Source: a virus
Taxonomy: Duplodnaviria; Caudoviricetes
Virus record (IMG/VR): IMGVR_UViG_3300001525_000272
Coordinates: 1 to 64,000 of that record
Length of the DNA stretch: 64,000 bases
Reading direction: 5' to 3' (one strand)
Shown: positions 1 to 64,000 of the stretch, one piece after another
Layout: every line of letters begins with the position of its first letter
How positions within the stretch are numbered: position 1 is the first letter of the stretch
Translations under genes and position numbers: made by a program
Notes under the pieces: model-generated
What the model was told of the DNA's origin: nothing
Database searches by the model: none
What the model saw: the letters and a program-made list of their open reading frames with translations, nothing else

Positions 1-1584
1 AAGGCCGATAAGTCTTATGTAGATAATAACTTCATTAAGTCAACAGATGTGTCTACTACTTATGCAACCAAGACTGAGTTAACAGATGGTCTTTCTGCTA
101 AAGCAGATACAACATCTGTAACTGATTCTATAGCTAAAGTAAATGCTAGTATTATTTCTGGTGATAATGATACTCTTAAAAAAGCAAAAGAGTATACTGA
201 TACATTAGTATCTGGAACTTATAGAGTACAACCATCAGTTGAAACATATGATGATCTTCCTAATACTGATAATGTTATTGGTGATGTAAGAGAAGTAAGA
301 TCTGGTACTTATGCTGGTGCTAATTTTGTTTGGGTCAATGATAGAGAAATTCTTAGATGGGATAAACTCAGTGAAACACTTGATCTTAGTGGGAAGCAAG
401 ATGTTGATACTGCTGTAACTCATGATAAGAATACCCAGGTTGGTGATTCAGCAACTCCAGTTTTCGTTCAAAGTAACGGTAAAACTTCAACAATTAATAA
501 AGATACTGTTGTAACTAAAAATAGTGTTAACTTAGTTACTTCTGGTGCTGTATTTGATAGTCTTGAGAATAGAGTTACTACTGATACATTAACTACTGAA
601 CTTAATAAAAAGGCTAATGTTGGTGTTTCTTATACAAAAGAAGAAGAAGATATTAATCTTAAGCTTAAGGCCGATAAGTCTTATGTAGTTAATCAGCTTG
701 ATTTGAAAGCTAATGTAGCCGATGTATATTTGAAGGATGATATAACTGATCTTCTTTCTGGAAAGGCTGATAGATCAACTACTTATACAACAACAAAGGT
801 TGACGAATTACTTGGTGATAAAGCTGATAAATCTTCTGTATTTACAAAAGATGAGATTAATGGTAAATTAGATCTTAAAGCTAATTCTTCTGATGTTTAT
901 AATAAGACCACAACTGATACTAATATTGAAACTGCAAGGACTAATGCAATAGTTGAATCCAAGAAGTATGCTCATGAGCAGGATGATGAATATCTTAAGA
1001 CAGCAAATACTATAGCTCATGGTTATGCAGATACAGCAAAAGAAGAAGCAGTTACAACTAGTAAGGCTTATACGGATACTCAGATTGCAGCTATAAAGAA
1101 TAGACATTATGATATCAAGACTATTCTTCCTGATGAAGATGATCCCACTTATTATACTATTTTTGATTATGCTACTAACAATATTGATCTTAATGGTATA
1201 ACCGGAAAAATTTATATCTATCTTCCCGTTACTACTAGTGCTTTGATTGGAAAAGCAAGAGAGCTTATTGTAAATATATCAAATAGAAGTATTGATACTT
1301 GTGAGATTTATTTTGTAACTCGTAATGGTGAAGCAGCAGAATTTAGAGATGGTGGAATATTAGAAACAATTAAATTCAAGAAAGAAGTGTTCTCTCTTAG
1401 ATTCCAAGAATATGATGTATCTAAATTCTTAGTTGATGAAGTTGGTGTTGGTGATACTATCAACAATGACAAGATCAATATTACTGCTGATCAAGTAACT
1501 ATTCTTGATAGTGATAATGGTACAAAATATAAATTTGAGATTGTTAAAGGTCAGCTCAAAGTCGTTCCTGTGACAACATTATAA
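1..1584 (+). CDS. Tail fibre / minor tail protein, 5'-truncated by window edge
   Basis: Frame 1 is open from base 1 (KADKSYVDNNFIKSTD...), upstream of the track's GTG at 49. Tandem KA(D/N)K/S..Y.K.EI...L repeats typical of fibre shafts; C-terminal ILDSDNGTKYKFEIVKGQLKV-type tip motif. Confidence 0.7.
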   Translation, partial: KADKSYVDNNFIKSTDVSTTYATKTELTDGLSAKADTTSVTDSIAKVNASIISGDNDTLKKAKEYTDTLVSGTYRVQPSVETYDDLPNTDNVIGDVREVRSGTYAGANFVWVNDREILRWDKLSETLDLSGKQDVDTAVTHDKNTQVGDSATPVFVQSNGKTSTINKDTVVTKNSVNLVTSGAVFDSLENRVTTDTLTTELNKKANVGVSYTKEEEDINLKLKADKSYVVNQLDLKANVADVYLKDDITDLLSGKADRSTTYTTTKVDELLGDKADKSSVFTKDEINGKLDLKANSSDVYNKTTTDTNIETARTNAIVESKKYAHEQDDEYLKTANTIAHGYADTAKEEAVTTSKAYTDTQIAAIKNRHYDIKTILPDEDDPTYYTIFDYATNNIDLNGITGKIYIYLPVTTSALIGKARELIVNISNRSIDTCEIYFVTRNGEAAEFRDGGILETIKFKKEVFSLRFQEYDVSKFLVDEVGVGDTINNDKINITADQVTILDSDNGTKYKFEIVKGQLKVVPVTTL

Positions 1585-1592
1585 AATAATGG

Positions 1593-2111
1593 GTGAGGAT
1601 TATAAACATGTTATACATTACTAACATATTAAGATATCCATATACAGGAAGTCTTGAATCTAGTTTAGATGCACCAGTTAAGTTTGATAAGGAATTTATC
1701 CCAAATCAAACTTACAAATGGATCTTTAGTAGAGCCCTTAATGAAACTCCCGGTGGTAATATTGTTGATTTTAATAAAGAGAAACAAATTATTATGTTTA
1801 ATGGTTTGTTTGAAAATGTTGATAAAAAGTATCTCAAACTTGAATTTGATATTAGAGTTAGATTCTCAAACAATGTAGATATTTCTCTTTGTAAATCAAA
1901 GGTTACAAGTACTAATATTCACAATATAATCAATAAAAGACTTAAACTTATTGATTGTCAATTGAATGAATTTATCTTTCAACCTTACAGAGATATAATT
2001 TACTTAACATTAAATATTAGAAACAATCTTGATAAAACAGATCAGAATCCAATTAAGTTAAAATTTGAAACTCTTGGATTTGATTTATTATCAACACCAT
2101 TAACAAAATAA
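1593..2111 (+). CDS. Hypothetical protein (virion region)
   Basis: 172-aa ORF packed between two fibre genes; in-frame ATG at 1608 is an alternative start; no recognisable motif. Confidence 0.6.
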   Translation: MRIINMLYITNILRYPYTGSLESSLDAPVKFDKEFIPNQTYKWIFSRALNETPGGNIVDFNKEKQIIMFNGLFENVDKKYLKLEFDIRVRFSNNVDISLCKSKVTSTNIHNIINKRLKLIDCQLNEFIFQPYRDIIYLTLNIRNNLDKTDQNPIKLKFETLGFDLLSTPLTK

Positions 2112-2135
2112 AAATTTTAAAGGAAATAATATACT

Positions 2136-5100
2136 ATGAGTGATACAGCAACAACCGAGAAATATATCATTTCTAATGAAAATCTTGGAAATGGTTTTGA
2201 TTTTGATGATTCTGCTAAAGTTGTAACTCCAAAAATAAATTCTGATGATCAGATAATCACTGTTAATGAAAGTGGTATTAAGGCAAATCTTGAGCTTACT
2301 TTTAATAGTGATGATAATACTCTTGTTTTAAAAGGCAAGGGTGAAGGCGAAAAACAACAAGAAATTTCTAGTGTGGATCTCGGTAATCTTCATTATGAAA
2401 GCGGTACTGGTATCACAATTAGTGACAAGAATGAAATAGGAATTGATGATGATGTAGTGGTAACTAATAAAATTGTTGATACAACATTTAATTTTGGTGA
2501 TGGTGGTGCTGCTGGTGATAAATTTGGTGCAGTTAAATATTGTAAACTTGGTAGAGGTTTTCTGCCACATTCAATAATTAAATCAGTTTCTGTATATTCT
2601 TCTGATTCAGTTCAACAAGGTGGCGAAAAGAAGTTAGTTTTATGGCTTCTTGATAATACTAATACTTTAAATGATACGCATTGTAAATTTCTTGCTGTTT
2701 CAACTAATACCCAAACACAAGTAGTAAATTCATATTCAAAATGGGAATTTAAAGATGTTGAAATTCCATATGATTCATATTTGATTATACAGGGTGTTCC
2801 AGCAACACAGATTCCTGATGAATCTTGGACTTGGTCATCAAAAGGAACTAGTTTTAATGTTCTTTCTGTAAAATCAAAAAAAGCAACTAATGGTTGTGTA
2901 ATTTGGGTTAATTCGAGTTTTGATCATGAAGCAAAATGTTTAATAGATTGTACTGTAATATATCCAGAGATTGAATCTGCTACATTTACAAAAGATGTTC
3001 CTGCATCATATCAAGCAGAATGTACAGATGCAGAGAAAACAGCATATAAGAATTTAGATAATAATGTAGTATCTTATGGTATGATTAAGTATTATCTGGA
3101 TAAGAAGCTGAATGATGAGAGACTTATTCTTAATGGTGAGAATACTAACAAAACAATTTCTCTTGATAATACAGCAAATTACAAAACATTAAATTTTAAC
3201 GAATATAAATACTATGAAGATAGTGTTCAGTTCATTCTTATTCCAGCAGAGAAATTAGAGTATTGTACCGTTTGCGCATTTACGAAATATGCATATTCAA
3301 CATCTGACAAAATCAACTTAGTTCTTTGGTTGCATGATACTAATAGTAATGACTTTAATAATACTACTTGTAAGTTCATGGGTTATTCTGATTATGCAAT
3401 GGCTCAGACCGCTTCTACAAGAACTCAATGGCAATTTACTGGTGGTGGTAGTTCATTTGGTTATGAACTTCCAAATGGTTATGATTTGATTGTTCAGGGT
3501 GTTCCTGAATCTGTAACTCCTGATTCTACTTGGACATGGAGTTCAAAAGGTCTTGCGTATTCTACTCTTTCAATATTATTTACAGATGGTACGGACGAGA
3601 AGAGTTGTTTTGCAAAAGATAATGGATTATCTTATGGTATAACTAATACTTGTAATATTACTATATATCCAAAAACCAAGATAACTGTAACAAATTCAAA
3701 TATTAATTTTAATGGTTCTGGTAATGTTGATGTTTCAGCTATTGATTCTGCTTACAAATATAGTTCTAAAGGTATTGCAACTGTTATAAAGAATGCTGCT
3801 GTAAATACTGCTGTATCAGAAGCTATAACAAAAGCAGATTCAAAATATGTACCAAAAACTACAAAGATTAATGATAAGGAATTATCTGGTGATATTAAAT
3901 TGACTGGTACTGATATTGTTGCTAATCCATCTGTAAGTTCAAAGAATGTTAGTGATTTTACGTCACAAGTAACTGATACTTTGACAACATATCAGAGTTT
4001 TGGAAGTGGTGCCGCTGATAAGAATTATAGCAAATGTTATTATGCAGCAATTCCGGTGACTGGTGATAATCTTAACTTTGAAAACAAACCAATAGATACA
4101 ATAACTATTTCTGCTGCTGATTCGGTTAGTGATACAGGAAATAAGAAACTTGTAATATGGAAAATAAAACCAGTAATTGGTGATAATTGGACTGATTCAG
4201 ATGTAACTTTTGTTGGTGTTTCTAATGATGCACAAAAACAGGAAGCTAATAAAGACACAACATGGCATTTTAATAATCTGAAATTCTATGGTGGAATCAT
4301 TGTACAAGCTGTACCAGAAGATACTGTTGTTGATGACACATGGACTTTTGCAGATAAGAAAACCAATTATGAATTATTATCTGTTAAAGCACAAAGTACT
4401 ACTTTAGCTGGATATATAGTTTTCTCGTCAGTAATTCTTGAAACAGATTGTATCTTTAATTGTAAAATTGGATATTTTGATGTAGGTGTCAGAACTATTA
4501 ATAATAAAGTTCCTTTTAACGGGAATCTTGATTTAACTGCTTCTGATGTTGGAGCTTATAGTACATATGCTGATGATCTTGATTTTAACGATCGTGTTTC
4601 TATTGTAAAAGCATTAGAAGTAAAAGGAGATAATTTAGTAATTACAACAGGAAAAACAAAAATTGGTGGTAGTGATATAACTTTTGGTGAAAATACTGAA
4701 ATAAACAATGATACTAATGATATTTATATAACTGGAACTGGTGATGTTAATATACAAAAAGGAAAATTATACATAGCCGGTGATAATGTTGTTGATCATT
4801 TAAATATTTTAGATGGTTTTGTAGAAACTAATACTACTAATATTAATAATCTCACAACTAACGTAAATAATCATTTAATAACATCAAATCCTCATAATAT
4901 AACAGCAAGTACAGTTAATGCTTATACCAAGACTGAAGCTGATAATAAATTTATAAAATCTGAAGATACTGTTTCAATTGGTACCGATTCAAAGATTATA
5001 TCTGTTATCGGAACACTAAATGAAACTGGTATAGCTATTGGTAAAAAAGCAACTTCTACTTCAGAAGGTATATCTATCGGAAGCGAAGCTAGTTCAGATA

Positions 5101-6437
5101 ATGGATCAATTGCTATAGGTCACAAAGCTTCTGCACCCAATAAAAATAGTATTACTTTTGCTACTGGTAAAAATTTACCACATCCTGGTGGTGATAATAC
5201 ATTTAATATTCCGACACCTGATCCGGATCATTTTTACTTTAATGCAAAATTACCAACTGCAGAGGATATAGAAAGCGGAATAGAAACTTATCCAAAAACC
5301 CTTCAAAGTTATATAGATGAAGTTAATAATGTTTCAGAATATGATAATAAAGATTCATTCCCAACAACTGGTGAATCCGGAAAAATCTATGTAGCAAAAG
5401 ATACAAATCTTCTTTATCGTTGGGATGGAACAGCATATGTAGAAGTTTCACCATCTATCAAAACTGGTACTACTTGTGGTACTGCTTATGATGGTGCTTG
5501 TGGTAATAATAATTATTGTGCCATAACTGACTTGCAAAGTTGGAAAGATAGAGTAGTTTGTGGTGGAAATACTGCTCTTGGATGTGGTGCTACTCTTGGT
5601 ACTGATGGTTATAGTGTAACAATTGGTGCTTGTGCTTGTGCTTCTTGTGGTGTGGCAGTTGGAAATAGTGCTTGTTCTAATTGGGGTACTGCAATAGGAT
5701 GGTCTGCAAAAGCAACATATGATGGAACTGCAGTAGGATACACTACATATGCTACTACATATGGAACTGCAATTGGTGAACATGCTAATGCGCATTATGG
5801 TATTGCAATTGGTGTATATTCAGATACCGGATGCGGTCTTGGTTGTGATAATTATGGAAGAATATCATTTGGTGTTTCCGGATGTAATTATACTTACTGC
5901 TCATTCACTATGGACTTCACTGACTTCAAGAATGCTCTGACTAACGGTGGTGGATCTTGTGGTAATATTGTTACAGAATATTCAGATTCGTGTGATAATA
6001 TTACATCATTGAAAGTTGGTTCTACTGCAAGTGTAGCAATTTGTGGTTATTCATATCCATTATCAGTATCTGTTGGACCATGTTCTGTTGCATATATTGC
6101 AAGTGTTTCTGTTGGTTACTGTGCACAATCACAACATTATAATGGTTGTGGTGTTAACTATGGTGGTGTTGCTGTAGGTGCTAATTCATCAGCATATAAA
6201 GGAAGTGTTGCTATTGGTTACTGTTCATGTTCGTGGGGTTGTATGGGATATGGTGGTGTTGCTATTGGTACTAGAGCTTCTGCCACTGGTGGTATTGCAA
6301 TTGGTTGTAGTGCATCAGCTGATATTGATCAAATATCTTTTTCTAATGGTGTAAAACAAGTAAGAATTACATTCAATGATTTTGCAGCACTTCTTGCTGC
6401 AAATGGTGGTACAATAGAAGATGTTTCTGTTTCTTGA
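2136..6437 (+). CDS. Long tail fibre / adhesin with three internal beta-domain repeats and YadA-like head repeats
   Basis: Three copies of LV(L/I)W...F(L/M/V)(A/G)xS...QxxxxxxxW.F...IxQ(G/A)VP...W(T)...LS; common fibre motifs NPHNIT and FPTTGESGKIYVAKDTNLLYRWDGTAYVE; many (A/S)IAIG/AVG repeats at the C-terminus. Confidence 0.8.
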   Translation: MSDTATTEKYIISNENLGNGFDFDDSAKVVTPKINSDDQIITVNESGIKANLELTFNSDDNTLVLKGKGEGEKQQEISSVDLGNLHYESGTGITISDKNEIGIDDDVVVTNKIVDTTFNFGDGGAAGDKFGAVKYCKLGRGFLPHSIIKSVSVYSSDSVQQGGEKKLVLWLLDNTNTLNDTHCKFLAVSTNTQTQVVNSYSKWEFKDVEIPYDSYLIIQGVPATQIPDESWTWSSKGTSFNVLSVKSKKATNGCVIWVNSSFDHEAKCLIDCTVIYPEIESATFTKDVPASYQAECTDAEKTAYKNLDNNVVSYGMIKYYLDKKLNDERLILNGENTNKTISLDNTANYKTLNFNEYKYYEDSVQFILIPAEKLEYCTVCAFTKYAYSTSDKINLVLWLHDTNSNDFNNTTCKFMGYSDYAMAQTASTRTQWQFTGGGSSFGYELPNGYDLIVQGVPESVTPDSTWTWSSKGLAYSTLSILFTDGTDEKSCFAKDNGLSYGITNTCNITIYPKTKITVTNSNINFNGSGNVDVSAIDSAYKYSSKGIATVIKNAAVNTAVSEAITKADSKYVPKTTKINDKELSGDIKLTGTDIVANPSVSSKNVSDFTSQVTDTLTTYQSFGSGAADKNYSKCYYAAIPVTGDNLNFENKPIDTITISAADSVSDTGNKKLVIWKIKPVIGDNWTDSDVTFVGVSNDAQKQEANKDTTWHFNNLKFYGGIIVQAVPEDTVVDDTWTFADKKTNYELLSVKAQSTTLAGYIVFSSVILETDCIFNCKIGYFDVGVRTINNKVPFNGNLDLTASDVGAYSTYADDLDFNDRVSIVKALEVKGDNLVITTGKTKIGGSDITFGENTEINNDTNDIYITGTGDVNIQKGKLYIAGDNVVDHLNILDGFVETNTTNINNLTTNVNNHLITSNPHNITASTVNAYTKTEADNKFIKSEDTVSIGTDSKIISVIGTLNETGIAIGKKATSTSEGISIGSEASSDNGSIAIGHKASAPNKNSITFATGKNLPHPGGDNTFNIPTPDPDHFYFNAKLPTAEDIESGIETYPKTLQSYIDEVNNVSEYDNKDSFPTTGESGKIYVAKDTNLLYRWDGTAYVEVSPSIKTGTTCGTAYDGACGNNNYCAITDLQSWKDRVVCGGNTALGCGATLGTDGYSVTIGACACASCGVAVGNSACSNWGTAIGWSAKATYDGTAVGYTTYATTYGTAIGEHANAHYGIAIGVYSDTGCGLGCDNYGRISFGVSGCNYTYCSFTMDFTDFKNALTNGGGSCGNIVTEYSDSCDNITSLKVGSTASVAICGYSYPLSVSVGPCSVAYIASVSVGYCAQSQHYNGCGVNYGGVAVGANSSAYKGSVAIGYCSCSWGCMGYGGVAIGTRASATGGIAIGCSASADIDQISFSNGVKQVRITFNDFAALLAANGGTIEDVSVS

Positions 6438-6484
6438 TAATCTAATAAAATAAACTAACACAAATTCAAAACTTATATAAACTC

Positions 6485-7360
6485 ATGAAATCTATCTGTA
6501 TTGTTGTTATTGGTCGGAATGATATAGCTCACTTAAATAGAAGTCTTGTTACTGCTGCAAAACAATGCGAATCAATTGGTGAACATTGTCGTGTATTATA
6601 TGCGGATGATGCATCAGATGATGGATCTGCAGATTTTGCTGAAGCAATAGCTGTAAAACATCCAAGTATTAGTATATACAAATCACCAATTCAAAGAAAT
6701 ATTGGTGGTATTCGTAATGCAGCAGTAGCTTATCTATCTTCATTGGGTGATAAATCACCAGATTATATATGGTTACATGATTCCGATGATTTTATTACTG
6801 ATAATGCTTTATCCAGGGTACTTGATGCATTGGAAAAGAATAATTATCCAGATGGGTTATCTGTTCCCATTTATACAATGAGAAATCCAAAAGCTCAAAT
6901 TCCAGATTGTTCTGTAATAATGAAATCTATTGAAGATGCTCCAATGGGACCAGTTGGAGAATGGTCTATTGTGTTTCGTAGACCTCTTTATGTTCCAAAT
7001 CCAGAAAATCAAGCATGTGAAGATGCTCCGTGGCATTATGAACAGTTTGATAGATTTTCTACTTGGGGAAAAGTAGAAGGTCCAGAACCCTGTTATATAT
7101 GGGATTGTACAAATCCAAATGCAATAACAAGAACTGTTGAATATTGTTCAAATCATTCATTCACAATTCTTGCAGCTGCTTGTGAAAATGTTCTCATTAA
7201 TGCCAATAAGAATGATCGTTGGGTATCAGATAATCTTAGAAATATTGCAAACATGTATGATGTTCGTAATCGAATTACAAAACCCAATGTTCGTGCTGCA
7301 TGGTTGGCAAGATTTAAAACAGAAGTTTTGAATTTTAGTAGTGGCTTTCATGTTCATTGA
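6485..7360 (+). CDS. GT-A fold (family 2-like) glycosyltransferase
   Basis: N-terminal ICIVVIGRN, YADDASDDGS, RNIGGIRNAAV and WLHDSDD (DxD) match the GT2 nucleotide-sugar binding pattern. Confidence 0.8.
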   Translation: MKSICIVVIGRNDIAHLNRSLVTAAKQCESIGEHCRVLYADDASDDGSADFAEAIAVKHPSISIYKSPIQRNIGGIRNAAVAYLSSLGDKSPDYIWLHDSDDFITDNALSRVLDALEKNNYPDGLSVPIYTMRNPKAQIPDCSVIMKSIEDAPMGPVGEWSIVFRRPLYVPNPENQACEDAPWHYEQFDRFSTWGKVEGPEPCYIWDCTNPNAITRTVEYCSNHSFTILAAACENVLINANKNDRWVSDNLRNIANMYDVRNRITKPNVRAAWLARFKTEVLNFSSGFHVH

Positions 7361-7486
7361 GTTATCTGATTGTATTAATCTTTGTTTTAAAGAAATATAT
7401 TATTTAACTTGATAATTCAAAAAGAAAGTTCACGAAATGTATAAAATTGTTTGGGAAAAATACAAAAACTAAAAAGGAATCTGAAT

Positions 7487-7963
7487 ATGGATGACCAAAA
7501 ATATGATTCAACTGTTAATTATTCTGGTAAGTGGTGTCTTTACCAACCAACACCATCAAGTTTAATCATTTGTATTTTTATAATTGAAAAGAAAGATGGT
7601 TTTATTAAATTTGTATATGAAAGAACTCCCAATGATATAGAATATCGTGAAGAAAGTTATTTTAAAAAATGTGAGTTGTTTACAATAAGTCCATTTGAAA
7701 ATAGTAAACCTTCTATTGTAAATGACGATTCTTCTAAAACAAAAGTTGCTACATGTAGTTATGGACATACCACTAATGAAAATTACAGTAAAATGAAAGT
7801 GCTTGAATGTAGGTATGGACGTACTATAGAAAATTATAGAGATTGTTACCATCTCAAAAATGGTTATTGTAGATGTTGTATTTTGACATCATCTCCTCCG
7901 CAATATGAAGCTTGTTCATTTAGAAATGATTTACCCAGATACGAATATTGTGATAAAGTTTGA
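7487..7963 (+). CDS. Hypothetical Cys-rich protein
   Basis: ATG at 7487 preferred over TTG at 7451; internal tandem KVxxCxYGxTxxENY repeat and C-terminal C-x7-CxCC-x11-C cluster. Confidence 0.55.
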   Translation: MDDQKYDSTVNYSGKWCLYQPTPSSLIICIFIIEKKDGFIKFVYERTPNDIEYREESYFKKCELFTISPFENSKPSIVNDDSSKTKVATCSYGHTTNENYSKMKVLECRYGRTIENYRDCYHLKNGYCRCCILTSSPPQYEACSFRNDLPRYEYCDKV

Positions 7964-8000
7964 TGATATCAATTAAACTATTTGATATTTTGAATACTCG

Positions 8001-8015
8001 GAACAAATTCTAAAT
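8001..8015 (+). promoter_or_regulatory. Putative phage late promoter (GAACAAATTCTAAAT)
   Basis: Intergenic, 56 nt upstream of the 3178-aa gene; one of six GAAC[A/T]AA copies upstream of structural genes. Confidence 0.55.
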
Positions 8016-8056
8016 ATTTTTAATGATTCTTTTTTATCCGAGTAGGAATTTTTTCG

Positions 8057-11000
8057 ATGATAGCAACAGTAGACAGTTTTATTCGAATCTTTAAGTTTTA
8101 CCAACAGAATACGTTGGCAAGCATTGAAGAAAAGTTTAAAGCAAATACTTTAAGATATGAAGATACTGTAGATGTTTATCTGAATTCTTTAGTTCTTGAT
8201 AAAGCTACCCAGTTATCATATAATAGTGACTCTTCTACCATTCAAATTGCTTTGGATGCTAGAAAGAAAATGTCTACTTATTTTAAACATGTATTGTATC
8301 CTGGTTCTTATGCTTTTAATACCAGAGATAATGCAAGTTTTAGAAAGATGATCCTTGACTGGACATCTACTATCAAAACTATTCAAAATTCATCAAAACA
8401 ACTTACTGATGTTTATTCTTTATCAAGTGAAGATATTGATAAAGCACTGAGAGGTTTTGGTGCAAGTTTTATAAATCATTCAAGTTTACCTTCATTGGAG
8501 AAACGTAAGAGTTTTCTCTTAAATCTTTGTGATCTCTATTCTATTAAGGGATCTTCTGATTCCGTAATTAGAGCATTGAAAATTGTAGGTCTCACTAATA
8601 TCTATATTAGAGAAGGTTGGTTATTTAAAACCGACAATAATGACTTAAAATTTCAATGGAAGATTCAGAAATCAAAGAATAGTTTCAATGATGAAACTTT
8701 ATCATATGAAGATACTGATACTCTTGATGATTTAATTTTTGATTGGAATTGGTTTGAAGAAAAGATTGCAGAAGGTTCTACTCATTATGATGATCACTGG
8801 ATGTATACTAAAGATGAAATTCTTGAGATAGAAAATAATACATCCAATTATATCAAGTTGCCATCAATCACTCCATACTTTGGCATTGAGTTCGTTACCG
8901 AGAGTGATACTCAAACTGATACAACAGAAACTATTACTCATGAATTGGATCAGCAGTTTAAAAGATATCTTCAAAATCAAGATAAGTTGAGTGATAGATG
9001 TATTGATATCAATAACTTTGATGATAGACTTAGTCTTCTTGAATGTTATATAGGACTTGTATACTCCTTAATTAGATTTGATGATCATTTCTTATATGAG
9101 AATTTCAAATCATATCTTGAAAAATCCGAATATCGGGATATCCCGGATGCAACTACAAAGTATTCATACTTTGAATTAGTTTATTGGTTTTATAGAGTAA
9201 AGATAGCAGAAAAGTTAATATCTGGAGATCTTAGTAAAATCAATGAAGCGGAAGTTGCAAAAGCTGTACTGAAGAATTATATACCACTCAAATCTGTTGA
9301 TTATTGTAATTATCAACAATTAATGAGGTGGTGGCTTACAAGTGATTATATTGAAAGTGAAAAGAAAACACTGGATATTCTTTATATAAAGCCAATTAAG
9401 ACCAATGACTATGCTGGCTATGTAGAACTTCAGTGGGATTCGCCATTTGATATAGGTAAATGTGATATCGAATGTTATTCATCAAGTAGAGTCAGTGATA
9501 CAAGTGATGGTTGGATGGTAATTGAGAAAGGAATCAATTGTACCCAATCTACAATGAAGAAGATTGTATCAATTGAAGATGTCGATGAATATGGTGCAAA
9601 TGTAAATTACTTTAGAATTGTATATTATCATACTTTATCCAACATTCCAAGTGTTTTCTTTGAAGCACCATTCTATTTTGATTATAAAAATAGTGATTCT
9701 TATCTTGATAGAATTATTAGATACAATGGTATAACTTTGGGTTTATCATTATATAATGATGAAGAAATCAAGAATGCGTTTAAAAAGCAAAATATTCAAA
9801 TTACTACTTCAAATTATGATATAATTTCGAACTATAGATATTTACAGAATAGTATATTCAAAACAAGAGTTACTAATCTTGGTACTGATGTTTCTACATT
9901 CTATAGTAGTGCTTATAATTATCCATCCATTACTAAATTGTATGAAGACAAATGGATGAATATCAATAATGATTTCTTTAATTATGTTGATTGGTCAATT
10001 AAAGATTTCACTGATACTCAAAAACATGTAGGTATATTCCCAAATCCAAGAAATATATGGATATCTGATGATAAATCCAGAACCTTTACAAAGAAATGGC
10101 CAGTAAATTATAAATGGAATTGGGCAATTGATAATAGATATTATTATATCTGTTATGAAGCAAATAAGTGGTGCAGAATAAAGATTGATAAATTTGTAGA
10201 TATTGAACCGTCTACACTTGTCGGTAGCACCAATAATAGTATAACATATGGAGATAAGGTATTTGTAGATAATACTCTTTATGTATATGTAGCAAATAAT
10301 AAGTTTGCCAAGATTTTGAATTCTGAATATAATTGGGGTGTTTTGGATTGTAATGTCCTTCCCAATGGAAAAATTAAAGTCGATTCATTCCTCTTTAGAG
10401 ATATAGCAGTAGCAAAGATTGAAGATAAGAATATTCTTTCTTATATAAGAATTGATTGTAATTATAATGAAAGTACCAATATAAGAGAAGAAGCCACCAA
10501 AGTTCTTAAAACTATTAGAATTGAAGTTCTCAAGGATCCATATTCCAATACCAATTCCATTAGTTCTTATACATATGAAGATTTCTTAAAATATCTTTAT
10601 GCTACTAGATTGACTATTGATCTTGATACTGGTTATATTTATCCTGTATTTTATCATTATAAAGACAATGATAGAATTTGTTTTAAGTGTAAAACAACTG
10701 GTGGTGACGGAAATGAAAAATGGGTAAGAATAGTACCAGAATATGACTGGGATCTTACTTTGACAGAAAATAGTGATGGTACTTATACAGCAGTTGATGG
10801 TGAAGAAACATATACTTTGAGTACTATATATAGTGACTGGGAATACACAAGAACTGTAGATAGTAAAGGTAATGTTACTATTACAAAAACTTCAAATGGT
10901 GTAAACCTCGGTTATCTGTTCCCACTTTGTACTTTCCCAAATAGATATGATTCATTGAGATTTCTTGACGGTCCTGTATTTAATTCTTATGATGAATTAA

Positions 11001-14000
11001 TTGCTGCATCAGACAATGATCAAATTGATCATTCTATCAATCTTGTATTTGTGAAACCAAAGGGAACTTATGCTGATAGTTATCCTTACATATACAAGAG
11101 AGTTGATACAGTAAATGCTTCCAGTAATAGAGTAGAATACAATTGGGAATTATGTACTGAGAATAGAATTTATGATGTCAATCTTGGCATCAATTCCAAA
11201 CTCATTGAATACATTGAATCTAAGTATGCACAAGATTCCCAGTATTATATTGATATAATTAGTGATTTTAATGAAGGTATCAATAACTATATCATTAATA
11301 AGTTAGAACTTGATAATTCTGTTACTGATATTACTATTGCTAACATGTTATCCAATAATATTATCAATAATATTATCAATTTCTTTAAACCAAAGAGAGC
11401 AAGAATTTTGTTTGTTGATAATACTATTGAATGTAATAGTGGTACAAACAACTATCTTGATAATCTTGATTTTAGGAATAGTGATTATAACTATTATGAT
11501 CTTGCTTCATATAAATATGATGTACTTGATAAGAGAAGATTCAGTAAATTAAATCGTGTTAGAGTTCGGGAAGTAATTAATGATTATTTGCCGCTCCACG
11601 ATATGATATACAAGTCTCTTGATAGTGATTACCAAGTATATAGTAGTCGCGAACTATACACTGGGAATTCTAAAATACCCTCTATTGAGTTGTATGATAA
11701 TATCATAGATTTTAATACACAGGCATTTGATGGTATTGCTGCTTCATTTTATGTAGAAGGATTTAGTTTACATGTAAATATGAATGGTTTCTATTATAAG
11801 AAACCAGATACTGAATTGTATACTAATAATAGATACTATTTTGAAAAGGTTCCTTTCCTTTATCATAATAGTTATGGCAGAATTGTATCTGAAAAGAGAT
11901 GGGCTTTATTTGATTGTAATAATGATGTTGCTACTTATGAAACAGCATTATATGTAGCAAATGTAAGTAGTAATAAACCATACAGTGATGCTACTACTGA
12001 AGTAATATATGCAATCAATAGAACTGACAATGATGATATTACTACTAAAGAAAAAGAGCCCTATATCTATCATCCAAAATATATTGATGGATTGGTATAT
12101 AATGAAGGTAGATTCCAGTTTAATAAACGAGTCAAAATTAACTCAAGAACTATAAAACCATCACTTTACTTTGATTCATTTGATATTGGTGAATGTAATG
12201 GTTTCTACTATCAGGATTCAACACTTTATCCTGATAGAAATGGTAAACCTGTTTATTTCAATCAAAACGGAAAGATTTTGACATATGTAGACATTTCTGA
12301 TTATTATAAAATCAATGATAATTATGATTTACATGATTATGAAACCGGAAGATTTTGGTTGATTTTAAGTAATAAACAATATTCCAACTTTAATGATTGT
12401 GATTATTTTGCATTTTGTTGGGATGGTGATGAAACTATAAATGTAATTAATGATAATAGATTTACAAAGGATTTCCATAAAGAAATCAATACTTATACAG
12501 ATAGAGTATTTAGAGGTTATACTATAGATTATGTAACCGAACATGAAGAAATTATAGTTGATAAATTTGCTGCAAGAAAACCAAAATATGATATCTATAA
12601 GAATCAGAGATTTAACCACTTCAATACTATAAAAGAAAGTGAACAACCCACTGCTTGTATTGAAACAAGAAATAAAGTAACAAGAAATATTATTCCCGGA
12701 AATAGTATTACTATTAGTGGTGAAGATGTATCATTTAAACCAAATAAAGAAGCCAATACTTATGGTGCCATAGCAATTTCTAATGAATTGGGTGAAATTG
12801 AATTTGATATTGATCATCTTATTAATGATACTTGGTCAATTGCTTGTAGTATTTATCCAGAAGATGCTGAAGCAGTAAAGAAATTATTTGGAGATGAAAC
12901 AGATATTGTTCCAAGTAAGTGGTATATGACTGTTTTAACATCTGAATTGAATTTTGATTATTATCTTCCTCTTTGCAGAAAATTCCATTATGATAATAGT
13001 TTGAAGTATCTTAATCCGATAAGAATTAAGATGACTAAGAGAGACGAAGAACTCCTTGAGTATAAAAAGCAAAGAAATACTGAAATCAATAAACTCAATA
13101 AGAAAGATGTCTATTATAACGAAAAGTTGGCAGAAATTAATGCAAGATATGATAAGCTTGTTTTGGAGAAGAAGACTGAGTATGTCGATTTGATTTCTGA
13201 TGAAGTAAATCTTATTACTGCTCCGATTTATGAATATGCAAATGATATAGATAGTAATACTTTGGTTAAAACATATGTAGAGTATATTACAAATCTGTTT
13301 AATGGAGTAAATCCATATACAGATACTTGTAAGACTTACATGAATAATTTGATTTTTGCTCTTGAAATATTCAGAGATAAACCAAATGATACTACAACAC
13401 TCAATGCTACTATACTTGAGACTGTAGTAGAGAAAGCTAAAGTATCTAATAAATTAGCTTCTGAATTTTCATATAATAAGTTTTATGTAAATGGTAAACT
13501 TGATCCAATATCTGATCATACATATATTGATAAATATAAGAATTTGCAATTCTATGGGTGTAATATAAGAATTGATGAATTTGGTGTTTGGGATAATGTA
13601 TTGAGTGATTGGTATATCAATGTAATCACTAAATTTAGAATTTTAAGACATAGACCCGAACCACAACAATCAAAGACTTCAAAATCGAAGAAGAATTTTA
13701 GACCATTGTTTGTACAGGAAGGTAGAAGTGTTTTCTATAGAGAACAGTTGGGTGTTCCTGAAAATACAAAAGGTGGAAGAATCAATCCTTATAATGCTGA
13801 TCCGACTAACAGGGGTGATAAATTCTTATCTGAAATGAATCCATTATGGAGAAAGGATCTTTCAGAAACAGAAAATCATAATTTGATAGTAAAGAACGGA
13901 ACTGATACCGAACTCATTAGACATTATATTAATGACGGTGAAACTTTAAATAGTAGTTCTGATTACTTATCTGATGATAGAATTCCTTTCTGGTGGATTA

Positions 14001-17000
14001 GATCAAAGGAAGAATATAGAACCGGTCCAATTCATCACAATCCTGTTTATATTTCTATAAAGGAAAAGATTGTTGAAACTTATCCGGATATCAAGAGAAA
14101 AGGTATTGAACATGAACCGACTGATTATTATGATCAATATCTGAATTTTGATGGTATAAATAATGAAGATACTAGTTACTATAATGGTACTAAAATCATA
14201 ATTACTGCTAATGGTGATCAAACATATCAAGAATCTACATATGATGTAGTTACTAAATATAGTAGCACATTTGATAGATATTATGATGGTGAATATAAAG
14301 AAAAAGATATTAAATTAGAGAATTACGGTGGTACATATATTTCTGAATTATCTGACAAAAATATAGCTCTTCCTGATGTAGCGCAACAACATTTGACAAA
14401 AGTTCAAATGTCAAATGGTATATTCCATGATAATCTGAAGTATTTTACTAATGATGCTGAGTATAGTTATCTTAATGGTATATGGACAATTAAAGACCAT
14501 GTAGATTCATATCAAGATGGTGACTTTAATATGTGCTATCAATTGAATAATCTTGAAGCTGTTCTTACTTATCAGAGAGCCAGTGGTTATTTCTGGTGGG
14601 AAATTAGAAGGAATACGGTTGATGGTTGGGTTACTGTAGCAAGAACTTTTGTAAATAATAGGAGAAACCATTCAAGAAAACTCAATTGGATGGAATATTA
14701 TAACTGGAATCAAATTGATCTTGCTTCTCAGAGACTTTGTAAATTTGATGAAAATGTATATGAAGATTTTGCAACTAAACCGTGGGAAGATGTAAATCAA
14801 GAACTTCTTGATGGATATAGATTTACTTGTGGTATATGGATTAAGTTAGAGATTGAAGATATAAAGAATGACAAGTTCTATAGTCCAGAATCTGTTTTCT
14901 TTAATGGAAAGAATCTTTATTTCTATGATGATAAAGTAAATCTCAAGTGGTATAAGATTAAGAATAAGTGTGATATCGATTGGGAAGGTAAAGAAGAATT
15001 CTTTGATAATACAAAGAGAACTCCAAGTAATTTCTTATATAGAAATGGTTATCTCTATTATCATACCGGTAAAGAATGGATAAGAATTCAAGTTACTAAT
15101 ATCATTAGTGATAATGCTGAATGGAGTAAACATTATCAATTATGGAAATTTGAAAAGAGTACTGATAAGTATTTTGTATACATGAATGTTATAGATTCTT
15201 CAGATTGTGAAACATTTGAAGATAGTTACTATAATCCTGACAATATAGTATTCATGGAAACTTATATCAAATTAGTACGATTCAATGGTGTAAGTAGTTA
15301 TGATTGGGCTACTAATGAAGGTAATGAATTTATTGAAGCCAAATCAGTAAATAATGAATACTCACCCAATAGATGTTATATTAAAGATCATGTAATTGTT
15401 TATCAATTTGATAAATTTGTATTTGAAGCTTCAGGACATTTAAAATGGACTTATGATGGATCATACAGATCACTTGTTACTTTTATGAAGACTGAATTAA
15501 AAGATAAAATTACATTAAGTGGTGGTAGTGGTACTTATAAAGTTGAATATTCAGATTCAAAAGATGGTCCATGGGAATCCAATAATACTTTCTGCAGGGA
15601 TGTTGGTTCCTATGATATGTACTTATTGGGTATTGACTTGCGTCTTAAAACATCAAATGTTCAGCATATAGAATGTACAATAGAACCGAGATCAATATTG
15701 GATATTCATATTTATGGTGATAAAATTGGTACAAAAGATGGTAAAGATATTTATGCTACAGATGGCATCAGAATATTAAACAATAATCAAATTTTTGATG
15801 GAAATAGAAAGATTCCTCAAATTGAAATTACGGATGTATTAGTACCAACAGAAAAAACTACAGCAGAAAATATAATAACTGTAAGTGATTATGAAATATC
15901 ATATCCGGATATGATAAATCCCGGTACGTATACGATTATAATAACAGGTAAAAATAATTACAAAGATTCAAGAGAGATAGATTATGTAGTTAAGGAAGCT
16001 GAAAAATTACTTGATCCTCCTGTATATTCTGATTATGTATATAATGGGGTTAAACCAAATATGACGGAACTTACGCCTGATTATAAACCTGTTACAGTAG
16101 AAGCTTCTTGGTCTGGTACTGAACACGTTGGTGATTATAATATTACATTAGAAATTACAGATAATAGTGGTTATAAATGGTCAAATACAAAGAGTACAAC
16201 ATGTACCTCTACATTTAGAATTATTCAAGCTACTAATGAATGGACTAAATTGCCAACTGTAGGAAGTTGGAAAGTTGGGGAGGAATCAAAGATTACACTT
16301 GGTGAATCCAAATTTGGAACACCATATGTAAGATATTCAGGAACCACATTTACTGGTAAGACTGTAAGTAATGTAACAGACATTAAAGAACTCGAACCCG
16401 GTAATTATGTAGCAATATTTAAAGTAGATACCAATTCGTATAATGATTATACATCAATTTCCTATGGTGGAACTGATATTGAAAATACACAGTTTACTTA
16501 TGGTTATTCAGATTTTGTATTTACAATAAAACAAACTTCTACAAGTAAATATACTAATGAATATGATGGAACTTCTAAATCGTTTACATACTATAAAAAC
16601 AAATATAAAGATACAGTAACATTAACTGGTGGTAGTGGTAATTATACAACTGAATATTCTCAATATGAAACCGGTCCATGGTCAAGTAGTGATTTTGTGT
16701 ATACAAACGCTGGTAACTATGTTACTTATGTAAGAGTTACAGATAATGTATCAAAGAATTCTATAATTCAAGATGCTGCTATTTCTATAACAGCTCGTAA
16801 CATTAGTAAGGCTACACATTTGATATCTAATAATAACTATATATATGATTCTACTGTTGTAAAACCAAATATTACAATAACTGATATAGTTAATAGGAAG
16901 AGTATAATTAGTAGTAATGATTATACTATATCTTATCCTGTTATGATGAATATCGGAACATATACCATTAAAATTACAGGTAAATATAACTATACTGGAA

Positions 17001-17593
17001 CAATTAATAAACCATTTGTAATTCAAAATGCTGCTGATATTGCTGTTCCTAATATAGAATCCAAGACTTATACTGGTCGGCTTCAATTTGCTGACATATC
17101 AGGAAACGATTACTATAAAGTTATAGAAAATAATGGTGGTATTGATGTTGGTAGTTATAATGTTATATTAGAACTCAAGAAGTCTGGTTACAAATGGAAT
17201 AATGGTACTAGTATACCTCGTGTTACTATACCGTTTGAAATAACTAAGGCGGAAAATAGTTGGGTTTCAGAACCATATATTAGAAACTGGACATATGGTG
17301 ATAAAGGATTTTTCCTTAAGGGTTCTCTTAAGTTCGGTACTCCGACAGTTGAATTTTATAATACCAATGGAATTAAGTTAAGCAGTCAACCTGTTGATGC
17401 TGGTGACTATACAATGATTTGCTACGGTACAGAAACTAATAATTGGAATATGAGCAGTAAGATTAGTAAACCATTTACAATTTATCAGAAAGAATTAATA
17501 ATTACTTCTAGTAATGGTGATATATGGACATATGATGAAAATAGTTATAGTTCGGAAAGTATAACTGTTTCTGGTCTTGTAGAAGGAGATTAA
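8057..17593 (+). CDS. Giant baseplate-wedge-anchored adhesin (gp7/gpI-like N-terminus, LamG-like segment, Ig-like/MBG repeats)
   Basis: N-terminal LCDLYSIKGSSDSVIRALKIVG...IREGW resembles baseplate wedge proteins. TWSIACSIYP...IDEFGVWDNVLSD is LamG-like. C-terminal ~700 aa has duplicated Ig-like repeats (YDG..., NDYTISYP...GTYTIKITGKYNYTG). Ends mid-domain at SGLVEGD*. Confidence 0.65.
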   Translation: MIATVDSFIRIFKFYQQNTLASIEEKFKANTLRYEDTVDVYLNSLVLDKATQLSYNSDSSTIQIALDARKKMSTYFKHVLYPGSYAFNTRDNASFRKMILDWTSTIKTIQNSSKQLTDVYSLSSEDIDKALRGFGASFINHSSLPSLEKRKSFLLNLCDLYSIKGSSDSVIRALKIVGLTNIYIREGWLFKTDNNDLKFQWKIQKSKNSFNDETLSYEDTDTLDDLIFDWNWFEEKIAEGSTHYDDHWMYTKDEILEIENNTSNYIKLPSITPYFGIEFVTESDTQTDTTETITHELDQQFKRYLQNQDKLSDRCIDINNFDDRLSLLECYIGLVYSLIRFDDHFLYENFKSYLEKSEYRDIPDATTKYSYFELVYWFYRVKIAEKLISGDLSKINEAEVAKAVLKNYIPLKSVDYCNYQQLMRWWLTSDYIESEKKTLDILYIKPIKTNDYAGYVELQWDSPFDIGKCDIECYSSSRVSDTSDGWMVIEKGINCTQSTMKKIVSIEDVDEYGANVNYFRIVYYHTLSNIPSVFFEAPFYFDYKNSDSYLDRIIRYNGITLGLSLYNDEEIKNAFKKQNIQITTSNYDIISNYRYLQNSIFKTRVTNLGTDVSTFYSSAYNYPSITKLYEDKWMNINNDFFNYVDWSIKDFTDTQKHVGIFPNPRNIWISDDKSRTFTKKWPVNYKWNWAIDNRYYYICYEANKWCRIKIDKFVDIEPSTLVGSTNNSITYGDKVFVDNTLYVYVANNKFAKILNSEYNWGVLDCNVLPNGKIKVDSFLFRDIAVAKIEDKNILSYIRIDCNYNESTNIREEATKVLKTIRIEVLKDPYSNTNSISSYTYEDFLKYLYATRLTIDLDTGYIYPVFYHYKDNDRICFKCKTTGGDGNEKWVRIVPEYDWDLTLTENSDGTYTAVDGEETYTLSTIYSDWEYTRTVDSKGNVTITKTSNGVNLGYLFPLCTFPNRYDSLRFLDGPVFNSYDELIAASDNDQIDHSINLVFVKPKGTYADSYPYIYKRVDTVNASSNRVEYNWELCTENRIYDVNLGINSKLIEYIESKYAQDSQYYIDIISDFNEGINNYIINKLELDNSVTDITIANMLSNNIINNIINFFKPKRARILFVDNTIECNSGTNNYLDNLDFRNSDYNYYDLASYKYDVLDKRRFSKLNRVRVREVINDYLPLHDMIYKSLDSDYQVYSSRELYTGNSKIPSIELYDNIIDFNTQAFDGIAASFYVEGFSLHVNMNGFYYKKPDTELYTNNRYYFEKVPFLYHNSYGRIVSEKRWALFDCNNDVATYETALYVANVSSNKPYSDATTEVIYAINRTDNDDITTKEKEPYIYHPKYIDGLVYNEGRFQFNKRVKINSRTIKPSLYFDSFDIGECNGFYYQDSTLYPDRNGKPVYFNQNGKILTYVDISDYYKINDNYDLHDYETGRFWLILSNKQYSNFNDCDYFAFCWDGDETINVINDNRFTKDFHKEINTYTDRVFRGYTIDYVTEHEEIIVDKFAARKPKYDIYKNQRFNHFNTIKESEQPTACIETRNKVTRNIIPGNSITISGEDVSFKPNKEANTYGAIAISNELGEIEFDIDHLINDTWSIACSIYPEDAEAVKKLFGDETDIVPSKWYMTVLTSELNFDYYLPLCRKFHYDNSLKYLNPIRIKMTKRDEELLEYKKQRNTEINKLNKKDVYYNEKLAEINARYDKLVLEKKTEYVDLISDEVNLITAPIYEYANDIDSNTLVKTYVEYITNLFNGVNPYTDTCKTYMNNLIFALEIFRDKPNDTTTLNATILETVVEKAKVSNKLASEFSYNKFYVNGKLDPISDHTYIDKYKNLQFYGCNIRIDEFGVWDNVLSDWYINVITKFRILRHRPEPQQSKTSKSKKNFRPLFVQEGRSVFYREQLGVPENTKGGRINPYNADPTNRGDKFLSEMNPLWRKDLSETENHNLIVKNGTDTELIRHYINDGETLNSSSDYLSDDRIPFWWIRSKEEYRTGPIHHNPVYISIKEKIVETYPDIKRKGIEHEPTDYYDQYLNFDGINNEDTSYYNGTKIIITANGDQTYQESTYDVVTKYSSTFDRYYDGEYKEKDIKLENYGGTYISELSDKNIALPDVAQQHLTKVQMSNGIFHDNLKYFTNDAEYSYLNGIWTIKDHVDSYQDGDFNMCYQLNNLEAVLTYQRASGYFWWEIRRNTVDGWVTVARTFVNNRRNHSRKLNWMEYYNWNQIDLASQRLCKFDENVYEDFATKPWEDVNQELLDGYRFTCGIWIKLEIEDIKNDKFYSPESVFFNGKNLYFYDDKVNLKWYKIKNKCDIDWEGKEEFFDNTKRTPSNFLYRNGYLYYHTGKEWIRIQVTNIISDNAEWSKHYQLWKFEKSTDKYFVYMNVIDSSDCETFEDSYYNPDNIVFMETYIKLVRFNGVSSYDWATNEGNEFIEAKSVNNEYSPNRCYIKDHVIVYQFDKFVFEASGHLKWTYDGSYRSLVTFMKTELKDKITLSGGSGTYKVEYSDSKDGPWESNNTFCRDVGSYDMYLLGIDLRLKTSNVQHIECTIEPRSILDIHIYGDKIGTKDGKDIYATDGIRILNNNQIFDGNRKIPQIEITDVLVPTEKTTAENIITVSDYEISYPDMINPGTYTIIITGKNNYKDSREIDYVVKEAEKLLDPPVYSDYVYNGVKPNMTELTPDYKPVTVEASWSGTEHVGDYNITLEITDNSGYKWSNTKSTTCTSTFRIIQATNEWTKLPTVGSWKVGEESKITLGESKFGTPYVRYSGTTFTGKTVSNVTDIKELEPGNYVAIFKVDTNSYNDYTSISYGGTDIENTQFTYGYSDFVFTIKQTSTSKYTNEYDGTSKSFTYYKNKYKDTVTLTGGSGNYTTEYSQYETGPWSSSDFVYTNAGNYVTYVRVTDNVSKNSIIQDAAISITARNISKATHLISNNNYIYDSTVVKPNITITDIVNRKSIISSNDYTISYPVMMNIGTYTIKITGKYNYTGTINKPFVIQNAADIAVPNIESKTYTGRLQFADISGNDYYKVIENNGGIDVGSYNVILELKKSGYKWNNGTSIPRVTIPFEITKAENSWVSEPYIRNWTYGDKGFFLKGSLKFGTPTVEFYNTNGIKLSSQPVDAGDYTMICYGTETNNWNMSSKISKPFTIYQKELIITSSNGDIWTYDENSYSSESITVSGLVEGD

Positions 17594-17597
17594 TATC

Positions 17598-19367
17598 ATG
17601 CCTATTAAAGCATCAAATTTTCCAAAAATAACTAATGCCGGTACAGTAAAAAATACATTTGATTATGAATTTATAGCTCCAGCAAAAGCATCCAACTATA
17701 AGGTTACTGTAAAATATGGTACTCTCATGGTTATTAAAGCTCGAAATTATTGGATAAATAAACCAGAAATTAGTTATAAAATAATCGATGAAATTTTCTG
17801 GAAAGTATTTCCAAAACCAAGATTTGGAAATCCGGTAATTACAAATTCCGCCAATAATCGTGTTGGAATTGAAGTTCCAACTACAGATAATTATTATGAT
17901 TCTCTACTTGATTTTTATAATTGTGATTATTATGATGGTAAAGTTATTGATGGTATAATTATTAATGCTGATACTAAAACAGAATATCCCGGAACTACAT
18001 TCCAACTTACAAATGATACAATTTCAGATGATCCAACAATTCCTTTTGATGTTTATTGTAATTTTAAATTAAAACTACCAGAATCAATTCGTAATTGGAT
18101 AATAACTAATAATGAATCAATTAGATTATTTGTACAACCAACAATTAATTTAACTTGTACAGATTCTTATGTTACACCAGTATCTAATAATAGTGGTGTA
18201 ACAGTCAGTGATTCTTTTGTTACAACCAATAGTCGACTTCACAGTTTGATTACATCAGATTCAGAATTACTTATTAATAGTAAAACCGCTATTCCAACAT
18301 CTAATCAGATTGAATTTAAATTAAAAAATTCACCATCAGTTAAAAGTATCGGTCTCGGTTCTGTGCAAAATACAGATGCATATTTTACAACAAGTGATAT
18401 TACTGAAAAGATTAATGGTGTAAAGACGGTTACAGGAAAAATTATAAAAGGTTATAATAAAGATTATAAGACTAATGTATTAGATAAGTTAAGTAGCTAT
18501 ACTCTTGCCATACCAAATAATATTGGTGGTGTTCCTGTAAAAAGAATAGCAGATGAAGCATTTCGATATAATACCAAAATAAAATCCATTATATTTCCGT
18601 ATGGTTTGGAATTTATTGGTAGTCTTGCTTTTAATGAATGTACAGGTTTGGTTGGTGATATTTATATACCATCTACTGTTACTCAAATTCATCATTGTTG
18701 TTTTAGAAACACCAATTTGTCTAATGTATATATTTTGGGTCAATCATTTTTAAAATATGGGTATGAAGGTGAATATGGTTTAAGTCACTTCCCATTTAGA
18801 ACAGAAAAAAAGGTTAATTTCAGAAATATAACTTTGCATTTTAATGATGATATTTTAAATAGACCATATACATCACCATCCGGTACTAAATATAATACAT
18901 ATAAAGATTTTGTATTTAAAGTATCTGGATGTACCCAATATGGTGTAGCCGGTAGTACAAAAACTAATACTATAATAAAAAATGATTATCAATTTCGGAA
19001 TGTACATATTAAATCCAAAGCAACTATTAATAATTATAATTTAACTTTAAAAGCTAATTATCAAAAAACATTTCTTAAATATAGTGATTATGATGTTAGT
19101 TTATTACGTACTAAAGAAAAGACTAAACCAACAACTATAAACTTGGATTTTTGTGTTAGTGGGGAAACTTGTATATACGATTTAAATAATGATTATAAAG
19201 TAGATTCAACTGAACTCAGTTTGGCAGATAATATTATAAATAATAGATTTAGCGGCGAATCTTATGATTATATATACTATCTTCAAAATAGACTTTTACA
19301 ATGTAGCGAAAATCGTAATATGACTGAAGCATACAATAACCTAAAGAAAATAGTAGGATATCAATAA
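17598..19367 (+). CDS. Continuation of the giant adhesin: second half of an MBG-type Ig domain, BspA-type LRR, dockerin/EF-hand-like motif
   Basis: Begins ...KITNAGTVKNTFDYEF...SNYKVTVKYGTLMV (C-half of an MBG repeat). IPNNIGGVPVKRIADEAF...IIFPYGLEFIGSLAFNEC...IPSTVTQI is LRR_5/BspA-like. DLNNDYKVDSTEL near the C-terminus. Confidence 0.65.
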   Translation: MPIKASNFPKITNAGTVKNTFDYEFIAPAKASNYKVTVKYGTLMVIKARNYWINKPEISYKIIDEIFWKVFPKPRFGNPVITNSANNRVGIEVPTTDNYYDSLLDFYNCDYYDGKVIDGIIINADTKTEYPGTTFQLTNDTISDDPTIPFDVYCNFKLKLPESIRNWIITNNESIRLFVQPTINLTCTDSYVTPVSNNSGVTVSDSFVTTNSRLHSLITSDSELLINSKTAIPTSNQIEFKLKNSPSVKSIGLGSVQNTDAYFTTSDITEKINGVKTVTGKIIKGYNKDYKTNVLDKLSSYTLAIPNNIGGVPVKRIADEAFRYNTKIKSIIFPYGLEFIGSLAFNECTGLVGDIYIPSTVTQIHHCCFRNTNLSNVYILGQSFLKYGYEGEYGLSHFPFRTEKKVNFRNITLHFNDDILNRPYTSPSGTKYNTYKDFVFKVSGCTQYGVAGSTKTNTIIKNDYQFRNVHIKSKATINNYNLTLKANYQKTFLKYSDYDVSLLRTKEKTKPTTINLDFCVSGETCIYDLNNDYKVDSTELSLADNIINNRFSGESYDYIYYLQNRLLQCSENRNMTEAYNNLKKIVGYQ

Positions 19368-19387
19368 TTAACTAATATGATTAACGA

Positions 19388-19402
19388 GAACAAAATCTAA
19401 AT
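19388..19402 (+). promoter_or_regulatory. Putative phage late promoter (GAACAAAATCTAAAT)
   Basis: Intergenic, 80 nt upstream of 19468; near-identical to the 8001 copy. Confidence 0.55.
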
Positions 19403-19467
19403 TGTTTTTACACGATAAGTGACAATTTGAATCTCACAATTTTCTTTTTCAGAAGGTTTTAAAAATT

Positions 19468-21198
19468 ATGAAGCAAACCATTAAAATTAGTGAAAATTTT
19501 AGTAATAAACTTAGAGAGGGTGTTTCATCTGATCTTAAAGGTTATGTAGAAGTTGATGTTAAGAATATTAAGACTGGTGAGATTGAACATACAGAAAATC
19601 ATAACTTGATTGTTTATGGTGGTCGTGAATGGCTTCTCAAGAAAATGTTTGGTGGATTAATTAGCGATAACGAGAAAGCTACGAAAGGAATAATCAAATG
19701 GGTTGGTTTTGGAAGTGGTGGCGGAGAACCCGGAAATCCATTACAAACTGGATCTACAGTGGGTTCTGATGATGATCTTTATCAACCAGTTAGAATTAGA
19801 TTTGATTCTGACAATGTTTTGACTCAGAAGGGTTCTTATGCTTCAAGAATTCTTTCTGATGGATCAATTGTTCCGGGTTACTTTAAGAAGATTAGTAGTG
19901 TTACTCTTAAAGAAGATCATGCCAATCCATATGTTCAGGATAATGTAACTAAGTATCCTTCTCTTATTGCTGAACTTAGAATTGAATTATCATCTGATGA
20001 TTGTAATGGTGTCAATTATACAGATGATGGTAAATTGATTCCTTATCAGGATATTAATGAAATTGCATTGTTTATTGCAGATCCTGATGTTGATGATCCG
20101 GGTCAAAGTACTGAATATGATGAACTTTATTTGGATTTGAATAATTCAACTAATAAAACATTTGTACCCGGCACAATCCATGATAATGATGTAACGTATA
20201 ATGCTACAACCAGAATAAGAACAGTTGAAGCACCAATAGAAGATAATGCCTGGAGATTTCAAATTCAGATTACTAATAAGGCTTCTGGTATATTGGAATG
20301 GAAAGATGTAGATGAATATGCTGTTCCATTCAATAATTCATATACTGATCCTGATGATGAAACCAAATGGAAATCATTAATGGTAAAAGAAGTAACCACT
20401 GATGATGGTACTGGTAGAATTCTCAATTATAGTATTGATGGTGGTTTATCTTGGACTGATAATATAAATGGTCACTGGAAGTATACATTTCTTGAAGATG
20501 AAAGTGTTGCAACCAATGCCATACGTCTTTATCCCTGTGGAAAATATCTCATAGAATTTGAGAATAAAGTTCCGGATGTAGATCCAACTAGTGTTTATTA
20601 TGAACTTCAATATAGAAACTATTATAATGACCCCTGGAAAGTTATAAAGGGTGAGATGTTTGATAGTAAAGGTAAAACCGATTACATTACTTTGTATTGT
20701 GAATCAGTAGATGGTATCAGTGGAGGTAATAGATATCCACTTTCTGATTGTACCAGACTTAGTATGTTTAGAGTAAAAGAAACAACTAACACTGAAGGTG
20801 ATGTAACAATTAATTCCATGGAACCCGATAGTGTTTCTTATGATGTAAGATGTTATGTTTCTCAAAGTGAAGTATCAAAATTAAAAGTTGGTAATCTTGT
20901 TTATACCCCAGTAACTTCTGAATTTGGTGATAACTCAATTCCACAATCATCACCATTATTGATTACTGAAGTATATAATCCAGAAGTAGTTTCTCCTGAG
21001 ACAGCAACTTCTCATATTCCATATTTTGTGATAGAAAGACAGGGATCTGTAAGCGCTACTTATACTCCAGGAAAGATTATGAAGACTTATAGTCCTTCAA
21101 AAGAAAAACCGTATACGATGTTTAGTAGGGTATGTATATCCAGTTTAAGAAAAAGTGCAGAGCGCGAGATAGTTATTGTTTATAAGATATACGTATAA
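19468..21198 (+). CDS. Baseplate/tail-fibre attachment protein with a large internal insertion
   Basis: NHNLIVYGGREWL...WVGFGSGG...INEIALF and terminal MFSRVC...K...IVYKIY are the two halves of a fold common in myophage baseplate/fibre-base proteins. Confidence 0.55.
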   Translation: MKQTIKISENFSNKLREGVSSDLKGYVEVDVKNIKTGEIEHTENHNLIVYGGREWLLKKMFGGLISDNEKATKGIIKWVGFGSGGGEPGNPLQTGSTVGSDDDLYQPVRIRFDSDNVLTQKGSYASRILSDGSIVPGYFKKISSVTLKEDHANPYVQDNVTKYPSLIAELRIELSSDDCNGVNYTDDGKLIPYQDINEIALFIADPDVDDPGQSTEYDELYLDLNNSTNKTFVPGTIHDNDVTYNATTRIRTVEAPIEDNAWRFQIQITNKASGILEWKDVDEYAVPFNNSYTDPDDETKWKSLMVKEVTTDDGTGRILNYSIDGGLSWTDNINGHWKYTFLEDESVATNAIRLYPCGKYLIEFENKVPDVDPTSVYYELQYRNYYNDPWKVIKGEMFDSKGKTDYITLYCESVDGISGGNRYPLSDCTRLSMFRVKETTNTEGDVTINSMEPDSVSYDVRCYVSQSEVSKLKVGNLVYTPVTSEFGDNSIPQSSPLLITEVYNPEVVSPETATSHIPYFVIERQGSVSATYTPGKIMKTYSPSKEKPYTMFSRVCISSLRKSAEREIVIVYKIYV

Positions 21199-21218
21199 TT
21201 ATATCTTTCGTATTGTAC

Positions 21219-21265
21219 TAATTGTTCCTCTAAAGATTAAATTAAAATCTTTAGAGGAACAATTA
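21219..21265 (+). promoter_or_regulatory. 20-bp perfect hairpin occluding the RBS of the homing endonuclease gene
   Basis: Arms 21219-21238 (taattgttcctctaaagatt) and 21246-21265 (aatctttagaggaacaatta) are exact reverse complements with a 7-nt loop. The 3' arm contains GAGG 12-15 nt before ATG 21269. Confidence 0.7.
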
Positions 21266-21268
21266 TAC

Positions 21269-23317
21269 ATGAAAATTACATATCAAGAATTTATAGAAAT
21301 CAAAAAGAAATTTAATGGTCATCCAAATGCCTTTCTGTATTGGTTGAAAAAGAATTATACAGATCTTTATAACGAAATAATGAGTTATGGTGATTTTTAT
21401 AAGATAAGAAAACCAGATTTTAGTAATAAAATCGTTTGGTATTTTTTAAATATCCAAGATTATCCATTATGTAGTGTATGTGGGAAACAGATTACAATGT
21501 TACCTCGTATATCACAATTAGAAAACTATATAAAAAACCCAGAAATTATTAATTTGTGCAAAAGTCATTTCTATAGTAGTGATTATTATCAAAATAAAAT
21601 GAAACATATCTACTTAGAAAAATTCGGGGTAGATAATCCAAATAAACTTCAAAGTGTAAAAGATAAAGTTAAAAAAACTCTACATGAACATTTTGGTGAA
21701 GAAGGTTTTAAAAATCAAATAATAAGAGATAAGAAAAGAAATACTTGTTTGGAAAGATACGGAGTAGAATATTCTGCCCAAAGTTCAATAACAAAAAGTA
21801 AGATTAAAGAAACTTTTAATGAGAAATATAATGGTCATCCATTACGAATTCAAGAGTTTAAAGATAAAGTAAGACAAACATCTTTACAACACTTTGGTAC
21901 AGAACATTGGATGAAAAACAAAAGTATTATTGATAAAATAAAATCAACAACAAAATTGCATTATGGTTGTGAAAGTTATTTTCAAACAGATGAAGGTAAA
22001 AAACGATTAAAAGAAACCATGTTAGAAAAATATGGTGTTTCTAATATATCACAATCAGAAGAAAATAAACAAAAAATTAAACAGAGGAGTTTAGAACGAT
22101 TTGGTACAGAATCTCCATTCCAATCAGAAATAGTAAAAGATAAAATTAAACAATCTCTTCAAATTAAATATGGAGTAGATAATCCATCTCAAAATCCAGA
22201 AATTCATAAAAAACAAGTAGATTCAATATGTAAAGTAAAACGACATAATTCATATTTAAGTATGATAAATGATGATTCTAATGATGTTAAATTAATATCA
22301 TCAGAAGATGATTTTCATAAGTATTTTAATGGTGATATTGATCTGTTAAAATGGAAATGTAAACGTTGCGGAAATGAATTCTATTCAAGACGAGATACTA
22401 ATTTAGATGGTTTTGCGAGATGTTTTATATGTTACCCATATGAATCATCACATTCAGAGACAGATGTTTACAATTTCATAAAAGAATTAGATTCTGATAT
22501 TACTCGTCACAGAAGAGATATTATTAAAGGAAGAGAATTAGATATCTTTAGTTCAGCTAAAAATATAGCTATTGAATATAATGGGTTATATTGGCATTCT
22601 TCTGCGACTAATACAAATCCAAAATACCATTTAAAGAAAACTCAAGAATGTGAAGCAAAAGATATTCAGTTGATTCATATTTTTGAAGATGAATGGTTAT
22701 TCAAAAAAGACATTGTGGTGTCTCGATTATCAAACTTGTTTGGAAAATACTCTAATATTGTATATGCTAGAAATTGTATGATCAAAGAAATTACACACCA
22801 AGAATCTAAAATATTTCTTGAAATGAATCATATTCAGGGTGATTGTAAAAGTAAATATAATATTGGTTTGTTTTTCAATAATGAACTGATTTCTTTAATG
22901 ACTTTTGGACCTTACAGAAAAGCTCTTGGAAGAAGTAAAGTTGAAAATGAATATGAACTTCTTCGTTTTTGTAATAAGATTGGATATCACATTCCCGGTG
23001 CTGCTTCAAAATTACTTACGTATTTTGAAAGAACTTACAAACCCAATAAACTTATTTCATATGCAGATAGAAGATGGAGTAAAGGAAAATTATATAAAGC
23101 TCTTGGATTTCAATTCATTAGATATACGGATCCGAATTATTTCTATATAATCGGACATAAAAGAGAAAACAGATTCAAATGGAGAAAATCAGAATTGCCA
23201 AAATTACTAAGTGATGTAGATATGTCTTTGTCAGAAGAAAAAATCATGTATAATCACGGTTACTTCAAAATATATGACTGTGGAAATTATCTATTCGAAA
23301 AGACGTATAAATTATAA
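21269..23317 (+). CDS. Free-standing Hef-like homing endonuclease (helical repeats, Zn ribbon, PD-(D/E)xK, GNAT/Mom-like C-terminus)
   Basis: About nine ~23-aa K.K.T.xE(K/R)(Y/F)G repeats; CKRCG...CFICYP zinc ribbon; ELDIF...IAIEYNGLYWHS nuclease motif; ELLRFC...GAASKLL...ISYADRRWS.G.LY..LGF GNAT-like domain. Start moved to ATG 21269 because of the GAGG RBS. Confidence 0.8.
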   Translation: MKITYQEFIEIKKKFNGHPNAFLYWLKKNYTDLYNEIMSYGDFYKIRKPDFSNKIVWYFLNIQDYPLCSVCGKQITMLPRISQLENYIKNPEIINLCKSHFYSSDYYQNKMKHIYLEKFGVDNPNKLQSVKDKVKKTLHEHFGEEGFKNQIIRDKKRNTCLERYGVEYSAQSSITKSKIKETFNEKYNGHPLRIQEFKDKVRQTSLQHFGTEHWMKNKSIIDKIKSTTKLHYGCESYFQTDEGKKRLKETMLEKYGVSNISQSEENKQKIKQRSLERFGTESPFQSEIVKDKIKQSLQIKYGVDNPSQNPEIHKKQVDSICKVKRHNSYLSMINDDSNDVKLISSEDDFHKYFNGDIDLLKWKCKRCGNEFYSRRDTNLDGFARCFICYPYESSHSETDVYNFIKELDSDITRHRRDIIKGRELDIFSSAKNIAIEYNGLYWHSSATNTNPKYHLKKTQECEAKDIQLIHIFEDEWLFKKDIVVSRLSNLFGKYSNIVYARNCMIKEITHQESKIFLEMNHIQGDCKSKYNIGLFFNNELISLMTFGPYRKALGRSKVENEYELLRFCNKIGYHIPGAASKLLTYFERTYKPNKLISYADRRWSKGKLYKALGFQFIRYTDPNYFYIIGHKRENRFKWRKSELPKLLSDVDMSLSEEKIMYNHGYFKIYDCGNYLFEKTYKL

Positions 23318-23351
23318 TTATTTTTAAAATTCCTGTATTCTAGTACAGGTA

Positions 23352-23415
23352 CTCTTCATAGTATCAGTTATTAACAATCGGGGTTGGGTGGACGGGGAAC
23401 TGATACTATGAAGAG
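23352..23415. repeat. 18-bp perfect inverted repeat with a G-tract loop
   Basis: ctcttcatagtatcagtt (23352-23369) / aactgatactatgaagag (23398-23415); the 28-nt loop contains GGGG-TT-GGG-T-GG-AC-GGGG. Confidence 0.85.
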
Positions 23416-23452
23416 ATTCTTCTACACGAAAAAATTAAAAGGAGAATTTCAT

Positions 23453-23644
23453 ATGAAAAAGTTATTTTCGCTTATTATAATTACTGTTGCTTTAAATGGT
23501 TGTATTTTTAGACCAGATACAAATAACAATCAATCATATCATAATAACGATAATTCTGTTGTCTATGGTAGTAGTTTTAATGAAGAACATTATATATGGG
23601 AAAACTGGTCATTTACCACAAACAGAGTTGTTCAACCAAGATAA
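23453..23644 (+). CDS. Small lipoprotein (63 aa)
   Basis: GGAG RBS at 23441; MKKLFSLIIITVALNG-C is a type II signal peptide with lipobox. Confidence 0.6.
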   Translation: MKKLFSLIIITVALNGCIFRPDTNNNQSYHNNDNSVVYGSSFNEEHYIWENWSFTTNRVVQPR

Positions 23645-23667
23645 AAATTTTAAAAAGGAACTAATAC

Positions 23668-24423
23668 ATGAAATGGTTTGATCTTATTAATTTTGGACAT
23701 CTTCCTTTTAAATCTTCAGTTAAATCTGGTAATCAATATTATATTGAGAAATATAAGGATTTTGATGGAATCATTATGACTTATTATGGGTCAAATGATA
23801 AAGATGGTAATAGAGTTCTTATTGATGGTACAGTAACTCCATTGAAGATTGATAATAGACAATTGGCTGCTCCCACTGATCAACAAGGTAATAAACCACA
23901 TTGTGCTGGTTATAGTGTATGTAATTGGGCTGAAGCTGTATTATGGAAAAGAACTGGTAAACTTTATAATTTGGATGCAGATCAAGTTTATGCCAAAGCA
24001 AAACAACTTGATGGTGATGTAGATGGAGAAGGTACTTATCTTGAATGTGCAATCAAGGCAGCAATTCAACTTGGTGGTTTTGAAACCAAAAATCTGAAAA
24101 TTGATTTTGTATTCAATGATATGAATCAGACTACTATTGATACTATAAAGATGTTAGTACATAGATATGATTTTGTACATTGTGGTTTGAAGATTAATGA
24201 AGGTTGGTACAAATGTAATAACAAGAATTATGTTATTAAACCCAGTGGTAGAGATCTTGGTGGTCACGCAGTTTTGATTGTTGGTTATGATCAACAAGGT
24301 GTATATATTCAAAATTCCTGGGGTAAATCTTGGGGTGCCAATGGTTTTTGTATTTTACCTTGGGATGAATTCTTAAAAGAATTTATCTATGGTTGTTTCA
24401 TTACCGGTCTCTTCAATGAATAA
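23668..24423 (+). CDS. Papain-like cysteine peptidase (family C1)
   Basis: DQQGNKPHCAGYS (oxyanion Gln and catalytic Cys), GGHAVLIVGYD (His), IQNSWGKSWG.NGF (Asn). Confidence 0.85.
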   Translation: MKWFDLINFGHLPFKSSVKSGNQYYIEKYKDFDGIIMTYYGSNDKDGNRVLIDGTVTPLKIDNRQLAAPTDQQGNKPHCAGYSVCNWAEAVLWKRTGKLYNLDADQVYAKAKQLDGDVDGEGTYLECAIKAAIQLGGFETKNLKIDFVFNDMNQTTIDTIKMLVHRYDFVHCGLKINEGWYKCNNKNYVIKPSGRDLGGHAVLIVGYDQQGVYIQNSWGKSWGANGFCILPWDEFLKEFIYGCFITGLFNE

Positions 24424-24433
24424 TTAGAAAATT

Positions 24434-24661
24434 ATGCCAGAAAGAACTAAAGATGGTAAATGGAAATGGGGAAATATCAAACGAAAATCTCGTAAAGAAC
24501 TTTCCCAAACTGTTTACGGTATTTGGAAAGGTAATGGTTCAAAGGGTTCTTTCCATAACTTCTATCATTATGGAAACGGTTTTAAAACATCCAAAAATAA
24601 TAAAGTTAAGAAAGAATCCTATCAGTTAAATCCGTTATTGTATAGAAATATCTTTAATTGA
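24434..24661 (+). CDS. Small basic hypothetical protein
   Basis: 75-aa K/R/W/G-rich ORF filling the gap between the peptidase and terminase. Confidence 0.5.
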   Translation: MPERTKDGKWKWGNIKRKSRKELSQTVYGIWKGNGSKGSFHNFYHYGNGFKTSKNNKVKKESYQLNPLLYRNIFN

Positions 24662-24676
24662 AATTATTAGATTGTT

Positions 24677-26458
24677 ATGATTATAGATCAACTTAATAAT
24701 GATCAAGCTTATCAGCTTAGTGAGTATTTTAAGTGCAAAAATGATCTGATTTATTTTATAGAACATTGGGCTATGTTGCCTACTGCTGGTGGCGATGATC
24801 ACATCAAATTATATGATTTACAAAAGAAATATCTTCATCATATTCTTGAAAACCATCATACTATTATTTGTAAATCTCGTCAAGTTGGTGCATCTACAAT
24901 GAATCAATTTTTGTATGCTTGGATATGTACATTTTATGAAAATGTTGTTATTGGAGTAGTATCTCGTTCTGGTTCAGAATCAACTGATTTTGCTCGTAAA
25001 GTAATGGATATATTAGATAAGTTACCCAGTTGGTTAAGACCTGAATTTACTAAAAGAACAGAACAATCCTTCATTCTTAAAAATGGTTGTAAATTATATA
25101 CTGCAGCAATAAATCCATCTAATCCATCAAACTTATTAAGAGGTAAATCTCTGCATTGCCTCACAATAGATGAGTGTAGTTTTATTCCTTCAATCGACGT
25201 AGGAGCTGCTGCTATAATGCCAGCACTGTCAAAAGCGCAAAAAGACGCACGAGAAAGAGGTATCCCATACTGTACTACTATAATATCAACACCAAATAGA
25301 ACTACAGGTATCGGAAAATACTATTTCAATATGTGGAAAGATGCCATCAATGGTAATAGTATTTATAAACCATTCCAGATGTGGTGGAAAGATATTCCAG
25401 AATTTGCTGATGATCCGAACTGGTACAAAGAACAATGTGCTTTATTGGGAAATGTAAAATGGCGTATAGCACAAGAACTTGATTTACAATTTGTTGCTTC
25501 ATCAAATTCATTCTTTGATGCTGATATTATATCAAAGCTTAATACTATTGATGTTAAACCAATTTCAATTACTACTATTAATGGTCATGATCTTAAACAT
25601 TTTGCTGTACCGGACAAAAATAGATTCTATCTTATTGGTATAGATACAGCATCAAATTATGGTACAGATAGTTCTACTATTTGGGTTATGGATTATGAAA
25701 CCGGAGAACAAGTAGCAGAATTCCAATCCAAACTTAGAGTTGATGAATTTTGTCCCATTATCGAACAAGTATGTAAGATATTTCCAAATAACTTACTGAT
25801 TCCAGAATGTAACTCTTATGGTAATCAGGTATGTGAATACTTGACAAGAAAAGGCATCTATAATATCTATCAAACCAAATCAAAGAATAATGTTATTGGT
25901 TCTTCAAAAGGTAGTAAATATAGATATGGTTTATATACCAATCCAATGAATAGACCATTAATCATTGATGCTCTTTATACTGTAGTTTCAGAATCAATTG
26001 AGTGTGTCAAATCTGTTAATACAGCGCTTGAATTAGTATCATTGATTGATGATGGAAACGGAAAAGTTGCTGCTGATGAAGGTGAACATGATGACTTAGT
26101 AATGGCTTTTGCATTCTGTTGTTATGTTCGTCTGTATGATCCACCAAAAACACTTCTTTCAAAAACTTCAACTAAAGAAGAAAGAGAAACTATTGATGAT
26201 GTTGTTAATTGGAATAATGATGAAAATGGATTAGTCAATATAGCTCCAGAATTATCAAAAATGTATGATGAAGCCAATGAAGTTGATGATCCAATTAAAA
26301 AACAACAATTGTTAAATAAATCATATAGAAAATTTATTAGTACTAATTTTGATAGACTTATGGAACAAAGTGCTGATCAAAGATTAGACACACCACAAGG
26401 TTCGTATATCAATCTTATTGATATAATGAATGGTAAAAGAAATACTAGTTATTTCTAA
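24677..26458 (+). CDS. terL: Terminase large subunit (T4 gp17-like)
   Basis: ICKSRQVGAST (Walker A), LLRGKSLHCLTIDECSFI (Walker B), IISTPN, IGIDTA, EQVAEF, LLIPECNSYG, HDDLVMAFA nuclease motifs. Confidence 0.93.
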   Translation: MIIDQLNNDQAYQLSEYFKCKNDLIYFIEHWAMLPTAGGDDHIKLYDLQKKYLHHILENHHTIICKSRQVGASTMNQFLYAWICTFYENVVIGVVSRSGSESTDFARKVMDILDKLPSWLRPEFTKRTEQSFILKNGCKLYTAAINPSNPSNLLRGKSLHCLTIDECSFIPSIDVGAAAIMPALSKAQKDARERGIPYCTTIISTPNRTTGIGKYYFNMWKDAINGNSIYKPFQMWWKDIPEFADDPNWYKEQCALLGNVKWRIAQELDLQFVASSNSFFDADIISKLNTIDVKPISITTINGHDLKHFAVPDKNRFYLIGIDTASNYGTDSSTIWVMDYETGEQVAEFQSKLRVDEFCPIIEQVCKIFPNNLLIPECNSYGNQVCEYLTRKGIYNIYQTKSKNNVIGSSKGSKYRYGLYTNPMNRPLIIDALYTVVSESIECVKSVNTALELVSLIDDGNGKVAADEGEHDDLVMAFAFCCYVRLYDPPKTLLSKTSTKEERETIDDVVNWNNDENGLVNIAPELSKMYDEANEVDDPIKKQQLLNKSYRKFISTNFDRLMEQSADQRLDTPQGSYINLIDIMNGKRNTSYF

Positions 26459-26480
26459 AAATCTGCATTATATACTTTTT

Positions 26481-26495
26481 GAACAAACATTAAAG
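26481..26495 (+). promoter_or_regulatory. Putative phage late promoter (GAACAAACATTAAAG)
   Basis: Intergenic, 43 nt upstream of 26524 (HExxH gene and tape measure operon). Confidence 0.5.
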
Positions 26496-26523
26496 ATTTA
26501 ATGTATGTTTTGTAGATTATTTT

Positions 26524-27462
26524 ATGAGAAAAATTTCAACTTCTAAGGCCGTTAGTAAAGAGCTTAAAAAAGTATTTAATGAATCTATATCGATTCCAGA
26601 AGGTCTTGTTACTAATAGTGCCATCAGAGATCAATTTATCTCTTTGATGAGACAATCAAAAATTATACCATCAAATTATCTTTTACAAATTTGGAAGTTA
26701 ATTGATAGACAAGTTATTATTCCTGTCAATAATAAGAAACGTGGACTTCTTAGTTTTCTTAATAAAAGACTGAGTAAAACTTGTGTTCCCTTTAGTTATA
26801 GCGAGTATGATGGTACTATGGGATTCTATAGTGGTGTTTCAAATAGAATCTATATAATAGTTGATAACATCATGAAAGCGAAAAATTCTGCTGATGGTAT
26901 AACTACAACAGTAGTTCATGAACTTCAACATATGCAAGGACACAATTTCCCATCAGAATTTTTCAATCTTCACAAGCAATTGATATGTAATTTCTATAGC
27001 ACATTCTTCCGTATTATATGTGATAATAAGTTGAATGTTGATGATACTGCAGTTGAACATTATGCCAAATTCTTGATATATATGTTTGATGATATCTTTA
27101 GTAGTGCTGGTTCCATTGTCACTGATAATGATTTTCATTCATATAGAGATAAAGTGGCATTAATATATAGAGATAAAAAAGGTGGTATTCCTTCTGGTGG
27201 TATGAATATTGCTGAAGCTGTCACTGCTTGTGCTGAAAGTATGATTGATGGTACATTCTTTGATAGGGCTTCTAAAAATCCAAAATCCATAGAAAGATAT
27301 CTTTATATCGCCTATAGTATGACTTATAAAAAGATTGGTATGGATCCAAATAAGTTACATAGTTTCTTTGGACAAGAATGTATTGTTCCTACAGAAATAG
27401 TAGCTATGGTTCCTGCAATTAGAATTACACCAAATCTTTTTGCTTTCTTGAATAGACTTTAA
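26524..27462 (+). CDS. Putative zincin-type metallopeptidase (HExxH)
   Basis: GFYS...IYI...TTVVHELQH zincin signature; directly upstream of the tape measure gene. Confidence 0.55.
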   Translation: MRKISTSKAVSKELKKVFNESISIPEGLVTNSAIRDQFISLMRQSKIIPSNYLLQIWKLIDRQVIIPVNNKKRGLLSFLNKRLSKTCVPFSYSEYDGTMGFYSGVSNRIYIIVDNIMKAKNSADGITTTVVHELQHMQGHNFPSEFFNLHKQLICNFYSTFFRIICDNKLNVDDTAVEHYAKFLIYMFDDIFSSAGSIVTDNDFHSYRDKVALIYRDKKGGIPSGGMNIAEAVTACAESMIDGTFFDRASKNPKSIERYLYIAYSMTYKKIGMDPNKLHSFFGQECIVPTEIVAMVPAIRITPNLFAFLNRL

Positions 27463-27493
27463 TTTTTTAAATGACTAAGGATTTAGTTTTCTT

Positions 27494-30400
27494 ATGGCTT
27501 ATAGTGATGATCAAGCTGAAATAGATTCAATGATGTCATCTCCGATGGCTAATATGACCGGAAGTATTCCCACTAGTGAGTTAAATGCAAATATTTCTGG
27601 TTTACGTTCAACTATTAATGCTTTAAGTCAACAAGTCGTTTCTTTGAGTAAATCTACAGCAAGTGTTGCTACCCAGTTTGCCAAACAAGCTAATAAAGAA
27701 TATGGTATAGATGGTAGGGCAATGGGTCAATCTATTGCTGGTGCAATTGCTGGCCCATTGGGTGTTGTTTTTACAAAAACACTTTCTGAATCCGGTGTTG
27801 GTGAAAGAATCGGTGCCGGTTTAAAGAATTCGATTGGATCATTAGTTTCTAAATTTAGGAGTAATAAACCAGATTATCAAAGTGGATTTCTTGATCCTTC
27901 ATCAATGAGTAAGATCAGTAATCAGAATACAAGAGTTCTTACTGATACTATTGGTACTGATATTAATAAACCACTTGTTGAAGCAAATAGAATTGCACAA
28001 TTAGAGTTAAATGAAACTAGAAAAGGTAATACTGACATCACTAGTGCTGTTAGAAATGTTTCGACTACAATAAGTGATACTAGTGAAAGTTATACAGAAT
28101 CTATTATTTCTGCTTTAGAGAATCTTGGTACTAAGTTTGAAGATAGTCAAGCAAAAGGGCCAGCAAATCCATTTGTCGATTTTGCAAAATCAATCTTTTG
28201 GTCATCTAAAATTGGTACTTTATTCAAGGGTAAATATACTAATGATATTACAAGATCAAAGAATCCTTTAGAAACACAAGTATCAGCATTATTACAGATT
28301 TATAGATGGCAACGTCTTTATGGTGAATTGACAAAGAATCAGTTTAATGAGATTATTAGACTGATGGGTGGTCAAGAAAAAGATGTTGTAGGTAAACATA
28401 GTCTTTTAAAAGATTTTTGGTTGAGAAACAAAAAAGATATCAAGAAGAAAATTGGTAATGGTTTTCAAACCAAACTCATCGACTTCTTTATGTATGATGA
28501 AGAGGATCGAGATGATAGAAACAGAGCTGCTATGGCTGCTGGTCTCGGTCAAACTCTGAATGGAAATAGAAAAAAGTTATTTGATTTGAAAACAATACTC
28601 AGCGGTGAAGATGATAAAGAATCTGCATTGGGTTATGCCAAGGGTTTAAATACTGATTTGATGTCTGCAGAACAATTGCAGAGAGCAAGCGATGAATTAT
28701 CAAGCAGATTTAATAGATATCAGAAAGCATCTTCATATGGTGAATGGATAAAACCAGATGTAGATTATAAATCAGTCAAAGCAGCAAATGATGCAAAAAG
28801 AGAAGAGATTCAAAAGATTAAAGATAATTTAACGAAAAGAAGAAAGATTTATAATCCATTGAATTGGTTTGATAGTAAAGAAAAAAGAATTGAAAAAAGT
28901 AAAGCGGAAATAGCTAAGAAAGAAGCCGAGTTAAATACTAATGAAACTGTAAATAAACAAATCAAAGAACTTAAAGACAGTAAAAAATCTACAACTGATA
29001 AAGAAGAGTTAAAAGCCATTAATGAACAGATTAAGGCTTTAAAAAAGAAACTTAATACAGAAACAGAAGAGTCATTACAATATAAACGTAAAAAGTTTTA
29101 TAATGGGGTTGATCCGGAACTTTATGAATCTTATGGTGGATTACCAAAAGTAAAAGGTATCAACATTTCCCATAATTATAACAATACTATTTCACCACCA
29201 CCCAGCAGTAGTAATAAGGGTGGTATTTTTAAACCAGTTTCACCAAATCCATTATATAATTCATCATTAGAAGGACTCATTACCGGATCTATTCCTGTCA
29301 CTATAATGGGTTATTCTCAATCAGATGAGAATAACAGTAAATCGACACAATCTATAATTGCAAAAGCAAAACAATTGTCAACTATTGATATTGCCAAAAA
29401 GGATCCAGAATCACTCAAAATATCTTTACCTGTTGCAACTGATCCTCAAACTGCATTATTACAAACAGTAGCAAAAAGTACAGCTATAACTGCAGCAGCT
29501 GCTTCGAAAAGTGCTCATTATCAAGAAAAGATCTTTAAAGATGATCAAGAAGATGAATCAGAAGCAGAAAGAAATAGAAGATGGCAACGCGAATGGGATA
29601 AGAAGCAAAAAGAAAAAGAAAGAGGTGGTGGCGATGGAAGTGGTGGCAATAGTTTTCTTGATAAAGCTGGAAGATTTATTGCTCCAGTTGTAGGTGTTGC
29701 AGCTGGTGCTTGGGGTGGATGGAAACTTGCCAACTGGCTTAACCCATTTAAAAAAGATGAAAATGTAAAAGAGAGTACCAAAGATGCTTTTGCAATGAAT
29801 GGTTCTGTTGCTGGTGCAAAGGGTGGTATGGCAGTAGTAGATGCAGTTACAGAAGCTGCCAAGAAAACACCAATAAAAAAGGTTCCTGGATTTAAAACAA
29901 CTACTAGAGTTGGAAAATTTTTGGGTAAGACTGGTGTTGGTGCACTCAATGTTGTAAATACAGGTCTTCATGCTGCTGATGGTATAAGCAGAATAAGTGA
30001 TGGTCAATCTGTAAGAGGCACCAATCAAATGATTAATGGTGTAACAAACTGGATTCCTGGTGGTGGTTTGATTACATCAATGTATGGAGATCTTGCTACT
30101 GAATTTGGTGATAGTGTTCAAGGTAAAGTTAGTGATTTAACTGCTAAAGCAACATTAAAAGATGGAACTGTACTTGAAACTAATAAGGCTAATAGAGTTG
30201 GTGATAATGCTACATTAATGGCTCAACGATTTGGTACTGTAGCATTACCAGCAGCAACAAGTATGACAGCACATGGTTTACAAACACTCGGTACAACAAC
30301 AAGTACAAAATTATTAACAAATGCTGGTACCAAATTGGGTACTTTTGCTGCCAGTAAAGCAGCTACTAAAATTCTTCCTGGTATTGGTACAGCTCTTACT

Positions 30401-32041
30401 GCAGTAGATGTAGCCAGTAGAATTAAAGAAGGGGATAAAGCTGGTGCTCTTCTTTCTGCTGGTGCTGGTGCTGCTGCATTTATTCCCCCACCAGTTATTG
30501 GTCTTGGAATTTCTGTAGCTCTTAGTTGTGTATTAATGATTTGTGATATACTTGATGGTATTAAACAAATGAAGGCTGCTGAAAATGTACAAAATGCTAT
30601 GAATGATCCAAGATTCTTTATGGATTCGAATATAGCAAATCAAGTACAAAAAATTGGAAATGATAAAGATTTATCAGATGGAGAAAAATTAATTTTGATT
30701 TCTAATATATATAAAAAGTGGAGAAGTCAGAATGGTAAACCGGAACAATTTAGTGAAGAAGTTGGTTTAATGTGTAGTAATAGAATCTTTATGAAGAATA
30801 AAGATACTCATACAGCATTTATTAAAATAGAAGAACTTTGTAAAAAAGCTAAACTCAGCAAACAAGTAGCATTTAGATTTAAAATAGCATATTATGATAA
30901 ATGGAAAATAATTCAAGTTAAGAGAATTGGACTTGGTAAAGTAATAGATATAGTACAAAATAAGGCTCTAAAAGATAAAGAATTTTGTCGGGTACAGAAA
31001 GAGAAAATCAAAATCTTAAATAAAGCCCTCAAGAAACATAAACTTGATCATTATATATATTATGGCGATCTTTATTATATGTATTATAATTGGGTTAACC
31101 AACATAAACATGATAAGAATGGAAATAATCAGTATGCAGATCTGTTTAATGATTATGCAATCAAACACGAAGAAGCATCTAAACCCAGAGAACTAACAGC
31201 TGTTGATAAAGCATTAGAAAATGGTGGTGCTGTTGGTGGTAGTACTGTTAATCAAAATGAGGTCTTAGCTAAAAAATTAGATAAAGCAAAAAAGAGTATT
31301 GAAGTTAAAGAAACTCCAGTTACTGAAAAAGCAACAGAAGCAAAGAAAGAAACTGAAATTAAACCAAGTAATTCTAAACAAGATATGATAGATAGGATAA
31401 TAAATGAACAGAAAAATTATGTCAATCCTCAAGCACTCGAATACTACGGAAAAGAAAAATTAGAAAAAGAACCATGGCATAATTATGAAGAATTTAGATA
31501 TGAAAATGGAAAATTAATACCAATAGCAACTTCATTGAATTCAGCTAAGATGGTACATAATATGAATCAAAGAATATTGAATGTAAAAGAAAGTGGTAAA
31601 CATAAACAAATTGCTGGTGAACCAATATTGTTAGATAAACCGTTATCAGAAAAACAACTTGACGTAATGGAAAGAAGTTTAAAAACTGGTTACAAATATG
31701 AACCACAACTTATAGCAAGATATGAAATGCAGAAAAAAGGTAATATAAAAGTCGTTTCTGATAATTCAACCGCTCAAAATATGCAAGAGGTTAAGAAAAA
31801 TCAACAACTTGAAGCATCTAACAAAGTGTATTCTCAAACTAAAGCATTAGAAGGAACTACTAAAGCAGTTAAAGATGGAACAGATAGAGCTGTTGCTGCT
31901 GGAAATGTAAATGCTGCTAAAATTTCCAATAGTGTTAGTAATGTTACTAATGTTATCAACAATAATAATAGTGGTGGTAATGATAATGATAATCCAACAC
32001 TTTATCAACCGAATATTGCTTCCAATGTAATGAATGTATAA
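27494..32041 (+). CDS. Tape measure protein
   Basis: 1515 aa, helical/coiled with G/A-rich hydrophobic stretches (GAAAFIPPPVIGLGISVALSC) and the C-terminal SNVTNVINNNNS...NPT motif typical of myophage TMPs; followed by a hub/tube-initiator-like gene. Confidence 0.75.
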   Translation: MAYSDDQAEIDSMMSSPMANMTGSIPTSELNANISGLRSTINALSQQVVSLSKSTASVATQFAKQANKEYGIDGRAMGQSIAGAIAGPLGVVFTKTLSESGVGERIGAGLKNSIGSLVSKFRSNKPDYQSGFLDPSSMSKISNQNTRVLTDTIGTDINKPLVEANRIAQLELNETRKGNTDITSAVRNVSTTISDTSESYTESIISALENLGTKFEDSQAKGPANPFVDFAKSIFWSSKIGTLFKGKYTNDITRSKNPLETQVSALLQIYRWQRLYGELTKNQFNEIIRLMGGQEKDVVGKHSLLKDFWLRNKKDIKKKIGNGFQTKLIDFFMYDEEDRDDRNRAAMAAGLGQTLNGNRKKLFDLKTILSGEDDKESALGYAKGLNTDLMSAEQLQRASDELSSRFNRYQKASSYGEWIKPDVDYKSVKAANDAKREEIQKIKDNLTKRRKIYNPLNWFDSKEKRIEKSKAEIAKKEAELNTNETVNKQIKELKDSKKSTTDKEELKAINEQIKALKKKLNTETEESLQYKRKKFYNGVDPELYESYGGLPKVKGINISHNYNNTISPPPSSSNKGGIFKPVSPNPLYNSSLEGLITGSIPVTIMGYSQSDENNSKSTQSIIAKAKQLSTIDIAKKDPESLKISLPVATDPQTALLQTVAKSTAITAAAASKSAHYQEKIFKDDQEDESEAERNRRWQREWDKKQKEKERGGGDGSGGNSFLDKAGRFIAPVVGVAAGAWGGWKLANWLNPFKKDENVKESTKDAFAMNGSVAGAKGGMAVVDAVTEAAKKTPIKKVPGFKTTTRVGKFLGKTGVGALNVVNTGLHAADGISRISDGQSVRGTNQMINGVTNWIPGGGLITSMYGDLATEFGDSVQGKVSDLTAKATLKDGTVLETNKANRVGDNATLMAQRFGTVALPAATSMTAHGLQTLGTTTSTKLLTNAGTKLGTFAASKAATKILPGIGTALTAVDVASRIKEGDKAGALLSAGAGAAAFIPPPVIGLGISVALSCVLMICDILDGIKQMKAAENVQNAMNDPRFFMDSNIANQVQKIGNDKDLSDGEKLILISNIYKKWRSQNGKPEQFSEEVGLMCSNRIFMKNKDTHTAFIKIEELCKKAKLSKQVAFRFKIAYYDKWKIIQVKRIGLGKVIDIVQNKALKDKEFCRVQKEKIKILNKALKKHKLDHYIYYGDLYYMYYNWVNQHKHDKNGNNQYADLFNDYAIKHEEASKPRELTAVDKALENGGAVGGSTVNQNEVLAKKLDKAKKSIEVKETPVTEKATEAKKETEIKPSNSKQDMIDRIINEQKNYVNPQALEYYGKEKLEKEPWHNYEEFRYENGKLIPIATSLNSAKMVHNMNQRILNVKESGKHKQIAGEPILLDKPLSEKQLDVMERSLKTGYKYEPQLIARYEMQKKGNIKVVSDNSTAQNMQEVKKNQQLEASNKVYSQTKALEGTTKAVKDGTDRAVAAGNVNAAKISNSVSNVTNVINNNNSGGNDNDNPTLYQPNIASNVMNV

Positions 32042-32058
32042 ATATGGAGATTTGATTT

Positions 32059-33258
32059 ATGGCTGACAGTGAAGAGACAGAAGTAAAATATATCTTACCG
32101 AAGTATCTTGGTCATCCCGGATATGTTTTTGATCCAGTTGAAATGAATACTAGTGGGATTAGTTTTGAAACAAAAATTGATCAGTCTCTTCAAATTGCAT
32201 ATCTTCATCCATTAAATACAGAAATTACTGGTGATCTCAATATTTATAGAGGTGTTGATGGTTGGGATGAATATGTAGAATATCTTGCTGTAAATGGTGT
32301 TGGTGTTCCCGCTGACATAGCAAAATCAAAACGTATTGCTGCTGTATGTAGTGTTAATACTCCTATGGCAGAATCATATACTAATGAGTATGGACAATCT
32401 CAAATACTTAGTGGATTAGTAAGTAGAACTTCTGGTGGGTGGGATGAAATCTCATTTATGACGGGTGGTTTGAATGCTGAAAATTTTAAAAAGCAAGGCG
32501 GAATGGTTAAAGTACTTGGAGATGCTTGGGGTTGGACTGGTGATACAGTAGCTGGTGCTGCAGATTGGGTTAGTAAAACAACAGGATTGGGTAATGCAGA
32601 ATCAATCAAACAAGATGTTGCTGAAATGATTAAGAATCCCGGATCCAAGCTTGATATTCCTACAATGTGGAAAGGAAGTTCTTGCTCAGTAAGTTACGAA
32701 CTTAGCATCAGATTAAATTGTTTTAATTCTAAAAATGATAAACAATATGGATCAGGTATCCTTGCTCCATTAGTAGCACTTCTTCAATTTGTAACACCAA
32801 GATCTAATAATGGTAAGTTTTATACTTGGCCGTTCTTATTGGAATTAAACATTCCTGGTTGTGTTTATCTTCCGCTTGCATATTGTTCTAATATGACTGT
32901 TTTGAAAGGTGGAGATGTAAACGATATATCTTGGTGCGGTAGACCAAACATGATTGATGTAAGAATGTCAATCAATAGTGTTTACGGAGTTACAGTAAAC
33001 TCAAAAGATAGTAGTTATGGTGGTGATCGTCCAAGTATTATGCAACAACTTCTTGCATTAAACGGAATGGATGATCGTGGTGGTTTAAAACAACCAGTGC
33101 TTGTTGAAGAAAAAGAGGAAGAACAACCCAAAAAAGTAAATTATGTTTCTACATCAAATGCTTCTGGAAGTGGTGCTGTAGAAGATACATCTAGAACCAA
33201 AGAAAAACCAGATGAAGAAAAAGATGCAATGAAAGCACTTAATGATTTAGTAACTTAA
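32059..33258 (+). CDS. Baseplate hub / tail tube initiator-like protein
   Basis: IPTMWKGSS...YELSIRL...FYTWPFLLELNIPG...CSNMTV.KG...P.MIDVRMSI resembles tube-fold (gp48/gp54-like) proteins; position after the TMP. Confidence 0.5.
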   Translation: MADSEETEVKYILPKYLGHPGYVFDPVEMNTSGISFETKIDQSLQIAYLHPLNTEITGDLNIYRGVDGWDEYVEYLAVNGVGVPADIAKSKRIAAVCSVNTPMAESYTNEYGQSQILSGLVSRTSGGWDEISFMTGGLNAENFKKQGGMVKVLGDAWGWTGDTVAGAADWVSKTTGLGNAESIKQDVAEMIKNPGSKLDIPTMWKGSSCSVSYELSIRLNCFNSKNDKQYGSGILAPLVALLQFVTPRSNNGKFYTWPFLLELNIPGCVYLPLAYCSNMTVLKGGDVNDISWCGRPNMIDVRMSINSVYGVTVNSKDSSYGGDRPSIMQQLLALNGMDDRGGLKQPVLVEEKEEEQPKKVNYVSTSNASGSGAVEDTSRTKEKPDEEKDAMKALNDLVT

Positions 33259-33265
33259 TTCATTT

Positions 33266-34411
33266 TTAAACATAGTATCTAAGATATATTGCCATATAGT
33301 AAGCAATAAAGTTTCTTGATACGCTCTTACTTTGTATAGTAAGACCATTATACCAATTCTGAAGTTGTAATTTATCAACTAACATTAATTGGATATCATC
33401 TATAACCTTTTTGAAATAAACTTGTTGTTTTGTACTCTTTATAGCCATCAGACTTCTAATGTAATCTAAAAACTTAGTTTGCTTAATGATTTGGAGGTCA
33501 GGGAGCGTTTTAAGCAACAAGTAATATCCTAACTTAATGTTTTCTATGAACGCAGGTTGGGCTAAATTTTCGGCATATTGGATAGCAAGTTTTCTGTTGA
33601 ATTTAGTAATAGAAGTTGCTTGTTGAATGGCAACACTATTACGTTTTCTATAGATACACATATCTTCTGCTATCTTATTTATAAATGCTTTCAGTTTGGT
33701 TTCTTTTGTAGTATCCCAATCTTGTTCATCTCCTGTAGTATTAGAAGTCTTCTTTTTATAGATATCATAATACTTATTCATCAATGATCTAATAGATTGT
33801 TTAATTCTATTCTTTAAACTATAAATCATTGAAAAGATCTTATTACTATCATCTTCAACCAATGCTGTTTTGAATTTGGTAAATACATCATTACTGAAAT
33901 AGATGATACTTGCAGCAATAGTTTGTTTCTTTCTAAACATATGATTTTGAGAAAGACTTTCTAACGCTGATTGAAATACATCAGGTAAACATAATGCTTT
34001 TTTATTACCGCTACGTTTGGATGTAGTAAAATGATACAATGTATTACTGTAAGTTCTCAAAGAAAACAAATGAAATGTTGCTTGTGCACCCATTAAATTA
34101 TTTACTTCAAGATACTTTTGAGTTATCAAAACAAGTAATGTTGTATATGGATCATGTACTAATTTAAACTGACTTCTTTGTGGTCCATACTTCTCCATTG
34201 AATATTGTAATAACAATTTCTCGTTTGTATTACACATATGAAGAAGATCTTTGAATATGTTACTAGTTTTTGGATAATAACATGATTCAATAAGATTACT
34301 AAACTCAAGAGAAACATGATTGACTATATAACGATAAAGATAATCCAAATCTATTACACTAATGATTTTCTTATCATCAACTAAACTCTTGATTACAAAT
34401 GTTCTTTTCAT
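33266..34411 (-). CDS. Putative sigma-like promoter-specificity subunit of phage RNAP (phiKZ gp68 / AR9 gp226-like)
   Basis: All-helical 381 aa. The pattern DPY..LL.LI..YL...A...F...R.YS..L.HF...C...VF..AL..LS..H.F.K...L..RI.QS.R....YY resembles my recollection of that family; not search-confirmed. Confidence 0.4.
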   Translation of the reverse strand: MKRTFVIKSLVDDKKIISVIDLDYLYRYIVNHVSLEFSNLIESCYYPKTSNIFKDLLHMCNTNEKLLLQYSMEKYGPQRSQFKLVHDPYTTLLVLITQKYLEVNNLMGAQATFHLFSLRTYSNTLYHFTTSKRSGNKKALCLPDVFQSALESLSQNHMFRKKQTIAASIIYFSNDVFTKFKTALVEDDSNKIFSMIYSLKNRIKQSIRSLMNKYYDIYKKKTSNTTGDEQDWDTTKETKLKAFINKIAEDMCIYRKRNSVAIQQATSITKFNRKLAIQYAENLAQPAFIENIKLGYYLLLKTLPDLQIIKQTKFLDYIRSLMAIKSTKQQVYFKKVIDDIQLMLVDKLQLQNWYNGLTIQSKSVSRNFIAYYMAIYLRYYV

Positions 34412-34425
34412 TCTATAAATTCCTC

Positions 34426-37400
34426 TTAAACTCTTTCAATTTGAACAGTTACAGTTGATTTACTATAATCGGATTCACTGCTAGATTTGCCTCTAAATCC
34501 GATATATTGTGGAGTAAAATCAAGCATTTGTTTTTGAGTTAAATCATCAATTGTATAATCAAATCTGATATTAAATTCAGGATTCAAAATTTCGGCATAT
34601 ACAACACCAGATATACTTCTACAAACCTTTAAGAGTTCAGAAATATCTATATTTTTCTGAATACCAATTTTTGATTGATAATAAGTAGTCAATGCATCAA
34701 TAATTTCATTAGTAATAGTTTCATCAGATTTACTAACTACTGTATTATCAACCTCGATTTTAACTTTGATATCTAAAGGTATATTATATTCACTTACATT
34801 CTTCCACGTTCTACCAGTCCATACAAGTGTATTATAATATCCATCAGAATCAAGTTCATCCTTGACTCTTACATACATACCTCTCTTTGGTTCAATTAAT
34901 TGATATGTATATGTATAATTTGGAGCATCACCACTTACTAATCTTAAAACTATATAACCAAGATATTCACTCAGAGGTGTCTTACCCATCTCATCAATAA
35001 ATCCATTGGCTATATAATATATACCACTTTGACCAGCTGTTGCCGCTGGATCTGTTTTACTTCCGCTACCATAATCAGTATTAATGATTACGTCAGTTGG
35101 AATACTTTGTGTATCACTATCCCACCATGGAGTATTATCATATCTTGATTCTACTGTATAAGAAGGTGTATTATATTTCAAGTTAGTCATTACACCATAT
35201 GTATCACAGAATTTTATGTTAATAAAATCTGTCAACATCTTCTTATCAGTAAATGACAAAGAAGTTATAAGTTTTTGCATTACACTCAATTCAAAATTAC
35301 TACTTCCTGTATTACTATCACTTTCAACAATATCTTTATAATATGATTTGAGAATTACTGGAACGTTATGTAATCTACAACTACCATCTTCATTGAATGT
35401 TATTGTAGACTCCATGAAAGTATCAAGATTTCTTCTAATGATTACATCACAGTAATAAGTATGAAGACTGCTCCAAGCCATCTGAACTTTAGTATTTGAT
35501 TTTCCTGATACTAAGTTTCCTTGTGCATCTATAATTATACTTCCATCTGTTCCAACAAATGATCCATCAAGATTTCTCTTTGGTCCCCAAGCTTCTATAT
35601 CAAATTCAAATCTTTGTAATCCATCTGGAACATTTAAATAGTTATCAATAGTCCAACCAAACGAAGTATATGCACCATCTGAATTCTTTGTATATGTATA
35701 CCCGTATGCGGCAGTAGCATCATATACTTTATTATCACCCCATTTGGTAGTCATTGTTGCCTGGAATGTTTGAACATTAAAACCACCATAATTATCAAAC
35801 AAATTCTTTAACTGATATGCTGTCATGTTATTTTCATTATCAATTGTAGAATTTTCTTGAACATTATGATTTACTTTGAATGTTACATTTACAGCATAAT
35901 TAGTACTAAGTGTTGATTTTCTACTAGTATTTATAGAGAAACTACAACCGTTTCCTGTAATATAACTATATTTATCATAGAAACTATCTCTAATTTTACT
36001 ATATTTAGAAACCGGTGTACCGTCTACACTTTGAAGCATATAGTCATATGATGCTGTTTTAGTAGTTCTGTTTAATGTCATATTAAACAGTGTTATAAAA
36101 GTATCATTTCCTACATCAACATCTGTATTTCTCATGATAGTAAATTCATTACTATCACTTGTCCATTCTGTATTGGATATATCTATGTATGTATTTCTAG
36201 TTGGAACTATTTCATTTACATTATTTGCAATGTAATTTAATGTAGTAAACACCATCATTTCATTACATTTAATATCACTTCTCTTCAATATCGGATATGC
36301 ATTTTTTATTGGTAAATCATTTCCACATATTGTAGTTATATCATCATAATCATTATCACTAACCAATCTCTTCTTAGAAGAAAGATTTACGATTGCATTT
36401 TGTTTAATTTCTGGTAAAGTTAAAAGATCTAAACCACCATATGCTGCTGATGGGTTATTGATAGTAAATGAAACCGTACCAGTTCCACTAGAAGAGTTTT
36501 GATAAATCGTATCACCATCAGAGATAGTATTTGAAATTACATTACCTGTTGATCCTTGTGTTATATGTAATCTCACAGCTATAATAGATCCCGGAGCCGG
36601 TTGCTTACCAAGGATACCATTACCAAACATAATCTCACCCTTATTATAACCACCAACCCAACAATATTGAGTTTTCTTGGCAGTCATACTATAAATACCA
36701 TTTACAGCTTCTTCCCATTTAACCCAGTTACATATATTACCAGCACTATCATACATTTCTTCTGTCGGATCAAATGTTTCAGGACTCAGGGTTCCATCAA
36801 TACTTGAATCAGAAGTATTAAGTTTTTGGTTAATGGTTGGAGATATTACATATACATCAAGATCACTAACCTGACCTTCATATTCAATTGGTATATTATA
36901 ATACTGATCAGTACTCAAATCATCTGGTACATTGAATATCTTTAACTGAATATCCTTCTGTATAAATGTAAGATAGAAATATGCAGTTTTACCATCTGAT
37001 GAAAGATATACCGGTTTATAGTTACCATCACTATCTCTTACATTGAGAATACTATTATTAATAACTTTGGCTGTAATTTCATTAGTAATCAATGTATTAT
37101 TTACATTTACTTTAGCAGCACTTACACTATCTAATGAATCACTCTTAATCATGAATGGAATATCTCCAGCTCTTGCATGAAAATATGGAGATATTGTGAA
37201 AGAAGCCTGACTTGTTGTAAATTCAAGATTTACACCCATAAGCAAATCTACTTGTGCTGGTGTAGCCTTTGGTATTACATAACCAATCCATTTTGCAAGA
37301 TTTGATACAGATTCTGTTAATTGAGCATCAACAAAGAAAAATTCTTTATAAATTGTTGCATCATAAAAGATATGATTGGCGGAAAGAATAGATAACTGAT

Positions 37401-37584
37401 CAATTAAATAAGCCAGATATGATGTCTTATTGATATCAGAATCATTCAAATTAAGATACTGTTTAGCATATTCAATTAATGCAGATCTAATCTTCTCTCT
37501 TGATCCATAAATATTAACACCCTGATTAACAATTTGATTAAGCAAAATGCTATCAGAATCTGTACTTTTAGTTGAAGTAGCCAT
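34426..37584 (-). CDS. Baseplate wedge protein (T4 gp6-like)
   Basis: EFFFVDAQLTESVSNLAKWIGY.IP.ATPA, IMFGNGILGKQP..GS.I.V...ITQG..GN, GG.D..T..EIKQNA....SS..RLVS.NDY. Confidence 0.85.
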   Translation of the reverse strand: MATSTKSTDSDSILLNQIVNQGVNIYGSREKIRSALIEYAKQYLNLNDSDINKTSYLAYLIDQLSILSANHIFYDATIYKEFFFVDAQLTESVSNLAKWIGYVIPKATPAQVDLLMGVNLEFTTSQASFTISPYFHARAGDIPFMIKSDSLDSVSAAKVNVNNTLITNEITAKVINNSILNVRDSDGNYKPVYLSSDGKTAYFYLTFIQKDIQLKIFNVPDDLSTDQYYNIPIEYEGQVSDLDVYVISPTINQKLNTSDSSIDGTLSPETFDPTEEMYDSAGNICNWVKWEEAVNGIYSMTAKKTQYCWVGGYNKGEIMFGNGILGKQPAPGSIIAVRLHITQGSTGNVISNTISDGDTIYQNSSSGTGTVSFTINNPSAAYGGLDLLTLPEIKQNAIVNLSSKKRLVSDNDYDDITTICGNDLPIKNAYPILKRSDIKCNEMMVFTTLNYIANNVNEIVPTRNTYIDISNTEWTSDSNEFTIMRNTDVDVGNDTFITLFNMTLNRTTKTASYDYMLQSVDGTPVSKYSKIRDSFYDKYSYITGNGCSFSINTSRKSTLSTNYAVNVTFKVNHNVQENSTIDNENNMTAYQLKNLFDNYGGFNVQTFQATMTTKWGDNKVYDATAAYGYTYTKNSDGAYTSFGWTIDNYLNVPDGLQRFEFDIEAWGPKRNLDGSFVGTDGSIIIDAQGNLVSGKSNTKVQMAWSSLHTYYCDVIIRRNLDTFMESTITFNEDGSCRLHNVPVILKSYYKDIVESDSNTGSSNFELSVMQKLITSLSFTDKKMLTDFINIKFCDTYGVMTNLKYNTPSYTVESRYDNTPWWDSDTQSIPTDVIINTDYGSGSKTDPAATAGQSGIYYIANGFIDEMGKTPLSEYLGYIVLRLVSGDAPNYTYTYQLIEPKRGMYVRVKDELDSDGYYNTLVWTGRTWKNVSEYNIPLDIKVKIEVDNTVVSKSDETITNEIIDALTTYYQSKIGIQKNIDISELLKVCRSISGVVYAEILNPEFNIRFDYTIDDLTQKQMLDFTPQYIGFRGKSSSESDYSKSTVTVQIERV

Positions 37585-37606
37585 CTTTTAAATCTCTTTT
37601 AAAAAC

Positions 37607-38290
37607 TTAAATAGTTACTGTTTCACAGTATAAACCAGATTGCTCATCAAACAATCCTTTTAGTTTGTTCTCACATTTCTGTTCTAGTATTTTTTCAAGA
37701 ACAATTGATGCATCCATGTTATAAAGTCTTTTCTCATAATCCATAAATTCAAGAATATCATTAAGTTGCATATTGATTTTTGACTTGGTTACATATGAAA
37801 CCTTCATATTAATCTTGTAAAAACCAAGTTCAAAATCATTAGATTTTTCTACATTTACAACTTCGTATAAAGGTGGATCATTTAATATAAAATGGTTATT
37901 TACATTAAACATATCAAATGCTACAAAATCATGAACTTTTGGAACAACACCAGTAGTTCTTGGGAAAAATGCATCAAGTAATTTTTCTGTATTGGTCGTA
38001 CCCCTTTCATCATTAGTGGGAGTAGTATTTACTTGACCAAGTCCATTGATTGGTAATTCTAAAATCTTTCTCCATCTCCAACCAGATTTTTCGCCAACCA
38101 TTTCATAAGAACCACCATTAAGTTTCTTTTTATCAATATTTGAATTTTCTATATCAAGATTGTAGTAAGTTACTTTAATGGTATTAAGATTCCATTGAGA
38201 ATAATAATCATTTACCAGATCTACATACCAATTAGCATACTGCTGCTTAGTACTAAATTTTGGTTGATTGATATATGTTTTATTAATCAT
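37607..38290 (-). CDS. Putative neck / head-tail protein (gp14-like)
   Basis: V.YY.LD.ENS..D......YE.VG..SG.RW..I..LPI...PKVHDFV...LYEV..VE pattern. Start at ATG 38290, just after the gp25-like stop. Confidence 0.4.
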   Translation of the reverse strand: MINKTYINQPKFSTKQQYANWYVDLVNDYYSQWNLNTIKVTYYNLDIENSNIDKKKLNGGSYEMVGEKSGWRWRKILELPINGLGQVNTTPTNDERGTTNTEKLLDAFFPRTTGVVPKVHDFVAFDMFNVNNHFILNDPPLYEVVNVEKSNDFELGFYKINMKVSYVTKSKINMQLNDILEFMDYEKRLYNMDASIVLEKILEQKCENKLKGLFDEQSGLYCETVTI

Positions 38291-38292
38291 GA

Positions 38293-38757
38293 TTATTGTT
38301 CTCCCCAAACAGAACTCATTTCTGATTCTTTATCAGGAACCATATTAGAACCAAGATTTTTCATAAAAATACTCAATGGTGTCTTGTTCTGTTCTCCTTG
38401 AATAGATAATACAACATCTACTGTTGCTGTTTTATTACTCATTTGAATGTTTACATTACTAACTTTAACCCTGGATTCAAATCTCTCAATTCTATCTTTT
38501 ACTTCATATTTGATTTCTTCTTCTGTTACACTATCAGCCATTTCAAATAACTTTTTATATAACAAAGATCCATAATTTGGATCAAATGGATATTGACCCA
38601 ATGGAGTCATAAGAAGATTTCTTATAGATGTAATAATGGCATCCTTACCAGTTACTTCTTTCCAATCACCATTTTGATCAATAACTGGATAAATATCTTT
38701 AGCGATATTGTATGTAGCAATTCGCTTTGTTTCAAACTTCTTATATTCGTTAGACAT
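38293..38757 (-). CDS. Baseplate wedge / sheath initiator (T4 gp25-like)
   Basis: DAIITSIRNLLMTPLGQYPFDPNYGSLLYKKLFE...IERFESRV.V..V is the gp25/GPW signature. Start MSNEY at 38757. Confidence 0.9.
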   Translation of the reverse strand: MSNEYKKFETKRIATYNIAKDIYPVIDQNGDWKEVTGKDAIITSIRNLLMTPLGQYPFDPNYGSLLYKKLFEMADSVTEEEIKYEVKDRIERFESRVKVSNVNIQMSNKTATVDVVLSIQGEQNKTPLSIFMKNLGSNMVPDKESEMSSVWGEQ

Positions 38758-38784
38758 ATATAAAACAAACAAAAATATACTAAA

Positions 38785-38799
38785 ACTATAGATTTGTTC
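38785..38799 (-). promoter_or_regulatory. Putative phage late promoter (GAACAAATCTATAGT on - strand)
   Basis: 42 nt upstream of the gp25-like start; fits AACA-N6-TA exactly. Confidence 0.55.
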
Positions 38800-38826
38800 C
38801 CATATATAGAAAATTGGGAGAATTCT

Positions 38827-38870
38827 GAGTTGTCATTTTACAACCACTTCCTATTGTAAAATGACAACTC
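38827..38870 (-). terminator. Hairpin, probable terminator
   Basis: 17-bp perfect inverted repeat gagttgtcattttacaa / ttgtaaaatgacaactc with a 10-nt loop, downstream of the chaperone extension. Confidence 0.65.
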
Positions 38871-38931
38871 GAATATTTTAAGTAAAGTAATGTATAACTA
38901 TATTTGGGTAATGCACTAATTCAAAAATTTA

Positions 38932-39141
38932 TCATTTAATACCTTGAATAGCCTTTTGTTGTGTATCATACTTATCTCTATCATATTTGGTTTTCCATTT
39001 GATATAAGATTTTACTTCATCAACAGGCATTCTTACTACATCTATATAAGAACTTTTTGAAAGTTCCATACATAAAAAAATAGTTTCTTTAAGACTTTCT
39101 CGGTATTTTAATACACTTTTCTCATTGGTACAATGCGCGAA
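38932..39141 (-). CDS. +1-frame extension of the tail chaperone (gp51-like / lambda gpT-like), not in the ORF track
   Basis: The +1 frame reads FAHCTNEKSVLKYRESLKETIFLCMELSKSSYIDVVRMPVDEVKSYIKWKTKYDRDKYDTQQKAIQGIK*. It resembles the E.IF.L......S..DI..MP..E...Y motif of chaperone extensions, and has no ATG/GTG/TTG before the conserved part. Confidence 0.65.
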   Translation of the reverse strand, partial: FAHCTNEKSVLKYRESLKETIFLCMELSKSSYIDVVRMPVDEVKSYIKWKTKYDRDKYDTQQKAIQGIK

Positions 39142-39973
39142 AAAACTGAGAAGTGAAATCTAATTCTACGTCCCGCTTGTCTTTACATTCAGAATTTTGA
39201 CAAATTACTGTAGCGACTGTTCTAACATTATATTTGAGAAATTCATCAGCATAGACTTTATTAATCAATTTGGCATCATCCGGAGGAATAGAATTCCAAG
39301 CAAGTCTGATATTATCTTTTTGCTTGTATTCATCACCATTTGGTTTATCCTTAGTAGGATCTTGATAGAATCTATCAACCATACTAAGATTTTTCCTCTT
39401 TCCTTTATCTTCATCAGTTGCAAATAAATCATATTCACTATATTCTATCTCATCCTTTATAGTTGGTGCTTTAAGAACACAGTGAACACCATCAAATTCT
39501 TTAAGATCTACAACTTTTCTATATGAGATAATATCTCCGCGTTTAGTTCCTTTTTCAGAATCAATTACTTCATCAGGATTCCAAAAAGTACCCTTGAGAG
39601 CTTTATCAATATCTATAGTAACAGTATTTGTATGACCGCATTTTTCACATATAACTTCATATACGTGCATATTTTTATATGTAGTAGCATAGAGACCATA
39701 TATTAAAGCATCTCTATCCTTTAAAGTAGTATTTTCAATGAAATCATCAAATGTTTTAATGTTTTCTGGTTTTTTTACAAGACAACCCCACAATACTTCA
39801 GAAAGATGTTTGGGAAAACTAGAAGGTGTAATCAAACTTCCTTTCAGATTATCCTCATCAGCAATGGACATTGATCTAACAGTATACTTTTTATTTCCTT
39901 GTGGAGTAATAACTTCATATTCAGGAAGTTTAATACCAAACCCACTAAATACTTCAATACCAGCTTTATTCAT
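39122..39973 (-). CDS. Baseplate hub assembly / tail assembly chaperone (T4 gp26-like)
   Basis: YEVITP.G...YTVRSMSIADE..L, DRDALIYGLY.TTY, CEKC and CQNSEC Zn pairs; directly after the tail tube gene. Confidence 0.75.
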   Translation of the reverse strand: MNKAGIEVFSGFGIKLPEYEVITPQGNKKYTVRSMSIADEDNLKGSLITPSSFPKHLSEVLWGCLVKKPENIKTFDDFIENTTLKDRDALIYGLYATTYKNMHVYEVICEKCGHTNTVTIDIDKALKGTFWNPDEVIDSEKGTKRGDIISYRKVVDLKEFDGVHCVLKAPTIKDEIEYSEYDLFATDEDKGKRKNLSMVDRFYQDPTKDKPNGDEYKQKDNIRLAWNSIPPDDAKLINKVYADEFLKYNVRTVATVICQNSECKDKRDVELDFTSQFFRALYQ

Positions 39974-40071
39974 AGATTTTTGAATCCTATTGATTTATAA
40001 AATAACAATTGAGTTGATACAATTTCAATTAAAAAAGAAAATTTTAATTTTTTCAGAAATGATTTAAAAGT

Positions 40072-40111
40072 ATCAAACTCCCATACCATTTCTGAAATAT
40101 GGGAGTTTGAT
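40072..40111 (-). terminator. Hairpin terminator after the tube gene
   Basis: 14-bp inverted repeat atcaaactcccata / tatgggagtttgat with a 12-nt loop. Confidence 0.65.
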
Positions 40112-40125
40112 TTTCTTTTATTTGA

Positions 40126-40848
40126 TTACGGGAAATCCTGAGACGCGTTACCGCTACTTCTAACTTCCTGAAGTTTCTTGGAATAAGAATCAGATAATGT
40201 TCTAGCTTTATCATAAACCCAGCTTTCATGATAAACAAAGTCAACATTGAATTCTATATCCATTTCCAGTTTATCTACAGATGCTACATCACTCTGGAAG
40301 AGATCCTGTGGATCTTTAAGCGGGAATACACCAGAATAACAAGCAGCGTATTCTATCGTCTTTCCATCCGGTTTAGTAGTCCAGTAAAGAACAGATGCTG
40401 AATATTCATTCTTATGTGTTGCTAATTCATTAGCATTATCAGTAGTACCCGTTTTATTATCACGGATATACTTAACCCAGCTATGAATAACAGAAAATAC
40501 TGGAAGATACTGGAATTCAAGAAATTTACAAGAGAATGAAGTGGTGTAGTCAACACTAGTAGGAACACTCCATTTAGTACCACCAAGACCTTGAATTTCT
40601 GTTTTGTTTAAAGTACCACCGGGAGGTGTTACTGATAAACAACACACATCAAGAACAGAAGGAACATCATCTGGCCCCTTCAACTTAGTAGAAGTAATCA
40701 ATCCTTTTATTGTATCGAAATATATTGATTTATTAGGCATGAACCATTTAGTAAAATGGTAGCCTGTAAGATATGGATCTGCAACAAGGTTATTTGCGGT
40801 ACCACCGTAGTTTCTTCCCGTTGCATTGAACATGCTAGCAAAACCCAT
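40126..40848 (-). CDS. Tail tube protein
   Basis: SVTPPGGTL.K.E..GLGG.KWSVPT.VDY...FS..F.E...W...YSGVFP...D.F.SD.....K.E.DIEF.VD tube fold; follows the sheath gene. Confidence 0.8.
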   Translation of the reverse strand: MGFASMFNATGRNYGGTANNLVADPYLTGYHFTKWFMPNKSIYFDTIKGLITSTKLKGPDDVPSVLDVCCLSVTPPGGTLNKTEIQGLGGTKWSVPTSVDYTTSFSCKFLEFQYLPVFSVIHSWVKYIRDNKTGTTDNANELATHKNEYSASVLYWTTKPDGKTIEYAACYSGVFPLKDPQDLFQSDVASVDKLEMDIEFNVDFVYHESWVYDKARTLSDSYSKKLQEVRSSGNASQDFP

Positions 40849-40882
40849 TGTTTGATTCCTTTATTTTAAAGTTTATGATTTA

Positions 40883-40918
40883 GAATCAAGGATATCCAAA
40901 AATGAATATCCTTGATTC
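40883..40918 (-). terminator. Hairpin after the sheath gene
   Basis: 13-bp inverted repeat gaatcaaggatat / atatccttgattc with a 10-nt loop. Confidence 0.6.
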
Positions 40919-40930
40919 ATTTATTACCTA

Positions 40931-43375
40931 TTATTGGATGTAAAGATTGAGCATAATCTTTTCAATAACCTTCATAGGCTGAAGCATTACGTTTACGTGA
41001 CAAGTCTTAGTCTTGAACTCGTAATCTGTTGCTCCAACTTCAACACTGAAAGACTTGAGACCTCTTTCTGCCTGAACAGATTGCAAGAAAGGAACAATAC
41101 CCTGTTTGATTCTATCATGAGTTTCTTGATCATTAAACTCAAAGATATAATACTTACAGAATTGCTCAATTGCTCTCTTACAATAAAGAACTGTTCTTAC
41201 ACAGTTAAGATCAGAAAGTGCGGTTGTCTTCTTCTGAGTAGTCAATTGACCCCAAACAGTCATACCTTCAGGGAAGTGAACAATTGGGTTAACTTGAGCA
41301 AGATACAAACGATCTCTCTCGCCCTTATTAGCACTCCAACGAAGTTCCTTAATTTCAGAACTTATACCTCTATTATAACCAGCAGCTGCATACCAAACAT
41401 TATACAATGCATCACTAGTAGGAATAAGCTTTGCCATAGTATAAACTGGTGACATCCAGTTATCACAACCAAGGAACTTATCATACACCCTTGTATAAGG
41501 TTCATATCTTGCACAATAGAAGGAGTTCCAGATTCTGCAATCTTTCGCGCCCTTTACTGCACCAGTATACTTCTCAACATCCTCACAATCACTGTTATCA
41601 CCACAGTCAGAAATGAGAACGCAATCCAATCTGGTTTCTACAAGTTCTTTTGCTGCTTGTTTGACATCTGGTTTATAACCAGCATCATAAACAATAGTAA
41701 AGTAGATCCAATCAAGATCGAGAACGTCATTGGCGTACTGAATCTTATATGTGACTGTACCAGTTGATTCATCAACTCTTCTCAATACAACCGGTTTCTT
41801 AAGAAGACCAGTATAAGCAAGAGCAAGAGTCTGATTAGCAATCATTGGTTGAGTGACTTTAGTGCCATTCTTGATTGTAACCATACCACCCATTGAACCC
41901 TTATTGAGATAATAAGGTTGCTCACCAATAGTAATATCATTACTATCAGTAAGAGACATAAGACTCATATTGATAGCAGTTTCATACTCTTCTTGAGCAG
42001 CATCAACAAGTTCTTGAGCTACAGTACAAAGACCAATTGCTCTATCAATAGCTTCATCTCTACTGAGTTGCTTTGCATCTGAATAACCATCAACTTTAAT
42101 AGGATCTGTTTCATCATCTTCGTCCATATCAACAGCAGCATTATATGCAGCATTGGCTTCAGCCATTGCTTCTTTTGCTACTGCTTTATCGAAGTATGCA
42201 TTCCAGATAGCCTTGGCTTTTGTACCAAGTTCATAACCAGCAGGAAGATATTTAATACCTTCTTCATAATCACCACTTGCTGATTTCTCTATCAATCTGG
42301 TACCAACATAGACACCGGGTTTTTCTCTTATAGTATCAGTTTCATCTTCGCCGATATAATCAGGAATCCAAGAATAACCAGTATTTTCATCAATGGTTGG
42401 GAATCCTTTATCGATTACATAATCCGGTTGAGATTCTTCAATAGTAGGATCATTCTTATAGAATTCAGCAAGGAACGAATTGTATCTTGCCAAAGCATCA
42501 GGGTTTACCTGAACCTGAATATTGGTTGAGAATCCATTAATTACATCTTCAATGTAATTACTCTCACCTTCAAGATCAGTTGATTCTGGATCAAATGAAA
42601 TGTTATAGCTTTCAACCATAACCGGAGATCCATCCTGATCTTCATAAAGCTCAAAGTTATAAAGACCAAAATTGGAAGGATTGCTATCAGCTCTCAGAAT
42701 GAAACTATAACGATCATAATAATCACCACGACCAAAACCTCTTACATAGAAAAGAACTGATTTATTATAATCACCTTCTTTTTCCATATAAGCATTACCA
42801 TCAGTAAGAGCATAAACCTGACCAGACTGAGCAGAAGTGAACATCGCGTCAAGCTTCTGAGTATTAGTCATATCAAGATACTTCAAACCTTCGGTTGTAG
42901 AATCTACAATTGTGGGTTGGAATTTCTTATAGCATGAGAATGTAGTAAGACCAATAGCTGAACCAACCTTGGTATCAACTGCTTCTGAAGGAGCACTACC
43001 CTCATCTACATCACTCGCATTATCAGAACTACTATCAACAGAAGTTGCTGTTAATGGAGCATTTACAAAACATACATAAGTATGAGAATAAGTTGCATCA
43101 TCAGGAAGAGCTCTCATTACAAAGAGATCTGATGAAACAGAAAGATGCTGTAAAGCAACATACGGACCCTGACCATAATATTTGCCAAAGGTTCTGATAT
43201 TTGGATCACCAAACTTAGTGCGATATTCTTCAATACTACTGATTCTCGTGAGTACGTTATCAGGACCTTTTTCTGTGATGACTGGTACAAAACCAATAGT
43301 TCCTGAAGTTGAAGTGAGATACTCTGAAAGATCAATGATCTTGGAATATACACCAGGCGAAATTGCACTTGCCAT
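40931..43375 (-). CDS. Contractile tail sheath protein
   Basis: ISPGVYSKIIDLS, EKGPDN.LT.I.S..EY...FG.P, WYAAAGYNRG, RDRLYLAQVNPI..FP.G..VWGQ.T, LSDLN..RTVLY..RAI, Y.FEFND..T. Confidence 0.93.
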   Translation of the reverse strand: MASAISPGVYSKIIDLSEYLTSTSGTIGFVPVITEKGPDNVLTRISSIEEYRTKFGDPNIRTFGKYYGQGPYVALQHLSVSSDLFVMRALPDDATYSHTYVCFVNAPLTATSVDSSSDNASDVDEGSAPSEAVDTKVGSAIGLTTFSCYKKFQPTIVDSTTEGLKYLDMTNTQKLDAMFTSAQSGQVYALTDGNAYMEKEGDYNKSVLFYVRGFGRGDYYDRYSFILRADSNPSNFGLYNFELYEDQDGSPVMVESYNISFDPESTDLEGESNYIEDVINGFSTNIQVQVNPDALARYNSFLAEFYKNDPTIEESQPDYVIDKGFPTIDENTGYSWIPDYIGEDETDTIREKPGVYVGTRLIEKSASGDYEEGIKYLPAGYELGTKAKAIWNAYFDKAVAKEAMAEANAAYNAAVDMDEDDETDPIKVDGYSDAKQLSRDEAIDRAIGLCTVAQELVDAAQEEYETAINMSLMSLTDSNDITIGEQPYYLNKGSMGGMVTIKNGTKVTQPMIANQTLALAYTGLLKKPVVLRRVDESTGTVTYKIQYANDVLDLDWIYFTIVYDAGYKPDVKQAAKELVETRLDCVLISDCGDNSDCEDVEKYTGAVKGAKDCRIWNSFYCARYEPYTRVYDKFLGCDNWMSPVYTMAKLIPTSDALYNVWYAAAGYNRGISSEIKELRWSANKGERDRLYLAQVNPIVHFPEGMTVWGQLTTQKKTTALSDLNCVRTVLYCKRAIEQFCKYYIFEFNDQETHDRIKQGIVPFLQSVQAERGLKSFSVEVGATDYEFKTKTCHVNVMLQPMKVIEKIMLNLYIQ

Positions 43376-43418
43376 AGATGTTAACCTTCCATATGAACAT
43401 TATACATTAGTTTACTTA

Positions 43419-43433
43419 CTTAGTATTTAGTTC
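43419..43433 (-). promoter_or_regulatory. Putative phage late promoter (GAACTAAATACTAAG on - strand)
   Basis: 58 nt upstream of the sheath start; AACT-N6-TA. Confidence 0.55.
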
Positions 43434-43448
43434 AATATGATTAAAGAA

Positions 43449-44789
43449 TCAATTGTATGATTGATTCGTTCTAGAAGCAGTTATAGTAGCACTCATATAA
43501 ATTTGATCTGATAAACCACCTTGGCGTTCTCTGTTTAAAACAATAACACTATTTGTAATTAAATAAGTTCCTTCATAATTGGAACCTTCATATGTTTCAT
43601 GTTCTGAATATGGTTTTAGATACATTGTATGACCAACATTCATCAATTCATGAATCTTAATCTGTCTGATCAGATTAATTCTGATCTGATTCAATCTCAT
43701 AAATTCTTTGGACATTCTTCTATTAATTGGATTCATAACCGGAATGATATCATGATTATCAGCATTTTCTACATCAGCATTGTTGACTCTCATTAAACCC
43801 TTCATTGAACTATCAACAATCAATCTATTATTCATCGCCGTATTGATTTTGATATCATCACTTTTAGAAAGTAATCCACGATTTTTTGATTCTTCTACAT
43901 AATTAGTATTAATATAGTATGCTATATCAAAAGATGGGTGATAAATGTGAGTTTGTTTGAATCCATTCAAAACACAAGAGTCATTACTAGTATTGATTGT
44001 TTCTATAGTATCATATGTAACAAAGTGATTCTTGAGTTCTTCTGCATATTCTTGTGGTTTTTTTAATACAGAAGCAGGGGCAACATTTGGTAATTTGTGA
44101 ACAGTAATTTCACCATTTATATTGTTTTCAAAATGTTTAACTATATCCCACATTTCAAATGTTCCATTATACTTCATATATTTGAACACTTGATTTTCAT
44201 ATATACCGTATTTATCATTAATTTCATCTAATGCTTTATTTAGTGACATTGGCGGTATTATTAATTGATCTATAGTATATCCATTCTTATTACAATCTTC
44301 TATATTTGTATTTTTAACACCAGTATCTTTTATCAGTGTTGTTGCAGCATCATATGGACATATCCCACTTTCCCATAATCTGTTAACAGGAGCTGACATT
44401 ATTTGAAATGATTGTTTACAAATACATGTCGATATAATGGTTCTTCTTTGAACATCTTGATGGTTTGATACGTTATTATATGGTTTTGGTGTAAGTGGTA
44501 CATTATTTTCGAGAACAATAAGATCAAAAATTAACGGATCTGACATTAGTTTTCCTTCAACATCAGTATACCATACCATCAATGTTATATTTGTATGACC
44601 AAAAATATTATCTTGAATGAATTTTTGGTTATCTGATTTATAGAATAATTGAATTACTGGATAACCATTATCAATATCACTAGTTATTATTACTTTAGAA
44701 AGTGTAGCAGTTAGATTAACATCTTTAGATCCATCTTTATAAATTTCAAAAAAACAAAAATTCTGAACTGAGTAATTTGCTAATGACAT
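43449..44789 (-). CDS. Baseplate hub protein (gp27/gpD-like)
   Basis: C-terminal NVGHTMYL...GTYLITNSV...Y.SATI...R resembles the hub beta-barrel; structural context. Start MSLANY at 44789. Confidence 0.5.
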   Translation of the reverse strand: MSLANYSVQNFCFFEIYKDGSKDVNLTATLSKVIITSDIDNGYPVIQLFYKSDNQKFIQDNIFGHTNITLMVWYTDVEGKLMSDPLIFDLIVLENNVPLTPKPYNNVSNHQDVQRRTIISTCICKQSFQIMSAPVNRLWESGICPYDAATTLIKDTGVKNTNIEDCNKNGYTIDQLIIPPMSLNKALDEINDKYGIYENQVFKYMKYNGTFEMWDIVKHFENNINGEITVHKLPNVAPASVLKKPQEYAEELKNHFVTYDTIETINTSNDSCVLNGFKQTHIYHPSFDIAYYINTNYVEESKNRGLLSKSDDIKINTAMNNRLIVDSSMKGLMRVNNADVENADNHDIIPVMNPINRRMSKEFMRLNQIRINLIRQIKIHELMNVGHTMYLKPYSEHETYEGSNYEGTYLITNSVIVLNRERQGGLSDQIYMSATITASRTNQSYN

Positions 44790-44820
44790 ATCAAAAATTA
44801 AATAGTAATAACCAATCAAA

Positions 44821-44835
44821 TTAATAATTTAGTTC
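44821..44835 (-). promoter_or_regulatory. Putative phage late promoter (GAACTAAATTATTAA on - strand)
   Basis: 46 nt upstream of 44789; shares the ATATATGGGAAC context with the 38799 copy. Confidence 0.55.
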
Positions 44836-44862
44836 CCATATATCAAAAATTCTGTTGAAAAA

Positions 44863-44900
44863 AATAAGAGTTGGGTGTTTCTCTAAACCCAACTCTTATT
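44863..44900 (-). terminator. Rho-independent terminator separating the non-structural and structural blocks
   Basis: 14-bp inverted repeat aataagagttgggt / acccaactcttatt, followed by a U-run on the - strand. Confidence 0.75.
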
Positions 44901-44919
44901 AAAAAGTAACCAATTCTTC

Positions 44920-45498
44920 TTACTTTTTACTCTGGAGGAATGATACATACTGAGCAACTTCATCCTTTAAATTAAGAGGAACAGATATATTGCACTTATT
45001 CTTCTTATCTTTATCCTCTGTTTCTTTCTTACTCTTCTTGACTTTTTTGGTCAATTCAATTTCTATATACTTTTTAATATCTTTGAAATAATCAGAAAAG
45101 ATTTCATCAATCTCTTTCTTCTTACTTTCAAAGTATTTTTCACACAATGATGTTATAATATCTTTTGCTATATTTTCAAGAAACTTTTTAGATTCTGAAG
45201 ATAAACTCAATCTTTGTTCATTCACTATTTTGACTACTTCATCTGATGTAACAGTTTGAACCATATCAAAGATCTTATCTTTAACTTCATTAATGAGTTC
45301 TGTTTGACTTATTGCTGCTTTAGTCAAACCATCACTAATGTTCTTAATAATTACTCTATTATCAGGATTCTTAGTAGTAAGAATTTCATTAATAATGGGT
45401 ATAAATGCAATCGGATTCTTACCCATTTCCTCAATGATACATCTAACTACAAGATTATCTATTTTAGCTTCTTGTTTCTTATTACCGATTGTTTTCAT
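44920..45498 (-). CDS. Hypothetical helical protein
   Basis: Charged, coiled-coil-like ORF; ATG at 45498 directly after the helicase stop. Confidence 0.55.
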   Translation of the reverse strand: MKTIGNKKQEAKIDNLVVRCIIEEMGKNPIAFIPIINEILTTKNPDNRVIIKNISDGLTKAAISQTELINEVKDKIFDMVQTVTSDEVVKIVNEQRLSLSSESKKFLENIAKDIITSLCEKYFESKKKEIDEIFSDYFKDIKKYIEIELTKKVKKSKKETEDKDKKNKCNISVPLNLKDEVAQYVSFLQSKK

Positions 45499-45499
45499 T

Positions 45500-46780
45500 T
45501 TATCTAACTCCAACTAATAATAATTTATCCTTTGCTCTGGTGATTGCTGTATAATACCATCTACGCCACATATCACCTTCTGCCCAGTATTTGGATTTTT
45601 CTTCTAATACGACTACATTACTCCATTCACTACCTTGTGATTTGTGAACAGTAATAGCATAACCGTAATCGAAATTATCCAAATAAACCTTTTGATTACT
45701 ATCCTTAATAATAGATCCTACAGCAAAGTAATCTCCAACACCCTTTGCTTTTCTTAACATCTTAAGATCTTTATAAATAATGAACTCTCCGAAATCTGGT
45801 TTTTCTTTATTAAATCCAGATTTAGATACAACCCCTTTATAGGGATATGTATAATCAGAAAACTTAATAGATACATCATATGCATTTGAATATACTGTCT
45901 TTTTGATTACTTCTCCAATCATTCCATTATAGACAGCACATCCAACAGCTCTTGGATTATTCTTTAAGCAAACAACTTTATCACCCAAAAGAAGATCATC
46001 ATCAATTGCACCAAGAGATTTTCTAATCTTCTTATTCATATCTATACGAGTTTTATTAAACCCACATAATACAACAGAATCATCAAATCTTCCGCATCTT
46101 TGTTTAATGAATTGTTTTACTAATGGATCTTTTGGAGTAACTCTAAATACTTGATCATTATAATTACCAAATTTGATATAACCATCAATTCTCGCCATCA
46201 TAGATGCTTTGATTAAACCATCATTTTCAGCAAATCTATGAAGTGTTTCCAATTTAATTTGAGGATTTTCCATCAAATTAAAACCGGTAGAATCAACTGG
46301 AGGCAATTGACCATGATCGCCAACAGCAATAATCGGTATACCATAATTAGAAAGATCTTCAAACATCTTTCTAGATACCATAGATGCTTCATCTATAATA
46401 AGTAAACTATATTCACCAATCTTTTTTCTTCTTACCCAATCAGTGATTTCACCATTCTCATCCAGTACTGGTTCATATATTAAAGAATGAATTGTACCAA
46501 TAAAATCATTTTCGATTATATCACTTCGTACATTCTTTTTAAGTTTTACTGACATTACAGATGCTGCTTTACCAGTAAATGCACAAAATGCAATCCTCAA
46601 TGATGGATATTGATCAGCAAGAATATTTCTAAAGATGGTTACGATAGTAGTTTTACCACAACCAGCGTAACCACCCAAAGTTATCAACTGCTGTCTATTT
46701 GAACTTTTCCACCAATCATTTAAAGCATCCAATGCTTTTTCCTGATCGGTGGAAAGATCAAGTTCGTTCTTATTCAGCAT
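45500..46780 (-). CDS. RecD/Dda-like SF1B helicase
   Basis: GGYAGCGKTT, AFTGKAA, TIHSL, IIDEASMV, GDHGQLPPV, HR, YGYAITVHKSQGSEW, YTAITRAK. Confidence 0.92.
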   Translation of the reverse strand: MLNKNELDLSTDQEKALDALNDWWKSSNRQQLITLGGYAGCGKTTIVTIFRNILADQYPSLRIAFCAFTGKAASVMSVKLKKNVRSDIIENDFIGTIHSLIYEPVLDENGEITDWVRRKKIGEYSLLIIDEASMVSRKMFEDLSNYGIPIIAVGDHGQLPPVDSTGFNLMENPQIKLETLHRFAENDGLIKASMMARIDGYIKFGNYNDQVFRVTPKDPLVKQFIKQRCGRFDDSVVLCGFNKTRIDMNKKIRKSLGAIDDDLLLGDKVVCLKNNPRAVGCAVYNGMIGEVIKKTVYSNAYDVSIKFSDYTYPYKGVVSKSGFNKEKPDFGEFIIYKDLKMLRKAKGVGDYFAVGSIIKDSNQKVYLDNFDYGYAITVHKSQGSEWSNVVVLEEKSKYWAEGDMWRRWYYTAITRAKDKLLLVGVR

Positions 46781-46782
46781 AA

Positions 46783-47004
46783 TTAGTTATAGATATAATG
46801 AACCACAAAAGAAAGAAATGGTTTTTCACAATTTAATTTCGATAAAGCAATAACTTCATCATAATGATCATCTAACCAATTCTTTGTTTTATTTTGCATA
46901 AAATGAGCAATTTCAGAATCACTTCCATCAGTTTCCCTTTGAAGTTTTCTGTATTCCTTGACTGCTTCTGCAAAACGATTAATGAACTTTAAAGTTTCGC
47001 TCAT
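46783..47004 (-). CDS. Hypothetical protein
   Basis: 73-aa ORF in a tightly packed operon. Confidence 0.5.
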   Translation of the reverse strand: MSETLKFINRFAEAVKEYRKLQRETDGSDSEIAHFMQNKTKNWLDDHYDEVIALSKLNCEKPFLSFVVHYIYN

Positions 47005-47019
47005 TTTGTAATTATTCCT

Positions 47020-47472
47020 TTAGTTTTTCAAATACTCATCATCAAGACTTTTGATTGATTCATAAGGAAGAGAACTATCTTCATCTTCTTTTACAACAAA
47101 ACCGTGACTTTCAAGCCAATGACCAAATTGATAAAAACCACTCATATCATCATAATCATTACCGACATCAACAATGATTTCCGGCTTTGACATATCTATG
47201 ATTTTAGATAACAATTCCGGTTCAGGATGATTTAAGTAATCACGGAAATTAATTTCAATAGTGTTTACTTTATAAGAATCCTTACACCAAGAATAGTTCT
47301 TAAACAACTCTTCGAATTCTTTCTTGGAATTTTCATCTTTGGCTGTAAAGCTAACTTTATTAGTAAGACGAAATGCTTTAATCAATTCTTTGAGTGTATT
47401 AAAACGACCGGTTATATCAACGATAAAACTAGAACTGCTAGAATTACTTACAAAATCACTTCTAATCTTCAT
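47020..47472 (-). CDS. NSSSSSF-motif family protein, copy 4
   Basis: N-terminus MKIRSDFVSNSSSSSFIV. Confidence 0.8.
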   Translation of the reverse strand: MKIRSDFVSNSSSSSFIVDITGRFNTLKELIKAFRLTNKVSFTAKDENSKKEFEELFKNYSWCKDSYKVNTIEINFRDYLNHPEPELLSKIIDMSKPEIIVDVGNDYDDMSGFYQFGHWLESHGFVVKEDEDSSLPYESIKSLDDEYLKN

Positions 47473-47490
47473 TATTTTATCAACCTTTCT

Positions 47491-47973
47491 TTAATTATTA
47501 TCATTTCCACCCTCAATATAAGAATCAGTATTGGATAGAAAACGAAGAAGAGTATCTTCATTAGTAAACATGTCAATATTCTGTCCTTCTGAAGAAGCAG
47601 ATTGATGATCTATATACATATAACTGGGTAGATCTTTATATTTCTTTTCTGAATCATAATAGATTGGATCAACCATTCTAATATTAAGTTTGTAGTTATC
47701 CTTAACTACTTTCTTAAGCATATCAAACCATTCATCACAATGTTCATCTGAATAGAAACATTGCATGGCACAGAAATTGAGTTTACTAAAGAAATCGCTA
47801 GTAATCTCTTCTTCCCATCCAAATTGATATTTACCATGTTCCACGTTTGGAACAATGAATTCATCCAAATCATCATTGAGTTTGGAAAGATCTTCTGTAT
47901 TTCCAACCGTATCAGCAATAACAATAAAAGAAGAACTTGAACTATTACTTACGAAGTCGTTTCTAATTTTCAT
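47491..47973 (-). CDS. NSSSSSF-motif family protein, copy 3
   Basis: N-terminus MKIRNDFVSNSSSSSFIV; C-terminal YIDHQS. Confidence 0.8.
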   Translation of the reverse strand: MKIRNDFVSNSSSSSFIVIADTVGNTEDLSKLNDDLDEFIVPNVEHGKYQFGWEEEITSDFFSKLNFCAMQCFYSDEHCDEWFDMLKKVVKDNYKLNIRMVDPIYYDSEKKYKDLPSYMYIDHQSASSEGQNIDMFTNEDTLLRFLSNTDSYIEGGNDNN

Positions 47974-48466
47974 TGTTTGTAATCTCCTCGTTCATTTTAA
48001 ACCAATCCAAATGGCTAGTTATTGTTTCATATGCAAAACCCTTATATTCAAGTAAAGTCAAAATCTGACTTATTCTGCTTAATGGGAATGAATCCCATGT
48101 TTCCATAAGTTCGATTATAACATTATTACAATTTGCAACCAATGCTATTATATCATCATTAAATGGTTCTTTGAGTACTTCGCCATTGATAAGAATACAA
48201 TACATTTGTTTACCATTCCAATTATAATCATAATGTTTATCTATCCATGATACATGATCAGTAAGATAATTTTTAATCTGATGATTATTTATCAAGTAAT
48301 TATATGCAATATCTCTAGTTTCTCGATCATACCAACAAAAGATGATATGGTGAAGATCACTAATGATTTTTCTAAACTCAACAAAGAAATCAACTAAACC
48401 TTTTTGTTTAGATATAATAAAACTAGAACTACTTGAATTTGAAACAAAGTCGTTTCTGATTTTCAT
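47963..48466 (-). CDS. NSSSSSF-motif family protein, copy 2
   Basis: N-terminus MKIRNDFVSNSSSSSFII; overlaps the next start by 11 nt. Confidence 0.8.
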   Translation of the reverse strand: MKIRNDFVSNSSSSSFIISKQKGLVDFFVEFRKIISDLHHIIFCWYDRETRDIAYNYLINNHQIKNYLTDHVSWIDKHYDYNWNGKQMYCILINGEVLKEPFNDDIIALVANCNNVIIELMETWDSFPLSRISQILTLLEYKGFAYETITSHLDWFKMNEEITNNEN

Positions 48467-48470
48467 AATT

Positions 48471-49208
48471 TTACCAAGGTTCTGTATTTAGCATTTCTAC
48501 ATTAAGACCATCAAAAACACCATGTTCTTCAGCTCTAAATCTATCTTCATCACAACCATCACCATCATAGTTCACATGAATTACATAGATCTTTTCTTTC
48601 TTATTAAGAATTCTATCTTTAATATTTTCAAATGTTAATTTATTATTATCAAATATAGAAAATTGTTTACCCAATTTCATGAGTTTTTCTGTAATGGCAA
48701 CACTATCTTCGTTAATTATATAACTACACGAATAACCACCATCTATCTTATCATATGTAAAATTATCTCTATTTTTGATATACTTGATAAGTTCATCACC
48801 TTCAAGTTCCATAATCTTTTTCATATGATCTTTTGTTACAATACGTGAATCATAACTTGGTTCTTGAACCCTAATGATTGTATGTTCATCATTCAAATAT
48901 TTAATTTTTAATTGATCTTCAGTATTAGTACTACTATCAATTTGTTGTTTACACCACTCAAACATATATACATCATCTGGATTATTTTTATCATAATCAG
49001 TAACAATATCATCAAGTCTAATATAACCAGCAAACAAAGAGACATAATTGTTTAAAATTTTAGTCATCTTTGTTTTATTATCCCAATAATCACATTTACA
49101 TTTATCACTAATATCACTAATCAAATCATTAGTGGCATAATTACTATTAGTAGAAATTAAGAAAGATGAACTACTTGAATTTGAAACAAAGTCGGATCTA
49201 ATTTTCAT
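48471..49208 (-). CDS. NSSSSSF-motif family protein, copy 1
   Basis: N-terminus MKIRSDFVSNSSSSSFLI. Confidence 0.8.
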   Translation of the reverse strand: MKIRSDFVSNSSSSSFLISTNSNYATNDLISDISDKCKCDYWDNKTKMTKILNNYVSLFAGYIRLDDIVTDYDKNNPDDVYMFEWCKQQIDSSTNTEDQLKIKYLNDEHTIIRVQEPSYDSRIVTKDHMKKIMELEGDELIKYIKNRDNFTYDKIDGGYSCSYIINEDSVAITEKLMKLGKQFSIFDNNKLTFENIKDRILNKKEKIYVIHVNYDGDGCDEDRFRAEEHGVFDGLNVEMLNTEPW

Positions 49209-49226
49209 AACTATTTTCTATTCCTT

Positions 49227-49634
49227 TTAAATCGGACAATTTGTATTAATCCACATTCTGTTAAAAATTATGTTTTTAATACCCAGAATCTGCCATGTAT
49301 CAGCAAGTTCATGCATATCTTCTTCTGGTGTCTTTCTTAACATTAATCTAAAATAAGTATTTACCAAATCATTAGATGTTGGCAATTTGAATTGGACATA
49401 GTATTTATTATTAGTTATTGTATAATAGATATTAGATAATTCATCAGCGGGAACCTCTATAGATTCAGGTCCATCATTTATATATTTATCATCTTTACAA
49501 TAACTGATAACAAGAACATTATCAGATCTGTAATAAACATCAATAATCAAACAATTCACAAAAATGACATTTTTATCAAGATCAATTATTTTTTGAATTT
49601 TAGATTTGATTTTGTCAATGTTTGATTTCTTCAT
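49227..49634 (-). CDS. Hypothetical protein
   Basis: 135-aa ORF between queC and the NSSSSSF array. Confidence 0.5.
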   Translation of the reverse strand: MKKSNIDKIKSKIQKIIDLDKNVIFVNCLIIDVYYRSDNVLVISYCKDDKYINDGPESIEVPADELSNIYYTITNNKYYVQFKLPTSNDLVNTYFRLMLRKTPEEDMHELADTWQILGIKNIIFNRMWINTNCPI

Positions 49635-49640
49635 TGTCTT

Positions 49641-51386
49641 TTACACCTTTTGTTTCTTTTCATTAACCAACCTGTGCAAATTATACAATTTGTCGTTCGG
49701 AAAATGAATTCTATTTATAATTGAATGAATATCATACTTTTCTGGTTCATGATTAAGATGTTCTGGTTCAAGAATCTTTAAATCTGGATCATCAACTTCA
49801 TAGAAATTTCTGATTTTAGTATCATCCATTCCCACCATTTTAGATCCCCAATAAGAAAGTAAACCTGAACCACAAGCAGGAACACCATTCTTCATACAAT
49901 TACAAGGAACACCATCAATAACTTTGGCTCTGTCACAACTAATTGCGTGACGATATGCGTGTTCTAAATGAAATTCCTTGATAAGAGCAAATTGTTCAAA
50001 CTTCATAAGATCAGAAAGACCATAACATGGTTCAATTCTATTTCCGATGAGAGTTGCATATTTCATAAATTCAAGAAAAGAACTAATGAAATACTCTGAA
50101 TTATCCGGATATGTATTATGGGTTAAAACTTTGTTGAGAAAGAAATTATTGTTTGGTTCAACACTATAATTTAACATCTCAACTTTTTCTTCTATACGTT
50201 CAATATTTTCAATAATCCATCCATTGTGTACATCCATCATAAAGTTAAGAACTTTATTCTTAACTTCATCAAGATTATCAAGTTCACTTTCTATAATAGC
50301 AAGATGGTCCCAACCAATAGATTTATATTTTCTATCTCTATCTTCGATTTCTTCTAAAGAATGGAAGAATCCAATACCACCGTAATATTCTACAACTTTC
50401 TTTTGAGATATATTGATAAAATCTGGATTCATGTGCTTTCCTTCAGCAGTCATCCAAATTTGTCCATCACCAACATATCTCAAATCAAGATTAAGCGATT
50501 CAAACAAATCAATTAACTTTCTCTCAGCTTTACTAATCTTTTGATTAAGTTCAGCACTGTGTGGTTTACCTTTAAACCTAATACTCGCTAATTCAGCTAA
50601 ATGTCTTCTTGCATCTTTATCTATATGAGATGTTCTTTGCGCAACACCACATTCTCTATATGTATAACACATATCACCAATAGCAAGATTCTGTGCTTCA
50701 ACCCAACCTTTCTTTTTAATATAAAGCGGGTGTTCCTTACTTAAAAATAGCACCTTCTTGCTATGAATAATACCTTCATCAAATGTTAATGAAATTTTAT
50801 AAGTAATATCATGTTCCGGATGATAGATATTAGTAACTATAGCTTTTTCAAATTCTTTTTTCTCAAAATTAAAAGAAAGAACCTCGTCTCCAACTTTGAT
50901 ATCAAGTGGTTTAACTTGTTTATTATCAAATGTTGTTATAGTGTGATCATCTTTCGGGATAAAACACCCACTTTCTGAAAGATTGAGGAAACCACCAAGA
51001 AAATATACTTTATCATAATTATACTTGAATACTTGTTCTTCTGCAAAAGCAGCCATAATATTCAAAAATAATCCATTTCTATTATGAACCCAAGCACAAG
51101 TAGTTTTAATATCATCCGATGTACCAGTTGTTATAGCAGCACTAGGATTAATAAGCATACTCTCACTATCAATATCTTTCATCAACTTACTAATATCAAA
51201 TATCTTAAGGGGGATATCAAGTTCCTTACAGATATTAGTAATAGCAATCTTTTCTGCTGCACCAGATCTACAACCATAATCAAAATGACAAGCTATGATA
51301 TTTTCATATCCTGCCAATTTTAACATTGCAAGAGTTGTAGTACTATCAAGACCACCACTACAGGAAACTAAACAAAGTTCTTTCAT
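49641..51386 (-). CDS. queC: QueC-like 7-cyano-7-deazaguanine synthase, intein-containing
   Basis: LVSCSGGLDSTT (PP-loop), HFDYG.R...E, WVHNRNGLFL, spliced SESG-TYPDN, LMKFE, AISC...C.C...CGS. ATG 51386 overlaps the HAD stop (ATGA). Confidence 0.88.
   Translation of the reverse strand: MKELCLVSCSGGLDSTTTLAMLKLAGYENIIACHFDYGCRSGAAEKIAITNICKELDIPLKIFDISKLMKDIDSESMLINPSAAITTGTSDDIKTTCAWVHNRNGLFLNIMAAFAEEQVFKYNYDKVYFLGGFLNLSESGCFIPKDDHTITTFDNKQVKPLDIKVGDEVLSFNFEKKEFEKAIVTNIYHPEHDITYKISLTFDEGIIHSKKVLFLSKEHPLYIKKKGWVEAQNLAIGDMCYTYRECGVAQRTSHIDKDARRHLAELASIRFKGKPHSAELNQKISKAERKLIDLFESLNLDLRYVGDGQIWMTAEGKHMNPDFINISQKKVVEYYGGIGFFHSLEEIEDRDRKYKSIGWDHLAIIESELDNLDEVKNKVLNFMMDVHNGWIIENIERIEEKVEMLNYSVEPNNNFFLNKVLTHNTYPDNSEYFISSFLEFMKYATLIGNRIEPCYGLSDLMKFEQFALIKEFHLEHAYRHAISCDRAKVIDGVPCNCMKNGVPACGSGLLSYWGSKMVGMDDTKIRNFYEVDDPDLKILEPEHLNHEPEKYDIHSIINRIHFPNDKLYNLHRLVNEKKQKV
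50115..50966 (-). mobile_element. Intein (284 aa) in QueC with a NUMOD3 and PD-(D/E)xK-like endonuclease core
   Basis: Starts CFIPKD...DIKVGDEVLSFN (blocks A/B); ends LNYSVEPNNNFFLNKVLTHN followed by +1 Thr. Centre has KGKPHSAELNQKIS and NPDF...VVEYYG...H...RD..Y...GW. Confidence 0.9.
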
Positions 51387-51877
51387 TCTCCACACTCCAT
51401 AATTCTATATCTGCACATTACCAGAAAATCAACTATATTGATACAAAGAATCGTGGGATCTGTTTGAGTTATTTTCTCACAGAGATCACTATTGTTATCA
51501 ACATAAATGATATTTTTAGAATATTTATTTTTACAATAGTTAATACATTTTATCTTAAAATTCAATTCTTCCTGATTTCCAACTTCAGGAACTTTAAGAT
51601 TTTGAGCCATTACTGGGTATGTTATTGATGCATTATTTCTTCTCAAACAATCTTCAATCAATGGAAAATCTTGAATTGGTCTTGAAGTAACAATAGTCCA
51701 TTTAATATTAAATGCTGATGGATTGACTGCCAATTTAAATCCCATAAACTGAACAATGTTTGTAACATTATCGACAAATTTGGTTTGTTGAACTAATGTT
51801 CCGTCAAAATCAAATATAAAGAGAATATTATCAATGTTTTTTCTGACATTATCAGGTACTGATGGATAATCAGACAT
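51383..51877 (-). CDS. HAD-superfamily phosphatase-like protein
   Basis: FIFDFDGTLV (motif I), IVTSRP (II), K (III), IIYVDNN (IV). Start MSDYP overlaps the Gat stop. Confidence 0.75.
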   Translation of the reverse strand: MSDYPSVPDNVRKNIDNILFIFDFDGTLVQQTKFVDNVTNIVQFMGFKLAVNPSAFNIKWTIVTSRPIQDFPLIEDCLRRNNASITYPVMAQNLKVPEVGNQEELNFKIKCINYCKNKYSKNIIYVDNNSDLCEKITQTDPTILCINIVDFLVMCRYRIMECGE

Positions 51878-52736
51878 TGTAATGACCTTTCTGCTGAAGA
51901 AGTTTCTTGTTACTATCCCAAACATTAGTCATATAACGAGGACTGTATTGAATATCACTAATGAAACCACTTTGAAGATCAATTTCATGAATGAAACCAC
52001 CCGGAAGATAATTGCTATAGAAAGATTCCCAGCAACAAATTCCATTACGTTTCACATCATATTTCTCTTCAATAATCTTATCAATCCACTGTTTGGATGA
52101 TGCTGCAATCAAACCTTCACCTCTAAGATATCCAACAGCCAATGGTTTAAAATCATTGATCATGTAAAGAACATCTTTTTTACCATCATACATTAATGCA
52201 GCAACACCACCACAAATAAATTCCATAGCATCTTTGATATTTCTACCAAACTTAAGATATGATGCTATAATTGCTTCACTATCAATATCAGTTTGATATT
52301 TATATGTTTTACCCAACTGATCTCTTATCTTATTTGAAATTGCCCCATTGTGAACAAGAACAATATCTTCCTCTTCATTAATAATGGGTTGAAGTGTTTT
52401 ATCAAGTTTAGTAGAATCAGTAGCACATTCTGTTTCTGGTGCTGCTCTACTAATCATCAATGTTACATCACCACGAGTAGGAAGCCAACTTCCATCTGGA
52501 TAATTGATGATAGATCTCCAGAGATCATATTCGTCACCTTCAGTTTTTGCCAATTCCGAATACGGTTTCTCTGATTTAAAGATACTATATTTTTTAGTAA
52601 GATTTGGTATAGATCTTCTAATGTGAACTACACCAAATCCATTAGTTCCACGTTCTTCACTATCACGAGCCAATTTTGCTCTAACAGCAATACTAAGACT
52701 AGAATCTCTGTCAAACATTCCTACAATACCGCACAT
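51870..52736 (-). CDS. Class II (Ntn) glutamine amidotransferase, Gat-like
   Basis: M-CGIVG N-terminal nucleophile Cys, RG..GFG, SRAAP.TE, QP, VHNG.I.N, DSEAI. Confidence 0.88.
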   Translation of the reverse strand: MCGIVGMFDRDSSLSIAVRAKLARDSEERGTNGFGVVHIRRSIPNLTKKYSIFKSEKPYSELAKTEGDEYDLWRSIINYPDGSWLPTRGDVTLMISRAAPETECATDSTKLDKTLQPIINEEEDIVLVHNGAISNKIRDQLGKTYKYQTDIDSEAIIASYLKFGRNIKDAMEFICGGVAALMYDGKKDVLYMINDFKPLAVGYLRGEGLIAASSKQWIDKIIEEKYDVKRNGICCWESFYSNYLPGGFIHEIDLQSGFISDIQYSPRYMTNVWDSNKKLLQQKGHYNV

Positions 52737-52738
52737 TA

Positions 52739-52984
52739 TCAATTCTCCTCTGTACCAAATAATTTACGAGTATGTTTTAATTCTCTTTTAACTTGTTTTG
52801 AAGTTTTTAAACCCATATACAATAATGACAAACTTGCATTTATTGCATCAAGTGAATCAATTATACTTTCATTCAATTTTTGAATCTTTTTAATATCCAA
52901 ACCATAAAGTTTGAGATATGAATTAAACTTCTTGATTTCATCATCAGTTAAAGTAATATGAGAAAGTTTCTTCTTTCCTTTCAT
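52739..52984 (-). CDS. Hypothetical protein
   Basis: 81-aa ORF; stop is 2 nt before the Gat start. Confidence 0.5.
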   Translation of the reverse strand: MKGKKKLSHITLTDDEIKKFNSYLKLYGLDIKKIQKLNESIIDSLDAINASLSLLYMGLKTSKQVKRELKHTRKLFGTEEN

Positions 52985-52985
52985 T

Positions 52986-53756
52986 TCAATAACTCCATTT
53001 TGGATTAAATTTGATCTTTCTCATTGCACCAGACTCAAGATCAGTTTCGCGAATAACTTCTTGTTCCAATGGGTGACCATACCAAGTCTCCCAAAGATTA
53101 ACTGCATCCTGACTACAATCAGTAAAACTATGGATGATGTTTCTCAAACAAACCATATTTTGATGAAGCATGAATCCAATACCCTTAATATATGCATGAC
53201 ACATTTGAATTCCACAATGTCCATCATTTGCACTTATCAAATTCATCTTCTTTAAATCACAAGCAATAAGATTGATATCACATTGATCACAATCTTCCAA
53301 TGTTCTCTTCATATCTCTCTGATTTTTAATGTAGAGTTTATAAAGATAATCATCAGCAAATTTTTTCCAATCATTAAAACAAGAAACATTACTGCTATTA
53401 TTAGTCAAGATAAATTTCTCAGTTTCATCATATACAATTTTACCATCAAAAGAAAATATGATAAGATCTCCAATCTTCATATTATCATTATAGAATTTCT
53501 CAAAAACTTCAAAATAGTTAGTTTCTATATCATGATAACAATCACCATCAACATCAAAAATATATACAGGATCCGAACTACCCTTCTTAACAATTATTGC
53601 ATCAAGATGATGTTTTCTTTTATCATCCATATATGCATTAATCATATATCGCATAAGATCTTTATAAGCAGGTACAGATTCTCTTGCGAAAAAAGCTCCA
53701 ATTCCGTTCATGATTTGATTTTCCTTTACATTTGAAATTGTTTTGAATTTAATCAA
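52986..53756 (-). CDS. Hypothetical protein
   Basis: 256-aa ORF with uncertain start (TTG 53756 or ATG 53711). Confidence 0.55.
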   Translation of the reverse strand: MIKFKTISNVKENQIMNGIGAFFARESVPAYKDLMRYMINAYMDDKRKHHLDAIIVKKGSSDPVYIFDVDGDCYHDIETNYFEVFEKFYNDNMKIGDLIIFSFDGKIVYDETEKFILTNNSSNVSCFNDWKKFADDYLYKLYIKNQRDMKRTLEDCDQCDINLIACDLKKMNLISANDGHCGIQMCHAYIKGIGFMLHQNMVCLRNIIHSFTDCSQDAVNLWETWYGHPLEQEVIRETDLESGAMRKIKFNPKWSY

Positions 53757-53835
53757 TTCAACAGTTTAAGAATCTTTAAGAAAGAAAAAGACAGGATTTA
53801 CCTGCCTTTAACTAACCCAGGTTATTAAACCTGAG

Positions 53836-54297
53836 TTAGTTGTTGGGATCGAAGGAGAAACAATCGAACACCAACCGAATCTTCGAAAGGTTGACCTCGG
53901 TAGCACCCGTAAGCTTCATGAAGGCCCCGAGGCCTTCAATCTGCCTTTGTGTAAACGTCGGATTTCTCCTTTCTTCCTCGGCTTTCTGTTGTTCGAATTC
54001 TTGCTTCTTAACCTCTTCGGCCTTCTTTTCCTCAAAGAGTTTTTCTTTGAAGTGAGCCAAGATCCTGGCATGAAAGTTATACGTTCTTCCACCAAAATCC
54101 CGCTCTTTGGATTTTCCCATTGCACGAGCCGTCGCTAACAACTGAGCATTCGACGCCTCCAAAAAAGACGTCGTATTGGGAAACTGGTTCATGATCCTCA
54201 GTAGCCTACTGGCGATCACACGCGAAACTGTGTGATTGTCAGCACAAGAATTGACGAACTCGCGAATTTCTTCACGAGAGATTGATCTCATCATCAT
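53836..54297 (-). CDS. GC-rich monocistronic gene, possible helix-hairpin-helix protein
   Basis: Visibly higher GC than its neighbours; FPNTTSFLEASNAQLLATARAMGKSK resembles an HhH motif; flanked by hairpins. Confidence 0.55.
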   Translation of the reverse strand: MMMRSISREEIREFVNSCADNHTVSRVIASRLLRIMNQFPNTTSFLEASNAQLLATARAMGKSKERDFGGRTYNFHARILAHFKEKLFEEKKAEEVKKQEFEQQKAEEERRNPTFTQRQIEGLGAFMKLTGATEVNLSKIRLVFDCFSFDPNN

Positions 54298-54408
54298 TTG
54301 TTTGGTTCTTTTTTGTTGTTGACATTGACGAAAGACCACAATTAATCTTTCATTCAATAATTAATATATTTAGAATTTAACTTTCTATTCCAAACAAATG
54401 ATGAATCA

Positions 54409-54448
54409 AATGGGTTCTAATAGATAATTGATTCTACTAGAACCCATT
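54409..54448 (-). terminator. Hairpin after the ligase gene
   Basis: aatgggttcta / tagaacccatt 11-bp stem, extendable with one mismatch. Confidence 0.6.
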
Positions 54449-54453
54449 CAGTT

Positions 54454-55794
54454 TTAAGTATTTCTTTCAACACCATGAATAGATTTCAGTGTCGGGAATC
54501 TAATTGATTTACCCCCGTCCTGATTTTCTGTACATTCAAAGTATTTGACAGTAACAGTTTTACCAACAATCAAAGAAGGCTGAGCTTTAAACAATCTTCT
54601 TGATTCAATTGACATACCGCTACCAATACGAACCGGATATCCTTCATAAGTTGAATTGAGTGCTGTAACAACTTCCTCAGTTTCTTCATATGAAGTACCA
54701 TCCCGTCTGTATTTAATAATACGAAACGGTCCTGTTTCTATTCCAGTAATAACAAGTTCACATTCATTAAACTGTTTTACCTTAATAAGATCATTGGAAC
54801 GTTTACCCTTATATACATCATTCTTTCTAAGGACTAAACCCTCCCAATCATTATCCATAGCTTCCTTTTGAAATTCATCAACATCATTCCAAGAAGTGAT
54901 AAGTCTCTGTTCAATGACATCAACATTGGGAAGTTTTCCAAAAACAGTAGTTTGAAGATTTTGAATTCTGTCACTAAATTTCGTAGTAGTAGAACCCCTA
55001 TAGAAATCTTCAAGACTTAAAATATCAAAACATTTGTATTTTGGATTTTGAACAGTATGATCTTTCTTCCTAATCTCTTTCATCATAGATTGGAAGTTTT
55101 CATTACCATTCGGTTCAACAATACAACATTCGCCATCAAGAACAACATTTCTGAGGTTAAGACTCTTCAACTGCTCTTTAATGACATCAAGAGTAAAGTA
55201 TTCTTTACCGCTTCTTGACTTAATAGTAATGTCACCATTGGCATCAATTAATGCAACGGTTCTAACACCATCAAGTTTACGAGAAGCATAAAACTGTTCT
55301 TTACTAAAATCAAGTTTCGTTCTGTTTGGATCATAGTCGCTCAATGCAACACCAAGAGAAACATTGAATTCAGAAATCAAACCCTTAAACACTTTGTTAA
55401 TGATTTGAGATCCGATTCTGATTTGAATGTTTCTATCTATGACATTAAGAATAAGATCTTCAAACCGAGAATTGTTTTCAATAAACTTAACAATTGCAGC
55501 AATGGCTCTATGACCAGTTATGCTTCTATTATTAAGATCATTGAGAAGACTAATCAAAGTATCATGTTGGAGATTTTCATTTGCTATGATTTCTCTAACA
55601 GAAGAACTATCTTTTAGTTTCTTAACATTGTCTGGGGTTACCCCATACTGATACAAGTTCGTATCATATACATATTTCAACAACTGTTGACAATCAGCAA
55701 AACTTCTTAAAGCAATCTCTTTCTCTTTACTAGAATTACTTCTATTTAGAGTAGAAACCAATTCAGAAAGACGATACAGTGATTGATCTGTCAC
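54454..55794 (-). CDS. lig: ATP-dependent DNA ligase
   Basis: SRKLDGVR (adenylated Lys), VLDGE, FDIL, WEGLVLR, KRS.DLIKVK, SIRFP. GTG 55794 has a GGAG RBS. Confidence 0.93.
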   Translation of the reverse strand: MTDQSLYRLSELVSTLNRSNSSKEKEIALRSFADCQQLLKYVYDTNLYQYGVTPDNVKKLKDSSSVREIIANENLQHDTLISLLNDLNNRSITGHRAIAAIVKFIENNSRFEDLILNVIDRNIQIRIGSQIINKVFKGLISEFNVSLGVALSDYDPNRTKLDFSKEQFYASRKLDGVRTVALIDANGDITIKSRSGKEYFTLDVIKEQLKSLNLRNVVLDGECCIVEPNGNENFQSMMKEIRKKDHTVQNPKYKCFDILSLEDFYRGSTTTKFSDRIQNLQTTVFGKLPNVDVIEQRLITSWNDVDEFQKEAMDNDWEGLVLRKNDVYKGKRSNDLIKVKQFNECELVITGIETGPFRIIKYRRDGTSYEETEEVVTALNSTYEGYPVRIGSGMSIESRRLFKAQPSLIVGKTVTVKYFECTENQDGGKSIRFPTLKSIHGVERNT

Positions 55795-55841
55795 TTTCTT
55801 TACTCCATTTTTGATCAGAAGAAAAGAGAGGTGGTTTTCTT

Positions 55842-56015
55842 TTACCACCTCTCCTCTTCATCACGATTTCTTCTTTTTCCATCGAACTTATCTTTTTTAA
55901 ATTTCTTACCTTTTCTTATAGGTCGGAAACCACCGCGATTTCCTCTATTATAAGAATCTTCATCATAATTACGATAATCCTCATTGGGATCAAATCGCCA
56001 ATCTTTTTTACTCAT
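55842..56015 (-). CDS. 57-aa highly charged RGG-containing peptide (below track cutoff)
   Basis: MSKKDWRFDPNEDYRNYDEDSYNRGNRGGFRPIRKGKKFKKDKFDGKRRNRDEEERW*, fills the gap before the ligase. Confidence 0.55.
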   Translation of the reverse strand: MSKKDWRFDPNEDYRNYDEDSYNRGNRGGFRPIRKGKKFKKDKFDGKRRNRDEEERW

Positions 56016-56034
56016 TGTTCTTTATTAGTTTGAT

Positions 56035-56376
56035 TTAGTGGTGTATGAATATCCCATTATTTGAATTAATGGTATTAATGAATTTTCCTTTAGTTCTTTT
56101 CTCTTTCCTACTAATCAATGAGTTTTCATCAATACTATTCTTTTGATTATTTTGGCAATAAGAACATTCAATTAATCTTGAAAGTAATCTGGCTTTTTCT
56201 AAACTTCTATTTAATTCTTTAATATGATCATCAGCTGTTCTATATAAAGTATTGATAGCCATACTATCACTATCAACAAACTTCATATTATCAGAAGAAC
56301 ATACACAGTCTGTAACAACATCAAACTTTTTAATTTTATGTTTTGATGTTTCTTTCTTTGTCTTTACCAGAATCAT
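56035..56376 (-). CDS. Hypothetical protein
   Basis: ATG 56376 overlaps the upstream TGA (ATGA); contains a CxxC. Confidence 0.5.
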   Translation of the reverse strand: MILVKTKKETSKHKIKKFDVVTDCVCSSDNMKFVDSDSMAINTLYRTADDHIKELNRSLEKARLLSRLIECSYCQNNQKNSIDENSLISRKEKRTKGKFINTINSNNGIFIHH

Positions 56377-57092
56377 TGTTTGATTTCCTTCAGTATAAGA
56401 CCCCATTCACGATTGTTAAGATTGTTTTTAAGTCTTTCTGGAATTGATTTCTTAATATTTTGCCAGTACTTCTTTTCTTCTTCAAGTCTCTTTATATAAC
56501 ACTTGAGTAAAAAGTATCTGATACCATAAATCAAATCACCTGCTGCAACAGAAACGAGTTTTTCAAAAACTCTAATTGAATCTATCTTCTCATGATTATC
56601 AAGTAGTCTTTTAAACTCATCATCAGATGCAATCTTTATAGATTTCCAATTACTGGATATATTACCATATTTATCAGTTAAAGTATAACTTCTGTAACTT
56701 CCTCTTTCTTGCTTATGTATCTCATTGTTATACTTCACAATAGTCATATCCATGATTCTAACAGAAAAGTTAAACGTTTTCTTATTAGAAAGAAATTCTA
56801 ACAAAACGCCATATCTTCCATTATCATCAATTATGATTTCATAATCTTTAACCTTCCTCTTTTGTGTTTCTATATAAGAAGGTATTCTAATATACATATC
56901 AGAAGAATCAACACATTGAAGGATCATTCCGCTCAACGTATTATCTTTTAAACTATTTTTCAAACTAGTTATCAAACCCTTTGCTATATAGTTATTCAAA
57001 ATCGATTCTGAAGGATTTGAGAATTCAGATAACAGAAGTTTACTGTTATTATGAATTGAAAGCTTTTTAATTTCGTCTTGTTCCATATTCAA
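56373..57092 (-). CDS. Hypothetical protein
   Basis: 239-aa ORF in a coupled operon. Confidence 0.55.
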   Translation of the reverse strand: MNMEQDEIKKLSIHNNSKLLLSEFSNPSESILNNYIAKGLITSLKNSLKDNTLSGMILQCVDSSDMYIRIPSYIETQKRKVKDYEIIIDDNGRYGVLLEFLSNKKTFNFSVRIMDMTIVKYNNEIHKQERGSYRSYTLTDKYGNISSNWKSIKIASDDEFKRLLDNHEKIDSIRVFEKLVSVAAGDLIYGIRYFLLKCYIKRLEEEKKYWQNIKKSIPERLKNNLNNREWGLILKEIKQ

Positions 57093-57589
57093 AATTCCAT
57101 TTCTTTTAGAGGGATGAAACTAAGTTTTTCACTATTTCCAGCTTCTATAAGATCTGAGTAATGTATATAATCTTCTTCTTTTAATATTTCAAAACCCTTT
57201 TTATTTCTAAGTATGTATCTATAATATCTGGTTGTATTATTGATTGTTACAGATAGAACCATAAAACCACAGCTATCATAAAGTTTTGGTAATACATCGA
57301 TAGTAAAAATGGGTTTAACCTTTTCTTTTATCTTATTGAGCGCAAACAATATTTCACTATTGTAAAAGATACTTAGTAAATTATTACTCCCAATCCAACC
57401 ATCACTATAATGTATAAAACATTTTTCAACACAAGTGACAATATTGACAAAAAACTTATTTATTGTTTCATTACTATATTCTTTATCTTCAATTTCTGTA
57501 TTCAGTAATATCTTGTATAGTTCAAGAAAACGCAATCTTGATCTATAATCTGTTAAAGCCAAAGTTTCTTCTAACGAATAAACTTTCAT
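57089..57589 (-). CDS. Hypothetical protein
   Basis: 166-aa ORF with 4-nt overlaps on both sides. Confidence 0.55.
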   Translation of the reverse strand: MKVYSLEETLALTDYRSRLRFLELYKILLNTEIEDKEYSNETINKFFVNIVTCVEKCFIHYSDGWIGSNNLLSIFYNSEILFALNKIKEKVKPIFTIDVLPKLYDSCGFMVLSVTINNTTRYYRYILRNKKGFEILKEEDYIHYSDLIEAGNSEKLSFIPLKEMEF

Positions 57590-58035
57590 TTTTCTTTTTG
57601 TTTTTCTTTAAAGTGTTCTAGTGTGATTTTTAAAATGATATTTCTCAATAAAACATCATTAGTCAATAAACCAACTTGATTGAATTTTTCTTTGATTATA
57701 TTTGTATAATGTTTAAAATCTTCTTCTAAATTCGTTTCTTTTATGAGAGTATTATATGCAGATTCTATATCAGAATTAGTTAACGATTCAATTACAGAAT
57801 TACCATAATGTAACTCTTCAGTTAACTTCTTTGCTTTTTCCGCACACTCTTCACATTCTTCTTGTGCTGCCTCATTATCGGTTTCATTATAATAGATATT
57901 ACAAATTCTAACACCCTCTATACCATACAATTTATCCATTTCTTGGAATACTTTTTTCTGTATATCAGACTTGAGTTCTGATTCAAATTTATCTTCTAAT
58001 TCAAAAATCTTCTCAACTAAATCATTCTTATTCAT
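57586..58035 (-). CDS. Hypothetical protein
   Basis: 149-aa acidic helical ORF. Confidence 0.55.
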   Translation of the reverse strand: MNKNDLVEKIFELEDKFESELKSDIQKKVFQEMDKLYGIEGVRICNIYYNETDNEAAQEECEECAEKAKKLTEELHYGNSVIESLTNSDIESAYNTLIKETNLEEDFKHYTNIIKEKFNQVGLLTNDVLLRNIILKITLEHFKEKQKEK

Positions 58036-58037
58036 AG

Positions 58038-58442
58038 TTATCTTCCAGTACTTACAAGTTTAAAAATCATTTCTTTTAATTTCTTTTCTCTCTTCAAATT
58101 ATCAATTTCATCTATCAAATCAGATTGTTTAAATTCATTCAATTGAATTGATAAGATATTACCATTATACATGTACAAATGAACAGAGTTGTCTTCCATT
58201 CTTATTTGATGAACACCTCGTTCATTTTTATTACCCAATGTATATATCTTAATTGTTGATCCATCTTCAATTTTTACATCTGGATCATTTTCCTTAAATC
58301 TAATTGTTATCAACTCATAAAGCTTATCCATTAATTGAAATACTGTTATCTTAATGAATTTCTTATTAATTGGATTTTCAAACAATTGAGAAGATAAATC
58401 AACATCAGATTCTTTTTCTTTAATTCTATAGAAAATTTTCAT
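58038..58442 (-). CDS. Hypothetical protein
   Basis: 134-aa ORF with a 4-nt overlap. Confidence 0.55.
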   Translation of the reverse strand: MKIFYRIKEKESDVDLSSQLFENPINKKFIKITVFQLMDKLYELITIRFKENDPDVKIEDGSTIKIYTLGNKNERGVHQIRMEDNSVHLYMYNGNILSIQLNEFKQSDLIDEIDNLKREKKLKEMIFKLVSTGR

Positions 58443-59197
58443 TTCTGAGTAACCTCAACATATATCGGATCAAAGAAAATCTTAAAGTAATGATTGAAAT
58501 ATTTCCATGTATCTATGTTTTTTGGATTTACATAAGATATATCTCTAACTGTCATTGACTTATTATCTTTAAGCATGAATGTATAATAAGTCTGTAATCC
58601 CTTACCCAATTTATCAACTTGTCTTTCAATTGCGTATAATTTGATATTTTCTTCTGTAGCATTAATAATCTTCTGTTTCAGATATTCCATTTGTTTCATT
58701 AACATTTTTGTGTTATAGAAATCAAATTCAAATATCTTTTTATATATTACATCCAATCCATGATAATAATGAGAAACACCCTTTACATCCATTTCTCCAA
58801 AATCATCAAAATATATCATACAATTACGTTTAATATCTATAACTAATAATGATAAGATCTTTCTCATTTTCAATTCAATGAACTTATCATTATTTGCCAA
58901 TTTCTTAGTTGATATAAAACCATCTTTCTGTCTAAATATGACATCAGATTTTTGAATCTCATTGACTCTCAAATAATAATCAATAAGATTCTTTACAGAT
59001 TCATTTAAGAATGAAGATAATTGAGGATTGTCAATTTGTTGTATACCAACAAACTTACTTCTTTCTTCCTTATTATCCAAAGATACATTTTTAAAATCAT
59101 AAAACTGTCTTTTCATAATAGTTGGGAATGCAGCAACTATATCATAGTAATACAGATCCCTCATTATTAAAGGACAAGTTTCATTGATTCCATTCAT
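58439..59197 (-). CDS. Stand-alone family-B DNA polymerase palm-like subunit (putative)
   Basis: YYDIVAAFPTI resembles motif A (DxxSLYPSI), VIFRQKDGFI motif C (xxDTDS), DVKGV the KG motif; only 252 aa. Confidence 0.5.
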   Translation of the reverse strand: MNGINETCPLIMRDLYYYDIVAAFPTIMKRQFYDFKNVSLDNKEERSKFVGIQQIDNPQLSSFLNESVKNLIDYYLRVNEIQKSDVIFRQKDGFISTKKLANNDKFIELKMRKILSLLVIDIKRNCMIYFDDFGEMDVKGVSHYYHGLDVIYKKIFEFDFYNTKMLMKQMEYLKQKIINATEENIKLYAIERQVDKLGKGLQTYYTFMLKDNKSMTVRDISYVNPKNIDTWKYFNHYFKIFFDPIYVEVTQK

Positions 59198-59210
59198 AAG
59201 ATTTAATTTT

Positions 59211-59251
59211 AAAAAGTGGTCACCTAAGTTTTAGTTAGGTGACCACTTTTT
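59211..59251. terminator. Bidirectional rho-independent terminator
   Basis: 17-bp inverted repeat aaaaagtggtcacctaa / ttaggtgaccacttttt with A/T runs at both ends. Confidence 0.8.
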
Positions 59252-59260
59252 TAAATCATA

Positions 59261-59974
59261 TTAAATACCGCACTTGAAACAAGTATTCTCGATCTTAATG
59301 CAGTAATTAATATCAATAATCTCATTATTCATGAAAGCAGTGACAATATCACGAATCTGACCAATATCATCAGCCTTCATGACCTTATCATAGATACGGC
59401 CACCTGCCACCTTGAACGTAAGTTTTGCCATTTCCACATCAACTCGAGGAATTGCAACACCATTGTTCCTGTATCCAACCTTGCCTCCACGAGCCTTAAA
59501 GTACGTAAGAGATTCGATTGTGATACCTTCAGGATTCTTGATATAGCAGAACGTGTTATTCTTGGAAACATAGATACTGACAGTAGGACTTTTGATAATA
59601 ATACCAGAAAGAAGAACCTTGATTTCAGTAATCCCGTCAGCAAGATTTGACGGAATCATATGATTCTTACAATTGAATGAAAACGGAACACCATCTTTAT
59701 CGATACCAACAAGGATTCCCTTGGTATCATTAATATCAGTACCATCATCAGCAAGAGTCAGATTGACTTTCTTCCAATTATCAATAAGATTAATATTGTT
59801 ATTAACAAGATCGAACACCTTTACGCATTGATCAGCCGGAATAAAAAGCTGAGATTTTTTCTCCTCCATATCAGCAACTTCTTCCATATCAGCGGATTCC
59901 ATTATTTCAGGAGCCATTCCGCCACCATTATCATTAGCAATATCCATAGCAGCAGCAATCTCTTGTTCAGACAT
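59261..59974 (-). CDS. Hypothetical protein, likely abundant
   Basis: ATG 59974 (MSEQEIAAAMD); acidic N-terminus; codon usage (AAG, TTC, ATC) like that of the sheath and RNAP genes. Confidence 0.6.
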   Translation of the reverse strand: MSEQEIAAAMDIANDNGGGMAPEIMESADMEEVADMEEKKSQLFIPADQCVKVFDLVNNNINLIDNWKKVNLTLADDGTDINDTKGILVGIDKDGVPFSFNCKNHMIPSNLADGITEIKVLLSGIIIKSPTVSIYVSKNNTFCYIKNPEGITIESLTYFKARGGKVGYRNNGVAIPRVDVEMAKLTFKVAGGRIYDKVMKADDIGQIRDIVTAFMNNEIIDINYCIKIENTCFKCGI

Positions 59975-60088
59975 TTTTAGTTTTCCTTTTTTGTTTAGTT
60001 GAATGAAACCGACTGCTGGGGTTTTTAATTTACCCAACAGTCGGTGTTATTTTGGTTAGTACAATCCAATTATTTCTAATTACAAAAG

Positions 60089-60739
60089 TTAACCAATCTT
60101 CATACTAATAAGCTGCATGAATTCCATTCTCGTCTGAGGCTGAGTTCTGAACTTTCCTCTCATCTGAGAAGTAACCATGTTAGCCTTCTGATTCTTTACA
60201 CCACGTGCAGTCATACACAGATGTTGAGCATCCATTATAACACCACAACCCTGAGGTTCAATGATTGTTTCAATGGCATCAGCAACTTGACTACAAAGTT
60301 TCTCTTGAATCTGAAGTCTGCGTGCATAATACTCAACAATTCTGACCAACTTAGAAACACCAATTACCTTCTTATTAGGAAGATAACCGATATGACAAAT
60401 TCCATGAAACGGAATCATATGGTGTTCACAAGTTGAATAGAACTTGATATCTTTGCACATGACAATCTGGGAATCATCCTGATCTCCAATATCTTCAGCA
60501 AATGAAGTATCAAGAACAGGAGTAGTCTTATAACCCCCATACAATTCAAGCCATGATTTAACTACACGATAAGGAGTCTCTTTCAGACCTTCGCGATCAG
60601 GATCATCTCCGATAAGTCGAAGACATTCACGAATATGATCCATTGCACCAGGATAGATCTTATTGAGAGCTTCTTTGGTAATATTCTTCGGAATTCCGTG
60701 AGTAAGAAATTCCTCTGCCAGTTCTTTGTTAATTTCCAT
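60089..60739 (-). CDS. folE: GTP cyclohydrolase I
   Basis: REGLKETPYRV, FYSTCEHHMIPFHG, GVSKLVR..EYYARRLQIQE, HLCMTARGV. Start MEINK, 23 nt after the beta stop. Confidence 0.93.
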   Translation of the reverse strand: MEINKELAEEFLTHGIPKNITKEALNKIYPGAMDHIRECLRLIGDDPDREGLKETPYRVVKSWLELYGGYKTTPVLDTSFAEDIGDQDDSQIVMCKDIKFYSTCEHHMIPFHGICHIGYLPNKKVIGVSKLVRIVEYYARRLQIQEKLCSQVADAIETIIEPQGCGVIMDAQHLCMTARGVKNQKANMVTSQMRGKFRTQPQTRMEFMQLISMKIG

Positions 60740-60761
60740 ATTGTTTGTATCCTTGATTGTT

Positions 60762-63700
60762 TTAATCTTCGGTTTCAAAAATATCACCATCAAGTTCAAA
60801 AGGAGATTCTTCCAAACCTTCAATTGAATCAAGAGGTTCATCATCAATTTCCTCAGAAATAGTATTCTCGCCTTCCTGTATCTGGAAGTTCAATCCGAGG
60901 GATGCAAGATTCGTCTGAAGAAGTCTGAGACTCTGTGGAACCTCATCATCATCGATATCATCAAGCATCTCATCATTTGACATACAGTTGGCAATGTACT
61001 TATTTCTAAGTGAAATACTATCCGATTTTACAGTAGTGAATTCGTGAAGGTTGATTTCATCACCATGAGCGATTACTGCCCAAACTTCCATTTCACCAAG
61101 ACGTTGACCACCCTTACGAGTTTTACCCCCAAGCGGTTGAGAAGTCTTTGCTGAATACGGACCAATACCTCTTGCTGCCAATTTATCCTGAGAAATATGA
61201 TTCAATTTCATAAAGTAAAGAGATCCAAACACAAGTTCGTTCTGAATCATCTTCTTGGAAACTGGATCATAGACAGGAACTTCATACTTGCTATTAGTAT
61301 ACTCCATTGCTTGATCAAGCTCAGCAGGACCAATAGATTGGAACGGCGGCTGAATAACATAGAAGTTATCAATAGCTTTCTTCAAAGTTTCTGTATCATT
61401 AATGGGATCGAATATCTCTTTGAGCTGAACCGAATAATTCTTACCGGGTGTCTTATCAATGATATCAACAAAACCATAGATGAAAGATTTAATCTCATCA
61501 TTGGATTTCTTGTTTTCAATCATTTCAAGAGCCATCTTTCTAAGATTCAAAACAGCTTGAGACAAATGACATTCATACACCTGACCAATGTTCATACGAG
61601 AAACGATACCGAGAGGGTTAATCACAATATCGGCTCGTGTTCCATCTTCAGTAACAGGCATAAGTTCATCAGGAACGAATCTTGAAATTGTCCCCTTGTT
61701 ACCATGTCTATTTGCTAACTTATCACCAAGCTGTAAGTTTCTTTCATATTTATAAGTAATTTCAATTCTGACACCATCGACAGAATCACCCTTGATCTTA
61801 TAATTATTCTTTTCAGACTTATTGACATCCAATGTATTGAGAACAGATTCAACTTGTTCATCAGAAAGATATTCATGGAGACCAGCTTCTAACTGTTTCC
61901 TGTATTCCTTCTGATTATTGACTGCGTCTTTAATGAACTTGTTGTACTGTTCAAAACACTTATTCCAACTATTGGCATAGATCTTGATGTCGATGATTTC
62001 ACCATCTTCATCACTATGAACTTCACTAATCGGTTCAAATACCACATCGGTGAATTTTTCAGTATCAACAGCCTTGACCTTTGCAATGGTCTGACCAGTC
62101 TTTACTCTATCACCAATCTTTGGTATTGCTTGATAATTCTCAATATCATCATTCAGATTGAGAAGAACTTTACTCTCCGGAACTTCAACCACGACCTGTC
62201 CATAATGAACAGATGCAAACACCTTGTTCTTTCTGACACTTTCAGAAATAACAATAGCGTCTTCGTAGTTGTATCCATACCAGGGTGTGATACAGGTGCG
62301 AAGATTTCTTCCCAATGTAATCTTGCCATTATTGAGATAATTCGATTCAGCAAGGATATCACCCTTCTTAAACGAATCACCAACATTCACATAAACATGA
62401 TAGAAATCAAGCACCGAAATATAAAGTTTTCTATAACCAACATGGAAAGTTTTGAACTCTCCGGTTACATACTTGACAATCAAAAGATCCTGATCTTTAT
62501 AAATAACAGTACCATCTTCTTCAGCCCACTTCAAGAACGAAGTATATTGAGTATACATTCCTTCAGTTCCAGATTGAACCAAGGGAAGATCAAATTTCTC
62601 AAGCATCACTGCGTGACGTTGCTGAGAAGAACTCATCTGAAGTCGAACAGTATCATCATGTTCACAGAATGGAACCTGTGCAGTAGAAACAGAGTTAACA
62701 GGATCGTTATCTCCATTAGTAGTAGAAAGTGCACCGAATTCATCGAACGAAGCACTTGGAACTACGTACTGGGTTGTTCCGCATCCATCACGATCACCAG
62801 TATCAGATGGATCAAGCAAATGAAGCATACTCGGATGAATCTCACGAAGATGCAAAGGAACATTTGCTTTCTGGAAACCACCAGGACCACTCAATGAAGT
62901 TCTAGAAAGAAACGCTAATTCAGAAAGAGGATTCAAACTGGTATCATACTGAATGATACTAGAAACATTTGCGTTTGACAGAATCACCTTTGAATTATTA
63001 GTAAAACGAAACTTTCTATTCTTCTTAATAGATGTAAGAATATTATAGAAGTCTTTACACAGATAACAATAAACTACCTGTTCGATGAAACGAAGTCTCT
63101 TATTCTGATAATCGTCATCATCATAACTTCCATTCTGAAGAACATAGATAAACTCATCAATGACATTGTCAGTATTCATATAACGTCTACTGAAAATATC
63201 AATTTTGGTAGTGAGTTTAATATTATCGATGATTTGAGCATCACTCATTTTGGCAAAGTCAGATCTCAATACTGCTTGCTTGTTGATACCGTCATCCTTA
63301 AGAATCTTCATTACATCAGAACGAAGTTCATGCATATCATCATTGAGTTCTTCAAAATCAGAACCCGGAATTGCTTCGAATTCATCATTCAGATAGAACT
63401 TGGTCTTACAACCTTCAACTCCATAAAGAGCAACAACCAATTTGGCAAACGGAAATTTCTTTCCGAAGATGCTTGCCTCATAGTTATAAACTCTACGAGC
63501 TGTATCCTTATGAGTAATCATAAAGGAAGCAATATTAGTACGAATCTTAATGATATTCTTCGTAACAATAGTTGGCTTATCATAAAGCTGATATACACAA
63601 GCCTTATAATTACCACCAATCAAGAAGTGATTGTTTTCCAACCAAGGAATATCATAATCAAGTTCAATGGGAAAATCTTCATCCTTTTCAGGACTGTGAT

Positions 63701-63923
63701 AAACAATTCCTATTTTGAGAACTTTACTAACAGTCTTTCTTATCTCATTTGGATTCTTGTTTTCCTTCTCACAAATATCAATATGGGTTACCCTCATATT
63801 GTATTCGGGAATGCATTCAAGCATCCTACCAATTATTTCAATAATCTTCGACTCATTCCATTCATATTGACGGAAATTGAAGACATTAACTTCAGGTAAT
63901 GCGTGACTTGGAACTTGTAACAT
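60762..63923 (-). CDS. rpoB: Phage multisubunit RNA polymerase beta-like subunit
   Basis: SRTSLSGPGG, QMSSSQQRHAV, GRNL, GYNYEDAIVISES, GDKLANRHGNKGTIS, DIVINPLGIVSRMNIGQ, GGQRLGEMEVWA; AGGAG RBS. Confidence 0.93.
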   Translation of the reverse strand: MLQVPSHALPEVNVFNFRQYEWNESKIIEIIGRMLECIPEYNMRVTHIDICEKENKNPNEIRKTVSKVLKIGIVYHSPEKDEDFPIELDYDIPWLENNHFLIGGNYKACVYQLYDKPTIVTKNIIKIRTNIASFMITHKDTARRVYNYEASIFGKKFPFAKLVVALYGVEGCKTKFYLNDEFEAIPGSDFEELNDDMHELRSDVMKILKDDGINKQAVLRSDFAKMSDAQIIDNIKLTTKIDIFSRRYMNTDNVIDEFIYVLQNGSYDDDDYQNKRLRFIEQVVYCYLCKDFYNILTSIKKNRKFRFTNNSKVILSNANVSSIIQYDTSLNPLSELAFLSRTSLSGPGGFQKANVPLHLREIHPSMLHLLDPSDTGDRDGCGTTQYVVPSASFDEFGALSTTNGDNDPVNSVSTAQVPFCEHDDTVRLQMSSSQQRHAVMLEKFDLPLVQSGTEGMYTQYTSFLKWAEEDGTVIYKDQDLLIVKYVTGEFKTFHVGYRKLYISVLDFYHVYVNVGDSFKKGDILAESNYLNNGKITLGRNLRTCITPWYGYNYEDAIVISESVRKNKVFASVHYGQVVVEVPESKVLLNLNDDIENYQAIPKIGDRVKTGQTIAKVKAVDTEKFTDVVFEPISEVHSDEDGEIIDIKIYANSWNKCFEQYNKFIKDAVNNQKEYRKQLEAGLHEYLSDEQVESVLNTLDVNKSEKNNYKIKGDSVDGVRIEITYKYERNLQLGDKLANRHGNKGTISRFVPDELMPVTEDGTRADIVINPLGIVSRMNIGQVYECHLSQAVLNLRKMALEMIENKKSNDEIKSFIYGFVDIIDKTPGKNYSVQLKEIFDPINDTETLKKAIDNFYVIQPPFQSIGPAELDQAMEYTNSKYEVPVYDPVSKKMIQNELVFGSLYFMKLNHISQDKLAARGIGPYSAKTSQPLGGKTRKGGQRLGEMEVWAVIAHGDEINLHEFTTVKSDSISLRNKYIANCMSNDEMLDDIDDDEVPQSLRLLQTNLASLGLNFQIQEGENTISEEIDDEPLDSIEGLEESPFELDGDIFETED

Positions 63924-63944
63924 TTTTTGTTTTACTCCTAAAAG

Positions 63945-64000
63945 ATTATGCCTTGTTAGTTAACAACTTCTCAAGAATTCCATCACTGGACTGAGAATTA
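63945..64000 (-). CDS. 3' end of an upstream gene (truncated by window)
   Basis: ...NSQSSDGILEKLLTNKA* with TAA at 63945-63947, 21 nt before the beta start. Confidence 0.45.

Follow-up and report, generated by a model that had tools for sequence, protein, structure and literature searches.

A probable +1 programmed ribosomal frameshift, conserved among relatives, in the gp26-like gene of an uncultured giant phage

The window analysed here is a stretch of 64,000 nucleotides, positions 1 to 64,000 of the IMG/VR record IMGVR_UViG_3300001525_000272 (Duplodnaviria; Caudoviricetes), which is an 86-kb fragment (about 27% complete) from an uncultured giant phage. The region of interest lies entirely on the minus strand and carries genes for the tail sheath and tail tube, a gp26-like gene whose 3' end is overlapped by a small frame, a gp25-like gene and, after the latter, a gp6-like gene. 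The features to which the text refers are as follows.

40931-43375, minus strand: tail sheath gene, upstream of the tail tube gene.
40126-40848, minus strand: tail tube gene, directly upstream of the gp26-like gene; matches phrog_45 and structural-protein phrogs.
39973-39122, minus strand: gp26-like gene (frame 0), 283 aa; PF12322 T4_baseplate / phrog_150 baseplate hub.
39122-39162, minus strand: the sole stretch in which a shift could join the frames, from the +1-frame TAG (39162-39160) to the frame-0 TGA (39124-39122).
39137-39145, minus strand: predicted shift site TTT_TTT_CGC, the second TTT being 39142-39140.
38932-39138, minus strand: predicted +1-frame extension, 68 codons plus the TGA stop; AHCTNEKSVLKYRESLKETIFLCMELSK...
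39067-39069, minus strand: internal ATG of the +1 frame, within the conserved IFLCMELS, near the end of the first predicted helix of the extension.
38293-38757, minus strand: gp25-like baseplate wedge / sheath initiator gene, the next gene downstream of the gp26-like gene.

The tube gene of a relative gives a faint match to PF23849, and no tape measure gene was recognised near the gp26-like gene. Between the extension stop and the gp25-like gene lies a perfect 17-nt inverted repeat (GAGTTGTCATTTTACAA / TTGTAAAATGACAACTC; window 38827-38870), followed by TATATATGGGAAC. Elsewhere in the window, a 713-aa open reading frame on the plus strand (21176-23317) has strong homing/HNH endonuclease matches (phrog_3339, E 1.7e-135), with the large terminase gene (24677-26458) immediately downstream of it. 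The nearest named relatives are the AR9/PBS1-type Bacillus jumbo phages, which provide the only matches to the main protein in the named-phage collection (21% identity); the same collection contains no DNA match to the locus and, by tblastn, no match to the extension.

The gp26-like gene ends CAG TTT TTT CGC GCA TTG TAC CAA TGA, so that its product terminates in QFFRALYQ (C-terminus ..DFTSQFFRALYQ); position, sequence and strand of the gene end and the site are as described in the first-pass annotation, a reading of the DNA by a model without database searches. The same reading had the +1 frame closed just upstream and devoid of a start before its conserved residues, which proved accurate: the TAG at 39162-39160 precedes a frame that starts to be open at 39159 and is closed by the TGA (38934-38932), 75 codons from stop to stop, and the only ATG, GTG or TTG of this frame in the window is the ATG at 39069, from which a protein of 45 aa would begin. 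A slip at 39142-39140 would add the 68-aa extension that had been proposed and yield a predicted product of 346 aa, 63 residues longer than the 283-aa form, with the junction ..SQFFAHCTNEK.. (junction peptide ..DFTSQFFAHCTNEK; tryptic junction peptide DVELDFTSQFFAHCTNEK). The -1 frame, which had been said to stop after four codons, in fact runs for ten sense codons after the site (SRIVPMRKVY) before it closes in the window, and -1 slippage was set aside.

The 283-aa protein matches PF12322 with a score of 33.4 bits against a cut-off of 24.5, positions 2-219 of the 219 in the profile aligning with residues 17-279, and also matches phrog_150 ('baseplate hub'). The PF12322 assignment was confirmed at the level of the genome as well. 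Two cysteine pairs (C109, C112 and C258, C263) are invariant among gp26-like homologues, as are F277 and F278. In the AlphaFold model (pLDDT 90.3), for which the 283-aa protein and the extension were treated as two separate parts, the two phenylalanines lie in a C-terminal helix (residues 273-282). A comparison of the fold of residues 3-103 with 48,161 solved chains gave as best matches YqbN (PDB code 3klu; Z 7.1), the HK97 tail assembly chaperone (2ob9; Z 7.1) and 3fgx (Z 6.2), where a Z below 8 can reflect a common arrangement and 7.1 is middling. ORF12 of the lactococcal phage p2 (3d8l) stands further down the same list; we take both it and YqbN to be tail assembly chaperones. As the Z values are middling, these matches are treated as support, not proof, for an N-terminal domain of the tail assembly chaperone type. 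Foldseek found no match to the gp26-like model in the PDB at E <= 0.001 (2ob9 at E 0.7), and the gp26 profile matched none of the PDB sequences. The earlier designation of the gene as a tail assembly chaperone agrees both with its place after the sheath and tube genes and with its resemblance to the HK97 and YqbN folds.

For comparison, 160 loci homologous to this one were drawn from viral contigs and metagenomes, and two close relatives were added. Removal of duplicates left 117 distinct complete junctions, of which 114 had been found by phmmer and were used for detailed tallies, the others being L083, L019 and L096. In 117/117, the counterpart of the small frame lies +1 to the gp26-like gene, whose end it overlaps. 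In 67/114 junctions the +1 frame opens two to three codons before the second Phe codon, with the frame-0 stop five to eight codons after it, so that any joining of the frames is confined to a stretch of about eight codons at Phe-Phe. In the two closest relatives (81-83% identity, independent assemblies) the two-frame arrangement is identical and there is no indel that would fuse the frames, a possibility raised in the first-pass annotation; across the three closest genomes the junction aligns without an indel, and the differences mainly preserve the +1-frame protein. Judged from the sequences compared, the two-frame arrangement is more than chance, because an open frame of 75 codons is improbable at 31% G+C (about 0.2%, an estimate from base composition) and because the frame, the protein sequence and, with the exceptions described below, TTT_C are kept throughout the 117 distinct junctions. 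Counts over the 114 loci overstate independence, since these loci are related to one another; the constraint on the site nevertheless persists when they are clustered at 70% identity (53 clusters) or at 50% (11 clusters).

Conservation of the slippery site, a check that the first-pass annotation had proposed, is evident at synonymous positions. The Phe-Phe dipeptide at the gene end is invariant and is itself a feature of the protein, since T4 gp26 also ends in a Phe-Phe motif (EFFELL). The codon choice within it is a separate matter: the second Phe codon is TTT in 114/114 junctions (111/111 in a separate alignment), whereas at seven other conserved Phe columns TTC is used in 10-41% of the loci (TTT in about 75%). 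Where arginine follows Phe-Phe, its codon is CGN in 111 of 112 cases (109/109 in aligned loci), compared with 24-28% CGN, 72-76% AGA/AGG and almost never CGC at the conserved arginines 33, 87 and 219. Synonymous positions flanking the site are unconstrained. TTT_C is present in 111 of the 114 tallied junctions and also in L083 (2745-3009) and L019 (950-1220), in which the arginine is replaced by leucine (CTC) and glutamine (CAA), respectively, and the +1 extension is kept. Because these two loci retain TTT_C in the absence of arginine, the constraint falls on UUU_C rather than on CGN. The three exceptions (TTT_TTT_A.. or TTC_TTT_T..) keep a TTT_T step, L026 at the second Phe codon and L001 and L024 at the first, so that a UUU_U step is still available. 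L001 (3750-3975, on a 312-kb viral contig) reads TTT_TTT_AGG and has an ATG 1 nt after the gp26 stop; here either an independent start may have replaced the slip or the slip may occur at the first UUU_U.

A run of six T is found at 98/114 loci, and RNA polymerase might slip on it and drop one base in a fraction of the transcripts. Six T is shorter than the runs known for productive transcriptional slippage. Twelve loci read TTC_TTT_C, with only three T in a row, and keep the arrangement, from which it follows that the tetranucleotide UUU_C, and not the six-U run, is what is retained; the C after TTT is constrained and the run length is not. Transcriptional slippage, although known in phages and IS elements (PMC5009743), is therefore very improbable as the explanation. 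The same 12 loci exclude -2 slippage as a general mechanism. Overall, the conservation of the site fits a +1 slip of tRNA-Phe from UUU to UUC and does not fit -1, -2 or transcriptional slippage.

In the window the codon after the site, CGC, is among the rarest in the 33 long open reading frames (11 of 18,708 codons, 0.59 per 1000), a rarity measured in the phage's own genes. A 'hungry' arginine codon is not a general requirement, because relatives use all four CGN codons, or even CUC or CAA, after UUU. In-frame TTT_CGN occurs seven times in the long open reading frames of the window against 3.6 expected, six besides the present site (e.g. in 6485-7360 and 17598-19367), at which a slip would give truncated products; as the motif is not avoided, TTT_CGN alone does not force a high rate of shifting. 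No stimulatory RNA structure was found (local fold z = -1.35), nor was a Shine-Dalgarno-like sequence upstream of the site, and the 86-kb record contains no tRNA gene; the RNA-fold and tRNA results are uninformative because only about 27% of the genome is represented in the record. Slipping may be inefficient, as it is in lambda G/GT, or its efficiency may be set by a context that was not recognised.

The extension is predicted with confidence (pLDDT 92.2) to form three helices (residues 6-27, 31-35 and 39-67). It gave nothing credible against Pfam and PDB sequences, and its model found generic helical matches only among viral structures (Foldseek). Its sequence is conserved as protein across lineages in which the main gene has only 30-40% identity. 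Several of its conserved residues, namely Tyr (92/114), Leu, Asn, Ile and Phe (98/114), all lie upstream of the commonest Met (87/114), and the stretch before this Met appears to be conserved in the manner of coding sequence, as is the rest of the extension: entropy at the three codon positions is 1.26/0.97/1.56 upstream and 1.00/0.60/1.35 downstream. That the +1 frame is functionless, as a decaying remnant or an assembly artefact, is scarcely credible given this conservation, the recurrence of the arrangement in independent assemblies and the confident fold prediction.

The small frame might instead be an independent gene, translated from the internal ATG at 39069, from a non-canonical start or by re-initiation after the gp26 TGA, in which case the two proteins would never be joined. 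Gene callers do annotate such short proteins, many of them starting at profile position 24, and some loci offer suitable starts: besides L001 with its ATG directly after the stop, an ATG lies 5-11 nt ahead of the gp26-like stop in 16 loci, and in 47/114 a canonical start of some kind precedes the conserved part. The annotators of phage AR9 chose a CTG start for a small open reading frame that may be related. Furthermore, no in-frame fusion of a gp26-like body with the extension occurs among the best 150 of 189 profile hits from 1.84 billion representatives, all of which are 123 aa or shorter, and a word search for 'longer' proteins likewise found no natural in-frame fusion. Against this, 67/114 junctions contain no ATG, GTG or TTG between the point where the +1 frame opens and the conserved Tyr, upstream of residues that are conserved and coding, and in the remaining 47 the canonical starts are scattered over positions that are not shared. 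At the position of the internal ATG, Met is replaced by Ile or another residue in 27/114 homologues, and a start there would remove most of the first predicted helix. Independent genes drift among frames, and an independent gene would explain neither the constant +1 frame nor the fixation of TTT_C at synonymous sites. We thus consider independent initiation unlikely, as the first-pass annotation did; the search of the homologues for independent starts revealed none that was consistent.

We conclude that the gp26-like gene probably contains a conserved +1 programmed ribosomal frameshift, in a G/GT-like arrangement within the gp26/gp51 family. The gp26-like gene and the small downstream frame would then be one recoded gene. 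Most ribosomes would read frame 0 to the TGA and produce the 283-aa protein. In a fraction of them, the tRNA-Phe on the second UUU (39142-39140) would re-pair with UUC (39141-39139), one base forward, and translation would resume at GCG (39138-39136); the 68 codons then read in the +1 frame would add a three-helix C-terminal extension and bring the protein to 346 aa. The pair may act in the manner of lambda gpG/gpGT or T4 gp26/gp51, with the chaperone body in excess and the tail of the minor long form contacting another tail or hub component during initiation of the hub and tube. We infer slippage by the ribosome rather than by RNA polymerase, as we do the slip efficiency, the chaperone role and the partner of the extension.

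Frameshifted tail chaperone pairs and +1 shifting at UUU_C sites are both known; what appears to be new is that the two would come together in the giant-phage gp26/gp51 family, for which we found no published report of a frameshift. If the reading is correct, bacterial viruses would make widespread, unannotated use of a +1 site otherwise known from influenza PA-X and the amalgaviruses. Existing annotations of hundreds of giant-phage contigs from metagenomes either miss the extension or call it as a truncated 40-50-aa protein from an internal Met, and recoding would correct them. The proposal would also offer a testable answer to the role of gp26 and gp51 and to the question of why T4-like phages seemed to be without a chaperone pair of the G/GT type. 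Finally, it would add a case with deep conservation to the natural examples of bacterial +1 slippage at UUU_C, and the 117 natural variants could guide a mutational study of +1 efficiency.

The frameshift in lambda gpG/gpGT and in tail assembly chaperone genes was reportedly described by Levin in 1993 and by Xu, Hendrix and Duda in 2004. It is conserved in tail assembly chaperone genes and has been reviewed (PMC5009743). The present locus resembles the lambda pair in that one gene after the tail tube gene is predicted from its sequence to give two products with identical N-termini, in that the downstream frame is startless, overlaps the 3' end and is conserved as protein, with a conserved slippery site a few codons before the stop, and in that the best fold matches of the N-terminal domain (at the middling Z of 7.1) are tail assembly chaperones. 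It differs in the predicted shift, which is +1 at UUU_C instead of -1 at an X_XXY_YYZ heptamer, in the protein, which at 283 aa is far larger, carries a Cys4 motif and additional domains, and is a member of PF12322, and in the gene that comes next, which is gp25-like and not the tape measure gene.

In T4, gp26 and gp51 are listed as hub assembly chaperones (PMC3004832, Table 2). Both (208 and 249 aa, respectively) belong to PF12322, as does the present protein; the C-terminus of gp26 (EFFELL) may be compared with QFFRALYQ, and gene 25 comes directly after gene 26, as the gp25-like gene comes after the gp26-like gene here, the two T4 genes having no small frame between them. The paralogue of gp26, gp51, whose gene neighbours gene 26, matches PF12322 over residues 1-201 and continues with a 48-aa C-terminal tail. 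The resemblance of the extension to gp51, claimed in the first-pass annotation, is weakly borne out (hhalign probability 29%, P 6e-4): the comparison of the gp51 tail with the extension profile gave probabilities of 26-30% and a score of 22, where 30 column shuffles reached at most 19, with a colinear pattern IF .. K .. Y .. IM.M.P.ER. HMMER found no link between the two, and homology between the gp51 tail and the extension is suggestive only. Should it hold, T4 would make its short/long pair from two paralogous genes, where the present clade would use one recoded gene; the short and long forms of T4 come from two separate, divergently transcribed genes without a frameshift. A homologue of gp51 is named 'tape measure protein assembly chaperone' in one GenBank record, and the precomputed Pfam domains of T4 gp51 homologues (P0276-P0279) include PF28602 beside PF12322.

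In the cultured Bacillus phage AR9 (KU878088.1; L002:4771-5073), the gp26-like gene g231 is followed by the small open reading frame g230, annotated with a CTG start. Relative to g231, g230 is in the -1 frame, which runs without a stop over 75 nt of g231 and across CTT_TTT_C; g231/g230 may represent a -1 frameshift in a jumbo phage that is in culture. The extension profile matches g230 weakly (hhalign probability 6%). A broader reading, which we advance tentatively and on which we would not yet rely, is that in T4-like and jumbo myophages the PF12322 proteins serve as tail assembly chaperones and so correspond to lambda G/GT. The short/long pair would be ancestral and recoded on one Phe-Phe run, with a phase and slip direction that depend on the clade (+1 at UUU_C in the present phage and, it seems, -1 in AR9), and would have been resolved into two genes in T4.

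[quoted passage not shown] Yersinia YopN-TyeA provides another +1 site of the UUU_Y type (PMC5009743; PMC5052127). In all of these, as predicted here, tRNA-Phe leaves UUU for the better-matched UUC, and in the window a rare CGC codon comes next. Unlike the influenza and amalgavirus examples, the proposed site lies in a structural-assembly gene of a double-stranded DNA phage in a bacterial host.

Follow-up and report, generated by a model that had tools for sequence, protein, structure and literature searches.

Radical SAM enzymes carry three Cys residues for the SAM-binding [4Fe-4S] cluster, canonically in the spacing CX3CX2C, within a partial TIM barrel. In the maturation of triceptides, or three-residue cyclophanes, an aromatic-X-X motif is cross-linked by an enzyme of the radical SAM/SPASM type. 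The prochlorosin-type enzyme ProcM acts on many ProcA precursors, which have a conserved leader and a hypervariable remainder and whose genes are partly clustered and partly scattered. The capsid-targeting sequence of phage T4, carried by head proteins, is an N-terminal leader of ~10 residues that ends in the prohead-protease site L/I-x-E.

The window analysed here (the whole stretch of phage DNA, 64,000 nucleotides, from an 86-kb contig) contains an array of four genes that probably encode unrelated acidic clients, whose common N-terminal tag docks a single phage radical SAM SPASM/twitch enzyme and is probably also the site which this enzyme modifies. The genes are co-directional and lie close together, separated by 4 and 18 nt at two junctions and overlapping by 11 nt at the third:

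48471..49208, minus strand: client gene 1, 245 aa, pI 4.8; ORF with the tag and a body with few relatives
47963..48466, minus strand: client gene 2, 167 aa, pI 5.1; ORF with the tag and a body confined to three close homologues
47491..47973, minus strand: client gene 3, 160 aa, pI 4.3; ORF of the most widespread client family
47020..47472, minus strand: client gene 4, 150 aa, pI 4.8; ORF with the tag and a body without a detected relative

All four proteins begin with MKIR[SN]DFVSNSSSSSF, in which 15 of the 16 positions are invariant. Beyond residue 16 the protein alignment shows one more invariant column, a Cys, and homology of the bodies to one another was not detected. The tag sites (the first 18 codons of gene 1 and their counterparts in the other genes) are:

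49155..49208, minus strand: tag of gene 1, MKIRSDFVSNSSSSSFLI; alignment and codon comparison
48413..48466, minus strand: tag of gene 2, MKIRNDFVSNSSSSSFII; alignment and codon comparison
47920..47973, minus strand: tag of gene 3, MKIRNDFVSNSSSSSFIV; alignment, codon comparison and AF2 monomer model
47419..47472, minus strand: tag of gene 4, MKIRSDFVSNSSSSSFIV; alignment and codon comparison, with the first 36 residues of the protein used in the complex prediction

The preliminary description of this locus had proposed that unrelated variable bodies carry one constant tag at the N-terminus, kept by selection on the protein, and the alignment and the codon data bear out the core of that proposal. 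As it had stated, the Ser codons do change from copy to copy between AGY and TCN. In the related loci the Ser run mixes both codon families in 459/485 tags, and selection therefore acts at the protein level. The tag far exceeds what chance would give: in the window the motif starts no ORF besides these four, and yet in other phages it stands at the head of ORFs by the hundreds.

When 1.84 billion representatives were searched with a 36-position profile of the tag, 29,295 protein clusters matched, and the match nearly always began at the first residue. Each of 42 related phage loci has 2–10 tandem genes headed by the tag, the bodies of which have no Pfam or NCBIfam match. Cultured carriers exist among the T4-like phages that infect Klebsiella, Enterobacter, Cronobacter, and Citrobacter; in Citrobacter phage Margaery, for example, the radical SAM protein is ALF01855.1, and ALF01804.1 and ALF01809.1 are clients. 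Among 185,579 genomes of cellular species, a scan gave only 7 loci, all on metagenome-assembled contigs that could be either binned phage or cellular DNA, and a scan of metagenomes for near relatives of the array returned only distant or tag-only matches. Taken with the enzyme described below, the spread of the tag points to a system that is very widespread in phages. The literature was searched, also for the tag motif itself, and no description of the system was found.

The recurrent neighbour of the tagged genes is a radical SAM/SPASM gene. With the 160-aa client family as seed, it was present within 6 kb in 26 of the 42 phage loci. When the search was seeded by the enzyme, 74 of 80 loci contained 1–13 tagged ORFs within 7 kb, all of them on the same strand as the enzyme and most directly downstream. 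Ten array loci have no enzyme nearby, and in the six of them that belong to genomes at least 99% complete, exactly one copy is encoded elsewhere (6/6), in two cases 60 kb and >100 kb from the array. The next commonest neighbour family of the client loci occurs in 8 loci only, and nothing else recurs. As a counter-case, one record with an estimated completeness of 88% holds a tagged gene and no enzyme match. Shared ancestry of large phages accounts for part of the co-occurrence.

Variation within the tag is unevenly distributed. At positions 6, 7, and 9 the identity within a locus is 0.89, 0.965, and 0.995, respectively, compared with 0.66, 0.81, and 0.925 for random pairs, whereas positions 3, 5, 14, 17, and 18 vary freely. 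The tag variants also follow the enzyme clades (9 label changes, compared with 13.9 in shuffles), as is to be expected of kin. Given the near-uniformity of these three positions within a locus and the agreement with the enzyme clades, the tag behaves as if it were read by a single reader per genome. One enzyme column, residue 288 in the numbering of the enzyme of this contig, co-varies with tag position 6 (Val in 7/8 D-type and Lys in 62/70 G-type enzymes); it was rejected as independent evidence, as the D-type enzymes form two clades only.

The enzyme of this contig lies outside the window, 34 kb from the array, and for this reason the decisive partner was missed in the preliminary description:

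83,739-84,989 of the 86-kb contig, minus strand: radical SAM/SPASM-twitch enzyme, 417 aa (E 1.9e-102)

Two further tagged genes are located directly downstream of it. The enzyme has the cysteines C105-x7-C113-x2-C116 and a Cys-rich C-terminus; its relatives show CX3CX2C, with the CxxC pair invariant, and four C-terminal Cys residues are invariant in 18/18 aligned enzymes, and the enzyme of this contig has additional ones. Pfam Radical_SAM is matched by two relatives with 31.0 and 34.8 bits (cut-off 29.5), and Pfam SPASM by the relatives L016 and L042 with 36.2 and 27.6 bits (cut-off 21.5). TIGR04085 is matched at 30 against 27. The partner enzyme thus shows the defining features of both the radical SAM superfamily and the SPASM/twitch subgroup. 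In its AF2 model (pLDDT 77.6) the barrel fold agrees with that of solved radical SAM enzymes and the N-terminal domain is an all-beta sheet; no match to the PqqD family was obtained in profile searches of the enzymes. The top Foldseek match is SuiB with its precursor peptide (5v1t, E 5.8e-10, TM 0.54), followed by CteB, SkfB, PqqE, and TigE, while the closest known enzyme by sequence is SkfB. Judged by this model, the enzyme is of the peptide-maturase kind.

A complex was predicted between the enzyme of this genome and the first 36 residues of the 150-aa protein. The median ipSAE, which is the model's own confidence, is 0.89, and the best control reached 0.02. In a benchmark, that mark was reached by 58/80 solved complexes and 2/110 mismatched pairs, counts that hold only roughly because our own alignments were used. 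Part of the score may also come from likeness to known structures, since complexes of RiPP maturases with their peptides (SuiB-SuiA) have been solved. Three prediction runs have at least 80% of the contacts in common, with a partner pLDDT of at least 62. Residues 1–20 of the tagged protein contact enzyme residues 72–79, 95–99, 117, 146–151, 173–177, 196–199, 225–229, 316–322, 346–348, and 364–366; many of these are invariant in the enzyme alignment, and residue 117 adjoins the cluster cysteines C113 and C116.

The first 11 residues of the tag are predicted to be flexible. In the predicted complex the K2-R4 segment lies against residues 74–78 of the enzyme, a strand of the N-terminal beta-domain. 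Phe7 would lie where the radical SAM barrel opens, and the predicted contacts, which take in the Asn-Ser run, continue to residue 20 and extend as far as the Cys-rich C-terminal domain. The 5'-deoxyadenosyl radical would then take hydrogen from a tag residue, and the tag could end up cross-linked, oxidised, or epimerised. Because the clients share the tag alone, one common chemical feature would in this way be given to many different phage proteins. In the AF2 monomer model of the 160-aa protein (pLDDT 88.6, pTM 0.85), residues 1–11 have pLDDT <50 and are disordered, and therefore accessible, while residues 16–18 form a strand (mean pLDDT of residues 11–20 is 77). The tag thus forms a strand in the monomer model, whereas residues 1–20 are inside the enzyme in the predicted complex, so that the enzyme would act before folding or the segment would unfold locally.

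Among the other explanations, an unlikely one is that the tag acts as a signal for packaging or localisation, which sends variable cargo to the phage head or to another site, as the T4 capsid-targeting sequence does, with the enzyme irrelevant or merely linked. This likeness was raised in the preliminary description, and it holds for the architecture only, namely tandemly arrayed genes whose products combine a short constant N-terminus with hypervariable bodies. The bodies are also small and acidic, as in many injected or early proteins, the disorder of the first 11 residues would suit such a signal, and a modification could itself be the address. The 18-residue tag, however, has no L/I-x-E site and contains no Glu at all, the recurrent companion of the arrays is a radical SAM/SPASM enzyme rather than a head protease or scaffold gene, and the tag is predicted to lie within the active-site barrel of that enzyme.

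The 245-aa protein has 3 homologues (28–71% identity), and its body falls into one cluster with those of four other tagged proteins and is weakly linked to one further cluster; its ESM Atlas model is poor (pTM 0.54) and without a known fold. The body of the 167-aa protein alone gave only 3 homologues (64–76% identity). One homologue of each of these two genes comes from a contig of 2,435 bp, perhaps one and the same. The 160-aa protein has 67 other homologue clusters, and its body is present in 50 of the ~190 loci examined, with the motifs FGWE, YIDHQS, and SYIxGGNDN in the family alignment. A tblastn search of cultured phages with this protein gave no match, where the low-complexity filter may have hidden the Ser run. 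Its AF2 model has no fold match in the PDB (Foldseek E >1; VIA-align Z ≤2.2 over 48,161 chains) and structural matches only to uncharacterised viral models. A structural neighbour in the ESM Atlas has a Tad2-like domain (TM 0.58). The 150-aa body had no tblastn match among the ~190 loci.

It is very unlikely that the tagged proteins form one very divergent fold or enzyme family, in which case the arrays would reflect plain paralogue expansion and the tag would be no more than a usual first beta-strand or a loop of the active site. Three observations are in its favour: the strand at residues 16–18 belongs to the confident part of the 160-aa model, the IDHQS and GGNDN motifs of that family are polar and enzyme-like, and all four array genes match phrog_7397, a family without an assigned function (E 1.4e-4 to 6.6e-4), as do 69/134 tagged proteins. 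This match is nevertheless of whole length in the 160-aa gene only and is limited to the N-terminal 21 to 61 residues in the other three (residues 1–21 in the 150-aa gene), and searches of Pfam, NCBIfam, and PHROGs with the four genes and 134 tagged proteins gave nothing else (a Pfam or NCBIfam domain in 0/134 members). Once the tag is taken off, the bodies split into at least 48 BLAST families of 72–309 aa; profile-profile comparison of the body clusters tested links only three pairs, none of which joins two array bodies. As the alignments were shallow and a single body was modelled here, a common fold keeps a small probability. The preliminary description had proposed a self-processing or modified Ser-rich strand of a divergent enzyme: the modified element survives, as the tag is a probable modification site, but the single enzyme family does not agree with this diversity of bodies.

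It had also pointed to Asp/Asn/Gly patches near the C-termini. These do exist, but conservation within a family holds for one motif only, GGNDN of the 160-aa gene. The pattern GG[NY]D occurs in 18/417 tagged proteins, 1/555 neighbours, and ~1% of shuffles; it thus belongs to a few body families rather than to the tag class, and the patch was rejected as a second general shared element.

A very slender chance is given to the conserved 5' end being mainly a DNA recombination anchor for cassette swapping. The 26-nt identity between the 245-aa and 167-aa genes, GACTTTGTTTCAAATTCAAGTAGTTC, is real, as had been reported, and these adjacent genes have 11/16 same-residue codons in common (6–10 in the other pairs); the databases also hold apparent fusions of neighbouring tagged genes. 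Occasional recombination by way of the tag is thus plausible. It cannot explain why the protein sequence is conserved over both Ser codon families and in very different phage DNA, and an anchor needs neither the invariant Asn-Ser-Ser-Ser nor a co-inherited enzyme; recombination would be a side effect at most. The proposal that the adjacent QueC/Gat/HAD enzymes act on the array proteins can practically be dismissed: the array lies directly downstream of QueC, and no terminator-like site was found in the region of 45.4–52.9 kb, but QueC, Gat, or HAD is near the tagged genes or the enzyme in 0/135 other loci, the sole match being to the intein part of QueC.

The docking of unrelated clients to a single radical SAM enzyme thus stands as our preferred reading. 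Whether it extends to a general tagging in large phages, in which one radical SAM enzyme per genome places the same N-terminal modification on unrelated proteins, as many as a dozen or more of them, and in which this modification rather than the bodies is the common functional device, is evenly balanced in our estimate. The modification might stabilise the proteins as a cap, serve as an address, or provide a reactive handle by which takeover or anti-defence proteins are armed. If true, the ~29,000 protein clusters would constitute one of the largest uncharacterised protein-modification systems of viruses. If the preferred reading holds, phage protein clusters now called 'hypothetical' would, by the tens of thousands, gain a common handle in the form of an N-terminal tag which a dedicated radical enzyme reads. 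Leader-guided radical SAM maturation would reach beyond short peptides to whole proteins, with new protein chemistry on an Asn-Ser-rich motif, and the tag would mark fast-evolving accessory proteins in any phage genome as candidates for host takeover or counter-defence.

With respect to known systems, the T4 internal proteins likewise combine a short constant N-terminus, hypervariable proteins, and tandem arrays; the present tag differs in having no protease site and no link to head genes, and in its strict link to a radical SAM enzyme. The ProcM/ProcA system is similar in that a single enzyme serves many tagged clients with a variable remainder, but ProcM is a lanthionine synthetase that works on short peptides, in which the variable part is modified and the leader is removed. 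The anaerobic sulfatase-maturing type of enzyme, anSME (PDB 4k36, rank 23 among the fold matches of the enzyme model), is likewise radical SAM/SPASM and acts on folded proteins of full size, in which it modifies a Ser or Cys that belongs to a short motif close to the N-terminus. Unlike its targets, the tag lacks C/S-x-P/A-x-R, and the clients have no common fold and are not sulfatases (a sulfatase or other Pfam domain in 0/134). As to triceptides, most tags have [FY]-V-[ST] at positions 7–9, and the complex prediction puts Phe7 at the centre of the barrel, whereas Leu at position 7 in 15/491 tags counts against a chemistry that requires an aromatic ring there.

The RiPP maturases, among them SuiB/SuiA (streptide), CteB, SkfB, and PqqE, also have a radical SAM core with a Cys-rich SPASM/twitch domain, and one enzyme gene lies beside several substrate genes with a conserved N-terminal recognition segment. 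Their peptide runs into the barrel, as is predicted here. Their substrates are short precursor peptides with a leader to which a PqqD-like recognition element binds, whereas the clients of the present system are whole proteins (72–309 aa) of at least 48 unrelated families, mostly phage-borne, and may be encoded tens of kb from the enzyme. A further difference is that the conserved segment begins at residue 1 and is predicted to lie in the barrel, so that it may itself be the modified part.

We consider it likely that the four tandem genes of the window encode clients of a phage radical SAM maturase, and that the N-terminus common to them (hereafter the tag, the remainder of each protein being its body) is the docking site for this enzyme and probably the site of modification as well. 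The window is AT-rich phage DNA taken from a viral contig of 86,183 bp rated 27% complete by CheckV, and the array and its flanking ORFs are as follows.

48471-49208, minus strand: tagged gene 1, ORF of 245 aa
47963-48466, minus strand: tagged gene 2, ORF of 167 aa
47491-47973, minus strand: tagged gene 3, ORF of 160 aa
47020-47472, minus strand: tagged gene 4, ORF of 150 aa
49227-49634: flanking ORF of 135 aa, without a family match
46783-47004: flanking ORF of 73 aa, without a family match

As the preliminary description had it, all four tagged ORFs start with MKIR[SN]DFVSNSSSSSF and then two hydrophobic residues, the Ser codons of the tag switch between AGY and TCN among the genes, and 26 identical nucleotides are common to the 245-aa and 167-aa genes. 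Past residue 16, the four-way protein alignment shows one invariant column. The tagged proteins are acidic (pI 4.3-5.1). The surrounding genes are co-directional and tightly packed in the order Gat-HAD-QueC-135 aa-array-73 aa-helicase; no terminator-like site lies within this run, and relatives of the flanking 135-aa and 73-aa ORFs were found in none of the retrieved loci.

The tag is a class of its own, carried by unrelated bodies and linked, in both directions and over long range, to one enzyme family with a member on the contig of the window. Relatives of the 160-aa protein are encoded in 42 phage loci, on contigs between 7.6 and 434 kb long; nearly all of these loci have 2-10 genes in tandem that each start with MK[ITV]R.[GD][FY]VSNSSSSSF[IV][IV]. 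Asn10 and Ser11-13 are invariant across 134 distinct tagged proteins; positions 3, 5, 14, 17 and 18 are freely variable, and positions 6, 7 and 9 are near-uniform inside a genome and different between genomes. No Pfam or NCBIfam domain was found in these 134 proteins, and their bodies fall into 48 BLAST clusters, of which profile-profile comparison joined just three pairs, none of them two of the window's genes. Among 1.84 billion representative proteins, a profile covering 36 positions of the tag region matched 29,295 clusters (E 0.001 or better), with the match nearly always beginning at residue 1. In a few database proteins (P0073-P0078) a second complete tag, again starting MK.R, lies internally; these look like fused neighbouring tagged genes or assembly duplications. 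The scan of cellular organisms (185,579 species genomes) confirmed seven loci with arrays of 2-11 tagged genes, all on metagenome-assembled contigs, which may be binned phage DNA.

When all non-tagged ORFs of the 42 loci were clustered, the top neighbour family was a ~350-aa radical SAM enzyme whose C-terminal domain is of the SPASM/twitch type, found within or beside the arrays in 26 loci (8 loci for the next family). Conversely, in 74 of 80 loci seeded with the enzyme, 1-13 tagged ORFs lie within 7 kb, all on the enzyme's strand and mostly directly downstream. Ten array loci are without a nearby enzyme, and each of the six genomes among them that are at least 99% complete has exactly one copy elsewhere, in two cases separated from the array by 60 kb and by more than 100 kb. 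The array records without any enzyme match comprise fragments at 8-43% completeness and one 250-kb record rated 88% complete (G009), in which no radical SAM match was found; either the enzyme lies in the 12% that is missing, or this record is a genuine exception. A tagged member of the 160-aa family (MKLRKGFVSNSSSASF) is encoded in it at L014:6001-6489.

The window's own contig encodes the enzyme outside the window (417 aa, 83,739-84,989, minus strand, E 1.9e-102), with the unusual cysteine spacing C105-x7-C113-x2-C116. Directly after it lie two more tagged genes (172 and 183 aa; region 82436-84989, locus L043), which start MKTR, while the window's four start MKIR; the array is thus a second, remote client cluster. 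Elsewhere, the enzyme gene is split by an intein that carries a LAGLIDADG endonuclease (L011:3717-5456; Pfam Intein_splicing E 7e-11), and it appears fragmented in loci L010 and L013. In 400-kb phages a P-loop (GTQNTGKST) protein, whose C-terminal part resembles, by eye, a YbiA/NADAR-type domain, is encoded just upstream of the array.

L001:4370-5587, L002:133-1350, L004:4100-5305, L025:4188-5399: genes of the P-loop protein

Pfam gave no match for the four tagged genes, and all four match phrog_7397 (unknown function), though for three of them the match spans no more than the first 21 to 61 residues. The 160-aa protein has a family of 67 further clusters, conserved besides the tag at FGWE, KLNF, YIDHQS and the C-terminal SYIxGGNDN; for the 245-aa protein there are three homologues and the ESM Atlas model is poor, three close homologues were found for the 167-aa body, and the 150-aa body has no match among ~190 retrieved loci. 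The AlphaFold model of the 160-aa protein is confident (pLDDT 88.6, pTM 0.85), with pLDDT below 50 for tag residues 1-11, and has no counterpart among solved structures (Foldseek E > 1; VIA-align Z at most 2.2 against 48,161 chains). Partial matches to this model are A0A6J5LQS4 (BFVD, rank 2, E 0.013), a 461-aa 'Radical_SAM domain containing protein' from an uncultured phage, and a 261-aa ESM Atlas cluster with a Tad2-like domain (TM 0.58); both may be fusions of the 160-aa body with other domains. The Asp/Asn/Gly-rich patch noticed near the C-termini is a motif seen in the 160-aa family and in a few short proteins that end GGY[DN]G, and is not class-wide (GG[NY]D in 18/417 clients and 1/555 neighbours). 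The extreme C-terminal tail GGY[DN]G or GGNDN recurs in a minority of clients, several of them short.

L141:702-1169: short client with such a tail, ALF01804.1 of Citrobacter phage Margaery

The complex predicted for the contig's own enzyme and the first 36 residues of the 150-aa protein supports binding of the tag (median ipSAE 0.89, 0.02 for the best control). Of reference pairs, 58/80 solved complexes and 2/110 mismatched ones reached this mark, counts that apply only approximately since own alignments were used, and likeness may feed the score because solved maturase-peptide complexes exist. The runs have at least 80% of contacts in common, with partner pLDDT of at least 62. In the predicted geometry, tag residues 2-4 lie against a strand (residues 74-78) in the enzyme's N-terminal beta domain, Phe7 contacts the barrel-strand ends (146, 173-175, 196-197, 225), and tag residue 17 contacts 318 in the Cys-rich domain; the interface includes residue 117, neighbour of the cluster cysteines C113 and C116. 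In the predicted complex, residues 1-20 sit inside the enzyme, yet in the 160-aa monomer model residues 11-20 (mean pLDDT 77) include a strand at 16-18, so the enzyme would have to act before folding. Tag variants track enzyme clades, which, like the uniformity within genomes, is expected from one reader per genome and equally from common descent.

The enzyme would abstract a hydrogen from a tag residue, and the resulting modification, common to all clients, would be the purpose of the system. Of the earlier proposal of a modified Ser-rich strand in a divergent enzyme, the modification probably holds, but the bodies are not one enzyme. A targeting or packaging tag like the T4 internal-protein sequence agrees in architecture only, and recombination through the tag is a side effect at most. 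Modification by the nearby QueC/Gat enzymes is contradicted by 135 other loci with no QueC, Gat or HAD near the tagged genes or enzyme, the QueC-enzyme link in ORF clustering arising solely from the window's QueC intein.

No published description of the system, the motif included, was found in open-access papers and preprints. Phage records that encode the enzyme number 172, most of them from T4-like phages of Klebsiella, Enterobacter, Cronobacter and Citrobacter. Margaery encodes the enzyme (ALF01855.1) without a client inside 6 kb; two clients, ALF01804.1 and ALF01809.1, are encoded 20-25 kb away, and both begin with MKIRSGFVSNSSSSSFI. With cultured carriers, the system is open to bench testing.

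With regard to known maturases, the sulfatase motif is absent from the tag, and F7-V8-S9 might form an aromatic-X-X cyclophane, but position 7 is Leu in 15/491 tags. The model of the contig's own enzyme (pLDDT 77.6) is best matched by SuiB with its precursor (5v1t, E 5.8e-10, TM 0.54), followed by CteB, SkfB, PqqE and TigE, with anSME and EpeE lower down.
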